Origin: Octopus vulgaris
Taxonomy: Eukaryota
Direction of reading: 5' to 3'
NCBI GenBank assembly: GCA_951406725.2
Contig: OX597815.1
Span: 111,042,001 to 111,106,000 of the forward strand
DNA length: 64,000 bases
The notes under the pieces were generated by a model. The model worked only from the letters and a program-made list of their open reading frames with translations. It was not told the origin of the DNA and did not search any database. The translations under genes and the position numbers were made by a program. Shown here in pieces: positions 1 through 64,000 of this stretch. Numbering within the stretch: position 1 is the first letter of the stretch; each line of letters starts with the position of its first letter.

Positions 1-1722
1 GAAATTAAGGCCGATATATCAATAGTAAGCTAGCTTTTCATTTTGTGAATATGACTGTGGAGCCTGATTGTGAACAAAATTTTAAAATACCGTGAACTTC
101 TGATGTGGTAAATGAAGTTTCATGTGGTAAAGAATAATTTTACTATTGTAACTGACATTTGGTGTTAAGAGCAAGGAATCACGGCTGTGTAAATTGTACA
201 AAAATGCAAATACCGATAGATGACCCACGATAAAATAATAGGACGCGTATATTAAATTAAAAGAGGAAAAAGAAAAGGAAACTGATCGATGATGATATCA
301 GAGATATTTTTTTAAATATACAAGCCATAGAAGGAGCACCTTCATGAATAACAATTATTGTTAAAAAATATCAGAATCAGCTGGACTGGAATTATTTTTT
401 GCTCCATTGATCTAATCACTTCTGCTTAGTAAAAAATACATTAGTTGTGTAATTAAATTGACTTCATATCTATGCAAAGATTTTCTTTTTGTATATCTCT
501 GTATAGAGTTCATGAACTTGAAACATTATGAGTTTAAATCTACTGTATATCTTCCTAAACTTCCTTGTTCTACTCCTTTGTATCAATATTTGAAAGGCTG
601 AATAATATTCCTACTACAAGAGACTATTTGGTTCACTTGTTCTGCTAAAAATAATTATTAAATTTCCTTCAAATTACCTCTTACTATCTTAATTGAAAAT
701 TACTAAAGCACTGATACATACACAAATACTGAAATACTTCTCATTACAAAACTAATCAATCATGATTGACCAGGGCCTAACAAAAACAGCTGAGTTTTAA
801 ATTAAGACTAAGTTTTGATTATATTTCTATATAACATTTCGGCATGATTTCACGCATGTTGTTATTTCATTTATTCTAGTGATATATGAGGCAATAAAGT
901 CGACGTGTTTGATCATTCGAGAAAAATCTGCATGTGAGCACGAAACCTCTATTTACATATACTTGCATATTCACAAATGTCACATATATAGAGACATGTA
1001 GACATGGGCTCAGCCACAGTAAGCACACATCCACCCCCTTACACATACATACACACACATACACATATATACAGAAAATGAACTGGCTATTTACTCCATT
1101 ATTACTTAGACCCTCAACCAACATTGTAGCTAGCCTAATTCTCATTTATCAAAGCGTGACACGATAGCTCAAATACATAGATAGTCAACGATGGTGTGAT
1201 TCAACCCAATGAAGAACAGTGGTCATCAAAATGCCAACTTTCAGGAAAGTTCTTTAAATCTGATGGCTATCATTTTGATAGCCATCAAATCTAAGTTTAC
1301 GCATATGAAATTTGTTTTTATAAAACAATACTATATTTCCTCAACTAATGCATATTAATTCAAAGAATATGAGTTGTGAAGTATTATTTAGATTTTCTTT
1401 TGAGATGAGGTTTTAAAATTCATATTTTAGGTAGTCGAAAATATAAAACATTGTTTTAAGCACCTCATTAAGAGAGAACTTAGATTCTTTAACTTGCACT
1501 CGCGCGCGTGCGACATGCAGACGCTCACCTCTGTATGTCTCCTTTATTTATTCTGTCTTATTTTTTTATCGACCTATGAAGTCTTGGATGTATAGCATAT
1601 ACTGAAATGCATCAATGAAATTCAGCCCCAATTATTTTCGGTTCATGGAAGTCAGCCGAAATTGAAAGCCTCGAAATAAGGATTAGGATATGTATATTAT
1701 CTCCCTATATATATTTTTCTTT

Positions 1723-2099
1723 TTGTTTCAGCCATCTTCACTGCGGCCATGCTGGAGCACCACCTTTAGTCGAACAAATCGACCCCAGGACTTATTATCT
1801 GTAAGCCTAGCACTTATTCAATCGGTACCTTTTGCCAAACCGCTAAGTAACGAGGACGTGAACACACCAACATCGGTCGTTAGGTGATGGGGGGGGGGGG
1901 GCAAAAATAGACACACTAATACAATCTCACATAGATATACGACGGGCTTATTTCAGTTTCCGTCTAACAAATCCACTCACAAGGCTTTGGTCGGCTCGAT
2001 GCTATAGAAGAAGACATTTGTCAAAGGTGCCACGTGGAACTGAACTGGGAACCATGTGTTTGGTATTCAAGCTACTTACCACACAGTTACTCCTGCGCC
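1723..2099 (-). mobile_element. tRNA-derived SINE, family A
   Basis: Minus-strand head GGCGCAGGAGTAACTGTGTGGTAAGTAGC...GGTTCCCAGTTCAGTTCC with A/B-box-like motifs; tail GGTGCTCCAGCATGGCCGCAG...GCTGAAAC; colinear with copies at 15030, 38522, 42245 and 43480. Confidence 0.9.
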
Positions 2100-2439
2100 C
2101 CCCACACACCTGTAAGCTGTAAGACAATGACTTTTTCCCAGTAATAATAATGTATATGACTTGAGATGTTTGCCTTGCCTTAACGTTTGTTGTCCTCTTT
2201 AACAATTATTTATCCGCTATATCGTAAACCTGCAATGGCACTATAACTACCGTCTCGGTTATAACCTTTCAGGACTAGTAATCCGTTACAGTACTTAACT
2301 AGCGTACCTAATCGTTTAGATGATCTGTGAACTAAACCCCCAAATTTTATATATGTATATATATATATATATTGTATTTTTTTATATATTGTATTTTTTT
2401 GTAATTGTATTTTTATTTTGTATTTTATTTTGTAATTTT

Positions 2440-2907
2440 ATTTGTATCGTTTTTACGTCCTGTTTGTGTCACATTTTGTTCTTTCCTTGTTTTTACCCCT
2501 CTGCGAAGTAATTTCCTTTAATTTCTTCGCAGAAAGGGCTAGTTCGAAGAGTCGTGTTCTGTCCTCAACTTCGAAACACGCTGGAGTTGAACTAGGGACA
2601 GCTGATGAAGGGGATTTTTCCTTATGTAGTTTGTCAAGTACTCTGTTTTTTTCTTTGTAAAAAAAGGTTCGTTCCATGCTTGTTTTTACGTTTTCGTTCT
2701 CGTTGAGTTCTGCGTCTATTTGTGATGTCCTGTACTCACGTATATATATTTATAAATGCATGTATATATACACGTAGATGTAGGTACGTACATATATGTA
2801 TGTATGTATGCATATATTTTATTTATTACACTATTGTATGACTGAGCGCCTTCGCGTCGATTCGATTCGATTCGTTCCGTTTCGTTTCGTTTCTTCTTCT
2901 CCCAGTA

Positions 2908-2910
<3 letters not shown>
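2440..2910 (+). mobile_element. Non-coding Penelope-like pLTR-type repeat, diverged copy 1
   Basis: Colinear with 3527-4010 (+) and 3168-3524 (-); ends at a (TA)n tract; contains hammerhead core motifs. Confidence 0.65.
2539..2613 (+). ncRNA. Candidate rearranged (non-circularly permuted) hammerhead ribozyme, copy 1
   Basis: CGTGTT|CTGTCC (2553-2564), CTTC-GAAACACG (2569-2580), GGACAG-CTGATGA-A-GGGG (2596-2613); stems I, II and III can all pair. Confidence 0.65.
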
Positions 2911-2975
<65 letters not shown>

Positions 2976-3037
2976 TAGTAAAAGCGAGAGGTCATGCTTC
3001 TTCGCTCATAGTCGAACATGCTTCTAATCTTTATCTA

Positions 3038-3140
<103 letters not shown>

Positions 3141-3167
3141 TATACATATATATATGTATATATATAT

Positions 3168-3847
3168 ATAAATAAAATATATGCATACATACATACATAT
3201 ATGTACGTACCTACATCTATATGTATATATACATGCATATATATATATATGTGAGTACAGGACACCACAAATAAACGTAGAGCACAACGAGAAACGAAAA
3301 CACAAAAACAAACTAGGAAACGGACTTTTTTTAACAACGAAAAAACAGAGTACAAGACAAACAATACAAGGAATATTCCCCTTCATCAACTGTCCCTGGT
3401 TCGACTCAATGCGTGTTTTGAAGGTAAGGACAGAACACGATTCGGTCGACGCAGTCCTTTCTGCAAAAGAATTAAATAAAATTATTTTGCAGAGGGGTAA
3501 AACAAAGAAAGAAAAAAATGTGACTTGTCACATTTTTTTTCTTTCCTTGTTTTACCCCTCTGCAAAAGAATTTTATTTAATTGTCACATTTTTTCTGTCC
3601 TTGTTTTACCCCTCTGCAAAAGAATTTTATTTAATTCTTTTGCAGGAAGGACTGTTTCGACCGGATCGTGTTCTGTCCTTACCTTCGAAACACGCATTGA
3701 GTCGAACCAGGGACAGCTGATGAAGGGGAATATTCCTTGTATTGTTTGTCTTGTACTCTCGTTTTTTCGTTGCTAAAAAAAGTCCGTTTCCTAGTTTTTA
3801 TGTTTTCGTTTCTCGTTGTGTTCTACGTTTATTTGTGGTATCCTGTA

Positions 3848-3892
<45 letters not shown>

Positions 3893-4010
3893 TTGTATAT
3901 ATACAAATAGATGTAGGTACGTACATATATGTATGTATGTATGCATATATTTTATTTATTAAATTATTATATGACTGAGCGCCCTCGCGTTGTTTCGTTT
4001 CTTTTCTCCA
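3168..4010. mobile_element. Inverted pair of the same pLTR-type repeat (large palindrome centred at 3525/3526)
   Basis: 3168-3524 is the reverse complement of ~3527-3960; ~55 bp tandem duplication next to the centre; the left flank is (TA)n. Confidence 0.85.
3652..3728 (+). ncRNA. Candidate rearranged hammerhead ribozyme, copy 3 (intact core)
   Basis: CGTGTT|CTGTCC 3667-3678, CCTTC-GAAACACG 3682-3694, GGACAG-CTGATGA-AGGGG 3711-3728. The minus-strand copy at 3378-3454 has core mutations (TTGATGA, AAAA). Confidence 0.65.
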
Positions 4011-4421
4011 AGCAAATTCTACCTGAGGGGGGACTGCTGGTACGGCGTTGAAGGTGCAAACTGTCGCTTTGCACATCGGAGGCCCTACCAAAACCGCACG
4101 GACGCGAGAACCCTCCCTCAAGAACAAAAACAAAAACAAAAAGTTAAAAGAAGGGAAAAAAGCGCACTGACCACTACTGAAAGACGGTATGCAGATGTGG
4201 TGCGCGGAAACCCAACAGGTGGCCAGCTTCACCCAGATGTGAGAAGGGCGGCAGCTGAACAGCAGTCTTTTTTGTGCATGGCACAAAAAATTGTTCAGCA
4301 GCTGACCTGGCTACAAGCACAAAGCTGGAACTACCACCACATAAGGCCACCTCCAACAGATGCAGGATGGCCACCACAGACACCAACACCAACACACACA
4401 CCACAAAAATATTTCTACTGA
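4011..4421 (+). pseudogene. LINE ORF1 C-terminal fragment with CCCH-like zinc finger
   Basis: (S)KFYLRGDCWYGVEGANCRFAH followed by a basic/Gln/Pro-rich tail; stop at 4421 overlaps the ORF2 start. Confidence 0.65.
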
Positions 4422-7375
4422 ATGTAGGAGGGCTGCTGCGCGGAAACTGTAAAAAGAAAATTCCATTCCTGAGAGACCTTGTGACATGCAATCAAGCTAT
4501 ATGCATGGCACTCACAGAAACGCATCTTGAACCCGATATAGGTGATGCAGAAATACACATGCCACAATATGCAGTCATACGCACAGATAGAAAAGGGAGG
4601 AGCCATGGTGGAGTTGCAATGTACATCCGAATGACCTCACGCCCCAGGTCCTGCTGTCATATTCAAACTCAGTATGTGAAACTCAAATTGTACACATAAG
4701 ACAACTGAATATCGTCATATGCACTACATATCGCCCACCAGACGCCCCAAAACACTCAGGCATGTTTGAAGACTGCCTAACAAAAATAGAAGTCCTCACC
4801 AACCTTGAACAGCACAACAGTGTATTCTTCATGGGTGACTTTAACCTCCCCAATGTGGAATGGCCTGGGGGGCAGATGCTCCCAGGGATGACACACCATC
4901 ATCAGGCACAGGTGGAGTCCCTGCTCCATCTCACAAATACCTCTTTCATGGAGCAAATAGTTCTGCAACCAACAAGGGCAGATAATATACTGGATCTCTG
5001 CTTCACAAACAGTATGGATATTATCCATAATGTTAATGTGATGCCGACAATGATCTCGGATCACAACATAATAGAGCTGTCTATGTATGGAACAAAAGCC
5101 CCCGCAGACACACAGCCTATACGAAGCACCTACCATCTCTCCAACTTAAACTTTCATAAAGCCAACTGGAAGTCGATTGAGAAAGAGATCCTCAAACAGG
5201 ATTGGCCTGAATGTCTCTCCACACCGGACATAAACATGAAACACAAACACTTCATGTCCATAATACAAGCCATATGTGACAAATATGTCCCAATGTGCAG
5301 GGCCAGCACACACAAGAACAAAAACAGGATCCCTAGAGAAAGGAGGATTCTTATGAGACGACGGACAAGGATTGCAAACCGCCTGAGCAAGCACACCAAA
5401 AGTGGTGAGAAGTCTCGGCTCGAAAGAATGCTAATGGAAACTGAGAAAAGTCTACATCAGTCCCATGAAAAGGAGAGAGCAGATAAAGAAGCTTGGGTAA
5501 TAGAAAATATAAAATCAAACAATAAAAGCTTTCTTTAAGTTTGCCAAAGAGACAGCCACAGTGCACCAGAGAATAGGACCTCTCTTCCAAAAAGATGGCT
5601 CTCTCACAGGAAATCCCACGAGGATACGTGAAATACTGAACGAACAGTTCCAAAGTGTGTTCACTACACCGCTAGGACACAGGCAAGTAAACAACCCAGA
5701 AGAATTCTTTGCCACTTTACCAGCGGCCAAAGAGACAAAAATTGAGTACATCAACATCGAAGAAGATGATATCACACTAGCCATTGATGAGATTGACACA
5801 AACTCAGCTGCTGGACCTGATGGATTCCCAGCGATCCTTCTCAAATCGTGCAAACGAGCCCTTGCAAAACCGCTACAGCTTCTTTTTCAGAGCTTTCTTG
5901 CAAGTGGTAAGCTCCCAGTCAAACTGAAAAAGGGGGTAATATGCCCTATCCATAAGGGAGGTAGCAGAGCAGATGCTAAAAATTATAGGCCTATCTCTCT
6001 GACCTCACACATCAGCAAAGTCATGGAACGAATAGTCCGTAAGAAACTAATCATGTTCCTTGAAGAAAATGACTTACTGTCTGACACCCAGCATGGATTT
6101 CGACCAGGTAGAGGCTGCCTAACACAGCTCCTGCAACACTATGACTGGGTGTTGAAACAGCTACTAAATGGCTCAAATGTGGATGTAATATATCTTGACT
6201 TTGCAAAAGCCTTTGATAAAGTCGACCATGGTATGATCTGTCACAAACTGCGTGGTCTCGGCATAGACGGGAAACTTGGAGAGTGGCTGCACAACTTCCT
6301 AAAAGACAGAAAACAGGCAGTTGTGAGCAATGGAGCCACCTCCAGGGAAACGCAAATAACAAGCGGTGTCCCACAGGGCACTGTCTTGGGGCCACTGATG
6401 TTCATAGTGGCCCTTTCAGACATGCCTTCAGTTGCTACGATGACCACCCTTGCTAGCTATGCAGATGACACAAAAGTCTCCCACGCAATACAAAACCCTG
6501 AAAATATTGCGCATCTGCAACATGAGCTGGACACAATATACAGGTGGGCTGAGGACAACAACATGCAGTTTAATGCAGGTAAGTTCCAGGCCCTGCGCTA
6601 CTGGCACACAAAGGTAAATGACGTGAAGACTGGATACACTGGCCCAGGAAGAATTGCAATCCCTGAGTCAAAATCAGTGCGTGACCTGGGCATTGACATG
6701 AGCAATGATGCATCTTTCCAAATGCATATTGCTAATCTGGTGATAAAATGCAGACGGCTAGCTGGATGGATTCTCCGAACTTTCAGAACAAGAGAGAAGG
6801 AGACACTGATGGTCCTATGGAAAACATTTGTCCTCAGCCGCTTGGACTACTGCTCCCAACTTTGGTCACCACACAATATAAAACAAACAGCAGAACTCGA
6901 AGCAACTCAGAGAAGCTACACAAAGAAAATCGTCTCAATGCAAAATGTCAGCTACTGGGAAAGACTGAAGGTATTAAACCTCTTCTCCCTGGAGCAGAGG
7001 CGGGAGAGATATGCAGTGATATACATCTGGAAAATCCTGGAGGGTGTTGTCCCAAACTTTGGCATTCAAAGTTACTCCAACCGCAGAACGGGGCGCCGCT
7101 GCGTGGCGCCAAGGATTCCAACATCACCATCAAAATACAGGTCCAGATACTGCAACAGCTTGGGTTTCAGAGGACCACAGCTCTTTAACATCCTCCCTAA
7201 ATGCCTGAGAGACTTACATGGTGTGGATGTGGGTTTCTTTAAAACTAAACTGGATCTCTTCTTGTTGGGAGTCCCAGATGAACCTACCTCACGACAGGAG
7301 ACACGGATGCGGGCAGCAGCATCGAACTCCCTTGTTGATCAAGTGCCACGTATCAGAGGTGGATTCACAAACTAG
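4367..7375 (+). pseudogene. LINE ORF2 (APE endonuclease + reverse transcriptase) with two frameshifts (~4630, ~5525)
   Basis: LNVGGL, LTETHL, RTDR..GGVAMY, YRPP, GDFNLP, LDLCF, SDHN (APE); GPDG, NYRPISLTS, QHGFR, YLDFAKAFDKVDH, SGVPQGTVLGP, YADD (RT); LDYCSQLWSP and YWERLKVLNLFSLEQRR (CR1-type C-terminus). Confidence 0.95.
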
Positions 7376-7447
7376 TGTAGCTCATTCAGCGGTGGTGCCC
7401 CAGCATGGCCGCGGCCTTCGGACTAAAACATTTTTAAGGATTTAAGG

Positions 7448-7507
<60 letters not shown>

Positions 7508-7766
7508 TGTACGCGTATGTGTATGTAATATATATATATATATTCATATGTATATATGTGTGTGTGTGTGTGTGTACGCACAGGCATGCGAACATGTCAA
7601 TGAATACACGCATCATGTTTGTAGGATATATATTCAGGGTGCCTCCTTTCACTTCTACATCCGTTACAGCGACACACATTGTTTTCAGAACACTCATTAT
7701 ATTTACTTACTGAAAATCATGTTTTGATAAACTTTGTCTTGTGAAGAACTTTCTCTCTCTCTCTCA

Positions 7767-7816
<50 letters not shown>

Positions 7817-9729
7817 CATACACGCACGCTCAGGCATACATGCACACACACGTGTGTATGTGATTTGTGAATGTGTGTTTGTGCTTATGTATGTACGAGG
7901 GTGTTTGTGATTGTACGGATTAGAGTTACTTTGATTTAACAAATATCATCAAAGATGATTTGTTTAGAATGGGAAGCTGATGTCAATATTGCTTAACGTA
8001 AGTAAGTAAAGAGACGTGATTCGAAGTCAATACTGGCATAATTGGCCGTTCTGAATACAGCTTACATCATAAAAATCCGTCTAATCATGATCAATACATA
8101 AAATATATAATAACATTCAGCTTGAAGGTAACAACATATAAACAGACAAAGGTACCAATATAAACTGTCTTAAAACATCAAAATGTATGACATACGAAAG
8201 TGCATAATTAACAGAAGCAATAAATGTTCTTAGAAATGTTATTGTTTTTTTTTTATTTCTTGAAAGAATTTATTGAATGCAGACGTTGAAAGCTATAGCA
8301 ACATTTTCAAATGCTATTAAAAAAGAAAAAAAAAAAGGAAAGGAAAAATGAATTATTAGTAAATAGATTAATATTTGTTAAATAATTTACTTAATTGTCC
8401 TATTGTATGAAATGAAATTAAATATGAATATTGCGGTTTAGATCTGAATTCATAGGTTTGATCATACAGAATTATAAACAAATCATTCCAGATGTGACCC
8501 TTCCAGGAAATTATCAGTTAAATTTGTTGAAAACTATATTAGACAATGCGTCCTTACTTTTTAAAAATGATGAAATGTGATTTGACAGAAATTTTTGTAG
8601 CTAACGCGTAGGTTGAGAAACGTCTTGAAGGCTGCATATTTATATGGCCTGTAGTACTTACATCATGTGCTCATGAAATAAATTCTTGTCGACCTGATGT
8701 GTAATATATGCTTTAGAAAGAGCAAGTTGTGATATTGTGACATTCATAAATTCGTAATAGCATTAACTGTGTAAGTAAAATTAAGCATGTTTTGTTAAAA
8801 TTATTTCCGCCCTAAGGAATATGTCATAACTACCAAATGGCAATTAAGACCAGGTCTACATGAGAAGGAGACATAATATCAGGAATAAAGAATTACCCCA
8901 AAGCTGATGTACCATAAAGGAAAAGAAGAAACTTTGTGTCTAGCGTTTATACACGCGTTTCTACATCAAAAAGGTGTCATCACCATGTGGCTCATTTTGT
9001 TTTGTTTCCTTTATGCAAATTACATGGGCCTTAAATGTATTTTATTCTTTTCGTGTCTAAGTTTTTTAGTTACTGGATATAAGGTAGGATAATTGCTGGG
9101 CTGATATTTCCTATTAAGGTAGAAACACGTGCCCACGTCTCTTCTCTTATCTCCAGACAATAAATCTGTCCTTTTTTTTAATGACATATCATCTTTGGAG
9201 ACTTGGTGATTCTAAAGATTATTTTTCCTTCTATATGGAGCGGATCTCAGTTGTTATTCGGGAGTTATCACACATCCTTCAGAGGCGGAGGTAATTTTAA
9301 TTAAGCAATCATTTCTGCTGTATGTTACTTGATAACTTGCGTTAGTCTATGTTGTTGATACATGCTTCTGGCCACTCTGTGTTATCCCTCTTGGCTCATC
9401 TTTCTTTATAATATAAAATTAGACATCCCTACTGAGAATATGAAACTGGATATTCTCATTCGCACGCCTGTCTTTGTCTTCATTCTGTATTGTTTGATGT
9501 TGGCATAATTGTTAACTTATTCTAACCTTGACTTATAAGCTTTGCAATTTTAGCAAAAAAGTCTAATGGCTGGTTTCCGAAAATAAATAAATAGATAAAT
9601 AAATGAATGAGTTACTTCGATATGTTTAGATGACGAGTGAGTTTGCGGGAGTGAATATATATGTATAAATGTGTGTGCATATTGTGTATATGTGTGTCTG
9701 TTAGACACATACTGACACACATATATATG

Positions 9730-9732
<3 letters not shown>

Positions 9733-9805
<73 letters not shown>

Positions 9806-9850
9806 AAGAGAGAGAGAGCGAAAGAGAGAGAAGGGAGAGAAGAGGGAGAG

Positions 9851-9923
<73 letters not shown>
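9733..9923. repeat. (GA)n microsatellite
   Basis: Direct inspection. Confidence 0.95.
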
Positions 9924-9929
<6 letters not shown>

Positions 9930-10164
9930 AAAGGGAATATAAGTCTGTATAAAATGCCAATACTAAATTTTCATTGTCTGCAAATATTTCATTCACATGA
10001 CAGATTCCAAAATCTAATCCTTCATAGATATAAAACTACAATCCAAGAATTGACCCCATACAGGATCATACGACTCTGATAAAAATAAACAAATGGCCTT
10101 TTAAAGATAGGAAGGATACGTTAGACAAGGCAGTTCAGTATAAAGTAAATATATTAAAGATGAG

Positions 10165-10518
10165 ATATTCTTTTCTTTTCTACTCTAGGCACAAGGCCCG
10201 AAATTTTTTGGGGAGGAGTACTTAATTTATCGAATCCTGAAAGGATGAAAGGCAAAGTCGACCTAGGCGGAATTTGAACACAGAACGTAAAGACAGACGA
10301 AATACCGCTATACATTTCGCCCGGCGTGCTAACGTTTCTTATTTCTTTATTGCCCACAAGGGGCTAAACATAGAGGAGACAAACAAGGACAGACAAAGGG
10401 ATCAAGTCGATTACATCAACCCCAGTGCGTAACTGGTACTTAATTTATCGACCCTGAAGGGATGAAAGGCAATGTCGACCTCGGCGGAATTTGAACTCAG
10501 AACGGCAGACGAAATACC
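10165..10518 (-). mobile_element. SINE family B nested array, downstream part (host 3' part 10165-10340 with tail 1; inserted unit 10341-10518 with tail 2)
   Basis: GAGTTCAAATTCC B-box; GCCTTTCATCCTT..GGGTCGATAAATTAAGTAC core; two distinct tails. Confidence 0.9.
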
Positions 10519-10757
10519 AATTTCTTTATTGTCCACCGGGGACCAAACATAGAAATGGACAGAACAACTGTTAGATCAGTAATGCGATATGATTTTACAT
10601 ATAATATGACTTTAAAAATTTAAATAAAATATAAAAAATCGAATGAAGTTAACAATACAGAGACAATACAAATGAAGCGATGATCAGCCACGCTCCGACC
10701 CCACAAGCCCCAATCTATCGCTGCTACCTTTTTTTCTTGTTGTTTTTTTCATCTTAT

Positions 10758-13665
10758 TCACATGGTTCCTTGCACGCACAGCACTCGTGCAACATGCTTC
10801 CATCTTTTTTTGAACACACTCTCCGACAGGCATCTCTTCTCCAGCCACACCTTCCTTTCCAAGTGAAAAGTGAAAAACAATCTTAACTTGTGGCCGGAGA
10901 TAAAATTATCCGTCTTAATCCCTTTCATCCTAGTCTTCCATACTGCCTCTTTCGCTATTGCAACAACAGTGAGAAAACAATTCCGGTGGGTCAATTTTAA
11001 CCGGTCCCTCTGTCCAGCTCCCAACAATGCTGTCTGAAAGCATCGACTTGCCAACCTATCCTCCCCACGCATCTTGGACAGGTCGGAGAGTGACCAAGGC
11101 ATCCCTAAAGCTCCCTTTAACGGCTTCCGAGAACAGATAAAGCGTTTTACACGTGGCACCTTGCCCTCCCACAAAAAGCGAAAGAGCTGCCTCTCCAACC
11201 TGATCACCCACGAAGCCGGACGGTCATGCGGTAGGTAATGACCGATGCAATAAACACATTGGCCACCTCCGCCCTCCTTTTCAGGGATAGCCACCGCCAA
11301 GACCAGGTCTTGACTATTGCAGCTACCTTTCTCGAATCCTCCGTCCAGTTCTTCTCTATCTGGAGGCATGGTCCAAACCAGACTCCCAGCAATTTAATCG
11401 GTCCCTCTGTCCAGCTCCCAACAACGCTGTCTGAAAGCATCGACTTGCCAACCCAGGTGCCGAGCTGCAAGCCGACCGACTTTTCCCGGTTGATTTTTGC
11501 TCCTGCCACCGTCTCGTAAACCTTAATAGCTTTACCCACTTCGCGTAGGCGTGCTACTGTGGTCACGCTGATAGTGATATCGTCCGCGTAAGCTGAAACT
11601 AACTCCTCTAAACCTGGTTTTCTCAGGATGTCACTCAACTTTCGCAGTAGGGGCTCAAGAGCCACCACATACAAAAGTAGTGAGAGCAGACATCCCTGAC
11701 GAACCGAGCGTCTGAGGCAGAACGGTTTCGAAAGGAAACCGTTCACCCGACCTATCGAGTCAATGTTGTGATACAGAGCGTTGAATCACATGAAGAAGCC
11801 AAGGCCCAGGCCAAACCGCGCAAGCACAGTCGCCAGGTATCGATAGTCGAACCTATCAAAAGCTTTAGATTGGTGTAAATGCACCAATGCCCTACCATTG
11901 CCAGAGTTATCACCAACACTCTCTATGGTATAGCGAATAAGAATGAGATTATACTGAATGGTTCTGCCTGGAGATTATACTGAATGGTTCTGCACATGTC
12001 TGTGCCTCCCTGACTGTACCATTCACGACACGCGCCAACCTTTTTGCTAAGACCTTGGCCAAAATCTTCACTTCTGCGTTTAACAGAGTGATGGGCCTGA
12101 AATTATCTAAAACGTCTCACTTGTCCGGGTCCTTTCTGATCAACATCCCCCTCCCCGGCGCACAGTTCTGGGGATAAACCCATTCTGTTACCAGTTCGCG
12201 TACACGCTAGCCAGCAGGTGCCCGAAAAAGTCTGGCATACATTTATATAGCTCGTAAAGAAGACCATCAAGTCCCGGCGACTTACTCACTTTACAGTCAG
12301 TCATAGCCTTCGTCACCTTCCCAGGCGTGATCGGCCCCTCGCAAGCCTCCTCATCCGACTCCGAGAGGCGTGGTAGCCCGACAAGAAAGTCCTCAAGGAC
12401 TACCCTATCACCCCTATCACCCCTATCAGGATCGCTGTCACCTCCGAACAGCTGGGCGAAGTACTCCCGAAATGCCTCACACATTTCCTCGAGTTCGTTT
12501 ACCAAGACACCGTTTTGGTTCGTCATATACCGAATAGTGGAACTATTTCCTTGTCGAGCTTCCACCACTCGGGCCCATCCAGCGGCCTTGATTCCTTCAC
12601 TCCCCATAGTACGTAACTTAGCTCTGATAATACTTTCCCTGTGTTGGGTTTCAAGACACTGGTTCAACTCCAGTCTCCTTACCTTCACTTGGTTCGCATT
12701 ACCAGACCTCAAGGCTTCTTCTAGCTCCTTAACTATACCATCTCTTATTCTACGCCCCTTCTTAGCTAAGCTTATGCTAAACCTAATAGACTTCTATTTT
12801 ATGGCTCCTTTTAGGGTGTACCTCCATTTATTATTAATGATGGTACCTGTCAATGCCCACTTAATTAACTCCTTGATCTGCTTTCTGCACACCTCAATCA
12901 CCAAAACGGACGTATTGAGTTTCCAGTAGCCAGATCCCTGTCTAAGTAACTTATCTACTGTCAGCTTCCAGGTAATCATGTTGTGATCATTGTAGCTGAC
13001 TAGATGAAACTGTGGACACTTAGCTATACACTTATCTGTTTTTACAATCAAAACCTTATCTATATATGTTCTTGAAGACTCGTCACTATTTGACCACATC
13101 CACTGTGGAGTGTTGGGATGTTCCAGCCTATATGGATCTGCCAGTTGAAAGTGACTTAGCAAATCCCGAAAGCCAGGGTTACATTTTCTATTCATATTCG
13201 AACCAACACAATCTCTGCGTGCGTCACAAATTGTGTTAAAGTCTCCTATCAATACTAGCGTATGCGACGTGGCCAGGAACTTGCCCAAGTCACGAAAATA
13301 TTCACTTTGCAGACCCATAACGATGGGTGCATAAATTGCAACCAGCCTGATTGTCTTGCCACAACTAAAAGTCAGGTTGAGAACGAACAGCCTGCCTTCT
13401 AGATCAGAAAAAAGCCAATCTTTTCTCGGTTACTCGGTTTCTTTTCAGTAGGATCAACAGCCCGCTCCCACCACCCGCCCGACTTGGAGAAACGTATTTC
13501 TCGTAGCCGTTCAGGGGGTGCAGATCTCTTGGCCCCTTCACCCGGGTTTCTGTTGCAACAATATCATTCAAATTTCTTGACCTGATGTCATTTAGGAAGC
13601 GCCCTTGCTTCCAACTCAACATCAGGCCACGAACATTTATACAACCAATGTGAATAGATGTGACT
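10758..13665 (-). pseudogene. Tx1-type ORF2 (APE-RT), multiple stops, frameshifts and a C-terminal deletion
   Basis: ORF fragments 13404-13622, 12794-13318, 12188-12712, 11204-11746 and 10758-11369 give consecutive L1/Tx1 ORF2 motifs. Confidence 0.9.
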
Positions 13666-13671
13666 TACCTT

Positions 13672-14395
13672 TTAGATCGGGGCGTCCTGTGGAGAGGGAC
13701 TCTCCACCGTTTCTTGACTTAGGGTCGAAAGTGGCAAGTCTTGAAATATAGATTGATGAAAATCAAATCTCAATGATGAGACTGATTTTCTATACGTGTT
13801 AAACAAGATATTATGTTTTTTGTCCAATTCGTAAAATTCAGTTTTTATATTTGTCTGATAGTTCAATTAGCCTAGTGGCTGATTTTTTTGTTTTTATATC
13901 ACGCACAAAGTCCTCGTTTTTGCTATTTAGTGCAACTATTCCTCTTTTCGTCTCACCCTCCGCTATCCTCGGTCTGTCTCTCTTTGCTGTTTTTTTTTTT
14001 TGGGGGGGGGGGGGTCTCGGCTTTCTCTGCTTTTGCTGGCTGGTGCCTTCCATTTTCCTTTTGTTTTTTTTTTCCTTCAGTTTCTCTCTCGCTTTCTTAC
14101 TCCTCACCGTCCGATTCTTCTTCACCTTCTTTACAATATTTTTAATGTGACTCAGTTGGCCACACTAGAAACATCGGGGCTTACGCCCATCAACAAAAGT
14201 ATTTTGAACCTCCCTCCCTACTTCTACTATTTCTGGGAGCTGTTCTAAAATTTTCTGCTCTGCCTGCAGTAACAGGTTGAACGTTTGTCCAGTCCAATAT
14301 GTATTCTCTGTGACGGTAACCTGCAGGAGGTTAATATTATCCTTCCTGTTTGCCAGGACTACCGCCATAGCTTTCGAGAGAAAACTATAATACAA
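13672..14395 (-). pseudogene. Tx1-type ORF1 remnant (gag-like zinc knuckle)
   Basis: DGRKPRCF*CGQLSHIK(KYC after a frameshift), followed by a Lys-rich region. Confidence 0.7.
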
Positions 14396-14494
14396 TTTTT
14401 AAACAATAAGTTCAACAATAGACAAAGCAAGAGGTATAACAGATATAACAATTAGAAACTTACTTTACGAACACACTCCAACAATAGATTTTCA

Positions 14495-14930
14495 GTAACA
14501 GACAGACGAAATACTTATTTCTTTACTACCCACAAGGGGCTAAACACAGAGGGGACAAACAAGAACAGACACACGGATTAAGTCAATTACATCAACCCCA
14601 GTGCATAACTGGTACTTAATTTATCGACCCCGAAAGGATGAAAGGCAAAGTTGACCTCGGCGGAATTTGAACTCTGAACGTAACGGCAGACGAAATACCT
14701 ATTTCTTTACTACCCACAAGGGGCTAAACACAGAGAGGACAAACAAGGACAGACAAACGGATTAAGTCAATTATATCGACCCCAGTGCGTAACTGGTACT
14801 TATTTAATCGCCCCCGAAAGGATGAAAGGCAAAGTCGACCTCTGCGGAATTTGAACTCAGAACGTAGCGACAGACGAAATACGGCTAAGCATTTCGCCCG
14901 GCGTGCTAACGTTTCTGCCAGCTCGCTGCC
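14495..14930 (-). mobile_element. SINE family B nested array, upstream part (head at 14930; tail-2 units 14701-14930 and 14517-14700)
   Basis: Head GGCAGCGAGCTGGCAGAAACGTTAGC...GAGTTCAAATTCC; ~184 bp repeat unit. Confidence 0.9.
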
Positions 14931-15029
14931 TTAAAGGACGAGATATTCATGCCAGGAATGCATTTGCTATTCAGTCTGAATTTCCATCTGATGTATATAT
15001 ACATCTGAGTTTCAATATATTCTTTTATT

Positions 15030-15441
15030 CTTTTACATGTTTCAGTTTCTTTGTTTTTACTGAGACCATGCTGGATCACCACATTCAAGGGTTTTTTAGT
15101 CGGAGAAATCGACCCCAGGACTTATTCTTAGTAAGCTTAGTACTTACTGTATCGGTCTCTTTTGCCGAACTTCTAATTTATGTGGACATAATCACACGAA
15201 CATCGGTTGTCAAACATTGATGGAGGTAGAAATACCGACACACATACATAGCGATATAAATATACACATATCTATATGCGTCGGGCTTCATTTTCTTTCC
15301 GTCAACCAAATCCACTCATAAGGCTTTGGTGGGCTCCAGGCTACAGTAGAAGACATTTGCCCGAGGTGCCACGCAGTCAGACTGGACTCGGAACAATGTG
15401 GCTGGAAAGCAAAATTCTTACCACACATCCACGCCTGTGAC
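15030..15441 (-). mobile_element. SINE family A, diverged
   Basis: Colinear with 38522-38935. Confidence 0.85.
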
Positions 15442-15461
15442 TATATTGCAATATAGTGCAA

Positions 15462-16355
15462 TATGTGGTCTGATCGATAAGTATCTGGACTGTTGCCATA
15501 GTAACGAAGCTAAAGCACACAGAGTAAAGTCGCCCGTCACAGATTGACCTTGACCACTATTGTGCATGCGCACTGAGTTTTAATTCTCTAGCCCACTTTC
15601 GCTGTTTGCAGTAGTACTTGGAAGGAAGGTGTGTTGCGTGTGATCGTCGCATTGACCATGACAGAAAGTTGAGCAGAGAACCCGCATCAAATTTTGCCAA
15701 AAGCTTGGTGATACCTGCTCAGAGGCCTACGTAAGGTTTTCAAAAAGTTCTCATTGTTCTCGACACAATCCAGATATTGTGCAACTGAAATCCGAATGTC
15801 TTTTTGGTCAGTTGAAAGCAGTTTTAGCACAAATTTGGCAGACACGCGTCTCATACCCATATCTTCAGTGATAATGCACTGAACTGAACCGTAACAAATC
15901 TGAACATCCTCTGATAACTCATGGATGGGGATTCGACGAATTCCCCTCACAGCTGCGAGCAGAACTGCGATGTTTTTCTCAGTTCTGATGGTTGCGGGTC
16001 TCCCAAAACGTTCATTAATATTGACATTTATGCGGCCATCATGGAATCATCTGAACCAATCGTGCACATGTGTGCGACTCATACACTTCTCTTCATAGAC
16101 TTTCTGCAACTTTGCATAGGTCTCAGAGCAAGTATCGCTTTGACAACTTTCTCTGTCATGGTCAATGCGACGATCACACTCTACACACCTTTCTTCCAAG
16201 CACTGCTGTAAACAGCTGAAGTGAGCTATAATGTTAAAACTTAATGCGCATGTACAACAACGTTCAAGGTCAGTCTGTGCCTTGCGGTTTTACTCTGCAT
16301 GCTTTAGTACTGTTACTATGACAACAGCCTGGATACTTATTCACCATACATTGTA
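15462..16355. mobile_element. Palindromic non-autonomous mariner derivative
   Basis: ~270 bp inverted arms starting and ending at TA; both arms carry the transposase start (EQRTRIKFCQKLG on +); minus strand continues ELSEDVQICYGSVQCIITEDMGMRRVSAKFVLKLL (HTH plus WVPHEL-like motif). Confidence 0.85.
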
Positions 16356-17815
16356 TAGTGCACTCTTATTTTGCGTAAATGATGCGAGTTTAAAATTGTT
16401 ATATAAAGATATAAGGTTGTATGCGAAACGGTGCTGTGGCAAGAGAAAATACAAAACATCTCGTAATTTCCTCGGAGGAATCATTTGTCTTTATAGTGAT
16501 GCACACACCGAACACTATTCGAAAAATATATAGAGATAGCATTTGGCTTTATTTGACGTTAAGCTGATAAAAGATAAAATTAAGTAGCAGGGTGCTACTT
16601 AATTTTATATACTGTGTCTGTATTGAAATGTAAAATAAATGAGAATAATATTTAAGCTTTTTTTAATCGATTCATGTCATACAAAATACAGCAATCATTT
16701 GTCCACACCCGCCATGTTTTCTGTTTTCTTTCATTGCTTTTTGTAGCACGCTCGTTGTGAAGAATTTCCGAACCGCTGGCTAAAGCATATTGCAGAATAG
16801 AATATTCAGTAAGAGTGATGATGAAAGGCAAAATTGATGTCACCGAGAATTGATCTCAGTACGCCATGAGTAGGAACAATTATTGCATGACATTTCTGTA
16901 ATGATCAAACAAATTTGGTAACCAGCTTTCTTATGCAAATAACTACTCTATCCATTCAATAAACAAACAAGCAAATTTCCTACAGGGCGTTTTTATTTCA
17001 CATCGCACCATCCAGTACTTCACTGGCATGTCCATTCTCCAAGCTTACGCATGAAACTGTTTTTGAATTTATTTGTGTGTTATCGTATTTCATAACTTCA
17101 AAATAATTTATATATTTTATATTTGGGACATCTTGAACAGAATCGGTCACTGTGAGTGATCAATATTTTGTTTGCTACAAGCAGGTGGCGAAATGTTAGA
17201 ATTGTTCGAGTGTCGGATAGAATACCTTGATGGGAGTAATACCTTTAATGTTGTATGTAGACTTGAGTTGCTTCGACATAGGCCATAAACTAAAGGACTA
17301 AAACTTGTTTCTGGTGTATGACATTGTTCATCACATAAGACAAATGATTGGAAGACAGGAAGAAACACCGGATTATCACGAGTGGAAAATCTTTATCATA
17401 GATCGTCTAGATCTAAGCTAAACTGAGAGTAAAGATTAGTTTTCTCTAATATTCTTCTCTTTCTCCTCGTTTCTCTCTCTCTGTTTCTCTCCCTCGCTCC
17501 GTTTTTCTTTCTCCTTCTCTGTTTCTCTCCCTTTCTCTCACCACACTATCACATGAAGTCTACTTTATAATGCGAAAGTAAACTACCCATCACATTTTGT
17601 AGTGGACTGCATTATAGATGACCATCATCATTGACTGAGACCAATGAGAGTACCAAAGAACGAACTATCAAATTTCCAGTTCCGCCCATTATTCTAGATA
17701 TCATTTTTATTGATATTATTATACCCAAATCATATCTTATCACAAACATAATTGTAACTAGTGTCGCAGCACTAATGCTAAATAAATGTTTAATGGAAAG
17801 CTGCTATCACTTGTT

Positions 17816-18602
17816 GGATCTTTTCGGTTTGAACGGCAGTTTTTTAAAATAATTTCTATGTAACTAAACACTTTTAAAATTCGTATACTGCTAGAATGTG
17901 TTTATAAAACATCTTTTTCTTTTGGCTTTCTTGAGGAAATTTTGTAGTTTGTAAGATATTTGTAAGATATTTTCTTCAATTTTGGTAATTTCAACCAATC
18001 AATGACGTCTATTGAGGTGAAAACATTATCTGTCGTAAAATTTTCTGGCGGTGAAATATGAAAATGTCCCTCGTTTAAGAAACAGATTGGGTTTATTTAC
18101 ATTTCTGAAGAAAAAAAGATACCCTTCCCCCACCCCTAACCCTAACCTAAACCCTAACACTAACGCTAACCCAACTCCTAACCCTAATTCTAACCCTAAC
18201 CCTAAAACAGATTGAAATGCAATAGATCGATACTAGGGTCATAATTATGGGTAGACACTAAAGAGGGAACGGTTTTGTTATCCAGCTCTGTTTACTAGTG
18301 ACCCCTCAGTTTATGGCCACAGGGTATCTTTTTTCTTATAAGAAACAGGGACATTTTCATATGACGCCGCCATAAAATGTTACGGCAGAAATCGTTTTCA
18401 CTTCAATAGACGTCATTGATTGGTTGAAATTGCCGAAATGCAAGAAATGAAAGACCAAATATCTTACAAACGATAGAATTTTCTCAAGAAAGCCAAGAGA
18501 AAAAGATGTTTTATAAACACATTCGTCCAGTATATGAAGTTTAAAATTTTTTAGTTACATAGAAATTATTTCTAAAAACTGCCGTTCAAACCGAAAAGAT
18601 CC
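17816..18602. mobile_element. Foldback/MITE-like DNA transposon with ~300 bp TIRs and internal (CCCTAA)n
   Basis: GGATCTTTTCGGTTTGAACGGCAG...CTGCCGTTCAAACCGAAAAGATCC; 8 bp TSD CACTTGTT/CACTTGTC. Confidence 0.9.
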
Positions 18603-20847
18603 CACTTGTCTCCTACATTCATGAAATAGTTGTATTTCGTATAACTTTTATAGTTTATCTTGAGTATGTTCATTCTTTATTAATATTTATCTTCTTATAA
18701 AACTCTAATTACAAAATGTGTTGGGTTTAATGTAAACAATACTTGAAATTATTTCAAGGCCCGTGTTATCGATTGAAATCGAACCCTTAATTTACTGTTC
18801 ACAATTCGGAGAAATTACAGATGATAGAGAGAACTGAATTCAGACCCTCATTTGTGTTCGAGGTTTTGAGAGTCTATGAGTCATAGCATTTATATATATC
18901 AGCTGTGTTGTTTGATTTTGTTTTAATTAGAATTTTTCTTTAGATTAAAAGTGACTACTACGCATCTAATTACCTTGCGTGAATTTAAAGAAAACTATTA
19001 ACGGTTTTGATACGAACTATAAAACGGATAATTAACTTGAACTTAATAAACTATATTTTAAAAATGAGAATTCTTTTCAAGCAAACTTAAATAATGCGCT
19101 AGTAAACTGTAATAGACCAGGCAATATTTCACTCTTTGTTTTCTGTAATTTCCAAATGTCTGTCACCAAATATTGTTTTGCTTTTGACAATGGAAATATA
19201 TGTTTCTAAAGAAAGTGAATAGAATCGTTAACTCGACATCTGCATATTAATAGTACTTAGCTTATTGATTTCATTGAGATGAAAAGTAATGTGTAAATTG
19301 ATGGTATGTGAAGTTAATGAAATGTGGCAATAAATAGTGTAGAATATTTAGTCTGTCTTTCAAATCACTATCGCAATTACATTACCGCAGTTCAATGAAA
19401 ATTCATACTAAATCTACTATTATTTCTTATGGTTACGCACGAGACTGATTACCATAGAAGGGTTAAAAGTGACTTAACAACTGAAATGTCAGTGTATCAT
19501 ATCATGTAATTAATGCTACACTCCATGAATGAAAAACGTATTTAAATTTCTTTAGATAAGCTTCTATAGTTGTAGAATGATATTTCATGTGGTACATCAA
19601 TGTTGTAAGCAACAAGTACATCTGACCAGTTATTTATCAGCTTGATCTGCGTAATCCAGCTTGTCGCTTGTACACAAGTTAGGGAAATCTTACTATCTAA
19701 TTAGATATTTCAAAAACCCCGTTGGAATTTACTATACACAGAAAGCATTTCAATCAGTGTTTCATAGATACAACTATTTTAATTCGTGTTTCCTCAGAAA
19801 ATACTAGATTCTTTTTATTAGGTATAAGTTTCTGTATTTTTAGTAGAACGAAATGGGGTGTTATTTGCATTCATGTCATTTCTATTGACTTTGATATTTC
19901 GACTCAGGTTAGCTTTGATTGAGTTGATTAATAAAAAGCCTTTTCACATAGACTATAGAGTTCCAGTTGTCACAGTGCTACCAGGGCCACGTTAGCCCAT
20001 GACATTTTTAAAAAGGATAGAATGAAATTTGAAAATGTGTACTGCTTACACAATTAGATCCATTGGCCACATAGATGAAATCTTGTCGTTTCTGAAAATA
20101 TAAATGCTGGTAGCATCGGTAAAGTTACGTCAACCACCTATCGGGATTCACGCTCTGGAAAACCACTTAACTAACTGAAATTTGTCTAAAGTAATCCCCA
20201 TATTAATTTACATTTTATTAGGTGCATGAATAATTTATGAATAGCCCAATTGATCTCAGGATTATACAATGCATGGAACTGATCTCAGAACTTTTACTCC
20301 ATTAATTATTTTCGATTCCAACAATAAACCGTTAATCATAATCGAAGATTTTGTCTATTTTTCAAAGTTGGCGGTAATATTGGACATACCTATTAAATTT
20401 GAATACTTTTATTTATAACCGTCAACATGTTTATTAATTTTGAATGTACTGAATTGGATTTCTTAAATATGAATATTATTTACTCGGAAGATGAACAATA
20501 ATAGTTTTCTGACATAGGGAAAAGGTCACATGTAAGGTTAATGATAATGGCTGAGATAAATTAATTTAATTAATGTCAGGACATGGATGCTACTCAAACT
20601 AATGGAATAAAAGTAAATACACTACTGATCTGGTCCCGCTGAAATTAAGAAGAATAACAGCATCAAAAGCACACTTATAATTACAGAAGTGAAAACAATA
20701 ATGTAAACAATAACAGTAGCAACAACAACAATAATACCTTCAGTACCGCCATCATCAACATCACCCCCACCTGCAGCACCATAGCCATCAACAACAGCAA
20801 CGACAACAACAACAGTAACAATATCAATCGCAATAATAGCAACAGAT

Positions 20848-20906
20848 TAATGATAATGATGATGATGATAGGAATAATGATAACAATAATAATGATAATA
20901 ATAATG

Positions 20907-20952
<46 letters not shown>

Positions 20953-20975
20953 TAATAATAATAATGATAATAATG

Positions 20976-21025
<50 letters not shown>
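20848..21025. repeat. (TAA)n microsatellite
   Basis: Direct inspection. Confidence 0.95.
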
Positions 21026-21026
<1 letters not shown>

Positions 21027-21541
21027 CTTTCTACTATATACACAATGCCTGGAATTCGGGGATAGGCGGCTTTTCGGTTGCATCAACACTAATGATCAAC
21101 TGTCAGTTATTTCATCGACCCCGAAAGGTTAAAAGACAATGTCAGTCTCAGCGGAACTTGAACTCAGAATGTAATGATGGTGATGGTTTCGACGTATGAG
21201 TGTTTCATGGAGAGGACTTAAAGAAATAAAGAACAGCAAAATGAGAAAAAAGTGTGAGAAAAAAGAGGAAAAAACTTTTAAAAATAGAACAAATGAAACC
21301 GCATCTATTTCCGATGGATGCGTGAATAAAATTTGAGTCGAGGAATGAATTTTGCTATGAAGTCTCAATGGGAACACTGGTGATCTTGATTTTGTCTGGG
21401 ATTAGTCAAATGTGTCTGCTAATTGCAGGATATAATTCTTTTATTGTTTCTTCAACTTGAAATGACAAATTTAACGCCATGCAGTTCGAGTTAGGCAATA
21501 ATTTCCCCCAAGAAATGTATTTGTAGCCATTGATTTCGTCA

Positions 21542-21740
21542 TCAACATGTTTCAAAAATATTGGTACAAATGTAAAGACAGAACACCTACGAAAATCAGC
21601 ATTGCTTGGAATTGCAAGAATTCTTTGCAGGGTTCTTGAAGCATCACCAGTAAACAAGTGTCACCTTAGTTTGCTGGTTGTGGACAGCTGATACTTTCCA
21701 TCATACCCAGCAAAATAAGGGGTGAGTAGCCATCAGATAA
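21542..21740 (+). mobile_element. 3' fragment of an R4/Dong-like non-LTR element
   Basis: KNIGTNVKTEHLRKSALLGIARILCRVLE resembles the QK.ALLGTARILR.VL C-terminus of R4-clade proteins; short UTR ending in (GAT)n. Confidence 0.6.
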
Positions 21741-22058
21741 TGATGATGACGATGATGAAGGTGAACGTGTTGATGATGATGATGATGACGATAAAATCCG
21801 AATTTGTTGGAATTTAGTTATATCGTTAGTTAGCGAGATGATAAATAGACATGGACAGATAGACAGACACTTATAATGTATAGCATGATGTGCAAAACAA
21901 ATTGAAAACGCACTTTGTGTGTTGAATAAACTGTATTTCCATTTACTTAAAGTAGCGGCTGTAAGTGTCAATATATCTTTGAGATTCCAAGTGCATTTTC
22001 AGTTAGTTCGCTTAATATCTATCTCTTTCTCTCTCTCTTTTTCTTCCACTCTCTTTCT

Positions 22059-22234
<176 letters not shown>

Positions 22235-22443
22235 TGGTGTGTGTGTGCGTATGTATGTGCATATATGTATGTAATGTGTGTGTGTGTGACTTTCGCTGCG
22301 TGTAAGTTTCATGCAGCCATCTATTAAAAACTGCTGTACAAATATAAGCTATACTTTAAATCTCTGCCGAATGACTGAGCTGCATCTTGAGCAGTTTGAT
22401 ATGTCATTACTGTTTCATCAGTAGTGTTTACTTCATGCAGATT

Positions 22444-22501
<58 letters not shown>

Positions 22502-22889
22502 TGAGAAGGAAAAGGAGACATCAGAGAGATGGAAAGAGAGAGAAATAGAGTTTAGCAAAGAGTTACTAGTAAAAAGATTAATAAATGGCTTGCTTTTTTT
22601 TTATTTGCGTACCCACACATGTTAGTTTCTCGTTTGAATTGGCTAAAATACAGAGACATGTGTAAGTGTATTTGCAACTTCAACTACAAACACCCTGTTT
22701 TAATATTTCAGTTAATTCATCCGAAGAGATTTACTGTTATATGGATCAGTTAAAAGTAAGAACGTTTACAATTTATTTTCAAATAACCACCAGAATTGCT
22801 TAACATCGGCATTGATTTAGTTTTGTAAGTCGATGTCAAAAAGTAGATTCAGCAAAAGATTATGTTGTTGTTTATTAATGTCCGATCTA

Positions 22890-23150
22890 TGCCTGGCTCA
22901 TAAAGGGCGGTTTCCCAGTTTCATTGGCGTATAGGTTCCCCACCTGGAAAGGACGCCGGTCCGTCGCTGCTGAGCTGCTAGAAAGAAAGACTAAGAGAAA
23001 GTGTGAAAAGTTCGCCATTACCCTCTGCCGGAGCCTCGTTGAGCTTAGGCGTTTCTCTCATAAACATATGCACATCGCCCAGTCTGAGATTCGAACCAGC
23101 GATAAATCGACTGCATGTCTGCTAATCTAACTACGATGCCATGTGCCTCC
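22890..23150 (-). mobile_element. SINE related to family C, with a different 3' tail
   Basis: Head GGAGGCACATGGC...GGTTCGAATCTCAGAC; middle similar to 25473-25771. Confidence 0.7.
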
Positions 23151-23269
23151 GCTCATAAGATTTTAATTTATATTATTTTAGTCAATCAAACATCTCCGTT
23201 GCCGATATACTCGGAGTCGCAAATGTCTGTTTCCATGGAAACAGTATCGGCATTATTATTGTTATGTAA

Positions 23270-23700
23270 GGCGGTGAGCTGGCAGAAACGTTAACAAGCT
23301 GGACGAAATGCTTTGCGGCATTTCGTCTATCTCTACGCTCTGAGTTCAAATTCCGCCGAGGTTGACTTTGCCTTTCATTCTTTCAGGGTTGATAAATTAA
23401 GTAGCAGTTACGCACTGGGATCGATCTAATCGGCTTAACCTCTTTGTCTGTCCTTGTTTGTCCCCTCTATGTTCAGCCCTTTGTGTGCAATAAAGAAATA
23501 AGAAACGTTAGCCGGGCGAAATACTTAACGGTATCTCGTCTCTCTACGTTCTGAGTTCAAATCCCGTCGAGGTCGCCTTTGCTTTTCATCCTTTCGGGGT
23601 CGATAAATTAAGTACCAGTTGCGCACTTGGGTCAATCTAATAGACTGGCCCTCTCTCCAAAATTTCGGGCTTTGTGCCTAGAGTAGAAAAGATCATTATT
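23270..23700 (+). mobile_element. SINE family B dimer (tail-2 unit to 23499, then re-entry at AGAAACGTTAGC and tail 1)
   Basis: Same nested architecture as 10165-14930. Confidence 0.9.
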
Positions 23701-24463
23701 GTTATATAATGAAATAAATTTAATGAAACACATGAAGCACGATTAGATTGTTTAATCAATGAAATATAAGCAAAAAGAAAAAGAGTAAAAAAAAAATTAT
23801 GCTCACTATTCTGTGCAGAAACTTTTAGCGCACTATAACTGGTATTTGCAAATATGCTCGCCACCGATCGCTCTATATCGTTCCCAACAGAATCCATTGT
23901 CAAATGCTCGTTTCTAGTCTGTCACAATCCAGAGATAGCAGAGGTTAAGGAAATACTTCTCTTCCCTCGCGATACACACTACAAGCTGCCCACGGTCCAT
24001 GTAACATTCTACCGCTTTTTTATATTTTCGCCTCGAGAAACCCTCTGCCAATTTCGAAAATTCAGCTGAGAGCACTAATAAATCCTGCACGCATACTTCG
24101 TATAAATAACTGTTTTCATTCAACAGCCGCATTACTCCCGATTCCCAATTCCTTCGCCCAGAAAAGCAAAAACAGAATCTCATGTTATTGGCGTTGCCAT
24201 GACAAAAGATAATTGCGAATTCAGGCATGTCGGCAACTTCCGTTGCCGATTTATTAAACTTGCATGGGTTCAAAGGGTTGTAACTTACTTTTTATGAAAT
24301 TCTGAAGAAGATTAATGTAACTCTGGTCATCAGCACCGAAAATACTCCCTGGTTCACTGTGAGCTCGCGCGCGTGTTTGTACACAGGTAAGCACATAATT
24401 ACAAAAATAAGTGTAAAGTCTACATCACAACTTTCCGACGACCGGGAACGTTAAAGTCTGAGT

Positions 24464-24507
<44 letters not shown>

Positions 24508-24509
<2 letters not shown>

Positions 24510-25056
24510 AAATGAGGGTGAGAAATTTGACATTAATTTAATTAAGATCAATTTCACACCAGTGGTCTGGCATATTAAAAAACTGAAGGTTCAGTAAAAT
24601 TGTATTATATACATATGAGAGTGAAACCACTATGTGGATACCCTTATGCTAGAAGTAGATCCGCTATGGTGTTACCACTAAGAAATGTTCTCAAGAAAAA
24701 TTCAGCAAACAACCAAAACGTAATCGAGCAAGACAAAAGAGAGCAATAAATATATGTATTATTCACATACATGTTTCACTATTACCATATTACGTAATTT
24801 TACTTACGTAAGATGTCCGTAGATCTTCAGTGTGACCGTACAAGTGAATATAATTTGCAGAACTGTATACTGGGACATCCGCACAAAGTCAGACCTGTGA
24901 ATAATCTATATTTATATTGCTTTTCTTTTGTCTCGCTCGATTACGTTTTGGTTGTTTGCTGAATTTTTCTTAAGAACATTTCTTAGTGGTAAGACCATAG
25001 CGGATCTACTTTTAGCATAAGGGTATTCACCTAGTGGTTTCCTTCTGATATGTGTA
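24508..25056. mobile_element. pLTR-type inverted-repeat element in (TA)n
   Basis: Arms ~24609-24767 and ~24896-25056; hammerhead in the spacer. Confidence 0.75.
24763..24835 (-). ncRNA. Type I hammerhead ribozyme (minimal palindromic stem III)
   Basis: TCACA-CTGAAGA-tCTA...TAGt-GAAA-CATG-TA-TGTGA. Confidence 0.75.
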
Positions 25057-25070
25057 TATATATATATATA

Positions 25071-25390
25071 TACATTATTCAAAGGAAATCCAACTCTGTT
25101 TTTTATGTTTTATTTATATTCTTTATAATATTAATATAGAATAGAGAATATATAGTGTAAATAGTATATATAGTAAAATGAAATGAAGTATTGATTATCT
25201 TATTGAATAGATGAAATATTGAATATATCTGATATGCAATACTTGATCTATTCAATAGGACAATCGATACTTCATTTTATATTACTATATATATATTATT
25301 TATAATATATATTCTATATTCTACATTAATATTATAAAGAATATAAATAAAACATAAAAAACAGAGTTGGAATTCTTTTGAATAATATAT
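25071..25390. repeat. AT-rich imperfect palindrome (~155 bp arms)
   Basis: TTATTCAAAGGAAATCCAACTCTGTTTTT...AAAAACAGAGTTGGAATTCTTTTGAATAA; centre ~25228. Confidence 0.85.
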
Positions 25391-25472
25391 ATCCCTCTAT
25401 ACACACTCATACAAACCCCTTTTTATAAATGCATACATACTTATATATATACACACATACGCGTATATATAT

Positions 25473-25769
25473 GTGATCACGTGACCGACCAGTCCATCAG
25501 ATGTAGTTACACATCGCTGGTCACAATGCGTTCGCAATGTTTTAGCCTTCGAACGACGCCACCCCGCTAGCTAAGCGAGCATGCCAACAGAAGAAAGAGT
25601 GGGAGAAAGAGTGGTGAAAGAGTACAGCAGGGATCACCACCCTCTGCTGGAGTCTCGTGGAGCTTTTATGTGTTTAAGGTCAATAAACACTCACAACACC
25701 CGGTCTGGGAATCGAAACCGCGATCCTACGACCGCGAGTCCGCTGCCCTAACCACTAGGCCGTGTGCCT

Positions 25770-25771
<2 letters not shown>
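25473..25771 (-). mobile_element. tRNA-derived SINE, family C
   Basis: Head GGAGGCACACGGCCTAGTGGTTAGGGC...GTTTCGATTCCC; tail GGTCACGTGATCAC; second copy at 59843. Confidence 0.88.
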
Positions 25772-25818
<47 letters not shown>

Positions 25819-26002
25819 AACAAAGAAGTAAATATATGGCACAACGAAGTACCGATATTTACTAGAATTAGCGAACGTAATAATACGACGCTAATGTATA
25901 GCTTCACCGCGTATGTACTAGCAAAAATGCGTGTGTGCAACAAACTAGAAAAAATTGTCTTACCTCCAGGGAGAACATCTGAAAGATGAAATACCTGGAA
26001 AA

Positions 26003-26093
26003 GGATAATGTGGGACCTGCGCGGGTTTCAGATTTTTCAAGATATGTCTGCCACCCATAAACTTGATCTATCTTCATCAGCCAAACATATACC
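26003..26093 (-). ncRNA. Type I hammerhead ribozyme
   Basis: TGG-CTGATGA-AGAT...ATCT-GAAA-CCCGCGCAGG-TC-CCA. Confidence 0.7.
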
Positions 26094-26435
26094 ACGACAA
26101 CCTTTCAGATGTTACCACATTAATGCCATTACACTCGACTGAAACGCCGAAACGCTAACAGCACGAGAACGGTGAAGAAGTTTCAATAAATTAGTAATGC
26201 AATACTAGAGTATTGCTTTCCAGTAAAATATAGCCCGTAAGGGAAAAATATACAAAGAAGTAAATACATGGCACAACGAAGGACCGATATTTACTGGAAA
26301 TAGCGAACGTAATAATACGACGCTAATGTATAGCTTCACTGCGTATGTACTAGCAAAAAATGCGTGTGTGCAACAAACTAGAAAAAATTGTCTTACCTCC
26401 AGGGAGAACATCTGAAAGATGAAATACCTGGAAAA

Positions 26436-26526
26436 GGATAATGTGGGACCTGCGCAGGTTTCAGATTTTTCAAGATATGTCTGCCACTCATAAACTTGAT
26501 CTATCTTCATCAGCCAAACATATACC
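26436..26526 (-). ncRNA. Type I hammerhead ribozyme (second tandem copy)
   Basis: TGG-CTGATGA-AGAT...ATCT-GAA-ACCTGCGCAGGT-C-CCA; palindromic stem III; GUC cleavage site. Confidence 0.78.
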
Positions 26527-26803
26527 ACGACAACCTTTCAGATGTTACCACATTAATGCCATTACACTCGACTGAAACGCCGAAACGTTCTCCCTGGAGG
26601 TAAGACAATTTTTTCTAGTTTGTTGCACACACGCATTTTTGCTAGTACATACGCGGTGAAGCTATACATTAGCGTCGTATTATTACGTTCGCTATTTCCA
26701 GTAAATATCGGTACTTCGTTGTGCCATGTATTTACTTCTTTGTATATTTTCCCCGCACGGGCTATTCTTTACTGGAAAGCAATACTCTAGTATTGCATTA
26801 CCA

Positions 26804-26854
<51 letters not shown>

Positions 26855-26888
26855 TGTATGTATGTATGTATATATATACACATACGCG

Positions 26889-26934
<46 letters not shown>

Positions 26935-26937
26935 CTT

Positions 26938-27787
26938 TATTTACAAGATAAAAATTCCAATGCCAGATACGCCGAAACAAAAAAATTGTCGATAACCATT
27001 AAATTTATGCGTCTCGAAACAAACCGATAGAAATCTCTAAAAATTCGTTATTACCGTATTGGTCCAATTTCTTGTGAATTAAGCCGGAAATTGGACCAAT
27101 ACGGTAATAACGAATTTCTTAGAGATTTCTATCGGTTTGTTTCGAGACGCATAAATTTAATGGTTATCGACAATTTTTTGTTTCGGCGTATCTGGCATTA
27201 GAATTTTTCTTCTGCCCTTATCTTGTAAATTATGTATAATTTTTACCTTTAAAGGCATTTTTTGATATGCTGGCCATTGATAAAAAATTCTTCCCGAAAA
27301 AAATGTTATCCTATATTAATTATAAATAGATTAGTGTTCAATTTCGGATTCTATCACTCTGTGAAAGTTTCTAGTTCGAATCACACGTGTCTCGAGGTGC
27401 GCCGAATATTTTTCTATTTTGGATATATTTGGGGTACTTAAGTCTACACGGGACTTGGTGCTTGCTTCTTCCATGGGTATGAGTAAGTATTTCATTTATA
27501 TCTCGCGTATTTTCCGCTGAAGAGGGAAACATTTTTTGCGAATTAATCCCGAAATTGGACCAATACGGTAATAACAATTTTTTTGAGCTTTCTATTGGTT
27601 TGTTTCGAGACGCATAAATTTAATGGTTAGCGACAATTTTTTGTTTGGGCCTATCTGGCATTAGAATTTTTCTTCTGCCCTTATCTTGTAAATTATGTAT
27701 AAATTTTACCTTTAAAGGCATTTTTTGATATGCTGGCCATTGATAAAATATTTTTCCCGAAAAAAATTTTATCCTATATTAATTATA
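26938..27787 (+). mobile_element. pLTR-type element: inverted plus direct repeats
   Basis: 26953-27071 is inverted to 27087-27208; direct repeats ~27087-27324 and ~27551-27787; flanked by (TA)n. Confidence 0.85.
27508..27573 (+). ncRNA. Type I hammerhead ribozyme
   Basis: CCG-CTGAAGA-GGGA...TCCC-GAAA-TTGG-A-CCAA-TA-CGG. Confidence 0.8.
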
Positions 27788-27834
27788 CATATATATATAT
27801 ATATGTATATATATATACGTATATATACATGCAT

Positions 27835-28512
27835 ACTTTGATAGGTTGGGCCAGTATTGGCCCAGGCCCTGTCTAACTTAATAGCACCACCTCGCTAAAT
27901 CATTCAAATCAGGAATTGGACAATATGGCCCACTCAAGGAGAGAGTTAGTTTTTACTGAGACATATCCGGGTTTAGGAGGTTTATCCTGGATTTTTAAAG
28001 GAATTTGTCCAAAGACTTGCACTTTATGGCGTCACTTTCTGTGTTTTGGGGTAATGTTAAAGAGAGCGGGGTTATTCGAGGTGAAATAATTGTGCCGCAT
28101 TGTTATGTGATGTGAGTATTTATGTTGTGGGCGGATAGTACAGCATCCAAGTCTCAGGTGTATCTTAAAGGCGATGCCAACATCTGATGGAATATTTTCC
28201 ACATCATGAGGATGATGTAGCGCTCATGGCAGCGTTGAAGAGAATAAAACTTGAGCTTTTCTACTCGACCCCAATAGTCAAGGCCTATCACGCCATCAAT
28301 CTGTTTTGTAATTGACCTTTAAGGTGCATCAGCTTTCATGATACTTGGTTTCGTGTGGGGAGACAACTGTGTACAACATTATTCAAGGTAGGGTCGGGCA
28401 AAAGTAGAGAAGAGAAGGATAATGATGTGGATATCTCTCGACTGGAAAGTTCTGAGAATCCAGGAACACATTCTGCGGGCCATGTCAACTTTGCTATTTA
28501 TATGAGTAGCTC
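27835..28512 (-). mobile_element. 3' fragment of a second CR1-group LINE family
   Basis: Manual translation: ARRMCSWILRTFQSRD...RPYLE*CCTQLSPH...LDYWGRVEKLKFYSLQRCHERYIILMMWKI, homologous to the C-terminus of ORF 5561-7375. Confidence 0.8.
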
Positions 28513-28529
28513 AGCTTATGTTGTTGTCC

Positions 28530-28560
<31 letters not shown>

Positions 28561-29035
28561 TGTATGTATGTGTGTATGTATGTATGTATGTGTGTATGTA
28601 TGTACGTATATATGTATGTATATACACATGTATACATGCATATATACAAATATACTTACATACGCACATACAAATGCATATACATATGTATTAATTATAT
28701 ACGTTTATAGATACAAATATATATAATTATACACATAGATATATGCATACATACAGACAGACATGCATACGTGTATATATATATATATATATATATCAAA
28801 TGGATGTGTTATAATACTATTCCGCACATACAATAACAGCCATACCAATAATTCAACATACTTCCATCATCAGCTGCCCCACGGATATCACTGTGGTTTC
28901 GACACCTGGGCAGTACCATTCAATCCGACGGTGTCAGTAGGTCTTTAAATAAGTGTTATTTGGGAACAAATAAGATATCACCACATTAATTCAGTCTTAA
29001 TTCTAGAGAGGATTAAACAATAAATTTATTAACTA

Positions 29036-29076
<41 letters not shown>

Positions 29077-29100
29077 CGTTTGTGTGTGTGTCTACATCTA

Positions 29101-29154
<54 letters not shown>

Positions 29155-29309
29155 ACGTATGCACGAACATATACCTATATTTGTGTGTGTGTGTGTGTGC
29201 ACGTCAGAGTCATTGCATGTTAGTGTTCCAATGTGTTTGTGTAAATGTGCGTGCATATTCTTGTTATTCTATAAAAGTATAGGATGTATAAATAAGAGTA
29301 AAGCTCTTA

Positions 29310-29662
29310 AATATTCTTTGCTACTCCAGGCACAAGGCCCGAAATTGTTTGGGAGGGGTCCAGTCGATTAGAGTGACCCCAGCACGCGGGGCAATTTCGA
29401 CCTTAGCGGAATTTGAACTCAGATTAAATACCTATTTCTTTATTACCCACAAGGGGCTAAACTAGAGTGGACAAACAAGGACAGGCATAGGTATTAAGTC
29501 GATTACATCGACCCCAGTGCGTAACTGGTACTTATTTAATCGACCCTGAAAAGATGAAAAGCAAAGTTGACCTCGGCGGAATTTGAACTCAGAACGTAAC
29601 GGCAGACGAAATACCACTAAGCATTTCGCCCGGCGTGCTAACGTTTCTGCCAGCTCGCTGCC
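29310..29662 (-). mobile_element. SINE family B dimer (tail-2 unit inserted at GGTATTT of a tail-1 copy)
   Basis: Junction AAAGAAAT|AGGTATTT at 29433/29434. Confidence 0.88.
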
Positions 29663-30770
29663 TTAAAGCTATTACATATCTAACTACTTTTAGCTGGCAA
29701 TGCTGTACTTGATGAAGCGCGTTTGCAAATGAATATCAAGCGATTTCTTTCTCATCTCTGTCATGAAAACATTTCTCCTCATTTTCATTTCTACTGTGAA
29801 AGTAGTATATTACTGTCCAATGTATGTGATTAGAATTTATTTACAGATGTTTACTGCATGATTAAGAGAATAAATCACATCAAGTGGAAAATTGAGTCGA
29901 TTTAACCGACTCTTCAGAACGAAATAGGATTCTAATAAGTAGATATCTAATTTAAAATCCGAAAAAATATCTATAGTTTAAAGTCCAGTCACGTTTGTAA
30001 TAATACTTAGATAAATGTGAATGTATTAAGCATACACGATTTCCCACACACACATACACACACATATGTATAGTAGGATTATCTTTTTTATTTTTGTGTT
30101 TTGCACACCTATGTATGCATTACATATGCAATCATTTAAACAAAAATTCAATTATTTATATGTATTCCGTGTTGGCTCCACAAAATAATTTGATAGATGA
30201 AATATTATGCTAAAGCATTTCCTCGTTTTAAACATTTACGTTATTTGTCTTTTTTCTTGTTTTTGTTTGTTTTTCTTATTCTTATCAAAGAATGAATGCA
30301 GTTGTCAAATCGAAAATTTAAAGAGTTTTCCAATAACTATAATCTTAACATTTTATTTGTGAGGTTGTCAAATTAGTAGAATTAATGAAGTATTTATCTA
30401 AATACCTTTTTAAAATATACTCTTAAAACGAAACCCATCCACTACCAGTGCGTCATTATCTAATATTGTGGTGTCCACTCCATGTTCAATCTATTTGCGG
30501 TCTGAGAAAACAGTTTGAAGAATGTATTGTGGTCATTTAATTCAGTTATATGTTTCAAATAAAAACTGAAATTCAAACCTTCTGATTGTCAGACTACATT
30601 TCCCTTACAGTTGTTTGAAAATATTGAGCATGAAACCCACTCCTCTTTGAAGTTACAATTGCTTTCATCCCATAGAGGTCGAGAACATGAAGTAGCATTC
30701 GAGTGCCGCAGTCGATTTCGTCATTCCTTCTCCACAAATGGAATGTTAGGACTTACGCGTTTGCCATCGA

Positions 30771-31000
30771 TTCTTCTTCTTCTTTTTCTTCTTCTTCTTC
30801 TTCTTCTTCTTCTTCTTCTTCTTCTTCTTCTTCTTCTTCTTCTTCTTCTTCTTCTTCTTCTCCTCCTCCTCCTTCTTATTCTTCTTCTTCTCCTCCTCCT
30901 CCTCCTCCTCCTTCTTCTTATTCTTCTTCTTCTCCTCCTCCCCCTCCTCCTCCTTCTTCTTCTTCTTCTTCTTCTTCTTCTTCTTCTTCTTCTTCTTCTC
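30771..31000. repeat. (TTC/TCC)n microsatellite
   Basis: Direct inspection. Confidence 0.95.
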
Positions 31001-31881
31001 AATTTGACTCCTCCTCTTTCCTCGCATAATAACGATGTTTCCAAAAGACGTCCTCTTTCAGGCATTACTAAATGAAATTTTCCTTGCGGGTACTTGGAAA
31101 AGAACCACATTAGACAAATGAAGGGTTGCCTTCGTTATCCTGGGATAGTGAACAGAAAGAAAAAAAATTGTTTGTTTCACAAACTTTAACAATTTGTTTT
31201 CACATTCAAAACAACTACCACATAATTATCCCACACAACAAAACACTACAATGACTAAAAAAGAAAACAACACCCCTTCCCATAGACGCACAAAAAAATC
31301 AAGTCGTAACTAAATGTACGCGAAGAAAAAAATGAATAGCGTATTGAACAAATTAATCGAACAAAATGTCCCAAATATTCAAATGATTTGGAAGATAACG
31401 ACAGTAACAGCAATAGCAACAGCAACAACAAACAAAACTAACAACGGTAGCAACATCGGTAGTAACTATTACATGATTCCATATACTGCGGCCCGTCCAT
31501 ATTCGAGGTACGTGAAACGAATATTCTCTCTAAAATAAATGAACAGAATTTTAAAGCTGAGCATAGGAAAGTATGAGAAAGATTGAGTATAAGACACGAA
31601 AGTAGATGAAACGAGTACTCCCTATCTGCCCGTAAGTTGGTACAGAAACGAGGGGAGATCTGGATCTTATATTTCTAATTATAAATGATGACTAATTCGG
31701 TCGTTAACACTTGCAGCAAAGCAGTGGTAATTTTGGCACTTACTCCTTTCAGTACTGAGTAGATGATCACAGTCGTGGAGTGACATGATCCAACAAAGAT
31801 TGCGGCTCACCATTGTGTTGCATGTCAGTTTTTTTTATATATCTGTGTGATATACATACGTACACACACTCTCTCACACAC

Positions 31882-31912
<31 letters not shown>

Positions 31913-31959
31913 AGAGAAAGAGAGAGGGAGAAGAGAGAGAGAGAAAGGTATTTTAAATA

Positions 31960-32416
31960 ATAATACTTTCTATTATAGGCACAAAGCTTGAAGCTTTGAG
32001 GGAAGGAGTTAGTTGATTACATCGACCTCAGTGTTCAACAAGTATGTATGTCATTGACCTCGAAAGGATGAAAGACAAAGTTGACCTAAGCGGAATTTGA
32101 ACTCAAAACGTTAAGTCAGAAAAATGCCGCGGAATAGTTTGTCCGGTATATTAACGGTTCTGCCAACTCGCCACCTCAAAATTGTAACTAATAATCCTTT
32201 CTACTATAGGCAAAACGCCTGAAATCTTTTGGGAGGAGATAAATCGGTTAAATCGACCCCAGTGTATAACCGGTACTCATTCAATCGACGCCCCCTCCCC
32301 AAAGGGATTAAAGGCAAAAATCAACCTTAGCGGAATTTGAACTCCTAACGTAAAGACAGACGAAATGTTGCTAAGCATTTTATCCGGCGGGCTAACGATT
32401 CTGCTAGCTCGCCGCC
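31960..32416 (-). mobile_element. Two older head-to-tail SINE family B copies, both with tail 1
   Basis: Heads at ~32175 and ~32416; tails GTGCCTATAATAGAAAG and TTGCCTATAGTAGAAAG. Confidence 0.85.
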
Positions 32417-35069
32417 CTAAGATTATAGCAAATTATAATGACATTTTATAGTAATATTAGTTTTGTTATTGTAATCACTATTATAGCTTTAACAATGAAC
32501 GGGCGCCTTTGATGGCGCAAAGGATTTTATCACGCCTAAATGCTAGAAAAAAATTGTGCTTATTTTGTAAACAACATTTTGGACACTTCAGCTTCCGATG
32601 CATTTCCCTGAGGCGGAAGAATGAAATTGATTTTGTACAATGAATATATTGTTATAGTTTTAGAAAACATTACTTACCTGTGACATTGATGATTGTTTCG
32701 AGCGAAATAACATGATTACAACAAACACAGTAATAGGAAATACAGTTTTTCATAAAAAAGATGAAAAAGAGATTAGCAATAGATGTTAAAGAGACTAATA
32801 TTATAACACAAATATTAATGATTTGACAAGCACAAATGATAAAAGAAAATGAAGTAAAAAAGTATTTTTAACAACGAAGACAACACCAATGTATCTTTTG
32901 CCGTTCTGAGAGGGAAGCGCTGAGCAACAGTTAGCTTCTGGGAAAAGTGCCTGGGAGAGCATATTGTAAAAGACTGTCTCCTTACTCGTGCAAAGAGAAA
33001 AATAACAACTTCCTCATAAAAAGGAGCCAGCTTCCACATGAGTACTAAGTCGCGGGACCCTAGGCCTAAGTATGCATTTATATATTCTTCATCAGCAGGG
33101 CAAAGTAAATGGAAGTGCAAGCCAGGATTTTAAGTTTTAGGCTCAGATGACAAAGACAATAAAAACTGGTTGCCGCCGCACATAAAAACAATAATTGGAA
33201 AGAAGAAACAAGTATTATGTCCAAAAACATTTGTAAAGACTCTGAATCATAATTATTTGTCACATTTACAGCTCACTACAAACAAGTCGTGAGCGTGGAG
33301 AGATACGTAGAATTATGTTGTAGGTTTAAGTTTACATAAACAGACACGATACGTATTACCACTAAAGAATAAGAATAGTAAATAATAAATAATAATAAAT
33401 AAACTGATGCAGCAAACCTGCAAAATTTGTCAAAAGAAGAGACTAAGAAATTTACTAAGAATATTATGATATTTTATTTCGTGATTAACCACAATGAACC
33501 TTTTCATAGATATGGACAGAAGAGAGAAAAACAACATACATGTGTTACGAGAGTTTCACCTCCCGTGATAAAGTACAGAGAAACCGACAAGAAAGAAGGT
33601 GACATACCTCTATATTACCAAAGATGGTGAGGTATTCATTGTGCTCGCCAAACTCTAGAGTTACTAGAGCTAGCTCTGGATGTCGTGTGAAGCAGTAGCA
33701 TATTCATCAGCCTAAGGAGAGACTACGGGATGGTTTGTATAGTTTCCAAAATTGAGTAGAAGACACAGAGGTAGGTAGTGCTGGTACGTTGCACAAAGTG
33801 TATCTGTAAAAGATGTTAACCCTTACTATCCATCATCTTTCCTGAAATGTAAGGCACTCGATAACTCCCAAATTACTACCAAGTTGTATATGTGGACACT
33901 GAGGTTCAGCATGAACATGTAAATTTATATAACTCCACAAGACTAAAGCACCATTTTGGATCTATCACCGTTATTGACTTAAGGAAAAACAAAACATTGA
34001 GACAGCCAGTGTAGGGAAAGAAGTTCAGCTGTGAGATTTGAACAGCTAGAAGCCTTTATACTCAAAAGAAGTCAGAGAAAAGATTAGCAGAACGGGGGAA
34101 AGAACAAAAGCGGGCCACATAAACTACTAGTTTTACGGCACAGCCTGTTGCAGTTTCAGAAACAGTGGATTAGTACACATTGTTCTTAGTTTGAAGTGCA
34201 GGCGAACAAGAAGGCGACACGAAAATGACCAGAAAGTCAATCGACGACCAGGAAACTAATCATCTGACAATTATTATGGCAAAGACTAAGAGGCCTTTTC
34301 ACTTGCACCATTCACCCACTGTTTTGTTACAATGAAGAAGAAAGTGACGGAATCGGCCAAAAAGGAAGGTAGAAAGGAAATAAATGAATACAACAAGAAA
34401 CAAGCTAGCAAACCCAGAAAGCGAAGCCTGCTCCCACTGAGAGTCTTAAATTCCAGTTGCAGTGGAAGTGCAACGATTGTCTACTCAACTTATTCGATAA
34501 CTGAGTAAATAATAAACTCGTGAAGTTGATGATTGAACCAGATATGTGGAACTAGTGTCAGAACCTCCTACTCTGAAAGTATAAACCATATATAAAGAAA
34601 AAGTTGACACTCTATGAACATTTCTAATGTTATATAGTGGAGGATGTAATGCTCACCACAGGCTGGTTGACTGAAAAATGTCAACAATGTTTGGAAGTAA
34701 CCGGCTTTAATAATGAGCAATCAAGTAGTTTCATGAAACCTAGAGAGTAATTAGGCACCTGTAGCAGAACGCTTAAGTAAATGTCATAAAATTAAAATCC
34801 CACTGAAAACAATCTTCGGGTTCACAAGCTAAGGGTATATGCAATAGGTACAATAGTTTTCTCCTCTCCAGATATGCTTACTTCACTATATACGTATTAC
34901 CTTCTGCAGTATCGTACAAACTAAAATACGTTTCTTATTGCTGTTTAATCAGACTCAGCTTGATCGACTAGACTTTTGAATAAGGGCGTCAAATCTAGAC
35001 TAATCCGGGATTTTATAGGTGCATATATATCTTTTTTAAAATTAAAACTGCAATAAAGTAGGATCTATT

Positions 35070-36288
35070 TACCAGGTTGAATCAAAATGCTTTTTTTCCT
35101 ATTCCAAGCTTCAAATAATAGTTCAATCAAATTACATGCAGAAAGTGTGTTTTCATAAAAATACATTCTTTCATATTTTATCCTCTGTTGACATTGTTTT
35201 GCCTGAAGCTCAATTCAGCGCTTACACCATTTCGCTGGTTTAGAGGCAAAGCTTTCGGCACCCGTTTTCTACCTCATCTAGAATTTTGGTCCTCCGTGAA
35301 AAGAGCATGAAAAGAGCCATAGGTTGTAAAATGGGGTAGCCTGGTGATGCAAGGTCTGTACAGTAGGCAGGGTGACACAACACTTCCAACCACTCAAGTT
35401 CCTTTAGTTCGTGCTTGGTCATTGAAGGAGTCCGTGTATTCGATTGACCAATGCCAGATATTATCATATACTCACTACAATTGTTGAACATAAAGGTTAG
35501 CGTTCACAATATAATCATGTGGGACATGCTCAAAGTGCAAAACTTTCTCATCAGAACACAATATGACATTCTTTTCAAGCGCCCTTGTTTGATAACATGT
35601 TCTGAAGCCTGGCAGGAACAAAGTTACTAAATTCTCTTATTAGGAGTATGAAAATATATCCATTTTGAATCCCCTGTTACAATTCGACGCCAAAAGCGGA
35701 TATCTCGAGGATTTGCCAGTAGTTGGTGGCAAATATCCACGCGTCGTTGAGCCTGGTCATTGGTCTGTTCACGAGGAACTTCTCGACAGCGTCTGTTCAC
35801 AAGGCCGAGTTTATGAAGGTGTCTATTGATGGTGCTTTGTGAAAGACCAAAATCTGCCGATAATGTACGACTGTTTGTCAACCATTTCAAGAAAAACTTC
35901 ATCTTTCGTAACCGAAGGTTTTCCTGACCTTATATTTGTTCGATGTTGCCGTCAACTTTAGTGAAACGCCAGAACCAGTTTTGTTCCACACGGTTACTAA
36001 CACCTCCTGGGCGTTACGCATCTTTAATTTCTTTTGCTGATGTCCTTGCCTTTTTTTTTTTGCTCAGGTAGCATAAAATGGCTCGAATTGCAAATCTTTT
36101 AAGCACTCATTTTCAAAACTTCAAATTAAAGAATAAGCAATCGATTTTTACATGCTATATATGAACATAAAGAATAAACAATTCAGCAAAGATTGAACAA
36201 GCTGTATCAAATTAACGAAGTAACATAAAGATATAAGATGCCAAAAATCATCGGTGATAATCCGATAAAACTTTGACTCAATCTGATA
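35070..36288 (-). mobile_element. Degenerate mariner transposon
   Basis: QSTINRHLHKLG, EVPRE, IVTGDSKWIYF, HPAYCTDLASPGY (YSPDLAPSDY-like); degenerate TIRs TACCAGGTTGAATCAAA / TTTGACTCAATCTGATA. Confidence 0.88.
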
Positions 36289-37855
36289 AATTTAATAGTT
36301 CTCTTTAATAAGCTAAACGGTCACGTAGTTTTGCTGTGTTGAACATTCATACAGTAGAAAACACAACAGCAATTGTTGATTACGGTAGTGATGCAAGGTA
36401 CTAATTCATTGTGTCTGCTTAGGATATAATTTTTTCAAATTCCATTTAGTGACAATGTTTATTTTGAAACACCTGATGTCAATACTACTACTTGTAAACT
36501 CTTTATAATTTCAATATCTCATACACCAACACACACTTGCACATGCATGGACATATGCATGAACACATGCAAAACACGGACACACACGCGCGCAGTGTTT
36601 TATCAGAAATATTTAATGTGTGAATTTTGACTTATAATGTAAACATTATTTAAAGTTAACTGGTGAAAACTTATATAATTTCGCACAAGAACTTCATTTC
36701 TGATATTTCTTTTACTCATTTACATTTACTGAGACCAACAGATTCCGCTGGAGAACAAAACCATTGTTAATGTACAATAAGGTTAGCCTCAATGATTTTC
36801 AATGTAATCAGTACACTGAGAATGGACTGTACCGATTCTGGCCACTTGGTTTTATGATTGTTCTTCAGCTTTAATTATGATTCAAGAGGATTTGGCTAAA
36901 GCACAATGATCTATTGTGTTATGTATGACAGTAGGAATATTCTGAGGTATATTGTTTGCTTTGTTTTAGTAGTCTGAGGCTGCGTGAAGGTTTTCTTATT
37001 ACCCCAACTATTCAAAGTTGGTTTGTAACGTCTTTTACATATTTCATTGGCGTAAGACGTGCATAGACGGAACTATCTCACATGAAATTATCCGAAATGT
37101 AGTATTGTTTTCTATTGAATAATGGAAACTTCTCAGAGCCAACATTTTGTTCTTAAATGATAAACGCTGGTTGCCATTTTCCTTTCAATTTCGACTATCG
37201 TCAATCAAAAGACACTCGTTGAGTTAAATGAAGTACAAAACATAACTAGACTTGTAACAGCACTGTTAAAGATCAGTTCCTCTTCCAAATGCATTCCATA
37301 TATGAACACTTTAATTAATTAAACTTTCTGAAAATTATCTCCCTTGGGTTTCTTAGTCAGAAATAGTTATTGAGAAAATAATTGTATTGAAATCGAATGG
37401 TGTAATTTTAATTTAGCAATTTTAATGGATGATTCCATTCAGTATGCTAGCGTTCACTTTATTAATTAATGCGATTATGCTGCATGAAATTTCAAATTTA
37501 GGCATGTTTCTACTGTGGTGAACTAACAAGGACATTCAGACTTGGGTTAAGAAATATTAGTATTTTGAAATACTTCCATGGCATCACGCCACGATAGAGT
37601 TAATTCATTAATTTTTTTTATTGTTTCACCTGTTGTTTTATGTGTGTTAATATTCAGAAGTTAAATATCATCTAGAAGTTAAATATCATCAGAAGTTAAA
37701 TATCACTGTACTATACTATATTTGATAACAAGTTGAACACTTTAATATTGTTTAAATATAGCTGGCCTTATAATCAATACGTTTGACTAGCAAATTATTA
37801 TAAGGGACACACACACACACACACATAGACACACACACCATATATATATATATAT

Positions 37856-38070
37856 AAGCTAATCCAAACATGAAAACACAAAGAGAAAACACAACGCGAG
37901 GACGTGGAACAAGTATAGCATTATTGGACGCTCAGGAGAGAAGGAAAGAAGGAAAGAAGGAGGGTTTACCTTTCGAGCGGAGCTCTTCGTCAGAAACATA
38001 GGAAAAGGAATGATCCAAAGAAGGGAAGACGGAGGAATAAAAATCGCCAACGGTACACACGCGGAAATTT
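37856..38070 (-). mobile_element. Solo pLTR-type repeat in (TA)n with a minimal hammerhead (37964-37997)
   Basis: GTTT-CTGACGA-A-GAGC-TCC-GCTC-GAAA-GG-TA-AAC; stem III looks mutated. Confidence 0.65.
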
Positions 38071-38153
38071 ATATATAATATGTATGTATATATATATATA
38101 TATATAGATAGATAGATAGATAGATATACATACATATATATATATACATAAAT

Positions 38154-38189
<36 letters not shown>

Positions 38190-38521
38190 GAAGACATATA
38201 CTTCCACCTTATGCAACTTTCTTAATTTTTGTGGCATTGAAGAGCTGTGGGTCTATGCAAATATGTCATAAAATGTTAGCTGCTTATATTAATGACTTGA
38301 ATTTACAAGGAGAATCGTAAGCTTAATGGTTTTTCGATACGTTTTGTAGATCACCAAAGCACCACGATCTGCCCACTGGGCAGAATGTCTTAGAATGCTT
38401 TCAGTGCTGTAAATTCGAATCTGACTGGGGAAATTGCGTCTTTTGATATCAAAACGTACGCATTGCTGGAGGGTTGAAAGAAAGAAGCATGAATGTCACA
38501 TTTTAAAATATGTTCTACCTC

Positions 38522-38935
38522 GGCGCAGGAGTGGCTGTGTGGTAAGTAGCTTGCTAACCAACCACATGGTTCCGGGTTCAGTCCCACTGCGTGGCATCTT
38601 GGGCAAGTGTCTTCTGCTATAGCCTCGGGCCGACCAATGCCTTGTGAGTGGATTTGGTAGACGGAAACTGAAAGAAGCCTGTCGTATATATGTATATATA
38701 TATATATATGTATGTATGTGTGTGTGTGTTTGTGTGTCTGTGTTTGTCCCCCTAGCATTGCTTGACAACCGATGCTGGTGTGTTTACGTCCCCGTCACTT
38801 AGCGGTTCGGCAAAAGAGACCGATAGAATAAGTACTGGGATTACAAAGAATAAGTCCCGGGGTCGATTTGCTCGACTAAAGGCGGTGCTCCAGCATGGCC
38901 GCAGTCAAATGACTGAAACTGAAACAAGTAAACAA
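38522..38935 (+). mobile_element. SINE family A, well-preserved full-length copy
   Basis: GGCGCAGGAGTGGCTGTGTGGTAAG (A box), GGTTCAGTCCC (B box), internal TA/TG microsatellite, tail CCAGCATGGCCGCAGTCAAATGACTGAAAC. Confidence 0.93.
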
Positions 38936-39361
38936 GCAAGTAAACAAGTAATACACAAACAAATATAAAATGTTCCAAAAGAAATAAAGGAATATAAATT
39001 GACTGGAGTTGAATGTCCATACACTCATGCACAGACACCGACATGCACACTTACATGCATTCTTTTCGCAAAAAGACACTATGAAAAAAAAAAACTGTTC
39101 ATTACTCACACCTTCCACAGGATACACACCAGACTGGAACGAGCCGACTGTGCAGGGCTGTTTGAAAGCTAATAATCTGGCACGGTTTAATGGACATTTA
39201 ATCTGTTTCGGCGACAGCACTTTTTGACAGTAAAGGCAAACACACACATAAATACACGCACATGCGCACTTGCAGAAATGTACACATAGATATAGAAGGT
39301 GAGCGTGAGAAGGGGACATTTCACAGATGCTTACACATTTAAGCACGGAGACATGGAGAGG

Positions 39362-39408
<47 letters not shown>

Positions 39409-41608
39409 ACAGAGAAATACAGGAAGACTGTGAGAGAAGGAGAGGGAGAGTGAGATTATAATTTACTAATTGAACGCGACCCACATAAACACTTTCTTTC
39501 TCCTCACATTCATAAACAGGAATATGCTAATACACAAAACACAGAGAGAGAGAGAGAGAGAGAAAGGAGGGGCAGAAGAAAAGAGCGAAGGAGAGATAGG
39601 AGCAAAGGTGAGAGAGAAGGAGAGAAACAAGATTCTGTCAAGGAAGAATCGAATCAGTGACGCTAAATAAGCGGCGACAAAACACCCGTAGCAAAACTTA
39701 TCATATCCACACCATATTCATACATAGACACTCACACACACATGAATACACGAAGTACATGCCAGTGTCCCCCTATCTCTTACAATCTCTCTTTTCTGTT
39801 TTACATTTTTATATTCTTCTAAATATAGATACAGAATTTGAAAGCTCGAAGACTGACAGACTTTGGAGGAGAGAAATTCTTGCTATCATTGATTAGTTGG
39901 TGATCAGCAACGAAAGGACGCTGAAGAACCTAGCAAATGGATTGATTGACTGAACGATTAAACAAGAAGTCGATTAGTTAATTGGTTCAATGTTTATCTC
40001 ATTGACTAATAAAGATTTAAAAAAAGGGAAATAGAAACTATGCGTGTCTTTCTCCAAAATACACACGTTTCAACACACGATTTTACATTAAGAATCTAGC
40101 AAACCAAATGCAATAAAGAAAAAAGAGAAAAGAACAAGCACTTTTTACTGATATCCAAGAATTAGACAAACAATGATCTCGTAAATTTGATGTATTCTAA
40201 CTGGCGGTATGGGCCAAACTTAATTTTTTCTAGAAAATTACAATTAACAAATGTAATATTAATGCAAAAGCAGTGGAATGGGAGGTCGAATAAAATATAG
40301 AAATTTTAAGGAGTACAAATAATAGGAATAAGAAAAAATATCTGTCGTAAAATAATTCCTTTGGAATAATTATATTCGTTGCGTAATATTTGGCAATAAT
40401 AGAAAATCAGGAAATAATAGAGAGGTAATGGTGGATATTTCTAGGAGCAGTCGTCATGAAGATGAAGTTGAAATATACCTGATCAACTGTTAATTTGACA
40501 AGACCCATTCATTTTAATCAAATAGTTTTCGCATCCATCCATTAAGAAATTACATTGGCAATTCTTCATGCGAAAATGAGCTTTTAGAGCAGGAAAATTT
40601 AGTGAATCATGTCTCTGCCACAATTAGTTCACAGTAATTCATTCTAATTTCGTATCAGCTAAATATAAACTTACTTGGATATATGCATGCTTTTATAAAT
40701 ATATGGATACTTACTTAGGTAGTGCCAATTTCATGTAAATTTGTACCGTCGAAATAATAAAGCGTTAAGAAACATCTCTGTCTATTCTTCGTAGTAGTCT
40801 TTATGTCGCTTTTAGTAGGCACTTATATTGTTTGAAATTATATTACACACAGAGTATGCTTATGAATAGCAACAACGTTGCATTCTATTTTAATTGCATC
40901 AAACCATAAGGTGATCAGAATTATAAAACAGTCTAAATATAGAATACTAACAATTAGCGTAATTCTATAATTTTTCAAATAGAATATTTCGAATTTTGAG
41001 TATCTTCCGAGGATATCAGAGAAATTGTCTCCTCTTATAATTGCAACATCCACCTGCACGCTCAATAAGAGAAGGCAGTGGGTATTGTGTTATATATATA
41101 TATATATATATATCAGCATATTATAAACCATATTTTAGGTTACAAGTACTTTAAATAATAACTTATAGTATTAAAATGTCGAACAAAATTATTGCTCGTT
41201 CAAGCTTATAGCCATTATTGTTTTACTACATGAGTTTATTCATCAGCGATTAAGGGATATTTTCTCTAACCCGTAGTTGCCTTGACATAAGAAGAGCTTC
41301 TGAATAATCAGGCATATTTTACTACATGGGTGGTAAATCCTGTGTTATAAAACATGACACCTTTCACTTCTTCAGGTTTTTAGGTACGTATTTTTATTTT
41401 CCTCTTACGGTTTCCCGTTACGTTTAAAACAACGCATGCGCACACACACACACATATGTATATGTATATATACACACATATGTATTAGTATAACGCTCAG
41501 GAATAGAAAGAGTCTTTTACGTTTTGAGCCTACGCTCTTCTATAGAAAGGGACAGAAAAAACAAGGAGAGAAAAAAATGTGTGTAGTGGCTAACGATCTA
41601 TCATGGCG

Positions 41609-41648
<40 letters not shown>

Positions 41649-42244
41649 TACAGAGATATGCTTGTGCGTGTATGTAAATGTGCATAGGTATGTGTATCTA
41701 TGCATTGTTCCAGTGTATATGTGTGAAAAGCCGTTATTCTAATGAAGTTACAGAATAAATAACAATTCATGTAGTACCGTTATTGACAAGGAGATATTTA
41801 ATGATGTCGATGTATATTTGGCTTCATTTTAGTGAAAATCGAGAATTATGCCTACATGCATATATGGTACCAGTTTAAGCGCGCTTTTCGCTTATAAACA
41901 GTTTCCTCACAAAATATTTTCATATCTTATATAAAATTTATTGATTTTTATTCTTTCATATTTCTTGAATATATTGTGCAGGATATTGTTAAGCTCATAT
42001 AGAAACGAATAGTTCGATAAAACTATAAAAAGAATATATCTACCAGACTGCACTAAGTCAAGTTAGAATTTTGCATCAAGATAACACAAGCATTGCATTG
42101 ATATTGGCTGGGATCATAACGAACCGGAAAGTTTTATGAAAAAAAAATACATTCACTATGATTTTATGAAGGTAAATGTGCATATATTTCTGCCTTTCAT
42201 ACTTTGCTCCTTACTCTCTCCATACTTATATATATCCCCTCTCT

Positions 42245-43462
<1,218 letters not shown>

Positions 43463-43479
43463 TATATATATATTCTTTT

Positions 43480-43865
43480 GTTTGTTTCAGTCATTTGATT
43501 GTGGCCATGCTGGAGCACTGCCTTTAGTCGAGCAAATCGACCCCAGGACTTATTCTTTGTAAGCCTAGTACTTATTCTTTTGCCGAACCACTAAGTTACG
43601 GGGACGTAAACACACCAGCATCGGTTGTCAAGCGATGTTGGGGGTGGGGACAAACACAGACACACAAACATATACACAGATATACATATATATACATATA
43701 TACGACGGGCTTCTTTCAGTTTCCGTCTACCAAATCCACTCACAAGGCTTTGGTTGGCCCGAGGCTATAGTAGAAGACACTTGCCCAAGGTGCCACGCAG
43801 TGGGACTGATCCCGGAACTCTGTGGTTGGTAAGCAAGCTACTTATCACACAGCCACTCCTACGCC
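43480..43865 (-). mobile_element. SINE family A
   Basis: Colinear with 38522-38935. Confidence 0.92.
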
Positions 43866-43917
<52 letters not shown>

Positions 43918-44039
43918 CGTTTATGTATGTATGAATGTGTGTATGTATGTACTTCTCTCTTATTAATTTAGAGATAATTTTAACCAATCACCTACCTGGT
44001 AACAAGGGTCTGAAGGAAAGCATCTTGTTTTAATTACTA

Positions 44040-44500
44040 TCTTTTATACTTAAGGAGCTCTTGAAGATTTTCATAGACACTGATATCGTGATCATTTGTA
44101 GAGCATGAATTAAGGATTTGCCTTCCCATCTCAAGATCCCAAGTTTAGCCATACTTTATTCCAAACAGGCTTGTATGTGTCCTGTTGCTCCAATCATAAT
44201 AGGTATGAAGCTGAAAGTGTATCTTGGGTATTGGATTTGCAAACTCCTTATTAATGATACACGAATGTCCTCTTTTTCTTGTAATTTCGAATTACATTAC
44301 TTCCCCGAGGTCAGGTAATTTCCACGACAGAGTATATCTTCTTGTGATCCCACACAGCAATATCTGGCGCACTCTGTTTTAATTTGACCTATCGGTCTCT
44401 ATGTAGTCTTCTTCCTCAGTAGGTGTTTTCTCCTTTGTTATTCTATTCGAGATCATTCTGGTCACTCCATCATACCTCATGTAACGATGAAGTTTGAAAA
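44040..44500 (-). mobile_element. C-terminal restriction-like endonuclease fragment of an RLE-type non-LTR element
   Basis: Manual translation across frameshifts: PDIAVWDHKKIY..VEIT, IPIMIGATGHI, LQMITISVSMKIFKSSL. Confidence 0.55.
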
Positions 44501-44619
44501 ATATTACGCATGTATGTAATGTTTTCTATTTATAAATATATAGATGCATTTGTCGTATATACATATATAAACACACACACAACACACATACAAGCACACA
44601 CATACATGCATATGCATAG

Positions 44620-44927
44620 GATGTAGATAAGGGTAAGGAGCCCTTTCGGTTATGAATGACCATGAGATTGAACCTAGAATGTTCCCCTCCATAGCACAAG
44701 TTCGGACAAAGTTGTTCATGGAAGATCAGCCTCCTCTCTCCACGCCACCGATTTTACCCAAGGGAAGGCACAGGCCGATGCAGCTTGGCACCAGTGACGT
44801 CGCAACTCATTTCTAGAGTTGAGTAAACTGGAGCAACGTGAAATAAAGTGTCTTGCTCAAGAACACAACATACCCGGTTCGAGAATCGAACTCCCTACCT
44901 CATGATTGTGAGTCCATCGCTCTAACT
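44620..44927 (-). mobile_element. tRNA-derived SINE, family D (CORE-like middle)
   Basis: GTTAGAGCGATGGACTCACAATC...GAGTTCGATTCTC, then TTCTTGAGCAAGACACTTTATTTCAC. Confidence 0.7.
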
Positions 44928-45294
44928 ATGTATGTATATAATTTTCAGTGTGTTACCCTGCACTATATGCTATCAGTCAGTTTCAGTAATTGGTCCTCCA
45001 TTAAACTACTATATCCTACTCGCTACTTATCCAGTAATCACGTCGGAAGAGAGTTCCTTCAAAATGATTTTTCTAACTCTTGAAACAAGTAATATCACGG
45101 GTTGGGCATTAAGTACAAAGATGAAACGGAAACTTTCCGCAGAACTAATTTTCTCTAATTCGAACAATAATTGCTTCAAATCTTTCCTATTGCTATAACG
45201 CTCCTAACGAGGCGAATGTACGGAAGATATCAAATATTTTAGATAAACATCTTAGTTTCGTTTGGTCGGTTCATTTGGAACTGCTATTTATAGG

Positions 45295-45360
<66 letters not shown>

Positions 45361-45483
45361 AAGAGAGGCAGAGAGAAAGTTAGAGAGAAAGAGAGAGGGT
45401 GAGAGGGCGAGAGAGAGAGGGAGAGAGGGAGAAAGAGAAGTAGAGAGAGGTAGAGAGATAAAGTGTCAGAGAGATAAAGTGTC

Positions 45484-45514
<31 letters not shown>

Positions 45515-46408
45515 GGGGGGAGTTCTATTTAAGGTGAGAAAATTGCTTCTAAGTTTCTTTCTTCCTTATGTTGAGAAATCATTACCAGAGACAGAAAAAA
45601 GTGAAAAGAGCATTCGTCATTTCCATATAATTCTTTTATTAAACTGTCCGGTATTCGCCCTCGTTCCGGCTCCTCAGCATCACATAACTTGAGATTAGTC
45701 TAAAGTCATTAAAATCGATCGCTATTTTGTCTTTTAACACTGGAAAAAAGAAGTGTAGAGAGCTTGAGGTGGAGAAAGAAAACGGCTTACGCATTTTTTA
45801 AACAACTCGCATTTTTACTCTTTTTTCTTTTAATAGTTCCAGTATAGATATACCTTGTGTAATAGTTTCACTACGCACCATACACAACTCCTTGCATGTT
45901 CGCTGCGGGTGTAAACGAAGAATTTCTCGCTGCATTTTTTTGTTGCTTTATCTGTCGGGATGATTTTAAATCAGTATTCTTTTTATTTAATCCCAACCAT
46001 GGTACTTTGCCATCAGTTTCTGTGAATAACACTTGAAATCCACCCAACGGATACAGAGGAAGAAAGAGAAGGAGATAGAGAAAGAAAGAGAGGGAGAGAG
46101 AGAAGGAAAGAAAGAGAGGGAGAGAGAGAGAAAAAAGAAAGAGAGAGTGTGTGTTTGTGTACTCTATTTAAGGGGAGAGAATAGCATCTAATTTTCTTTT
46201 GTTTTTCCGTAGGTTGAGTTATTATTAAAGAGTGAAAATGGTCGCAATTTTATTCTTAGAAGCGCATACGACCTGTTAGATAACACCACCGTATGTAGTA
46301 AAACTATAGATAGATATTGCAAAAATTTATCTGAATTATGAAATAGTTGTGATATATAACCCTAGCAAACAAGAAATCAAAAACTTTCAAACGCACTTAA
46401 CTACATTA

Positions 46409-46983
46409 TATTGGGTTGTCCGGAAAGTTCGTGCCGGTTTATAGTAGCTTACATTTTGACTTATTTTAGAACATGGTTGAGTCCATAAAAAGAATTTAAC
46501 TACACCTCCATTTAGAGCACAGTTTAAGCTATCTTTTCGCGGAAGAAGGTTTTATGTTCCTATAGCCTGTGTTAATTCTGTAACTATTTAAAATGGAAGA
46601 TAAGAAAGTTCATTTTCGGCACTTGATGCTTTGGGAACCAGACAAAAATTGCTGCAGCTCGGCTGGGATGTGTTACCCCACCCTCCATATTCACCAGATA
46701 TTGCTCCTTCGAATTTTCACTTATTCAGGTGTCTGCAGAATAGTCTTAATGGTAAAAATTTCAATACCTTGGATGACGTAAAAAGATACCTTGCTGAATG
46801 AATTCTTTGCCATGAAACCACCTCAATTCTGGGAAGAGGATATTTTCAAGTTAAAGGAAAGATGGAGACGCATTGTGCAACAAAATGGTTCATATTTGGT
46901 TGATTAAAAATATAATGGCAAAGTATTTATTGACCTTTTTCTTTCCTTTAAAAATCGGCACGAACTTTCCGGACGACCCAATA
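46409..46983 (+). mobile_element. Internally deleted mariner (TA TSD included in coordinates)
   Basis: TIRs TTGGGTTGTCCGGAAAGTTCGTGCCG / CGGCACGAACTTTCCGGACGACCCAA; MEDKKVHFRHLMLWE joined to LGWDVLPHPPYSPDIAPSNFHLF. Confidence 0.93.
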
Positions 46984-47469
46984 GATTATAAGCTTAATCA
47001 TAACGAATTGTGTTCTGCCTCCTCAATTTCGACTTCCCTTAAAGCTCATTCCTTATAATAAACAACCCTTAGCTTCTATTCCTCATCCGTACATTTATTA
47101 TTCTTAGTGGGTGTCGTGCATCTCTAAAAGAATAAGACTCCTAATCAATGCTGAGTTTCTGCTGTCAGATGAAGCTGTAGCCTCAACCAATGATTTTTGA
47201 GCAATCATTACAAAATCTGTCAAATATAACTGAGAGAGAAATAAACTTTACCTTCCCAAATGGACAACAACGAAGCCATCATTTGATTAATTTTCTTTAC
47301 CAGAGTAAGCCAGTAAAATTCTTTTATTGAGAACTAAATTCTTTGTCAAGAGTTAAGAACGACATAGACATTAGTTAGGGGTAAGAAAATGTATACTGTC
47401 TCTTTCTCTTATGCAGATGATGCAGCGCAGAAACTGATTATATATCTGTAATTGGTTAAACTCATCTCG

Positions 47470-47619
47470 CCTTATTTACATTATTTACATTTGACGGATA
47501 TTTGTCCTCATCTTGTTTGTTGTTAACGCAACATTTCAGCTGATATACTCTCCAGCCTTCATCAGGTGTCTTGGGGAAATTTCGAACCTGGGTTCTCATT
47601 TCTAAGGTATTTTCAATGT

Positions 47620-47676
<57 letters not shown>

Positions 47677-49130
47677 TATTATTATTATTATTATTCAGGT
47701 CACTGTCTGGAATCGATCTCGGAATCTTGGCGTTAGCATAATTGCTTCCATGGGTGTATACCTGAGGTGGTCTGTTTTCTTTCTGTAAAGGATAAAGTCG
47801 TGGGAGTTTTTTGTGTTAGTGTGCGGTATGTAATGTGAGTGTGTGATGTGTAATGTGTGTATGTGTAGGGGGCGGATATGTGTATGTGTGGGGGTACAAT
47901 TTGTGTGCAGGGGTATGTCGGGTGTGTATACAGGGGTATGTGTGTGTATACATGGGTGCATTAATGTGTTCCTTGGTCAAACTCTTTTTACCGGGCCCAA
48001 GAGCATTGTTGGAAGGTCGTTGACAGAGAGTTGAGGCAGAGGACCTGTGGTTGTGGCCATGGCGAGGCGTGAAGGTACGATAGGATGTACTTCCTTTCAT
48101 GCAGGCTTGGATCAAACATCTCACTCCTGCTATTCAGGTAGATATCCATCCAGGCGTTGGGTATCTTTTAAAATTACTCTCTTCTCAGCCAGGCATAACC
48201 TACACTTCCTGATGTTATAGAAGTACGGTTTGCATTTTTTTTAGAACCTCCACTTTATAATGTACTGGCGCTTCCTTTCAAAGCCCAAACGTGCTTGGCT
48301 AGAGTTGTGACGTTACGTCTCTTTGTGATGTTGAAAGAGAGGACTTGTGACTGTAAAAGCGGGTTGTGAAAAGGCCTTTGTTGTCCCACATACTTCTGCA
48401 CGTTCGGTTGTCCTTTGGGTCCTGTTGCTTTTAAACAACTGTCTGCCTCGTAAACAACTGTCTCCGTATTGCCGTTCAGTGGCGAAGTTGTGTTATCCCT
48501 GAATGAGTATCCTGCCTCTGCCTCGGGTGTGGGCCTGCTTACTAAAATGTTTTTTTTACGCTAGGTGCACAGCTAAAGGATAATCGTAGGGTATATCTAT
48601 TAAATATTTTGTTGAATCTATTGATACGGGGGAAGTGTACATCAACTAAGCTGAGGAAGATCTTATCTACTCCGGTATTAACGTTTAAAGTGAATGGCGG
48701 CGTGAACCACAGTACTTTCAGGTGACGCCTTCTCTTGGGGGCGGCTAGGGTCTGCCATGTAGCTAATATTATCCTTGAAGATGCTGGCAACAAGAACCAA
48801 GTATTAGTACGGGGAAGCAGTATCAAAGATTTGCTTGCTTGAAAACAATCTGGAGATTCTCCTGCAAGCACCCTTAACCAGCTTCCTAAACACTATAGCT
48901 GGATGGCAGGAACCTGTGTTAATGTAAAAACAACTCTTTTGGTTTCCCAAAGGGCTTGTAGAGTCCAGATTCTAGAACCAGGGGCACGTCAAGGAAATCT
49001 ATGGGTTTTAGATTGGTCCCTATAGTAGCCTTCACTTCGAGGGATATCATGATGCTTGGGAGATCCTTTCTGAGTCTATCTAGTGTGTGGTCGTTAGCTC
49101 CTCCTTAAAGTTCCAGTCTCCCGCTCTACG
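47470..49130 (-). mobile_element. Degenerate Penelope-like element (Naiad-type RT thumb + GIY-YIG), 3' region and hammerhead-bearing end
   Basis: WFTPPFTLNV..FLSLVDVHFP..KIFNRYTLRLSFSC; VVYEA...KYVG; HKSS; LAKHVWALK; KCRLCLAEK; YLNSRSEM. Confidence 0.85.
47526..47570 (-). ncRNA. Minimal type I hammerhead ribozyme (slightly degenerate)
   Basis: ACAC-CTGATGA-A-GGCTG...CAGCT-GAAA-TG-TT-GCGT. Confidence 0.7.
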
Positions 49131-49183
49131 CTACGTGCTATATATAAATATATATATATATATACATGTGTGTGTGGGTATAC

Positions 49184-49258
<75 letters not shown>

Positions 49259-49703
49259 TAACACTTAGCAGCTTTTCTCCCGTCAGTAGTTTCTGAGTTC
49301 AAATTCCGCAGCGGCTGTTTTCAACCGCTGCGGAATTTGAAATCAGAACCTACTTACACGTTAATAGATTGAAGGATAAACAGTACCGAACTCAAATTGC
49401 TTTTTTTAAATTCTGACTTAATTTTCCTAATTTATGAATTGTGTGCTAATATTTAATGTTTCTTTTCGCAAAACATGGAATTACACAGAATATGGGATTT
49501 GACTATACAAGTGCAAAGGAATATACATTTTCATAGGGCTTTGAACTTCGAACTCTTTCTTAGTTTTCAGTGATGACTGCAACCTCCCCTCTTTTCTTAT
49601 CTAACGAAAGCACTAATAAAGAATTATCCAAAATTCTGACTGCCTCTTTTTTCTCAATATACAATATCTGAACACCACGTCAAACACTACAAACGCAAAC
49701 ACA

Positions 49704-49741
<38 letters not shown>

Positions 49742-49810
49742 TATGTAAACAGGTGTCACTAGATGGAGTACCATTAAATTATTTGGGATGATTTGCAGAA
49801 AGAATTCTTT

Positions 49811-49842
<32 letters not shown>

Positions 49843-50051
49843 TTTAACTGCTAAAATGTAACTCAAATAAGGTAGATAACTCAAGACTCTTCAGTTAACG
49901 GAATCCTGGGGAAAGTGAAATCGATGCAGACACGTATAGGCCTTTTCTTGAAAGTCATCTATACTGGCTTATTTCTGTTTTATTAGAACTCCCCCAGCGT
50001 AGTGGATTATATAGAGTTCAGAAGTTTAAATGTTTTCAGTATATATATATT

Positions 50052-50091
<40 letters not shown>

Positions 50092-50103
50092 CACACATAT
50101 ACA

Positions 50104-50163
<60 letters not shown>

Positions 50164-50385
50164 TATGTATATATATATGTATATGTATATATTATTTAAT
50201 GTAGACATTATAAATAATAAAGGTAAGAGTTAAGAGCTTCTAATAGTTTTTGGCTGTGAAGACACGTGTCTAGGCAACAAGAAAATATTAGTACCTCTAA
50301 TCTTTTTACTATGTGCATTAAATGATATTTGTCTGTCACTCGATGGACAATTTTTTGTTCATCTTACCTTACGCAACTGTGAACT

Positions 50386-50454
50386 ATACATACATACATA
50401 CATACATACATACATACATACATACATACATACATACATACATACATACATACA

Positions 50455-50482
<28 letters not shown>
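50386..50482. repeat. (TACA)n microsatellite
   Basis: Direct inspection. Confidence 0.95.
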
Positions 50483-50487
<5 letters not shown>

Positions 50488-50511
50488 GTCTGTGCTGTGC
50501 ATATGTATGTA

Positions 50512-50584
<73 letters not shown>

Positions 50585-51502
50585 CCATATATCTTAAGCC
50601 ATGAATATACTAAAAACATTATATATGAATGTTAATATATTAGCAATGGGGATATATCTCATCGGAGTTTCTTGTATTTTAATAACATATATGTATAGAT
50701 CTCAGTGTCTGAATATTGACCTGCAAAGCTTCGATGAAATAAGCGTGTCGGCACAGTTAGTAGAAATCTCTATCGTAAATTCCTTCCGACAAGGATCAAA
50801 GACGGTAATTCCACTAAGATCTGTCGATTAACATTTCTGGAAAACATTGAAGTTGCGAAAGAATTTTTGTCTATTGTCCTTCAATTGAAAAGACTAACAA
50901 ATTAGAAACGTAATTGCACATTCACCAAATGATATTGAATAAAACATACACACTCATTTGCATAGCCGTTATCCTCGAAAAATTAAACTACATCGTAGTC
51001 ATCTTTCTTGTTTGGTGTTTCCATTTTTGAAACACCCCGAAAGAGATTTTGCTTACTAATTGTATGAATAACCTTACTTAATGGAAACTTACAATTCAGT
51101 GTATTATATAATTGTGACGTATCGTATTTGCATTTCTTATGCAGAACGTTCACCCCAGGCTCTTTCTGTCAGCCAAATAATTAATATATTCTCATATACA
51201 GAGACACCATAATTACGGTTTAAAATACACATATTGATGGCGTGGATCATATCTATAATGCAACAGAACACAAATAATATATAATCCTCTTACAATCTTT
51301 AACAAATAAATAACACCCAGAATTTGTTTGGATAGAAAACTAGGAACACATTTGCTTTCTATATTATTTTCTATTAACCTTGAGCTCCCTGTTCTTGTAC
51401 ATAAATATATATTTTATTGTAAATGTTACACACACACATACACTTACTCACGCCTATATATATATATATATTTAATAGATATATTCATATTAAATATGTA
51501 TA

Positions 51503-51540
<38 letters not shown>

Positions 51541-51554
51541 GATACATATATATT

Positions 51555-51586
<32 letters not shown>

Positions 51587-51642
51587 ATGTTATATATATA
51601 CATATATATATATCCATATATATATATTTATGTATATATATA

Positions 51643-51700
<58 letters not shown>

Positions 51701-51870
51701 TGATATAAAATGATTTGTAAGCAGTAAGAATATGTGTGTGTGTGTCTGTGCATGAACTTAAGCGTATAGAAATATAAGTACATGCATTGCTTTCTCTATT
51801 TGTCCGTCTGTCTGTCTGTCTCCTCCTCTCTCTCTCCCCCTCTCTCTCTCTATCTATTGTTTTTCTATGT

Positions 51871-51919
<49 letters not shown>

Positions 51920-52982
51920 TTCTCCCATACAATGTATTACTACAATAAGCCTCGAACATCCCTTGTCGAAAATCTTAAATAATCATTAATAATGAACTTA
52001 CATATTTCCATCTCAAAATCTGTTTATCTTTCACAGTCGACATAATCTATTGTCTGGATTTTATTCTCCAATAAACACTGAATAAAACTAATTTCCCCTT
52101 ATTTTTATTTTAAATCACTAAATTCGATATAAATTGAGCGGTTTTATACATCTATAGTCTAACCATTTTCTTGAGGTTTGTCAGTTTTATGATCTTTTAT
52201 TATTCTATTTTCTGTTTATTCATTTTCTAGACAACCGAAAAAGAAGTTTACACGTGTTCATGTTTTCAAACCCCCACTTCATATGATGATCTCGAGAATT
52301 GTTTTGAAAATGGGGAATTTGTAGGCTATAAGGAACATACGCATTAAAAATAAATTTTAACTATAGCTTTATAAATATCATTACGCTTAACACATTTTCG
52401 TTCTGTAAACTGAAAATAATCCAGTCTTGAATTCCTTTCCTCTGTGAAGTAAATTCGATTTGTTTCTATTATAAAATACCTAAACTTTATTATTTCTTTA
52501 GAGAGATTTTATCTGTAATAACTAGGACATTGGGATTCTTCCCTTCCATTGGGTATTTAGACATTATATTTATGATTAGACCATTCATGGCATCATTTTA
52601 AATTCTTTCTCCCACCAGTAATGAATTTTGATACTGTTTAATGTACAAAGATAATTTATCTGTACATATATGAATATGTGCATATACACCTTGACCCACA
52701 CTAATAGCTTAGAAATGAAATATAGGATTTCTCGGTTTTCGCAGCTTGTTTGTACAATATGGCAACACCATTTTTATGTTTTCATTATTCTGTGTAACGT
52801 ACTTCTTTTTTATTTCAGATTCTTCAGTTTTTGGGTGAACCACGCGAATAACATTTGAATGAAAATAACCCATCTGGACATTTTTTCAGAAAATGAAGGG
52901 TACTGATACATATTAAGCATACATTGAGTATATATTTAACAGAAAACTAAAATAATATTATAACAATTATTGACATAATTAA

Positions 52983-53226
52983 TTATTTAACCACATGAGC
53001 GCCATTTCGACGGATAACTTTAGAAACCATATTAGCTATGGAATCGGTTAATTTCTTAATAGTCGCAGGTAGGACTGCCGCTGCTGCAGATTTTGATGGT
53101 CGCCCATAAGAGATCTTTCGATGTAAATTGGCGTCCATCGGCATAAACATCCTGTTTAATGAAGGGACAAAGATTTTCAATAAGGTTGATATTCGGAGAT
53201 GCTGGCTATTAGCGTGGTTCTGGGTG
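52983..53226 (-). mobile_element. Tc1-like transposase C-terminal fragment
   Basis: PASPNINLIENLCPFIKQDVYADGRQFTSKDLLWATI, then after a frameshift ATIKKLTDSIANMVSKVIRRNG (SPDLNPIENLW-type motif). Confidence 0.75.
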
Positions 53227-53274
53227 TACACACACACACACACGCACACACATTCATACGTATATACATACATA

Positions 53275-53487
53275 ATTATTTTTACTATAGGCGCAAGGCC
53301 TAAAATTTTGCGGAGAGGGATAGCCGGTTACACCGACTCCAGTACTCAGCTAGTATATATTTTATCGATCCCAAAAGGATGAAAAACAAAGTCAACCTCG
53401 GCGAAATTTGCACTCAGAGCGTGAAAACCAACGAAATACCGTCAAGCATTTTGCGCGGCGTACTAACAATTATGCTAACTCTCCGCT
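53275..53487 (-). mobile_element. SINE family B monomer, tail 1, diverged
   Basis: Colinear with other family B copies. Confidence 0.82.
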
Positions 53488-53596
53488 TTCATACGCAATA
53501 CATACATACATAAATGCATACCTACATTCATTCATACATACATACATACATACATACATACATACATACATACATACATACATACATACACACATA

Positions 53597-53985
53597 CATG
53601 CATGCATGCATGCATACATGTTCCAGAACCTCAAAACCCAATTGGTTAATGATTTCAATGGTGTGGGCGGCCGTGTGTGGGCGTGCATTATCATACAACA
53701 ACAACAATTTCTTCGACAATAGGCTTCGGCGTTTGGTGCGAATTGTTAGCTTCAGTTTGATGGCCAGCAAAGCACTGTATCTTGCAGTGTTGATCGTCCA
53801 CCCCTATTCGAGAGAAATCGGATCACTGCTCTTTGTTCTTCTTTGGTGCACATTGCTAGTGGATTGACCGTGCTTACACTGTAAAGACAAAAAGTTAAAT
53901 GGCGCAATCAGGCTCAAACTTCGATCACGTGACCACAATAGTACCGACTATAAGTACGCATGCGCAGAGGACTGTGTTACAAAAA
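53597..53985 (-). mobile_element. Internally deleted mariner fragment
   Basis: CTKEEQRAVIRFL (N-terminus) and LLLYDNARPHTAAHT..LGFEVLEH. Confidence 0.82.
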
Positions 53986-54311
53986 CAAAGGTATGTTACA
54001 GTGAAAGCAATGTTTTCAGAGAAAGGAATCAACTAGCTAAATGCATATTACAAATACAATCTGTAAGCAGAAAAATAACAAATATGCATGATTTTACTAA
54101 CAGCAATTTCCTTAAAAGAAGACATTAAATAATTAAAAATAGAAGAGTTAAATATATATACACGCATATACTCATATATACGAGTTTATATAAGCGCATA
54201 CATATCTTCATCGACACAGCACATATATACATGTCATATGTTATTTAAATTGCTAGATTTTGGTTCAAGCGGATTAGGTTCAATAGCGTTCGATATGTTG
54301 TATGGTAGCAT

Positions 54312-54370
<59 letters not shown>

Positions 54371-54420
54371 ATAGTAGTAGTAGTAGTAGTAGTAGCAGCA
54401 GCAGCAGCAGCAGCCGCAGC
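54312..54420. repeat. (TAG)n(CAG)n microsatellite
   Basis: Direct inspection. Confidence 0.95.
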
Positions 54421-54469
54421 AGTTGTTTGCAATTGGAGCATTGTGCTATGTGAAGGCTGCTAAATGTAG

Positions 54470-56105
54470 AGAATGCTTGGGATATACAGATGCTACATCC
54501 TGTTTATTTTACGGGAGATCAGCAATGTTTATCTGTAAGATCAAACACTAGTCCCTCTGTAAGAAGGACCAGTGATACATAAAGCGATTATGAATATGAA
54601 GAGGAGAAAAGCTGCAGATATATGAGGGATAGTTAAGCAGATGTTCAAAATATCTGGTGAGAAGAGAGATATGATACTTATTGAAGTCATGCAAGAAGGT
54701 GTCATACCCGACGTTGGACATGTCATCGTAAACTGTTGCAAAGGCAAAAGAGACGACTTAAGGAGAGGAAACAAGGAATCAAACTACTGGGTCAGGTTAT
54801 GAAGGCCATAGCGATATCCATCGTGCAATCGGTATTTCACTGCCGAGAATTAAATGAGATGTAGACTGGCTTTGTGTCCGAAGGAGGTAACACGGATGCC
54901 TACTTCCCAGTGAGGTAACGCCATGAGAAATACTTTGTTTAGATTTAATCACCATTTCTGGTTTCCGTTGACTTGGAAGTGTTTGACGGGGTACCACGCT
55001 CAGAAATTAGATGAACCCCAAGGAAAGAAGGCTTAGAAGTACGATCTTGATGGCTGTACAATCTATGTATAATGATGCAGTAATTAAAATGAGTCAATAA
55101 TGATTTCAATCATGAATTTTGCATAGGATTCCGCCAAAGTTCAATCCTCACTCCCTTGCTAGTCATCATAGTCACACAGGCCATCAAAAATGAGTTTAAA
55201 TTTGGCTGTCCATGGGAATTACTATATGTTGACGATATAGTTCTCATAGCTGAATCTGTAGTGGAATTAGTGAGGAAATTTCAGGTATGGAAGCTACATC
55301 TAGAATACAGAGGGCTCAGTGTAAACTTAGCAAAGACTAAGGTTTTAGTAAGCAGAAAAGATGACAGCACACGGGTACCTTCACGGAAATGGACTTGCTC
55401 GATATGCAGAAAAAGGGTATGCATAAACTACATAGATTGTATCCAAAAGAAAAAATGGATGTACAAGAAGTGTAGTAGTATCAAAGGCAGAGTAAGTTTC
55501 AAATGTGACTTACACTAGTGTCAGAAGTTCTCCTATTACCCCAGAAATAGCTTCTCTGAAATACTGGATGGTTCACTAGAATTAGTTGATATCTTTTGTT
55601 AACTATGGGATATAATTAGCAAGGGATGTGGTTGTTCTGTAAATATATTAGCCATAGTAAGAATAGGTTGGAAAAAGTTCATAAGCTATTACCACTGCTG
55701 TCAATAAATGTCATTTCTCTCAAGTGAAGTGTAGTATGTACGGCACTTGTGTCCGAACTGCAATGCTGCATAGTGGCAACAAATATCTCTTGGAAACAAA
55801 TATGTCTTATTAGTATGAGGACTAGTAAAGAATAGAAAGAAACGAAAATGTCATACTCCTCTAGACGCCCAGTATGAGTGTGTATGAACCACAAAGTACA
55901 AATGAGCAGAGAGAAAAATTTGATGCGTATGAATGAGGAGAGAGCCCTATAATGAGGTGCAGATCAATTAATGCAGATGGAGCTTTCGGAAGAGAAAGAA
56001 CCAAGAATATATGGGTCGAACTATGAGGGCTGATCTTAGGACCTTGGGGAGAAGGAAAGGACCTGCACGTCTGGCGATATGCTGTTCTTGAGAAGACATA
56101 CTCAT
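54470..56105 (+). mobile_element. Old RTE-clade LINE remnant (RT with embedded Cys-rich finger)
   Basis: GCPWELLYVDDIVLIAES, GLSVNLAKTKVLV, WTCSICRKRV..C....WMYKKCSSI; many stops. Confidence 0.82.
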
Positions 56106-56934
56106 CTCTGAGAATTTGAGATAGAAGAAATACAATTTGCATACACAAATACAAACACACATGCATATGCATAAATGGACCCAATTACCCCTCATATCCC
56201 TAACTGTGGTACTCTGCTGCTGTAATTACATGTGAACAGAACTGCACACTTCACGAGTGTTTCCTTGAAATCAGTTATCCTTCTTACTGTCCGAAACTAT
56301 TTTATATTCTACCCATATTTCTTAATAATGTTCTCTCAACACACTTTTTACATTAATGTCAATCAGCAACACCGTATCTGGCCCACTCTCTTTTTCTCAA
56401 ATTCTCTAAAACTTTTCTTGTTTTCTGTATTGTTATTAATATTCTTGTGTCCTTCACACCAACTTTTTTCTGCTCTCTCTCAATTCATATCTATCATGGT
56501 AGACCCCATATCTTAGCTACCATTCTCTATATCCATCACTCAATCTCAACTAATTTCTAAATTTATCATTTATTATTCTATATCTTCTCTTAACTTCCTT
56601 CAGCGCGTTTTCTTTCCCCAACTTTAACCATGTCTCACTCTCCTATACATCCTTGCGAACTCTATTCACACGCATTCCCTGCTCTCTTGCCTCCGCTCAG
56701 TTCAACTCAACTCGTACATTCATGGGGCATACTCACACCTCAACCATACTATTTAATCTTTTGTACTTCACACTTTCTATATCTTGAATTGTCATATGAT
56801 TCCTCTACACCAAGAAACCCATTCTGTACTATTCCCTTCTTACATACTTATGCTCTCATATCCTAGCATAAACAACCATTTTCTGCTGTATATACTTGTA
56901 TTTGAAAGACATCATATTCTTGCACACTGCATCA

Positions 56935-57137
56935 CGAGCTGACTAGTGCTGGTGCGATAAAAACAGCCCCCCAGTATATGATATAAAGTTGTTGGTGTTA
57001 GGAGGATCTTTAGCCGGAGAAATCTTGTCAAAGCAGAGACACTTGAGCGCAATGCATTTCCGAGGCAGTCAAATCCTGTCAAACAGCGCAACGCATGCTG
57101 TGATAAAGCATGGGCATAAAGTTATGATGATGATGAT
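56935..57137 (+). mobile_element. Degenerate SINE/LINE 3' tail ending in (GAT)n; related fragment at ~61900-62000
   Basis: Shared GTGTTAGGA.GG...AGC.G.GAAA motif and (ATG)n ends. Confidence 0.45.
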
Positions 57138-57969
57138 ACTATTGTACATAGAGAAATGTGTGAGTATGTGTGTATGCATATATATGTGTGTGTGTGTATG
57201 TGTGTAAAGAGAGAGTGTGTGTGTGAGAGAGAGAAAGATCTAAAAATACAAATGTATGTAATCACACAAGCGTACACAAGCACATACACACATATACACT
57301 AGGCATTTACATAAATTACATATATATTTATGCACACATATATTGATATATACACACATACATATATGCATACTTGTATGTATGTATATTCTCACACAAG
57401 GACACGCCGATTTAATGGTGCCATAAAGATTTACATTAATTTATCTTTAGTGTTGAGCTGTCCAAAATGACAACGAAATGGATTTTCTGAAATAAAACCC
57501 ACCCCACTCCCAAATTTCTCCACACAAACACACACACACACGCACACACAGAAAATGCGTACGCACATACACATAAACACTCACACACACACAAACACAC
57601 GAACACACATAAACACACAAAGACACACACTGACATACATACAACGTGTGTTTGTATGTGTGTATATATGAATGCATATATGTGTGTGTGTGTACATGTG
57701 TGTGTTTGTGTGTGTGTATGCGTGTGTGTAGGCAAAACTACCATGTTCTTTGCTGCAAGCAATTAAATAGATAAAATAGGTGTCGAGTCTTTAAAAAATC
57801 ATTGTGAAAAGCTCATGTAGATGCGATATTAATAAACTGAACTGTTCACATCACGTCTGTGTATTTGAAGCACAGATTTAAAGTTATGAAAATTTAATTC
57901 GTGCCCAAATCTATATTAGAAATGTCTTATATAGAAAAGCAACACAATGCGCTAGCAACAGTATGAGCA

Positions 57970-58008
<39 letters not shown>

Positions 58009-58177
58009 TCATAGAAAACAAATATTTGTAAATATTTGCATATTCTTTTTGTTAAAGCATTACACGTGTTTCAGCAAGCATACACACCTTCATATACCTA
58101 TATGTATATGTAAAATATACTTATAATGTACATGTATGTATGTATGTATGATTATATATATACATATGTGTATATAC

Positions 58178-58234
<57 letters not shown>

Positions 58235-58293
58235 GCATACACGCATACATCTCTGCATACATACATCATTCACACCTCGGTATATCATTCTCG

Positions 58294-58324
<31 letters not shown>

Positions 58325-58464
58325 ATGTATGTATATATAACAAAGTGAAGTTGTAAGCTACCGCACGAGTGGGAATATATATAAAAGAAGGTTTGAAAAT
58401 GCAACTTTAAAAGATGTTTATTCACTTTTATAAACATCTTTTAAAATTGCATTTTCAAACCGTC

Positions 58465-58550
<86 letters not shown>

Positions 58551-59310
58551 ATATATATATATGTATATATACATACACACTGAGACACACACATATATAT
58601 ATATGCATATGTATATATATATAGTGTATATGTATATATGTGTATATGTATGTATTATATACATACAACATACATACATATATACGTAAACACATTAACA
58701 TATACTTAGATACACCATGTACACATCAATATATTATTTTAAAACTATTAATGTGGAAAAACCTGTACATGCATCTTTAAAATAATAGGTTTCTTGAAAT
58801 GAAATAACATGAAATATTTAAAAGCATACTTGAACTAAAGCACTGCATTTCTACAATCAAGCACTGAGAAATTCTACCTGCCAAAGAATTGTGAATATTT
58901 CTGTTTGTTTTTATCTTCTGCTTGCCTAAGAGGCATGAATGTGTGTAGCCCAGTGGTTATAGTGTTTGGCTTTTATTATGGTGTTTTGCCCTTATTAATC
59001 TGCGCGTTTCGTTTCTTGGAAAAGGTGCTTTGGCGTGTTGTACCACTAAATCTTCTATAAGAAGGTGAAAGTATTCAGCAAGATTTTATATGAGTATGCA
59101 TGTATGTATGCATATATATATACACGTAAATTGGGATCAATGAAAATGATTGCTCAACGTCGCATTTGTGGATATAATTTCTGTATTTCTGGATTAAGTA
59201 TTTTTGAATTGGTTTCACGTTAAGAAAAATGTGAAAATATATTTGGAGCAAATAGAAAAATATCCCAGTGGTAAATAAGAGACACATAATAGTGCCGATA
59301 TATATATATA

Positions 59311-59679
59311 CTAGCAGTATCGCCCGGCGTTGCTCAGGTTTGTAAGGGAAATAACTATAAAGCATTTTTAGAGAGTTATAGCCAAAAAATAGCAAAAAAA
59401 TGGAAAAAAATGATGGTAAATTTTTTTTTGATAGTTAAAAAAGGTGGAGTTGCGTCCCCTACACAGTTTGTGGTTTGTGTTCCTGATTCTCGACCCCATG
59501 TCGAATTTATCGATTTTTCAGAACTGGGGGAACTTTTCAAAATTTTCGCTGCGTTAGTTTTGAATTATGACATTGGGCTATGTGTGTGTCAAGTTTCATC
59601 AGAATCGGTTGAAAGCCGTGGTCAGGGTGAGGGTACAAGCAAACAGACACACAGAAACACGCACAGACAAACTGCCGTT

Positions 59680-59690
<11 letters not shown>
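59311..59690 (-). mobile_element. Non-autonomous Helitron-like element
   Basis: CTAG terminus at 59311-59314 next to a GC-rich hairpin (CCCGGCGTTGCTCAGG); AAGTTTCATCAGAATCGG and ACAG-type repeats near the other end, as in Lep1-type Helitrons. Confidence 0.65.
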
Positions 59691-59757
<67 letters not shown>

Positions 59758-59842
59758 TATGTACATATATATATGTATACATATATATATGTACATATAT
59801 ATATGTACATATATATATATGTATACATATATATATGTATAT

Positions 59843-60122
59843 GGAGGCGCAATGGCCCAGTGGTTGGGGCAGCGGACTCGCAGTCGGAGGATCGCGACTT
59901 TGATTCCCAGACCGGTCGTTGTGAGTGTTTATTGAGGGAAAACACCTAAAGCTCCACGGGGTGGTGGCGATCCCTGCTGTACTCTTTCGCCACAACTTTC
60001 TCTCACTCTTTCTTCAGTTGGTCTGCTCGCTTAGCCAGGAGGGTGGCGTCATTTGAATGCTAAAACAATGTGACCAGCGATATGTAGCACCATCTGATAG
60101 CCTGGTTGGTCACGTGATCACG

Positions 60123-60126
<4 letters not shown>
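59843..60126 (+). mobile_element. SINE family C
   Basis: Colinear with the reverse complement of 25473-25771. Confidence 0.88.
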
Positions 60127-60186
<60 letters not shown>

Positions 60187-60556
60187 TTGTGTGTGTCTGT
60201 ATATATGTGTGTATTTATATATATTAATATATATATATATACAGACATATACATATATATATGCATATTTATATATTGTGTGTGTATTATCGTTGAGGGA
60301 CAAACGGCGCTGTTGGTACAGAATATTCAAGATAATAAATAGAGTTTACGTCAATCAATGTTACGATACCACGCTGTAGTAGTAGAACTGGAAAGAACGT
60401 CAGTACATTCACTATATGATATTTTGCGCATACTAAGGGAAAATTTCCATGGTTGTAGATTTATACTGTAACTCAGAATGCTTCTTAGTTGTTTGCGATA
60501 CGTCCACTCATACATGCATACATACGCACACATACACGAATACACATATATACATT

Positions 60557-61667
60557 TACAGGATGTGATGGGTAAATTGTCGCTATTTTATATTTTTGAT
60601 TACAAGCATGCGCATCTTTTGTTTTTGATTTTGTCGACTACACAGTATATTAGGGTCAGTTGGGCACCGTCTGTAAGAAAAAAACAGCACTATGACGCAA
60701 TTCATTCCGCCAGAAATTTGCAAACAACATTCTGTAATGCTTGGCATTCACGCCGAAATCTTAAATACAAATATTTCAGTGTTTGAATGTCAATCTGAGG
60801 ATAGTGCAGAGAATTTGGAAAGACTTAAATGAGTCTAATGGTTATTACGAAGGTACAGCAGCTCGGAAAAATCACTCAGATCGTTCTAAGAAAAGAACTT
60901 CTGAATTTGTCGGTGAGATCCATGCCATGATTGACAACGATTTCTCCAAGTCAATCAGGTCCATCGCCAGAGACATGGGAGAGACTACGTTAACAGGCAG
61001 GTGATGCATGAAGACATTCGGTATTCCGTATACAAGAAAAGAAAATGCCAGTTTTTATCCCAAGCCATCAAACCTGTGAACAAACTCAAGCTTCCTCTCC
61101 AACCGAAATTGCTTGGTTTTTCACAGATGAGAAAATGTTTTGCCAAGATCAACTGGTGAACACACAGAATAACCGTTGGCATGCCGTGTCTCCAAAACAT
61201 GTACCGAAAGTAATAAAAATCAAACATCATGCCTCCATTCATCTCACACGGCCTCAGAGGCTTACATCGAGTGCCTGGAAAAGGTAGTCAAGAGGGTGGC
61301 TGCAGGAAAACCCTATGTCTGGCAACAGGACTCTGTGCCATGTTACACAAGCAGGATAACCCAGTTATGGTTATCAGACAATTTCTGCGACCACATCAAC
61401 CCTAAACCTGGTCAACCTCGCTGATTATTACGTGTTGCGTGCAGTTGATCAAGAGACCAACAAAACTCCTTGTAACACCAAAGATCAACTTAAGGCAAGG
61501 ATTATGGCAGCATTCATCAACTTAAACAAGGAGGCCGCCCAGAAGAGTTTCAGGAGATTTCAAGATATATTAATGTAATTTTGGTAAGTATATCTGTCAA
61601 GATGAGATGTCAGTGTTATTTTCGTTTTTGCACAATTTAGATGACAATTTATTCACCTCACCCTGTA
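60557..61667 (+). mobile_element. Degenerate Tc1/mariner-superfamily transposon (maT/DD37D-like)
   Basis: TIRs TACAGGATGTGATGGGTAAATTGTC / GACAATTTATTCACCTCACCCTGTA; KSIRSIARDMG, FFTDEKMF, NTQNNRW, YVWQQDSVPCYTS. Confidence 0.87.
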
Positions 61668-62001
61668 TATGTACATATATATATATATGAATTGAGCATG
61701 TTCTGCTGGATGGCCTTAAACAAGCATAAATAACTTAGAAGAGTATTTAGTCTTATAGAGTGCAAGACAAATTCACTGCTGCGTCGATAAAACACACTGT
61801 ATAAGGCTGGAGAAAGATCAGGGACAACTTGCTGACCAGGGGATCTTTATCGCAATCTTTCTTGTATTGGTACCATGAAGATTACATCCTTTAAACAACG
61901 TAAAATGGCGAGTGTTAGGAAGGGCATACAAGCGTTGAAACCATGTGACAAATGAAACGAAAGAAAAAAGTAAGCACTGAAAATGTGTATAAAATGATGA
62001 C

Positions 62002-62033
<32 letters not shown>

Positions 62034-62307
62034 GGAGGAGGAGGAGGTGAGATTTTGATGATGATGATGACGACGACGATGATAAAAGTATTGATGATGT
62101 TAAGTGTTGTTTCAGAAAGACATAACTGCTATTTTTATCTCTTCAATTACCTTGAAGTGCCTCTCCTGTTGGATCATTTACATACACATAGACACATACA
62201 ACGGGCAATCTGTGTACTTTGAGAGAGATGTATTTGTTATTTCTAGGAAAACTGAAATATATTTTAGAAACTTCCCGAGTATCACACAAACACACACACG
62301 CACACAC

Positions 62308-62344
<37 letters not shown>

Positions 62345-63746
62345 AATTCACGCACATAGATGGACACATTCTCAGCAGGAATGGTTAAGATGTTTGTCAT
62401 GTTAATTGTACGTGATAATTACGTTAAGAGAACGCGTGTCTGTGGAATACTCAACCACGATTTTTACGCTGATTCGCTGAGTGGATCAGATCACTCACTC
62501 GAACGACAGAAATGTCATTCATACGTCGTTCTCAATTCAAGAATCGATTGCCAGCAGATATGCTATGATTCTACGTGTGTCTCTTATTTTGAAGCCTTGA
62601 ATTCTTTACATTTTTGATTATTTTGTACAGTAAGCACACAATATTCTATACGCATATATTCATATATTCATAAATACACAATATTTCTATTAAGAACTAC
62701 ACACAAATTTACACGATATTTTAATGACAAATTTTTCAATATTGTAATGTACACGAATATCCTTGACTATTCCCACGAAGCAAATATTTTGTTTATAATT
62801 TGCATATTTTATTTGCCATTTGGGTGTGATTCAGAACCCAACATTATAAACCCAAACTGATAAAAAAAAGGAAGCATTTCACAGTGCAAACAGTCACGTC
62901 AAATATCATTGCAATTGGTTTGACAGTGAAATCAACATTCTCATTAACGCATGGCTTATTCTTTCACAAAATGAAAACGTCTCTGTTCCATGTATAAATC
63001 TCATTGCCAAAAGAGTTGTTCACCTTCATAATAACCGTCACGAAAGGCACATTCAAAACAGTCTGAAGCAAATTGTAGCTTCATATTGTACCGTAATCAA
63101 CCCCGTGAAAAAATCCGCTCGTGTGCACCTATTATTCTATGTATGAGGAATAATGTATGAAGTAGCCATCATCACTGTAATCATTTTATATTATCTGCTT
63201 ATTTTTTATATTTTTGGTTGTCCGGTATTTTAATTTTTCCTCCTTCTAAGGTTGATAAAATAAAGTATTGATGAGTACTGAAGTAAATTTAATCGACTGC
63301 CTCCTACCCCCAAATTTATGACAGTGTACATGTATAAGAAAGTATTACTATTAGAGTTTAGCTTTGGACATAATGAATTGCTGTATTAGTTGAGTCTATT
63401 TATATTTTTATGTTCAAGTGACACTAAGGCCATCTTTGCCTTTTTTAATTTTTCATAACTACAGCCGGCAACGAGCAGTAGTAACAAAAGCAACAGCAAC
63501 AACAATTACAACTACCACAGCAGCAACAAGAGCCACAAGGACGACCGTTAAAACATAGATCTCCAAGCCACCATACCACAAAAGATTCAATACCATCATC
63601 ATCGATGCTAGCTAGCAGACCTATTCTGTGACATTAGAATGGGCATACAAGTGGGGGGGGGATGAAAAAAAAGAGGAGGAAATCTAATGAGGATAGATGT
63701 GCTCTAAACAGTTAAAGCAGAACTCATTTTGTACAACTATTGCGTA

Positions 63747-63851
63747 TTCTTCTTCTTCTTCTTCTTCTTCTTCTTCTTCTTCTTCTTCTTCTTCTTCTTC
63801 TTCTTCTTCTTCTTCTTCTTCTTCTTCTGCTGCTGCTGCTGCTGCTGCTGC
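63747..63851. repeat. (TTC)n(CTG)n microsatellite
   Basis: Direct inspection. Confidence 0.95.
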
Positions 63852-64000
63852 CTGTATGACTCCTATCAGTGGACAACCTGAACCACTCCTTTCTTCGTCT
63901 GCCTTTGACTAAGCATAACCACTCCTTCATTCTCCCTCACCTACCACCGCTGCCCGAACATCTCAAACTCAACTAGTCCTATCAGTGTCCAGCCTGAACC

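What the first reader, a model, noticed from the sequence alone, without database searches (positions are those of the whole stretch)
10165..14930. Self-targeting SINE and site-specific Tx1 system: Tx1 and a Tx1-tailed SINE insert into the SINE's own head
Seen: the Tx1 3' end (plus strand 10521: TTTCTTTATTGTCCACCGGGGACCAAACATAGA) matches SINE-B tail 2 (10342: TTTCTTTATTGCCCACAAGGGGCTAAACATAGA), 28/33 identical by hand count. In element orientation, every tail-2 end (10341, 14517, 14701, 23499, 29434) and the Tx1 end (10519) is followed at once by SINE-B head sequence, at one of two fixed points: RGTATTT(CGTCTG) or AGAAACGTTAGC. The Tx1 is flanked by a duplication of the head segment CAGACGAAATAC. 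No free-standing tail-2 copy is present, whereas tail-1 copies are dispersed. The block reads as one tail-1 SINE that received three tail-2 units and one Tx1. Established: Tx1-clade APE endonucleases are often sequence-specific for multicopy targets such as snRNA, tRNA and 5S genes or other transposons. Inference: a Tx1 family uses an abundant SINE as a safe harbour, and the SINE captured the Tx1 tail, so each insertion regenerates an intact Pol III head and a new target. I do not know of this loop being described.
Basis: partly seen in the sequence, partly recalled or inferred. Interest (0 to 1): 0.92.

Follow-up and report, generated by a model that had tools for sequence, protein, structure and literature searches.

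The report
LINE targeting its own passenger SINE
In this octopus-like genome a family of long retrotransposons inserts almost only at one spot inside an abundant short repeat, and that repeat carries a similar tail and often lands at the same spot in copies of itself, an arrangement I did not find described in the papers searched.

Summary
The core observation holds genome-wide. An L1/Tx1-type LINE (Tx1a) inserts at one site in the head of an abundant SINE (site A, before GTATTTCGTCTG): 50 of 53 distinct 3' ends, against 0 of 40 for sister families with nearly the same tail. The host SINEs are independent and older: at least three tail classes, about 8% pairwise divergence against 1% for the young Tx1a2 copies, and 12-20 nt duplications that twice share private variants. 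The tail-2 SINE shares the LINE's last ~45 nt and also hits site A: 11 of 46 random ends, 33,870 exact junctions, and 102 double-headed matches.

About two thirds of tail-2 copies are free-standing. 21 of 51 adjacent tail-2 pairs share private variants, so arrays also grow by local duplication or conversion. Site B has no LINE counterpart.

New here: two Tx1a lineages sit behind different head alleles (35 of 35 for the young one), probably because the LINE RNA carries target-like ends joined by homology. Closest known system: crocodilian Tx1-Mar/SINEU. Tx1-clade membership, Pol III function and Repbase novelty were not tested.

The parts
14931..14948 (-). Outer target-site duplication, upstream copy, left by the original tail-1 SINE insertion
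   Evidence: pairs with 10154-10170
14700..14930 (-). Full SINE head (A-box-like and B-box-like motifs judged by eye) plus CORE-like body plus tail 2, GTG subfamily
14516..14699 (-). Second tail-2 unit starting at site A (184-nt unit); shares no private variant with the first
14503..14514 (-). LINE target-site duplication, 5' copy (GTATTTCGTCTG)
   Evidence: same junction type in 21 of 21 exact Tx1a1 5' ends
10519..14502 (-). Dead, internally deleted copy of the older Tx1a1 lineage: 5' UTR and ORF1 remnants, APE fragment 12797-13429, RT fragment 11207-11785, 3' UTR ending in the shared tail
   Evidence: architecture of young relatives
10519..10563 (-). LINE 3' tail of about 45 nt shared with SINE tail 2; holds a small predicted hairpin
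10506..10517 (-). LINE target-site duplication, 3' copy = site A of the host unit
10340..10518 (-). Remainder of the tail-2 unit (ACA subfamily) that the LINE split
10171..10339 (-). Remainder of the original tail-1a SINE, resuming at site B (AGAAACGTTAGC)
10154..10170 (-). Outer target-site duplication, downstream copy
23270..23695 (+). Tail-2 SINE joined at site B to a tail-1a remainder
29314..29663 (-). Tail-2 SINE joined at site A to an older, internally deleted tail-1a remainder

Best explanation
Tx1a is an APE-type LINE of the L1/Tx1 group whose insertion machinery picks one site in the head of an abundant octopod SINE family, between the presumed A and B boxes, and leaves a duplication of about 12 nt (shown by sequence; the nicking itself is inferred). 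One SINE lineage carries a tail from this LINE group, is copied by its reverse transcriptases, and so a minority of its copies (about a quarter to a third) land at the same site in older SINEs, including copies of itself (pattern shown; trans-mobilisation inferred). Because SINE cDNA is homologous to the target, its 5' end usually joins without a seam: the host head is fused to the new body and the host's headless remainder is pushed downstream, giving 184-nt units (inferred; rare double-headed insertions show the non-homologous outcome). Each insertion recreates the site. Arrays then lengthen further by local duplication or conversion (shown for about 40% of adjacent pairs). Free-standing copies come from off-target insertion or from sister LINE families.
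For: 3' ends: 50 of 53 distinct Tx1a ends at site A, 71 of 89 exact ends followed by GTATTT, 0 of 40 for sister families Tx1b/c. Hosts are independent: tails T2 28, T1a 13, T1b 3, T3 2, unclassified 5; for young Tx1a2, median pairwise distance 1.1% in the LINE against 7.9% in the adjoining SINE, SINE larger in 105 of 119 pairs. 5' ends: 21 of 21 and 35 of 35 exact junctions lie behind a SINE head, tail-2 end or LINE end. Duplications carry shared private variants in L050 (20 nt) and L112. In L228 a complete SINE with its own 14-nt duplication is split by a 5.3-kb LINE; host duplications also flank L068, L070, L079, L094. SINE side: 11 of 46 random tail-2 ends at site A and 3 at site B, against 1 of 25 tail-1 ends near site A (Fisher p 0.013); 33,870 of 86,814 exact ends followed by GTATTT; 102 double-headed matches, most of the 30 read being a full tail-2 copy between two site-A copies; 18 tail-2 units upstream of tail-1 units do not cluster, so there is no single composite master; free copies have 10-19 nt duplications (21 of 38, control 2 of 280), often starting GGT/GTA/GAT like site A.
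Against: 32 of 46 random tail-2 ends are at neither site. 21 of 51 adjacent tail-2 pairs share private variants, so junction counts overstate insertion events. 15 of 20 long Tx1a1 loci have no SINE head at their apparent 5' boundary within the DNA fetched; no duplication linked those boundaries to the downstream SINE either, so they are unexplained. The tail is about equally close to three LINE families. The hairpin has one compensated pair class and unremarkable folding z-scores. Head-allele bias in seamless arrays is not significant (22:8 against 34:29, p 0.11). No empty allele could be shown.
Confidence: 0.8

Rival explanations
1. Targeting comes mainly from RNA-DNA pairing, not from a specific endonuclease: LINE and SINE transcripts read through into GGUAUUUCG of a host SINE, and this end anneals at nicks in matching DNA (works like the read-through help recalled for R1/SART elements).
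For: The base next to the LINE end follows the LINE lineage (G in Tx1a1, C in Tx1a2). Two Tx1a2 loci with tail-1 hosts carry the GCGTAGCC allele that 0 of 44 intact tail-1/3 SINEs have. Base +13 differs between the 5' and 3' copies in 7 of 10 comparable loci. Site B matches the AAGAAA end of the ACA subfamily and has no LINE.
Against: About 94% precision at one nucleotide position, and off-target sites that share only G/GA-TAT (L063, L091), are what a sequence-specific APE gives in known Tx1 families. Pairing still needs a nick. The two mechanisms can act together.
Confidence: 0.3
2. The LINE is site-specific, but SINE arrays are mostly DNA-level tandem duplications or one dimeric SINE that moved as a unit, so SINE self-insertion is rare.
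For: 21 of 51 adjacent pairs share private variants, 13 of 24 among internal pairs; arrays of 6-10 units at 184-187 nt spacing; SINE-derived satellites are known in reptiles (PMC10702118, passages read).
Against: 30 of 51 pairs share none; tail-2 to tail-1 joins cannot arise by duplicating one unit and show no clustering; double-headed insertions with duplications exist; the breakpoint is the same nucleotide the LINE uses.
Confidence: 0.12
3. The LINE carries the SINE remainder as a 3' transduction from a master copy, so the association is inheritance and not targeting.
For: 15 of 20 long old loci lack a SINE head at the apparent 5' boundary; tail 2 could itself prime reverse transcription.
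Against: At least three tail classes downstream; SINE parts about 7 times more diverged than LINE parts; host heads and host duplications flank full-length copies; no duplication links 5' boundaries to SINE ends in 15 of 15.
Confidence: 0.04

Closest known systems
Crocodilian Tx1-Mar and SINEU (Kojima 2015, PMC4494074; sections 14 and 15 read whole, other passages by search)
   Same: A Tx1 group prefers a site in another transposon; SINEs share that preference at 13-90%; tandem SINE insertions sandwich a target duplication.
   Different: There the target is a Mariner DNA transposon, SINEU ends in poly(A), and the paper found no LINE sharing the SINEU-1 3' end. Here the target is a SINE head, the SINE shares the LINE-group tail, and target and passenger are the same family.
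Xenopus Tx1 into Tx1D, Keno into U2 snRNA, Kibi/Koshi into microsatellites (as summarised in PMC4494074)
   Same: APE-type LINEs with a fixed multicopy target.
   Different: None of the targets listed there is a SINE; a target that the LINE itself amplifies is not described in the passages read.
Octopus OR1/OR2 tRNA-derived CORE-SINEs (Ohshima and Okada 1994; seen only as cited in PMC4824008 and PMC4758252)
   Same: Probably the same SINE family: octopod host, tRNA-like head, shared body, alternative tails (the likeness is recalled, not aligned).
   Different: No partner LINE or insertion preference appears in the passages read; sequence identity with OR1/OR2 could not be tested.
Stringent L1-clade SINE/LINE pairs such as maize ZmSINE2/3 (PMC3747384, passages read)
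   Same: A shared 3' end of about 45 nt with a hairpin; the review counted only three SINEs with L1-clade tails.
   Different: No target specificity is reported for those pairs in the passages read.
SINE-derived satellites and SINE multimers (PMC10702118, passages read)
   Same: Tandem units beginning inside the SINE head; partial homogenisation.
   Different: Explained there by DNA-level duplication; here the unit boundary is a LINE insertion site and arrays mix tail classes.

Membership tests
L1/Tx1 group of non-LTR retrotransposons | ORF2 with APE, RT and C-terminal zinc-binding domain | tested here: met
   Young copy L225: Exo_endo_phos E 9e-7, RVT_1 E 8e-30, zf-RVT E 2e-7; window copy RT and APE fragments
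L1/Tx1 group of non-LTR retrotransposons | RT closer to L1 than to other clades | tested here: met
   Best solved-structure match human L1 ORF2p E 1e-51 against R2 E 4e-21; only L1 and R2 were returned for comparison
Tx1 clade | ORF1 with CCHC knuckle rather than Transposase_22 (consistent with Tx1 per PMC5203782) | tested here: met
   zf-CCHC E 6e-5 and 4e-5 in L226 and L225; no Transposase_22 hit
Tx1 clade | RT phylogeny groups with named Tx1 elements | not testable with these tools
   No named Tx1 reference was returned; named octopod hits were Argonauta hypothetical proteins
Target-specific LINE (over 20% of flanks in one repeat, criterion in PMC4494074) | Fixed multicopy target with duplication | tested here: met
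   50 of 53 ends; duplications
Stringent SINE/LINE pair | Shared 3' end | tested here: met
   About 45 nt shared among SINE tail 2 and Tx1a, b, c
Stringent SINE/LINE pair | Conserved 3' stem-loop | tested here: inconclusive
   91% of cells paired, 9 of 500 shuffles as high, one pair with two-sided change, 8 hand-picked rows; folding z between -1.5 and +0.6
tRNA-derived Pol III SINE (OR1/OR2, CORE) | tRNA-related head with A and B boxes | tested here: inconclusive
   Box-like motifs by eye; ARAGORN called no tRNA in the window and Rfam gave no tRNA match in 4 loci
tRNA-derived Pol III SINE (OR1/OR2, CORE) | Sequence identity with the published OR1/OR2 consensus | not testable with these tools
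   No Repbase, Dfam or SINEBase access; likeness recalled
SINE mobilised by an L1/Tx1-type LINE | Dispersed copies with 10-20 nt target duplications | tested here: met
   21 of 38 monomers against 2 of 280 mismatched controls

The most novel reading that the evidence does not exclude
A self-feeding, co-evolving pair: the LINE amplifies the SINE that is its own landing site, each insertion rebuilds a promoter-bearing SINE and a new site, and when the SINE lineage changed its head at the cut site (GCTTAGCG to GCGTAGCC, seen only in tail-2 SINEs) a younger LINE lineage arose that tracks the new allele, by a changed endonuclease or by target-like RNA ends that pair with and overwrite the site.
Probability: 0.35. 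Interest if true: 0.85.

Novelty: new variant of a known kind. Interest (0 to 1): 0.7.

Why it matters
It adds a new class of target (a SINE head) to site-specific LINEs and, unlike the known cases, the target is amplified by the LINE group itself. It names a candidate partner for one of the most abundant octopus repeats and explains tens of thousands of dimers and arrays that repeat annotation would split into spurious families. A young lineage (about 1% pairwise, long open frames) and two target alleles make an open question testable: whether APE-type specificity rests on the endonuclease or on RNA-target pairing. Sister families with the same tail and other targets give natural controls.

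Tried and rejected
1. Empty allele at a young locus: reads and contigs of 4 runs laid on L228 were swamped by other SINE copies and no piece bridged the site; no verdict.
2. The idea that GCGTAGCC heads resist insertion: rejected for Tx1a2, which sits behind them.
3. A LINE family for site B: none among 53 Tx1a and 40 Tx1b/c ends; the L053 join at head position 25 looks like a deletion between short matches.
4. A single tail-2/tail-1 composite master: rejected.
5. 3' transduction: rejected.
6. Origin of the first head in seamless arrays: sample too small (p 0.11); a genome-wide version could not be run.
7. Named Tx1 references: not obtained.
8. ARAGORN and Rfam did not recognise the head; Rfam hits were microsatellite noise.
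9. One search used a mis-indexed structure string and is void; one search replaces it.
10. The TG-TG and TC-TG distances are inflated by misalignment and were not used.
11. The generic repeat finder was dominated by microsatellites.
12. Earlier findings of this scan: three look-ups, nothing.
Full report
Setting. The window lies in a 2.8-Gb genome of 227 contigs. Named protein homologues of the LINE come from the octopod Argonauta, and the SINE resembles the octopus OR1/OR2 family (recalled; not aligned). I call the SINE tails T2, T1a, T1b and T3. Site A is the position just before GTATTTCGTCTG, about 50 nt into the head. Site B is AGAAACGTTAGC, about 15 nt in.

The block. On the minus strand it reads: full head plus T2 (14930-14700), T2 unit from site A (14699-14516), GTATTTCGTCTG, LINE (14502-10519), GTATTTCGTCTG continuing as a T2 unit, then a T1a remainder from site B. 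One 17-18 nt duplication bounds the whole. The two adjacent T2 units differ by 7.8% and share no private variant. The LINE copy is dead and deleted relative to other copies.

The LINE is site-specific. Searches used LINE sequence only. Of 53 distinct 3' ends (duplicates merged, 3 SINE look-alikes dropped), 50 are at site A, one joins the head at position 25 after losing its tail, and two are off target. One search scored only the best 40 of 2,204 candidates. Genome-wide, 71 of 89 exact tail matches are followed by GTATTT. Two sister families with nearly the same tail (Tx1b, Tx1c; found from a 71%-identical copy in L104) gave 0 of 40 at the head. The hosts are independent: T2 28, T1a 13, T1b 3, T3 2, unclassified 5 (the tail classifier is motif-based and makes some errors). 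For the young lineage Tx1a2 the median pairwise distance is 1.1% in the LINE and 7.9% in the adjoining SINE (119 pairs). All 5 full-length copies among 20 long loci start behind a SINE head or T2 end. Exact 5' junction patterns gave 21 of 21 (7 heads, 13 T2 ends, 1 LINE end) and 35 of 35 heads (three of them tandem duplicates); both patterns require the duplicated motif, so they cannot count 5' ends that lack it. The truncated copy L050 has a 20-nt duplication with the same private changes on both sides. L228 shows a whole SINE, with its own duplication, split by a 5.3-kb LINE. Against this, 15 of the 20 long old loci have no head at their apparent 5' boundary; later insertions or deletions are likely but not shown, and no transduction signature was found.

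Classification. Young copies have ORF1 with a CCHC knuckle and ORF2 with APE, RT and zf-RVT. The nearest solved structure is human L1 ORF2p. This fits the L1/Tx1 group and, by ORF1 type, Tx1 (PMC5203782, passages). No tree with named Tx1 elements could be built.

The SINE. There are 86,814 exact T2 ends, of which 33,870 are followed by GTATTT; a few of these are free copies whose target starts the same way. Site B has 2,033 exact matches to a different, shorter pattern. In 400 kb taken at fixed positions, 46 T2 ends with flank were found: 11 at site A (9 automatic, 2 by eye), 3 at site B, 32 elsewhere, five of those from one tandem tail repeat. Of 25 tail-1 ends, none was exactly at site A and one was near it. 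Chance is about 0.09% per end. Direct evidence for SINE insertion is 102 double-headed matches: in most of the 30 read, a host head or T2 end, then GTATTTCGTCTG plus a few bases, a full T2 copy, and site A again. Some of the 30 are instead free insertions with an extra partial head (L156, L164, L173) or short head repeats. Double heads are a small minority of junctions, so most joins are seamless. I infer that SINE cDNA pairs with the homologous target overhang. Free monomers carry 10-19 nt duplications (21 of 38; control 2 of 280). T2 has an older-looking ACA type, linked to site B and AT-rich sites, and a GTG type, linked to site A and to free sites starting AGGT (enriched sample).

Array growth. 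Among 201 units from all loci held, 21 of 51 adjacent pairs share a rare non-CpG variant, against 196 of 5,111 random same-type pairs; 8 of 27 first pairs and 13 of 24 internal pairs. So insertion seeds arrays and local duplication or conversion extends them. Eighteen T2 units upstream of tail-1 units are no closer to each other than to other units (0.101 against 0.097), which excludes one composite master.

Shared tail. About 45 nt are shared among T2, Tx1a, Tx1b and Tx1c, so the donor family is open. A small hairpin is weakly supported. Site-A insertions point to Tx1a machinery; free copies may come from any of the three.

Two lineages, two alleles. Tx1a1 ends read ATT-G-GTATTT and 19 of its 21 5' junctions have G before the site. 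Tx1a2 ends read ATT-C-GTATTT and all 35 have CC, 30 exactly GCGTAGCC, an allele seen in 16 of 63 random heads, in about 36 of the first 100 exact heads listed (hand count; 39,657 in all), in 46 of 115 T2 SINEs and in 0 of 44 tail-1/3 SINEs. In 11 loci read on both sides the outer heads differ from each other, but two tail-1 hosts still show this allele and base +13 disagrees between the two copies in 7 of 10. This favours target-like sequence carried on the LINE RNA and joined by homology; an allele-specific endonuclease is not excluded.

Literature. Ten full-text searches found no report of a LINE targeting a SINE head or of a self-targeting SINE. The closest is Kojima 2015 (PMC4494074; sections 14 and 15 whole, other passages). 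A 2026 Octopus repeat annotation (PMC13282606; first third, term searches and its one held supplement) lists L1-Tx1 families without the word 'target'. PMC8967140, PMC4758252, PMC4824008, PMC3747384, PMC10702118 and PMC5203782 were read as passages. Kojima and Fujiwara 2004, Ohshima and Okada 1994 and Albertin 2015 were not read, and Repbase/Dfam entries, where such a note could sit, are not searchable here. The supplements of PMC4494074 were not opened and could list further Tx1 targets.

Verdict. Real, genome-wide and well controlled for the LINE; real but partial for the SINE; mechanism inferred. A new variant of target-specific Tx1/SINE systems. Interest 0.7.

Noticed in passing
L190, L195, L197, L199-L203, L205, L206, L216, L223: About 12 of 40 Tx1b 3' ends are followed by the same unidentified repeat beginning GGATGTAGAGGG (85-98% alike over 90-300 nt), and most others begin GGATG: a second target preference or a co-moved flank. 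No Rfam match in two loci.
   Followed up: partly
L104:5323-5387, L185, L207, L220, L224: A small family Tx1c has the 3' end closest to the GTA/GTG SINE tail and inserts in AT-rich, unrelated sites; a candidate partner for free-standing copies.
   Followed up: partly
G000:C10:17996024-17996502; C13:69036079-69036320; L160/L161, L175: Tandem arrays of the 64-69 nt head segment (start to site-A duplication), up to 8 units.
   Followed up: no
L156, L164, L173: Free T2 insertions whose target duplication encloses an extra partial head, suggesting double-headed copies can act as sources or that the RT jumped templates.
   Followed up: no
L225, L226: Young Tx1a2 copies with long open frames (839 aa in ORF2 of L225; 379 aa ORF1 in L226) and a 5' UTR unlike Tx1a1.
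   Followed up: partly
G000:C5:116144287-116144319: A Tx1a1 5' end directly behind another Tx1a tail: tandem LINE insertion at the recreated site.
   Followed up: no
one search list: 13 of 21 Tx1a1 5' ends follow a T2 end, though T2 junctions are only 10 of 81 site-A positions in the random sample; later SINE insertion into the upstream duplication is one explanation.
   Followed up: no
L152, L139, L144, L125; window 32005-32420: Tail-1 ends are often followed within 30 nt by a new full-length SINE in the same direction (4 of 25 by the automatic call): a separate clustering at ATT-rich tails.
   Followed up: no
window 49264-49352: Short inverted arrangement of two SINE head fragments.
   Followed up: no
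window 15687-16046 (-): Open frame that looks like a mariner-type transposase fragment (by eye, recalled).
   Followed up: no
window 3340-3766, 17813-18605, 24606-25058, 25816-26809: Long inverted repeats (135-259 nt, 86-98% complementary) that look like MITE or DNA-transposon ends.
   Followed up: no
runs X2, X3, X18 on L228:5969: Contigs of two coded organism labels show many T2 ends continuing into GGTATTTCGTCTG, so the junction is not peculiar to this assembly.
   Followed up: partly
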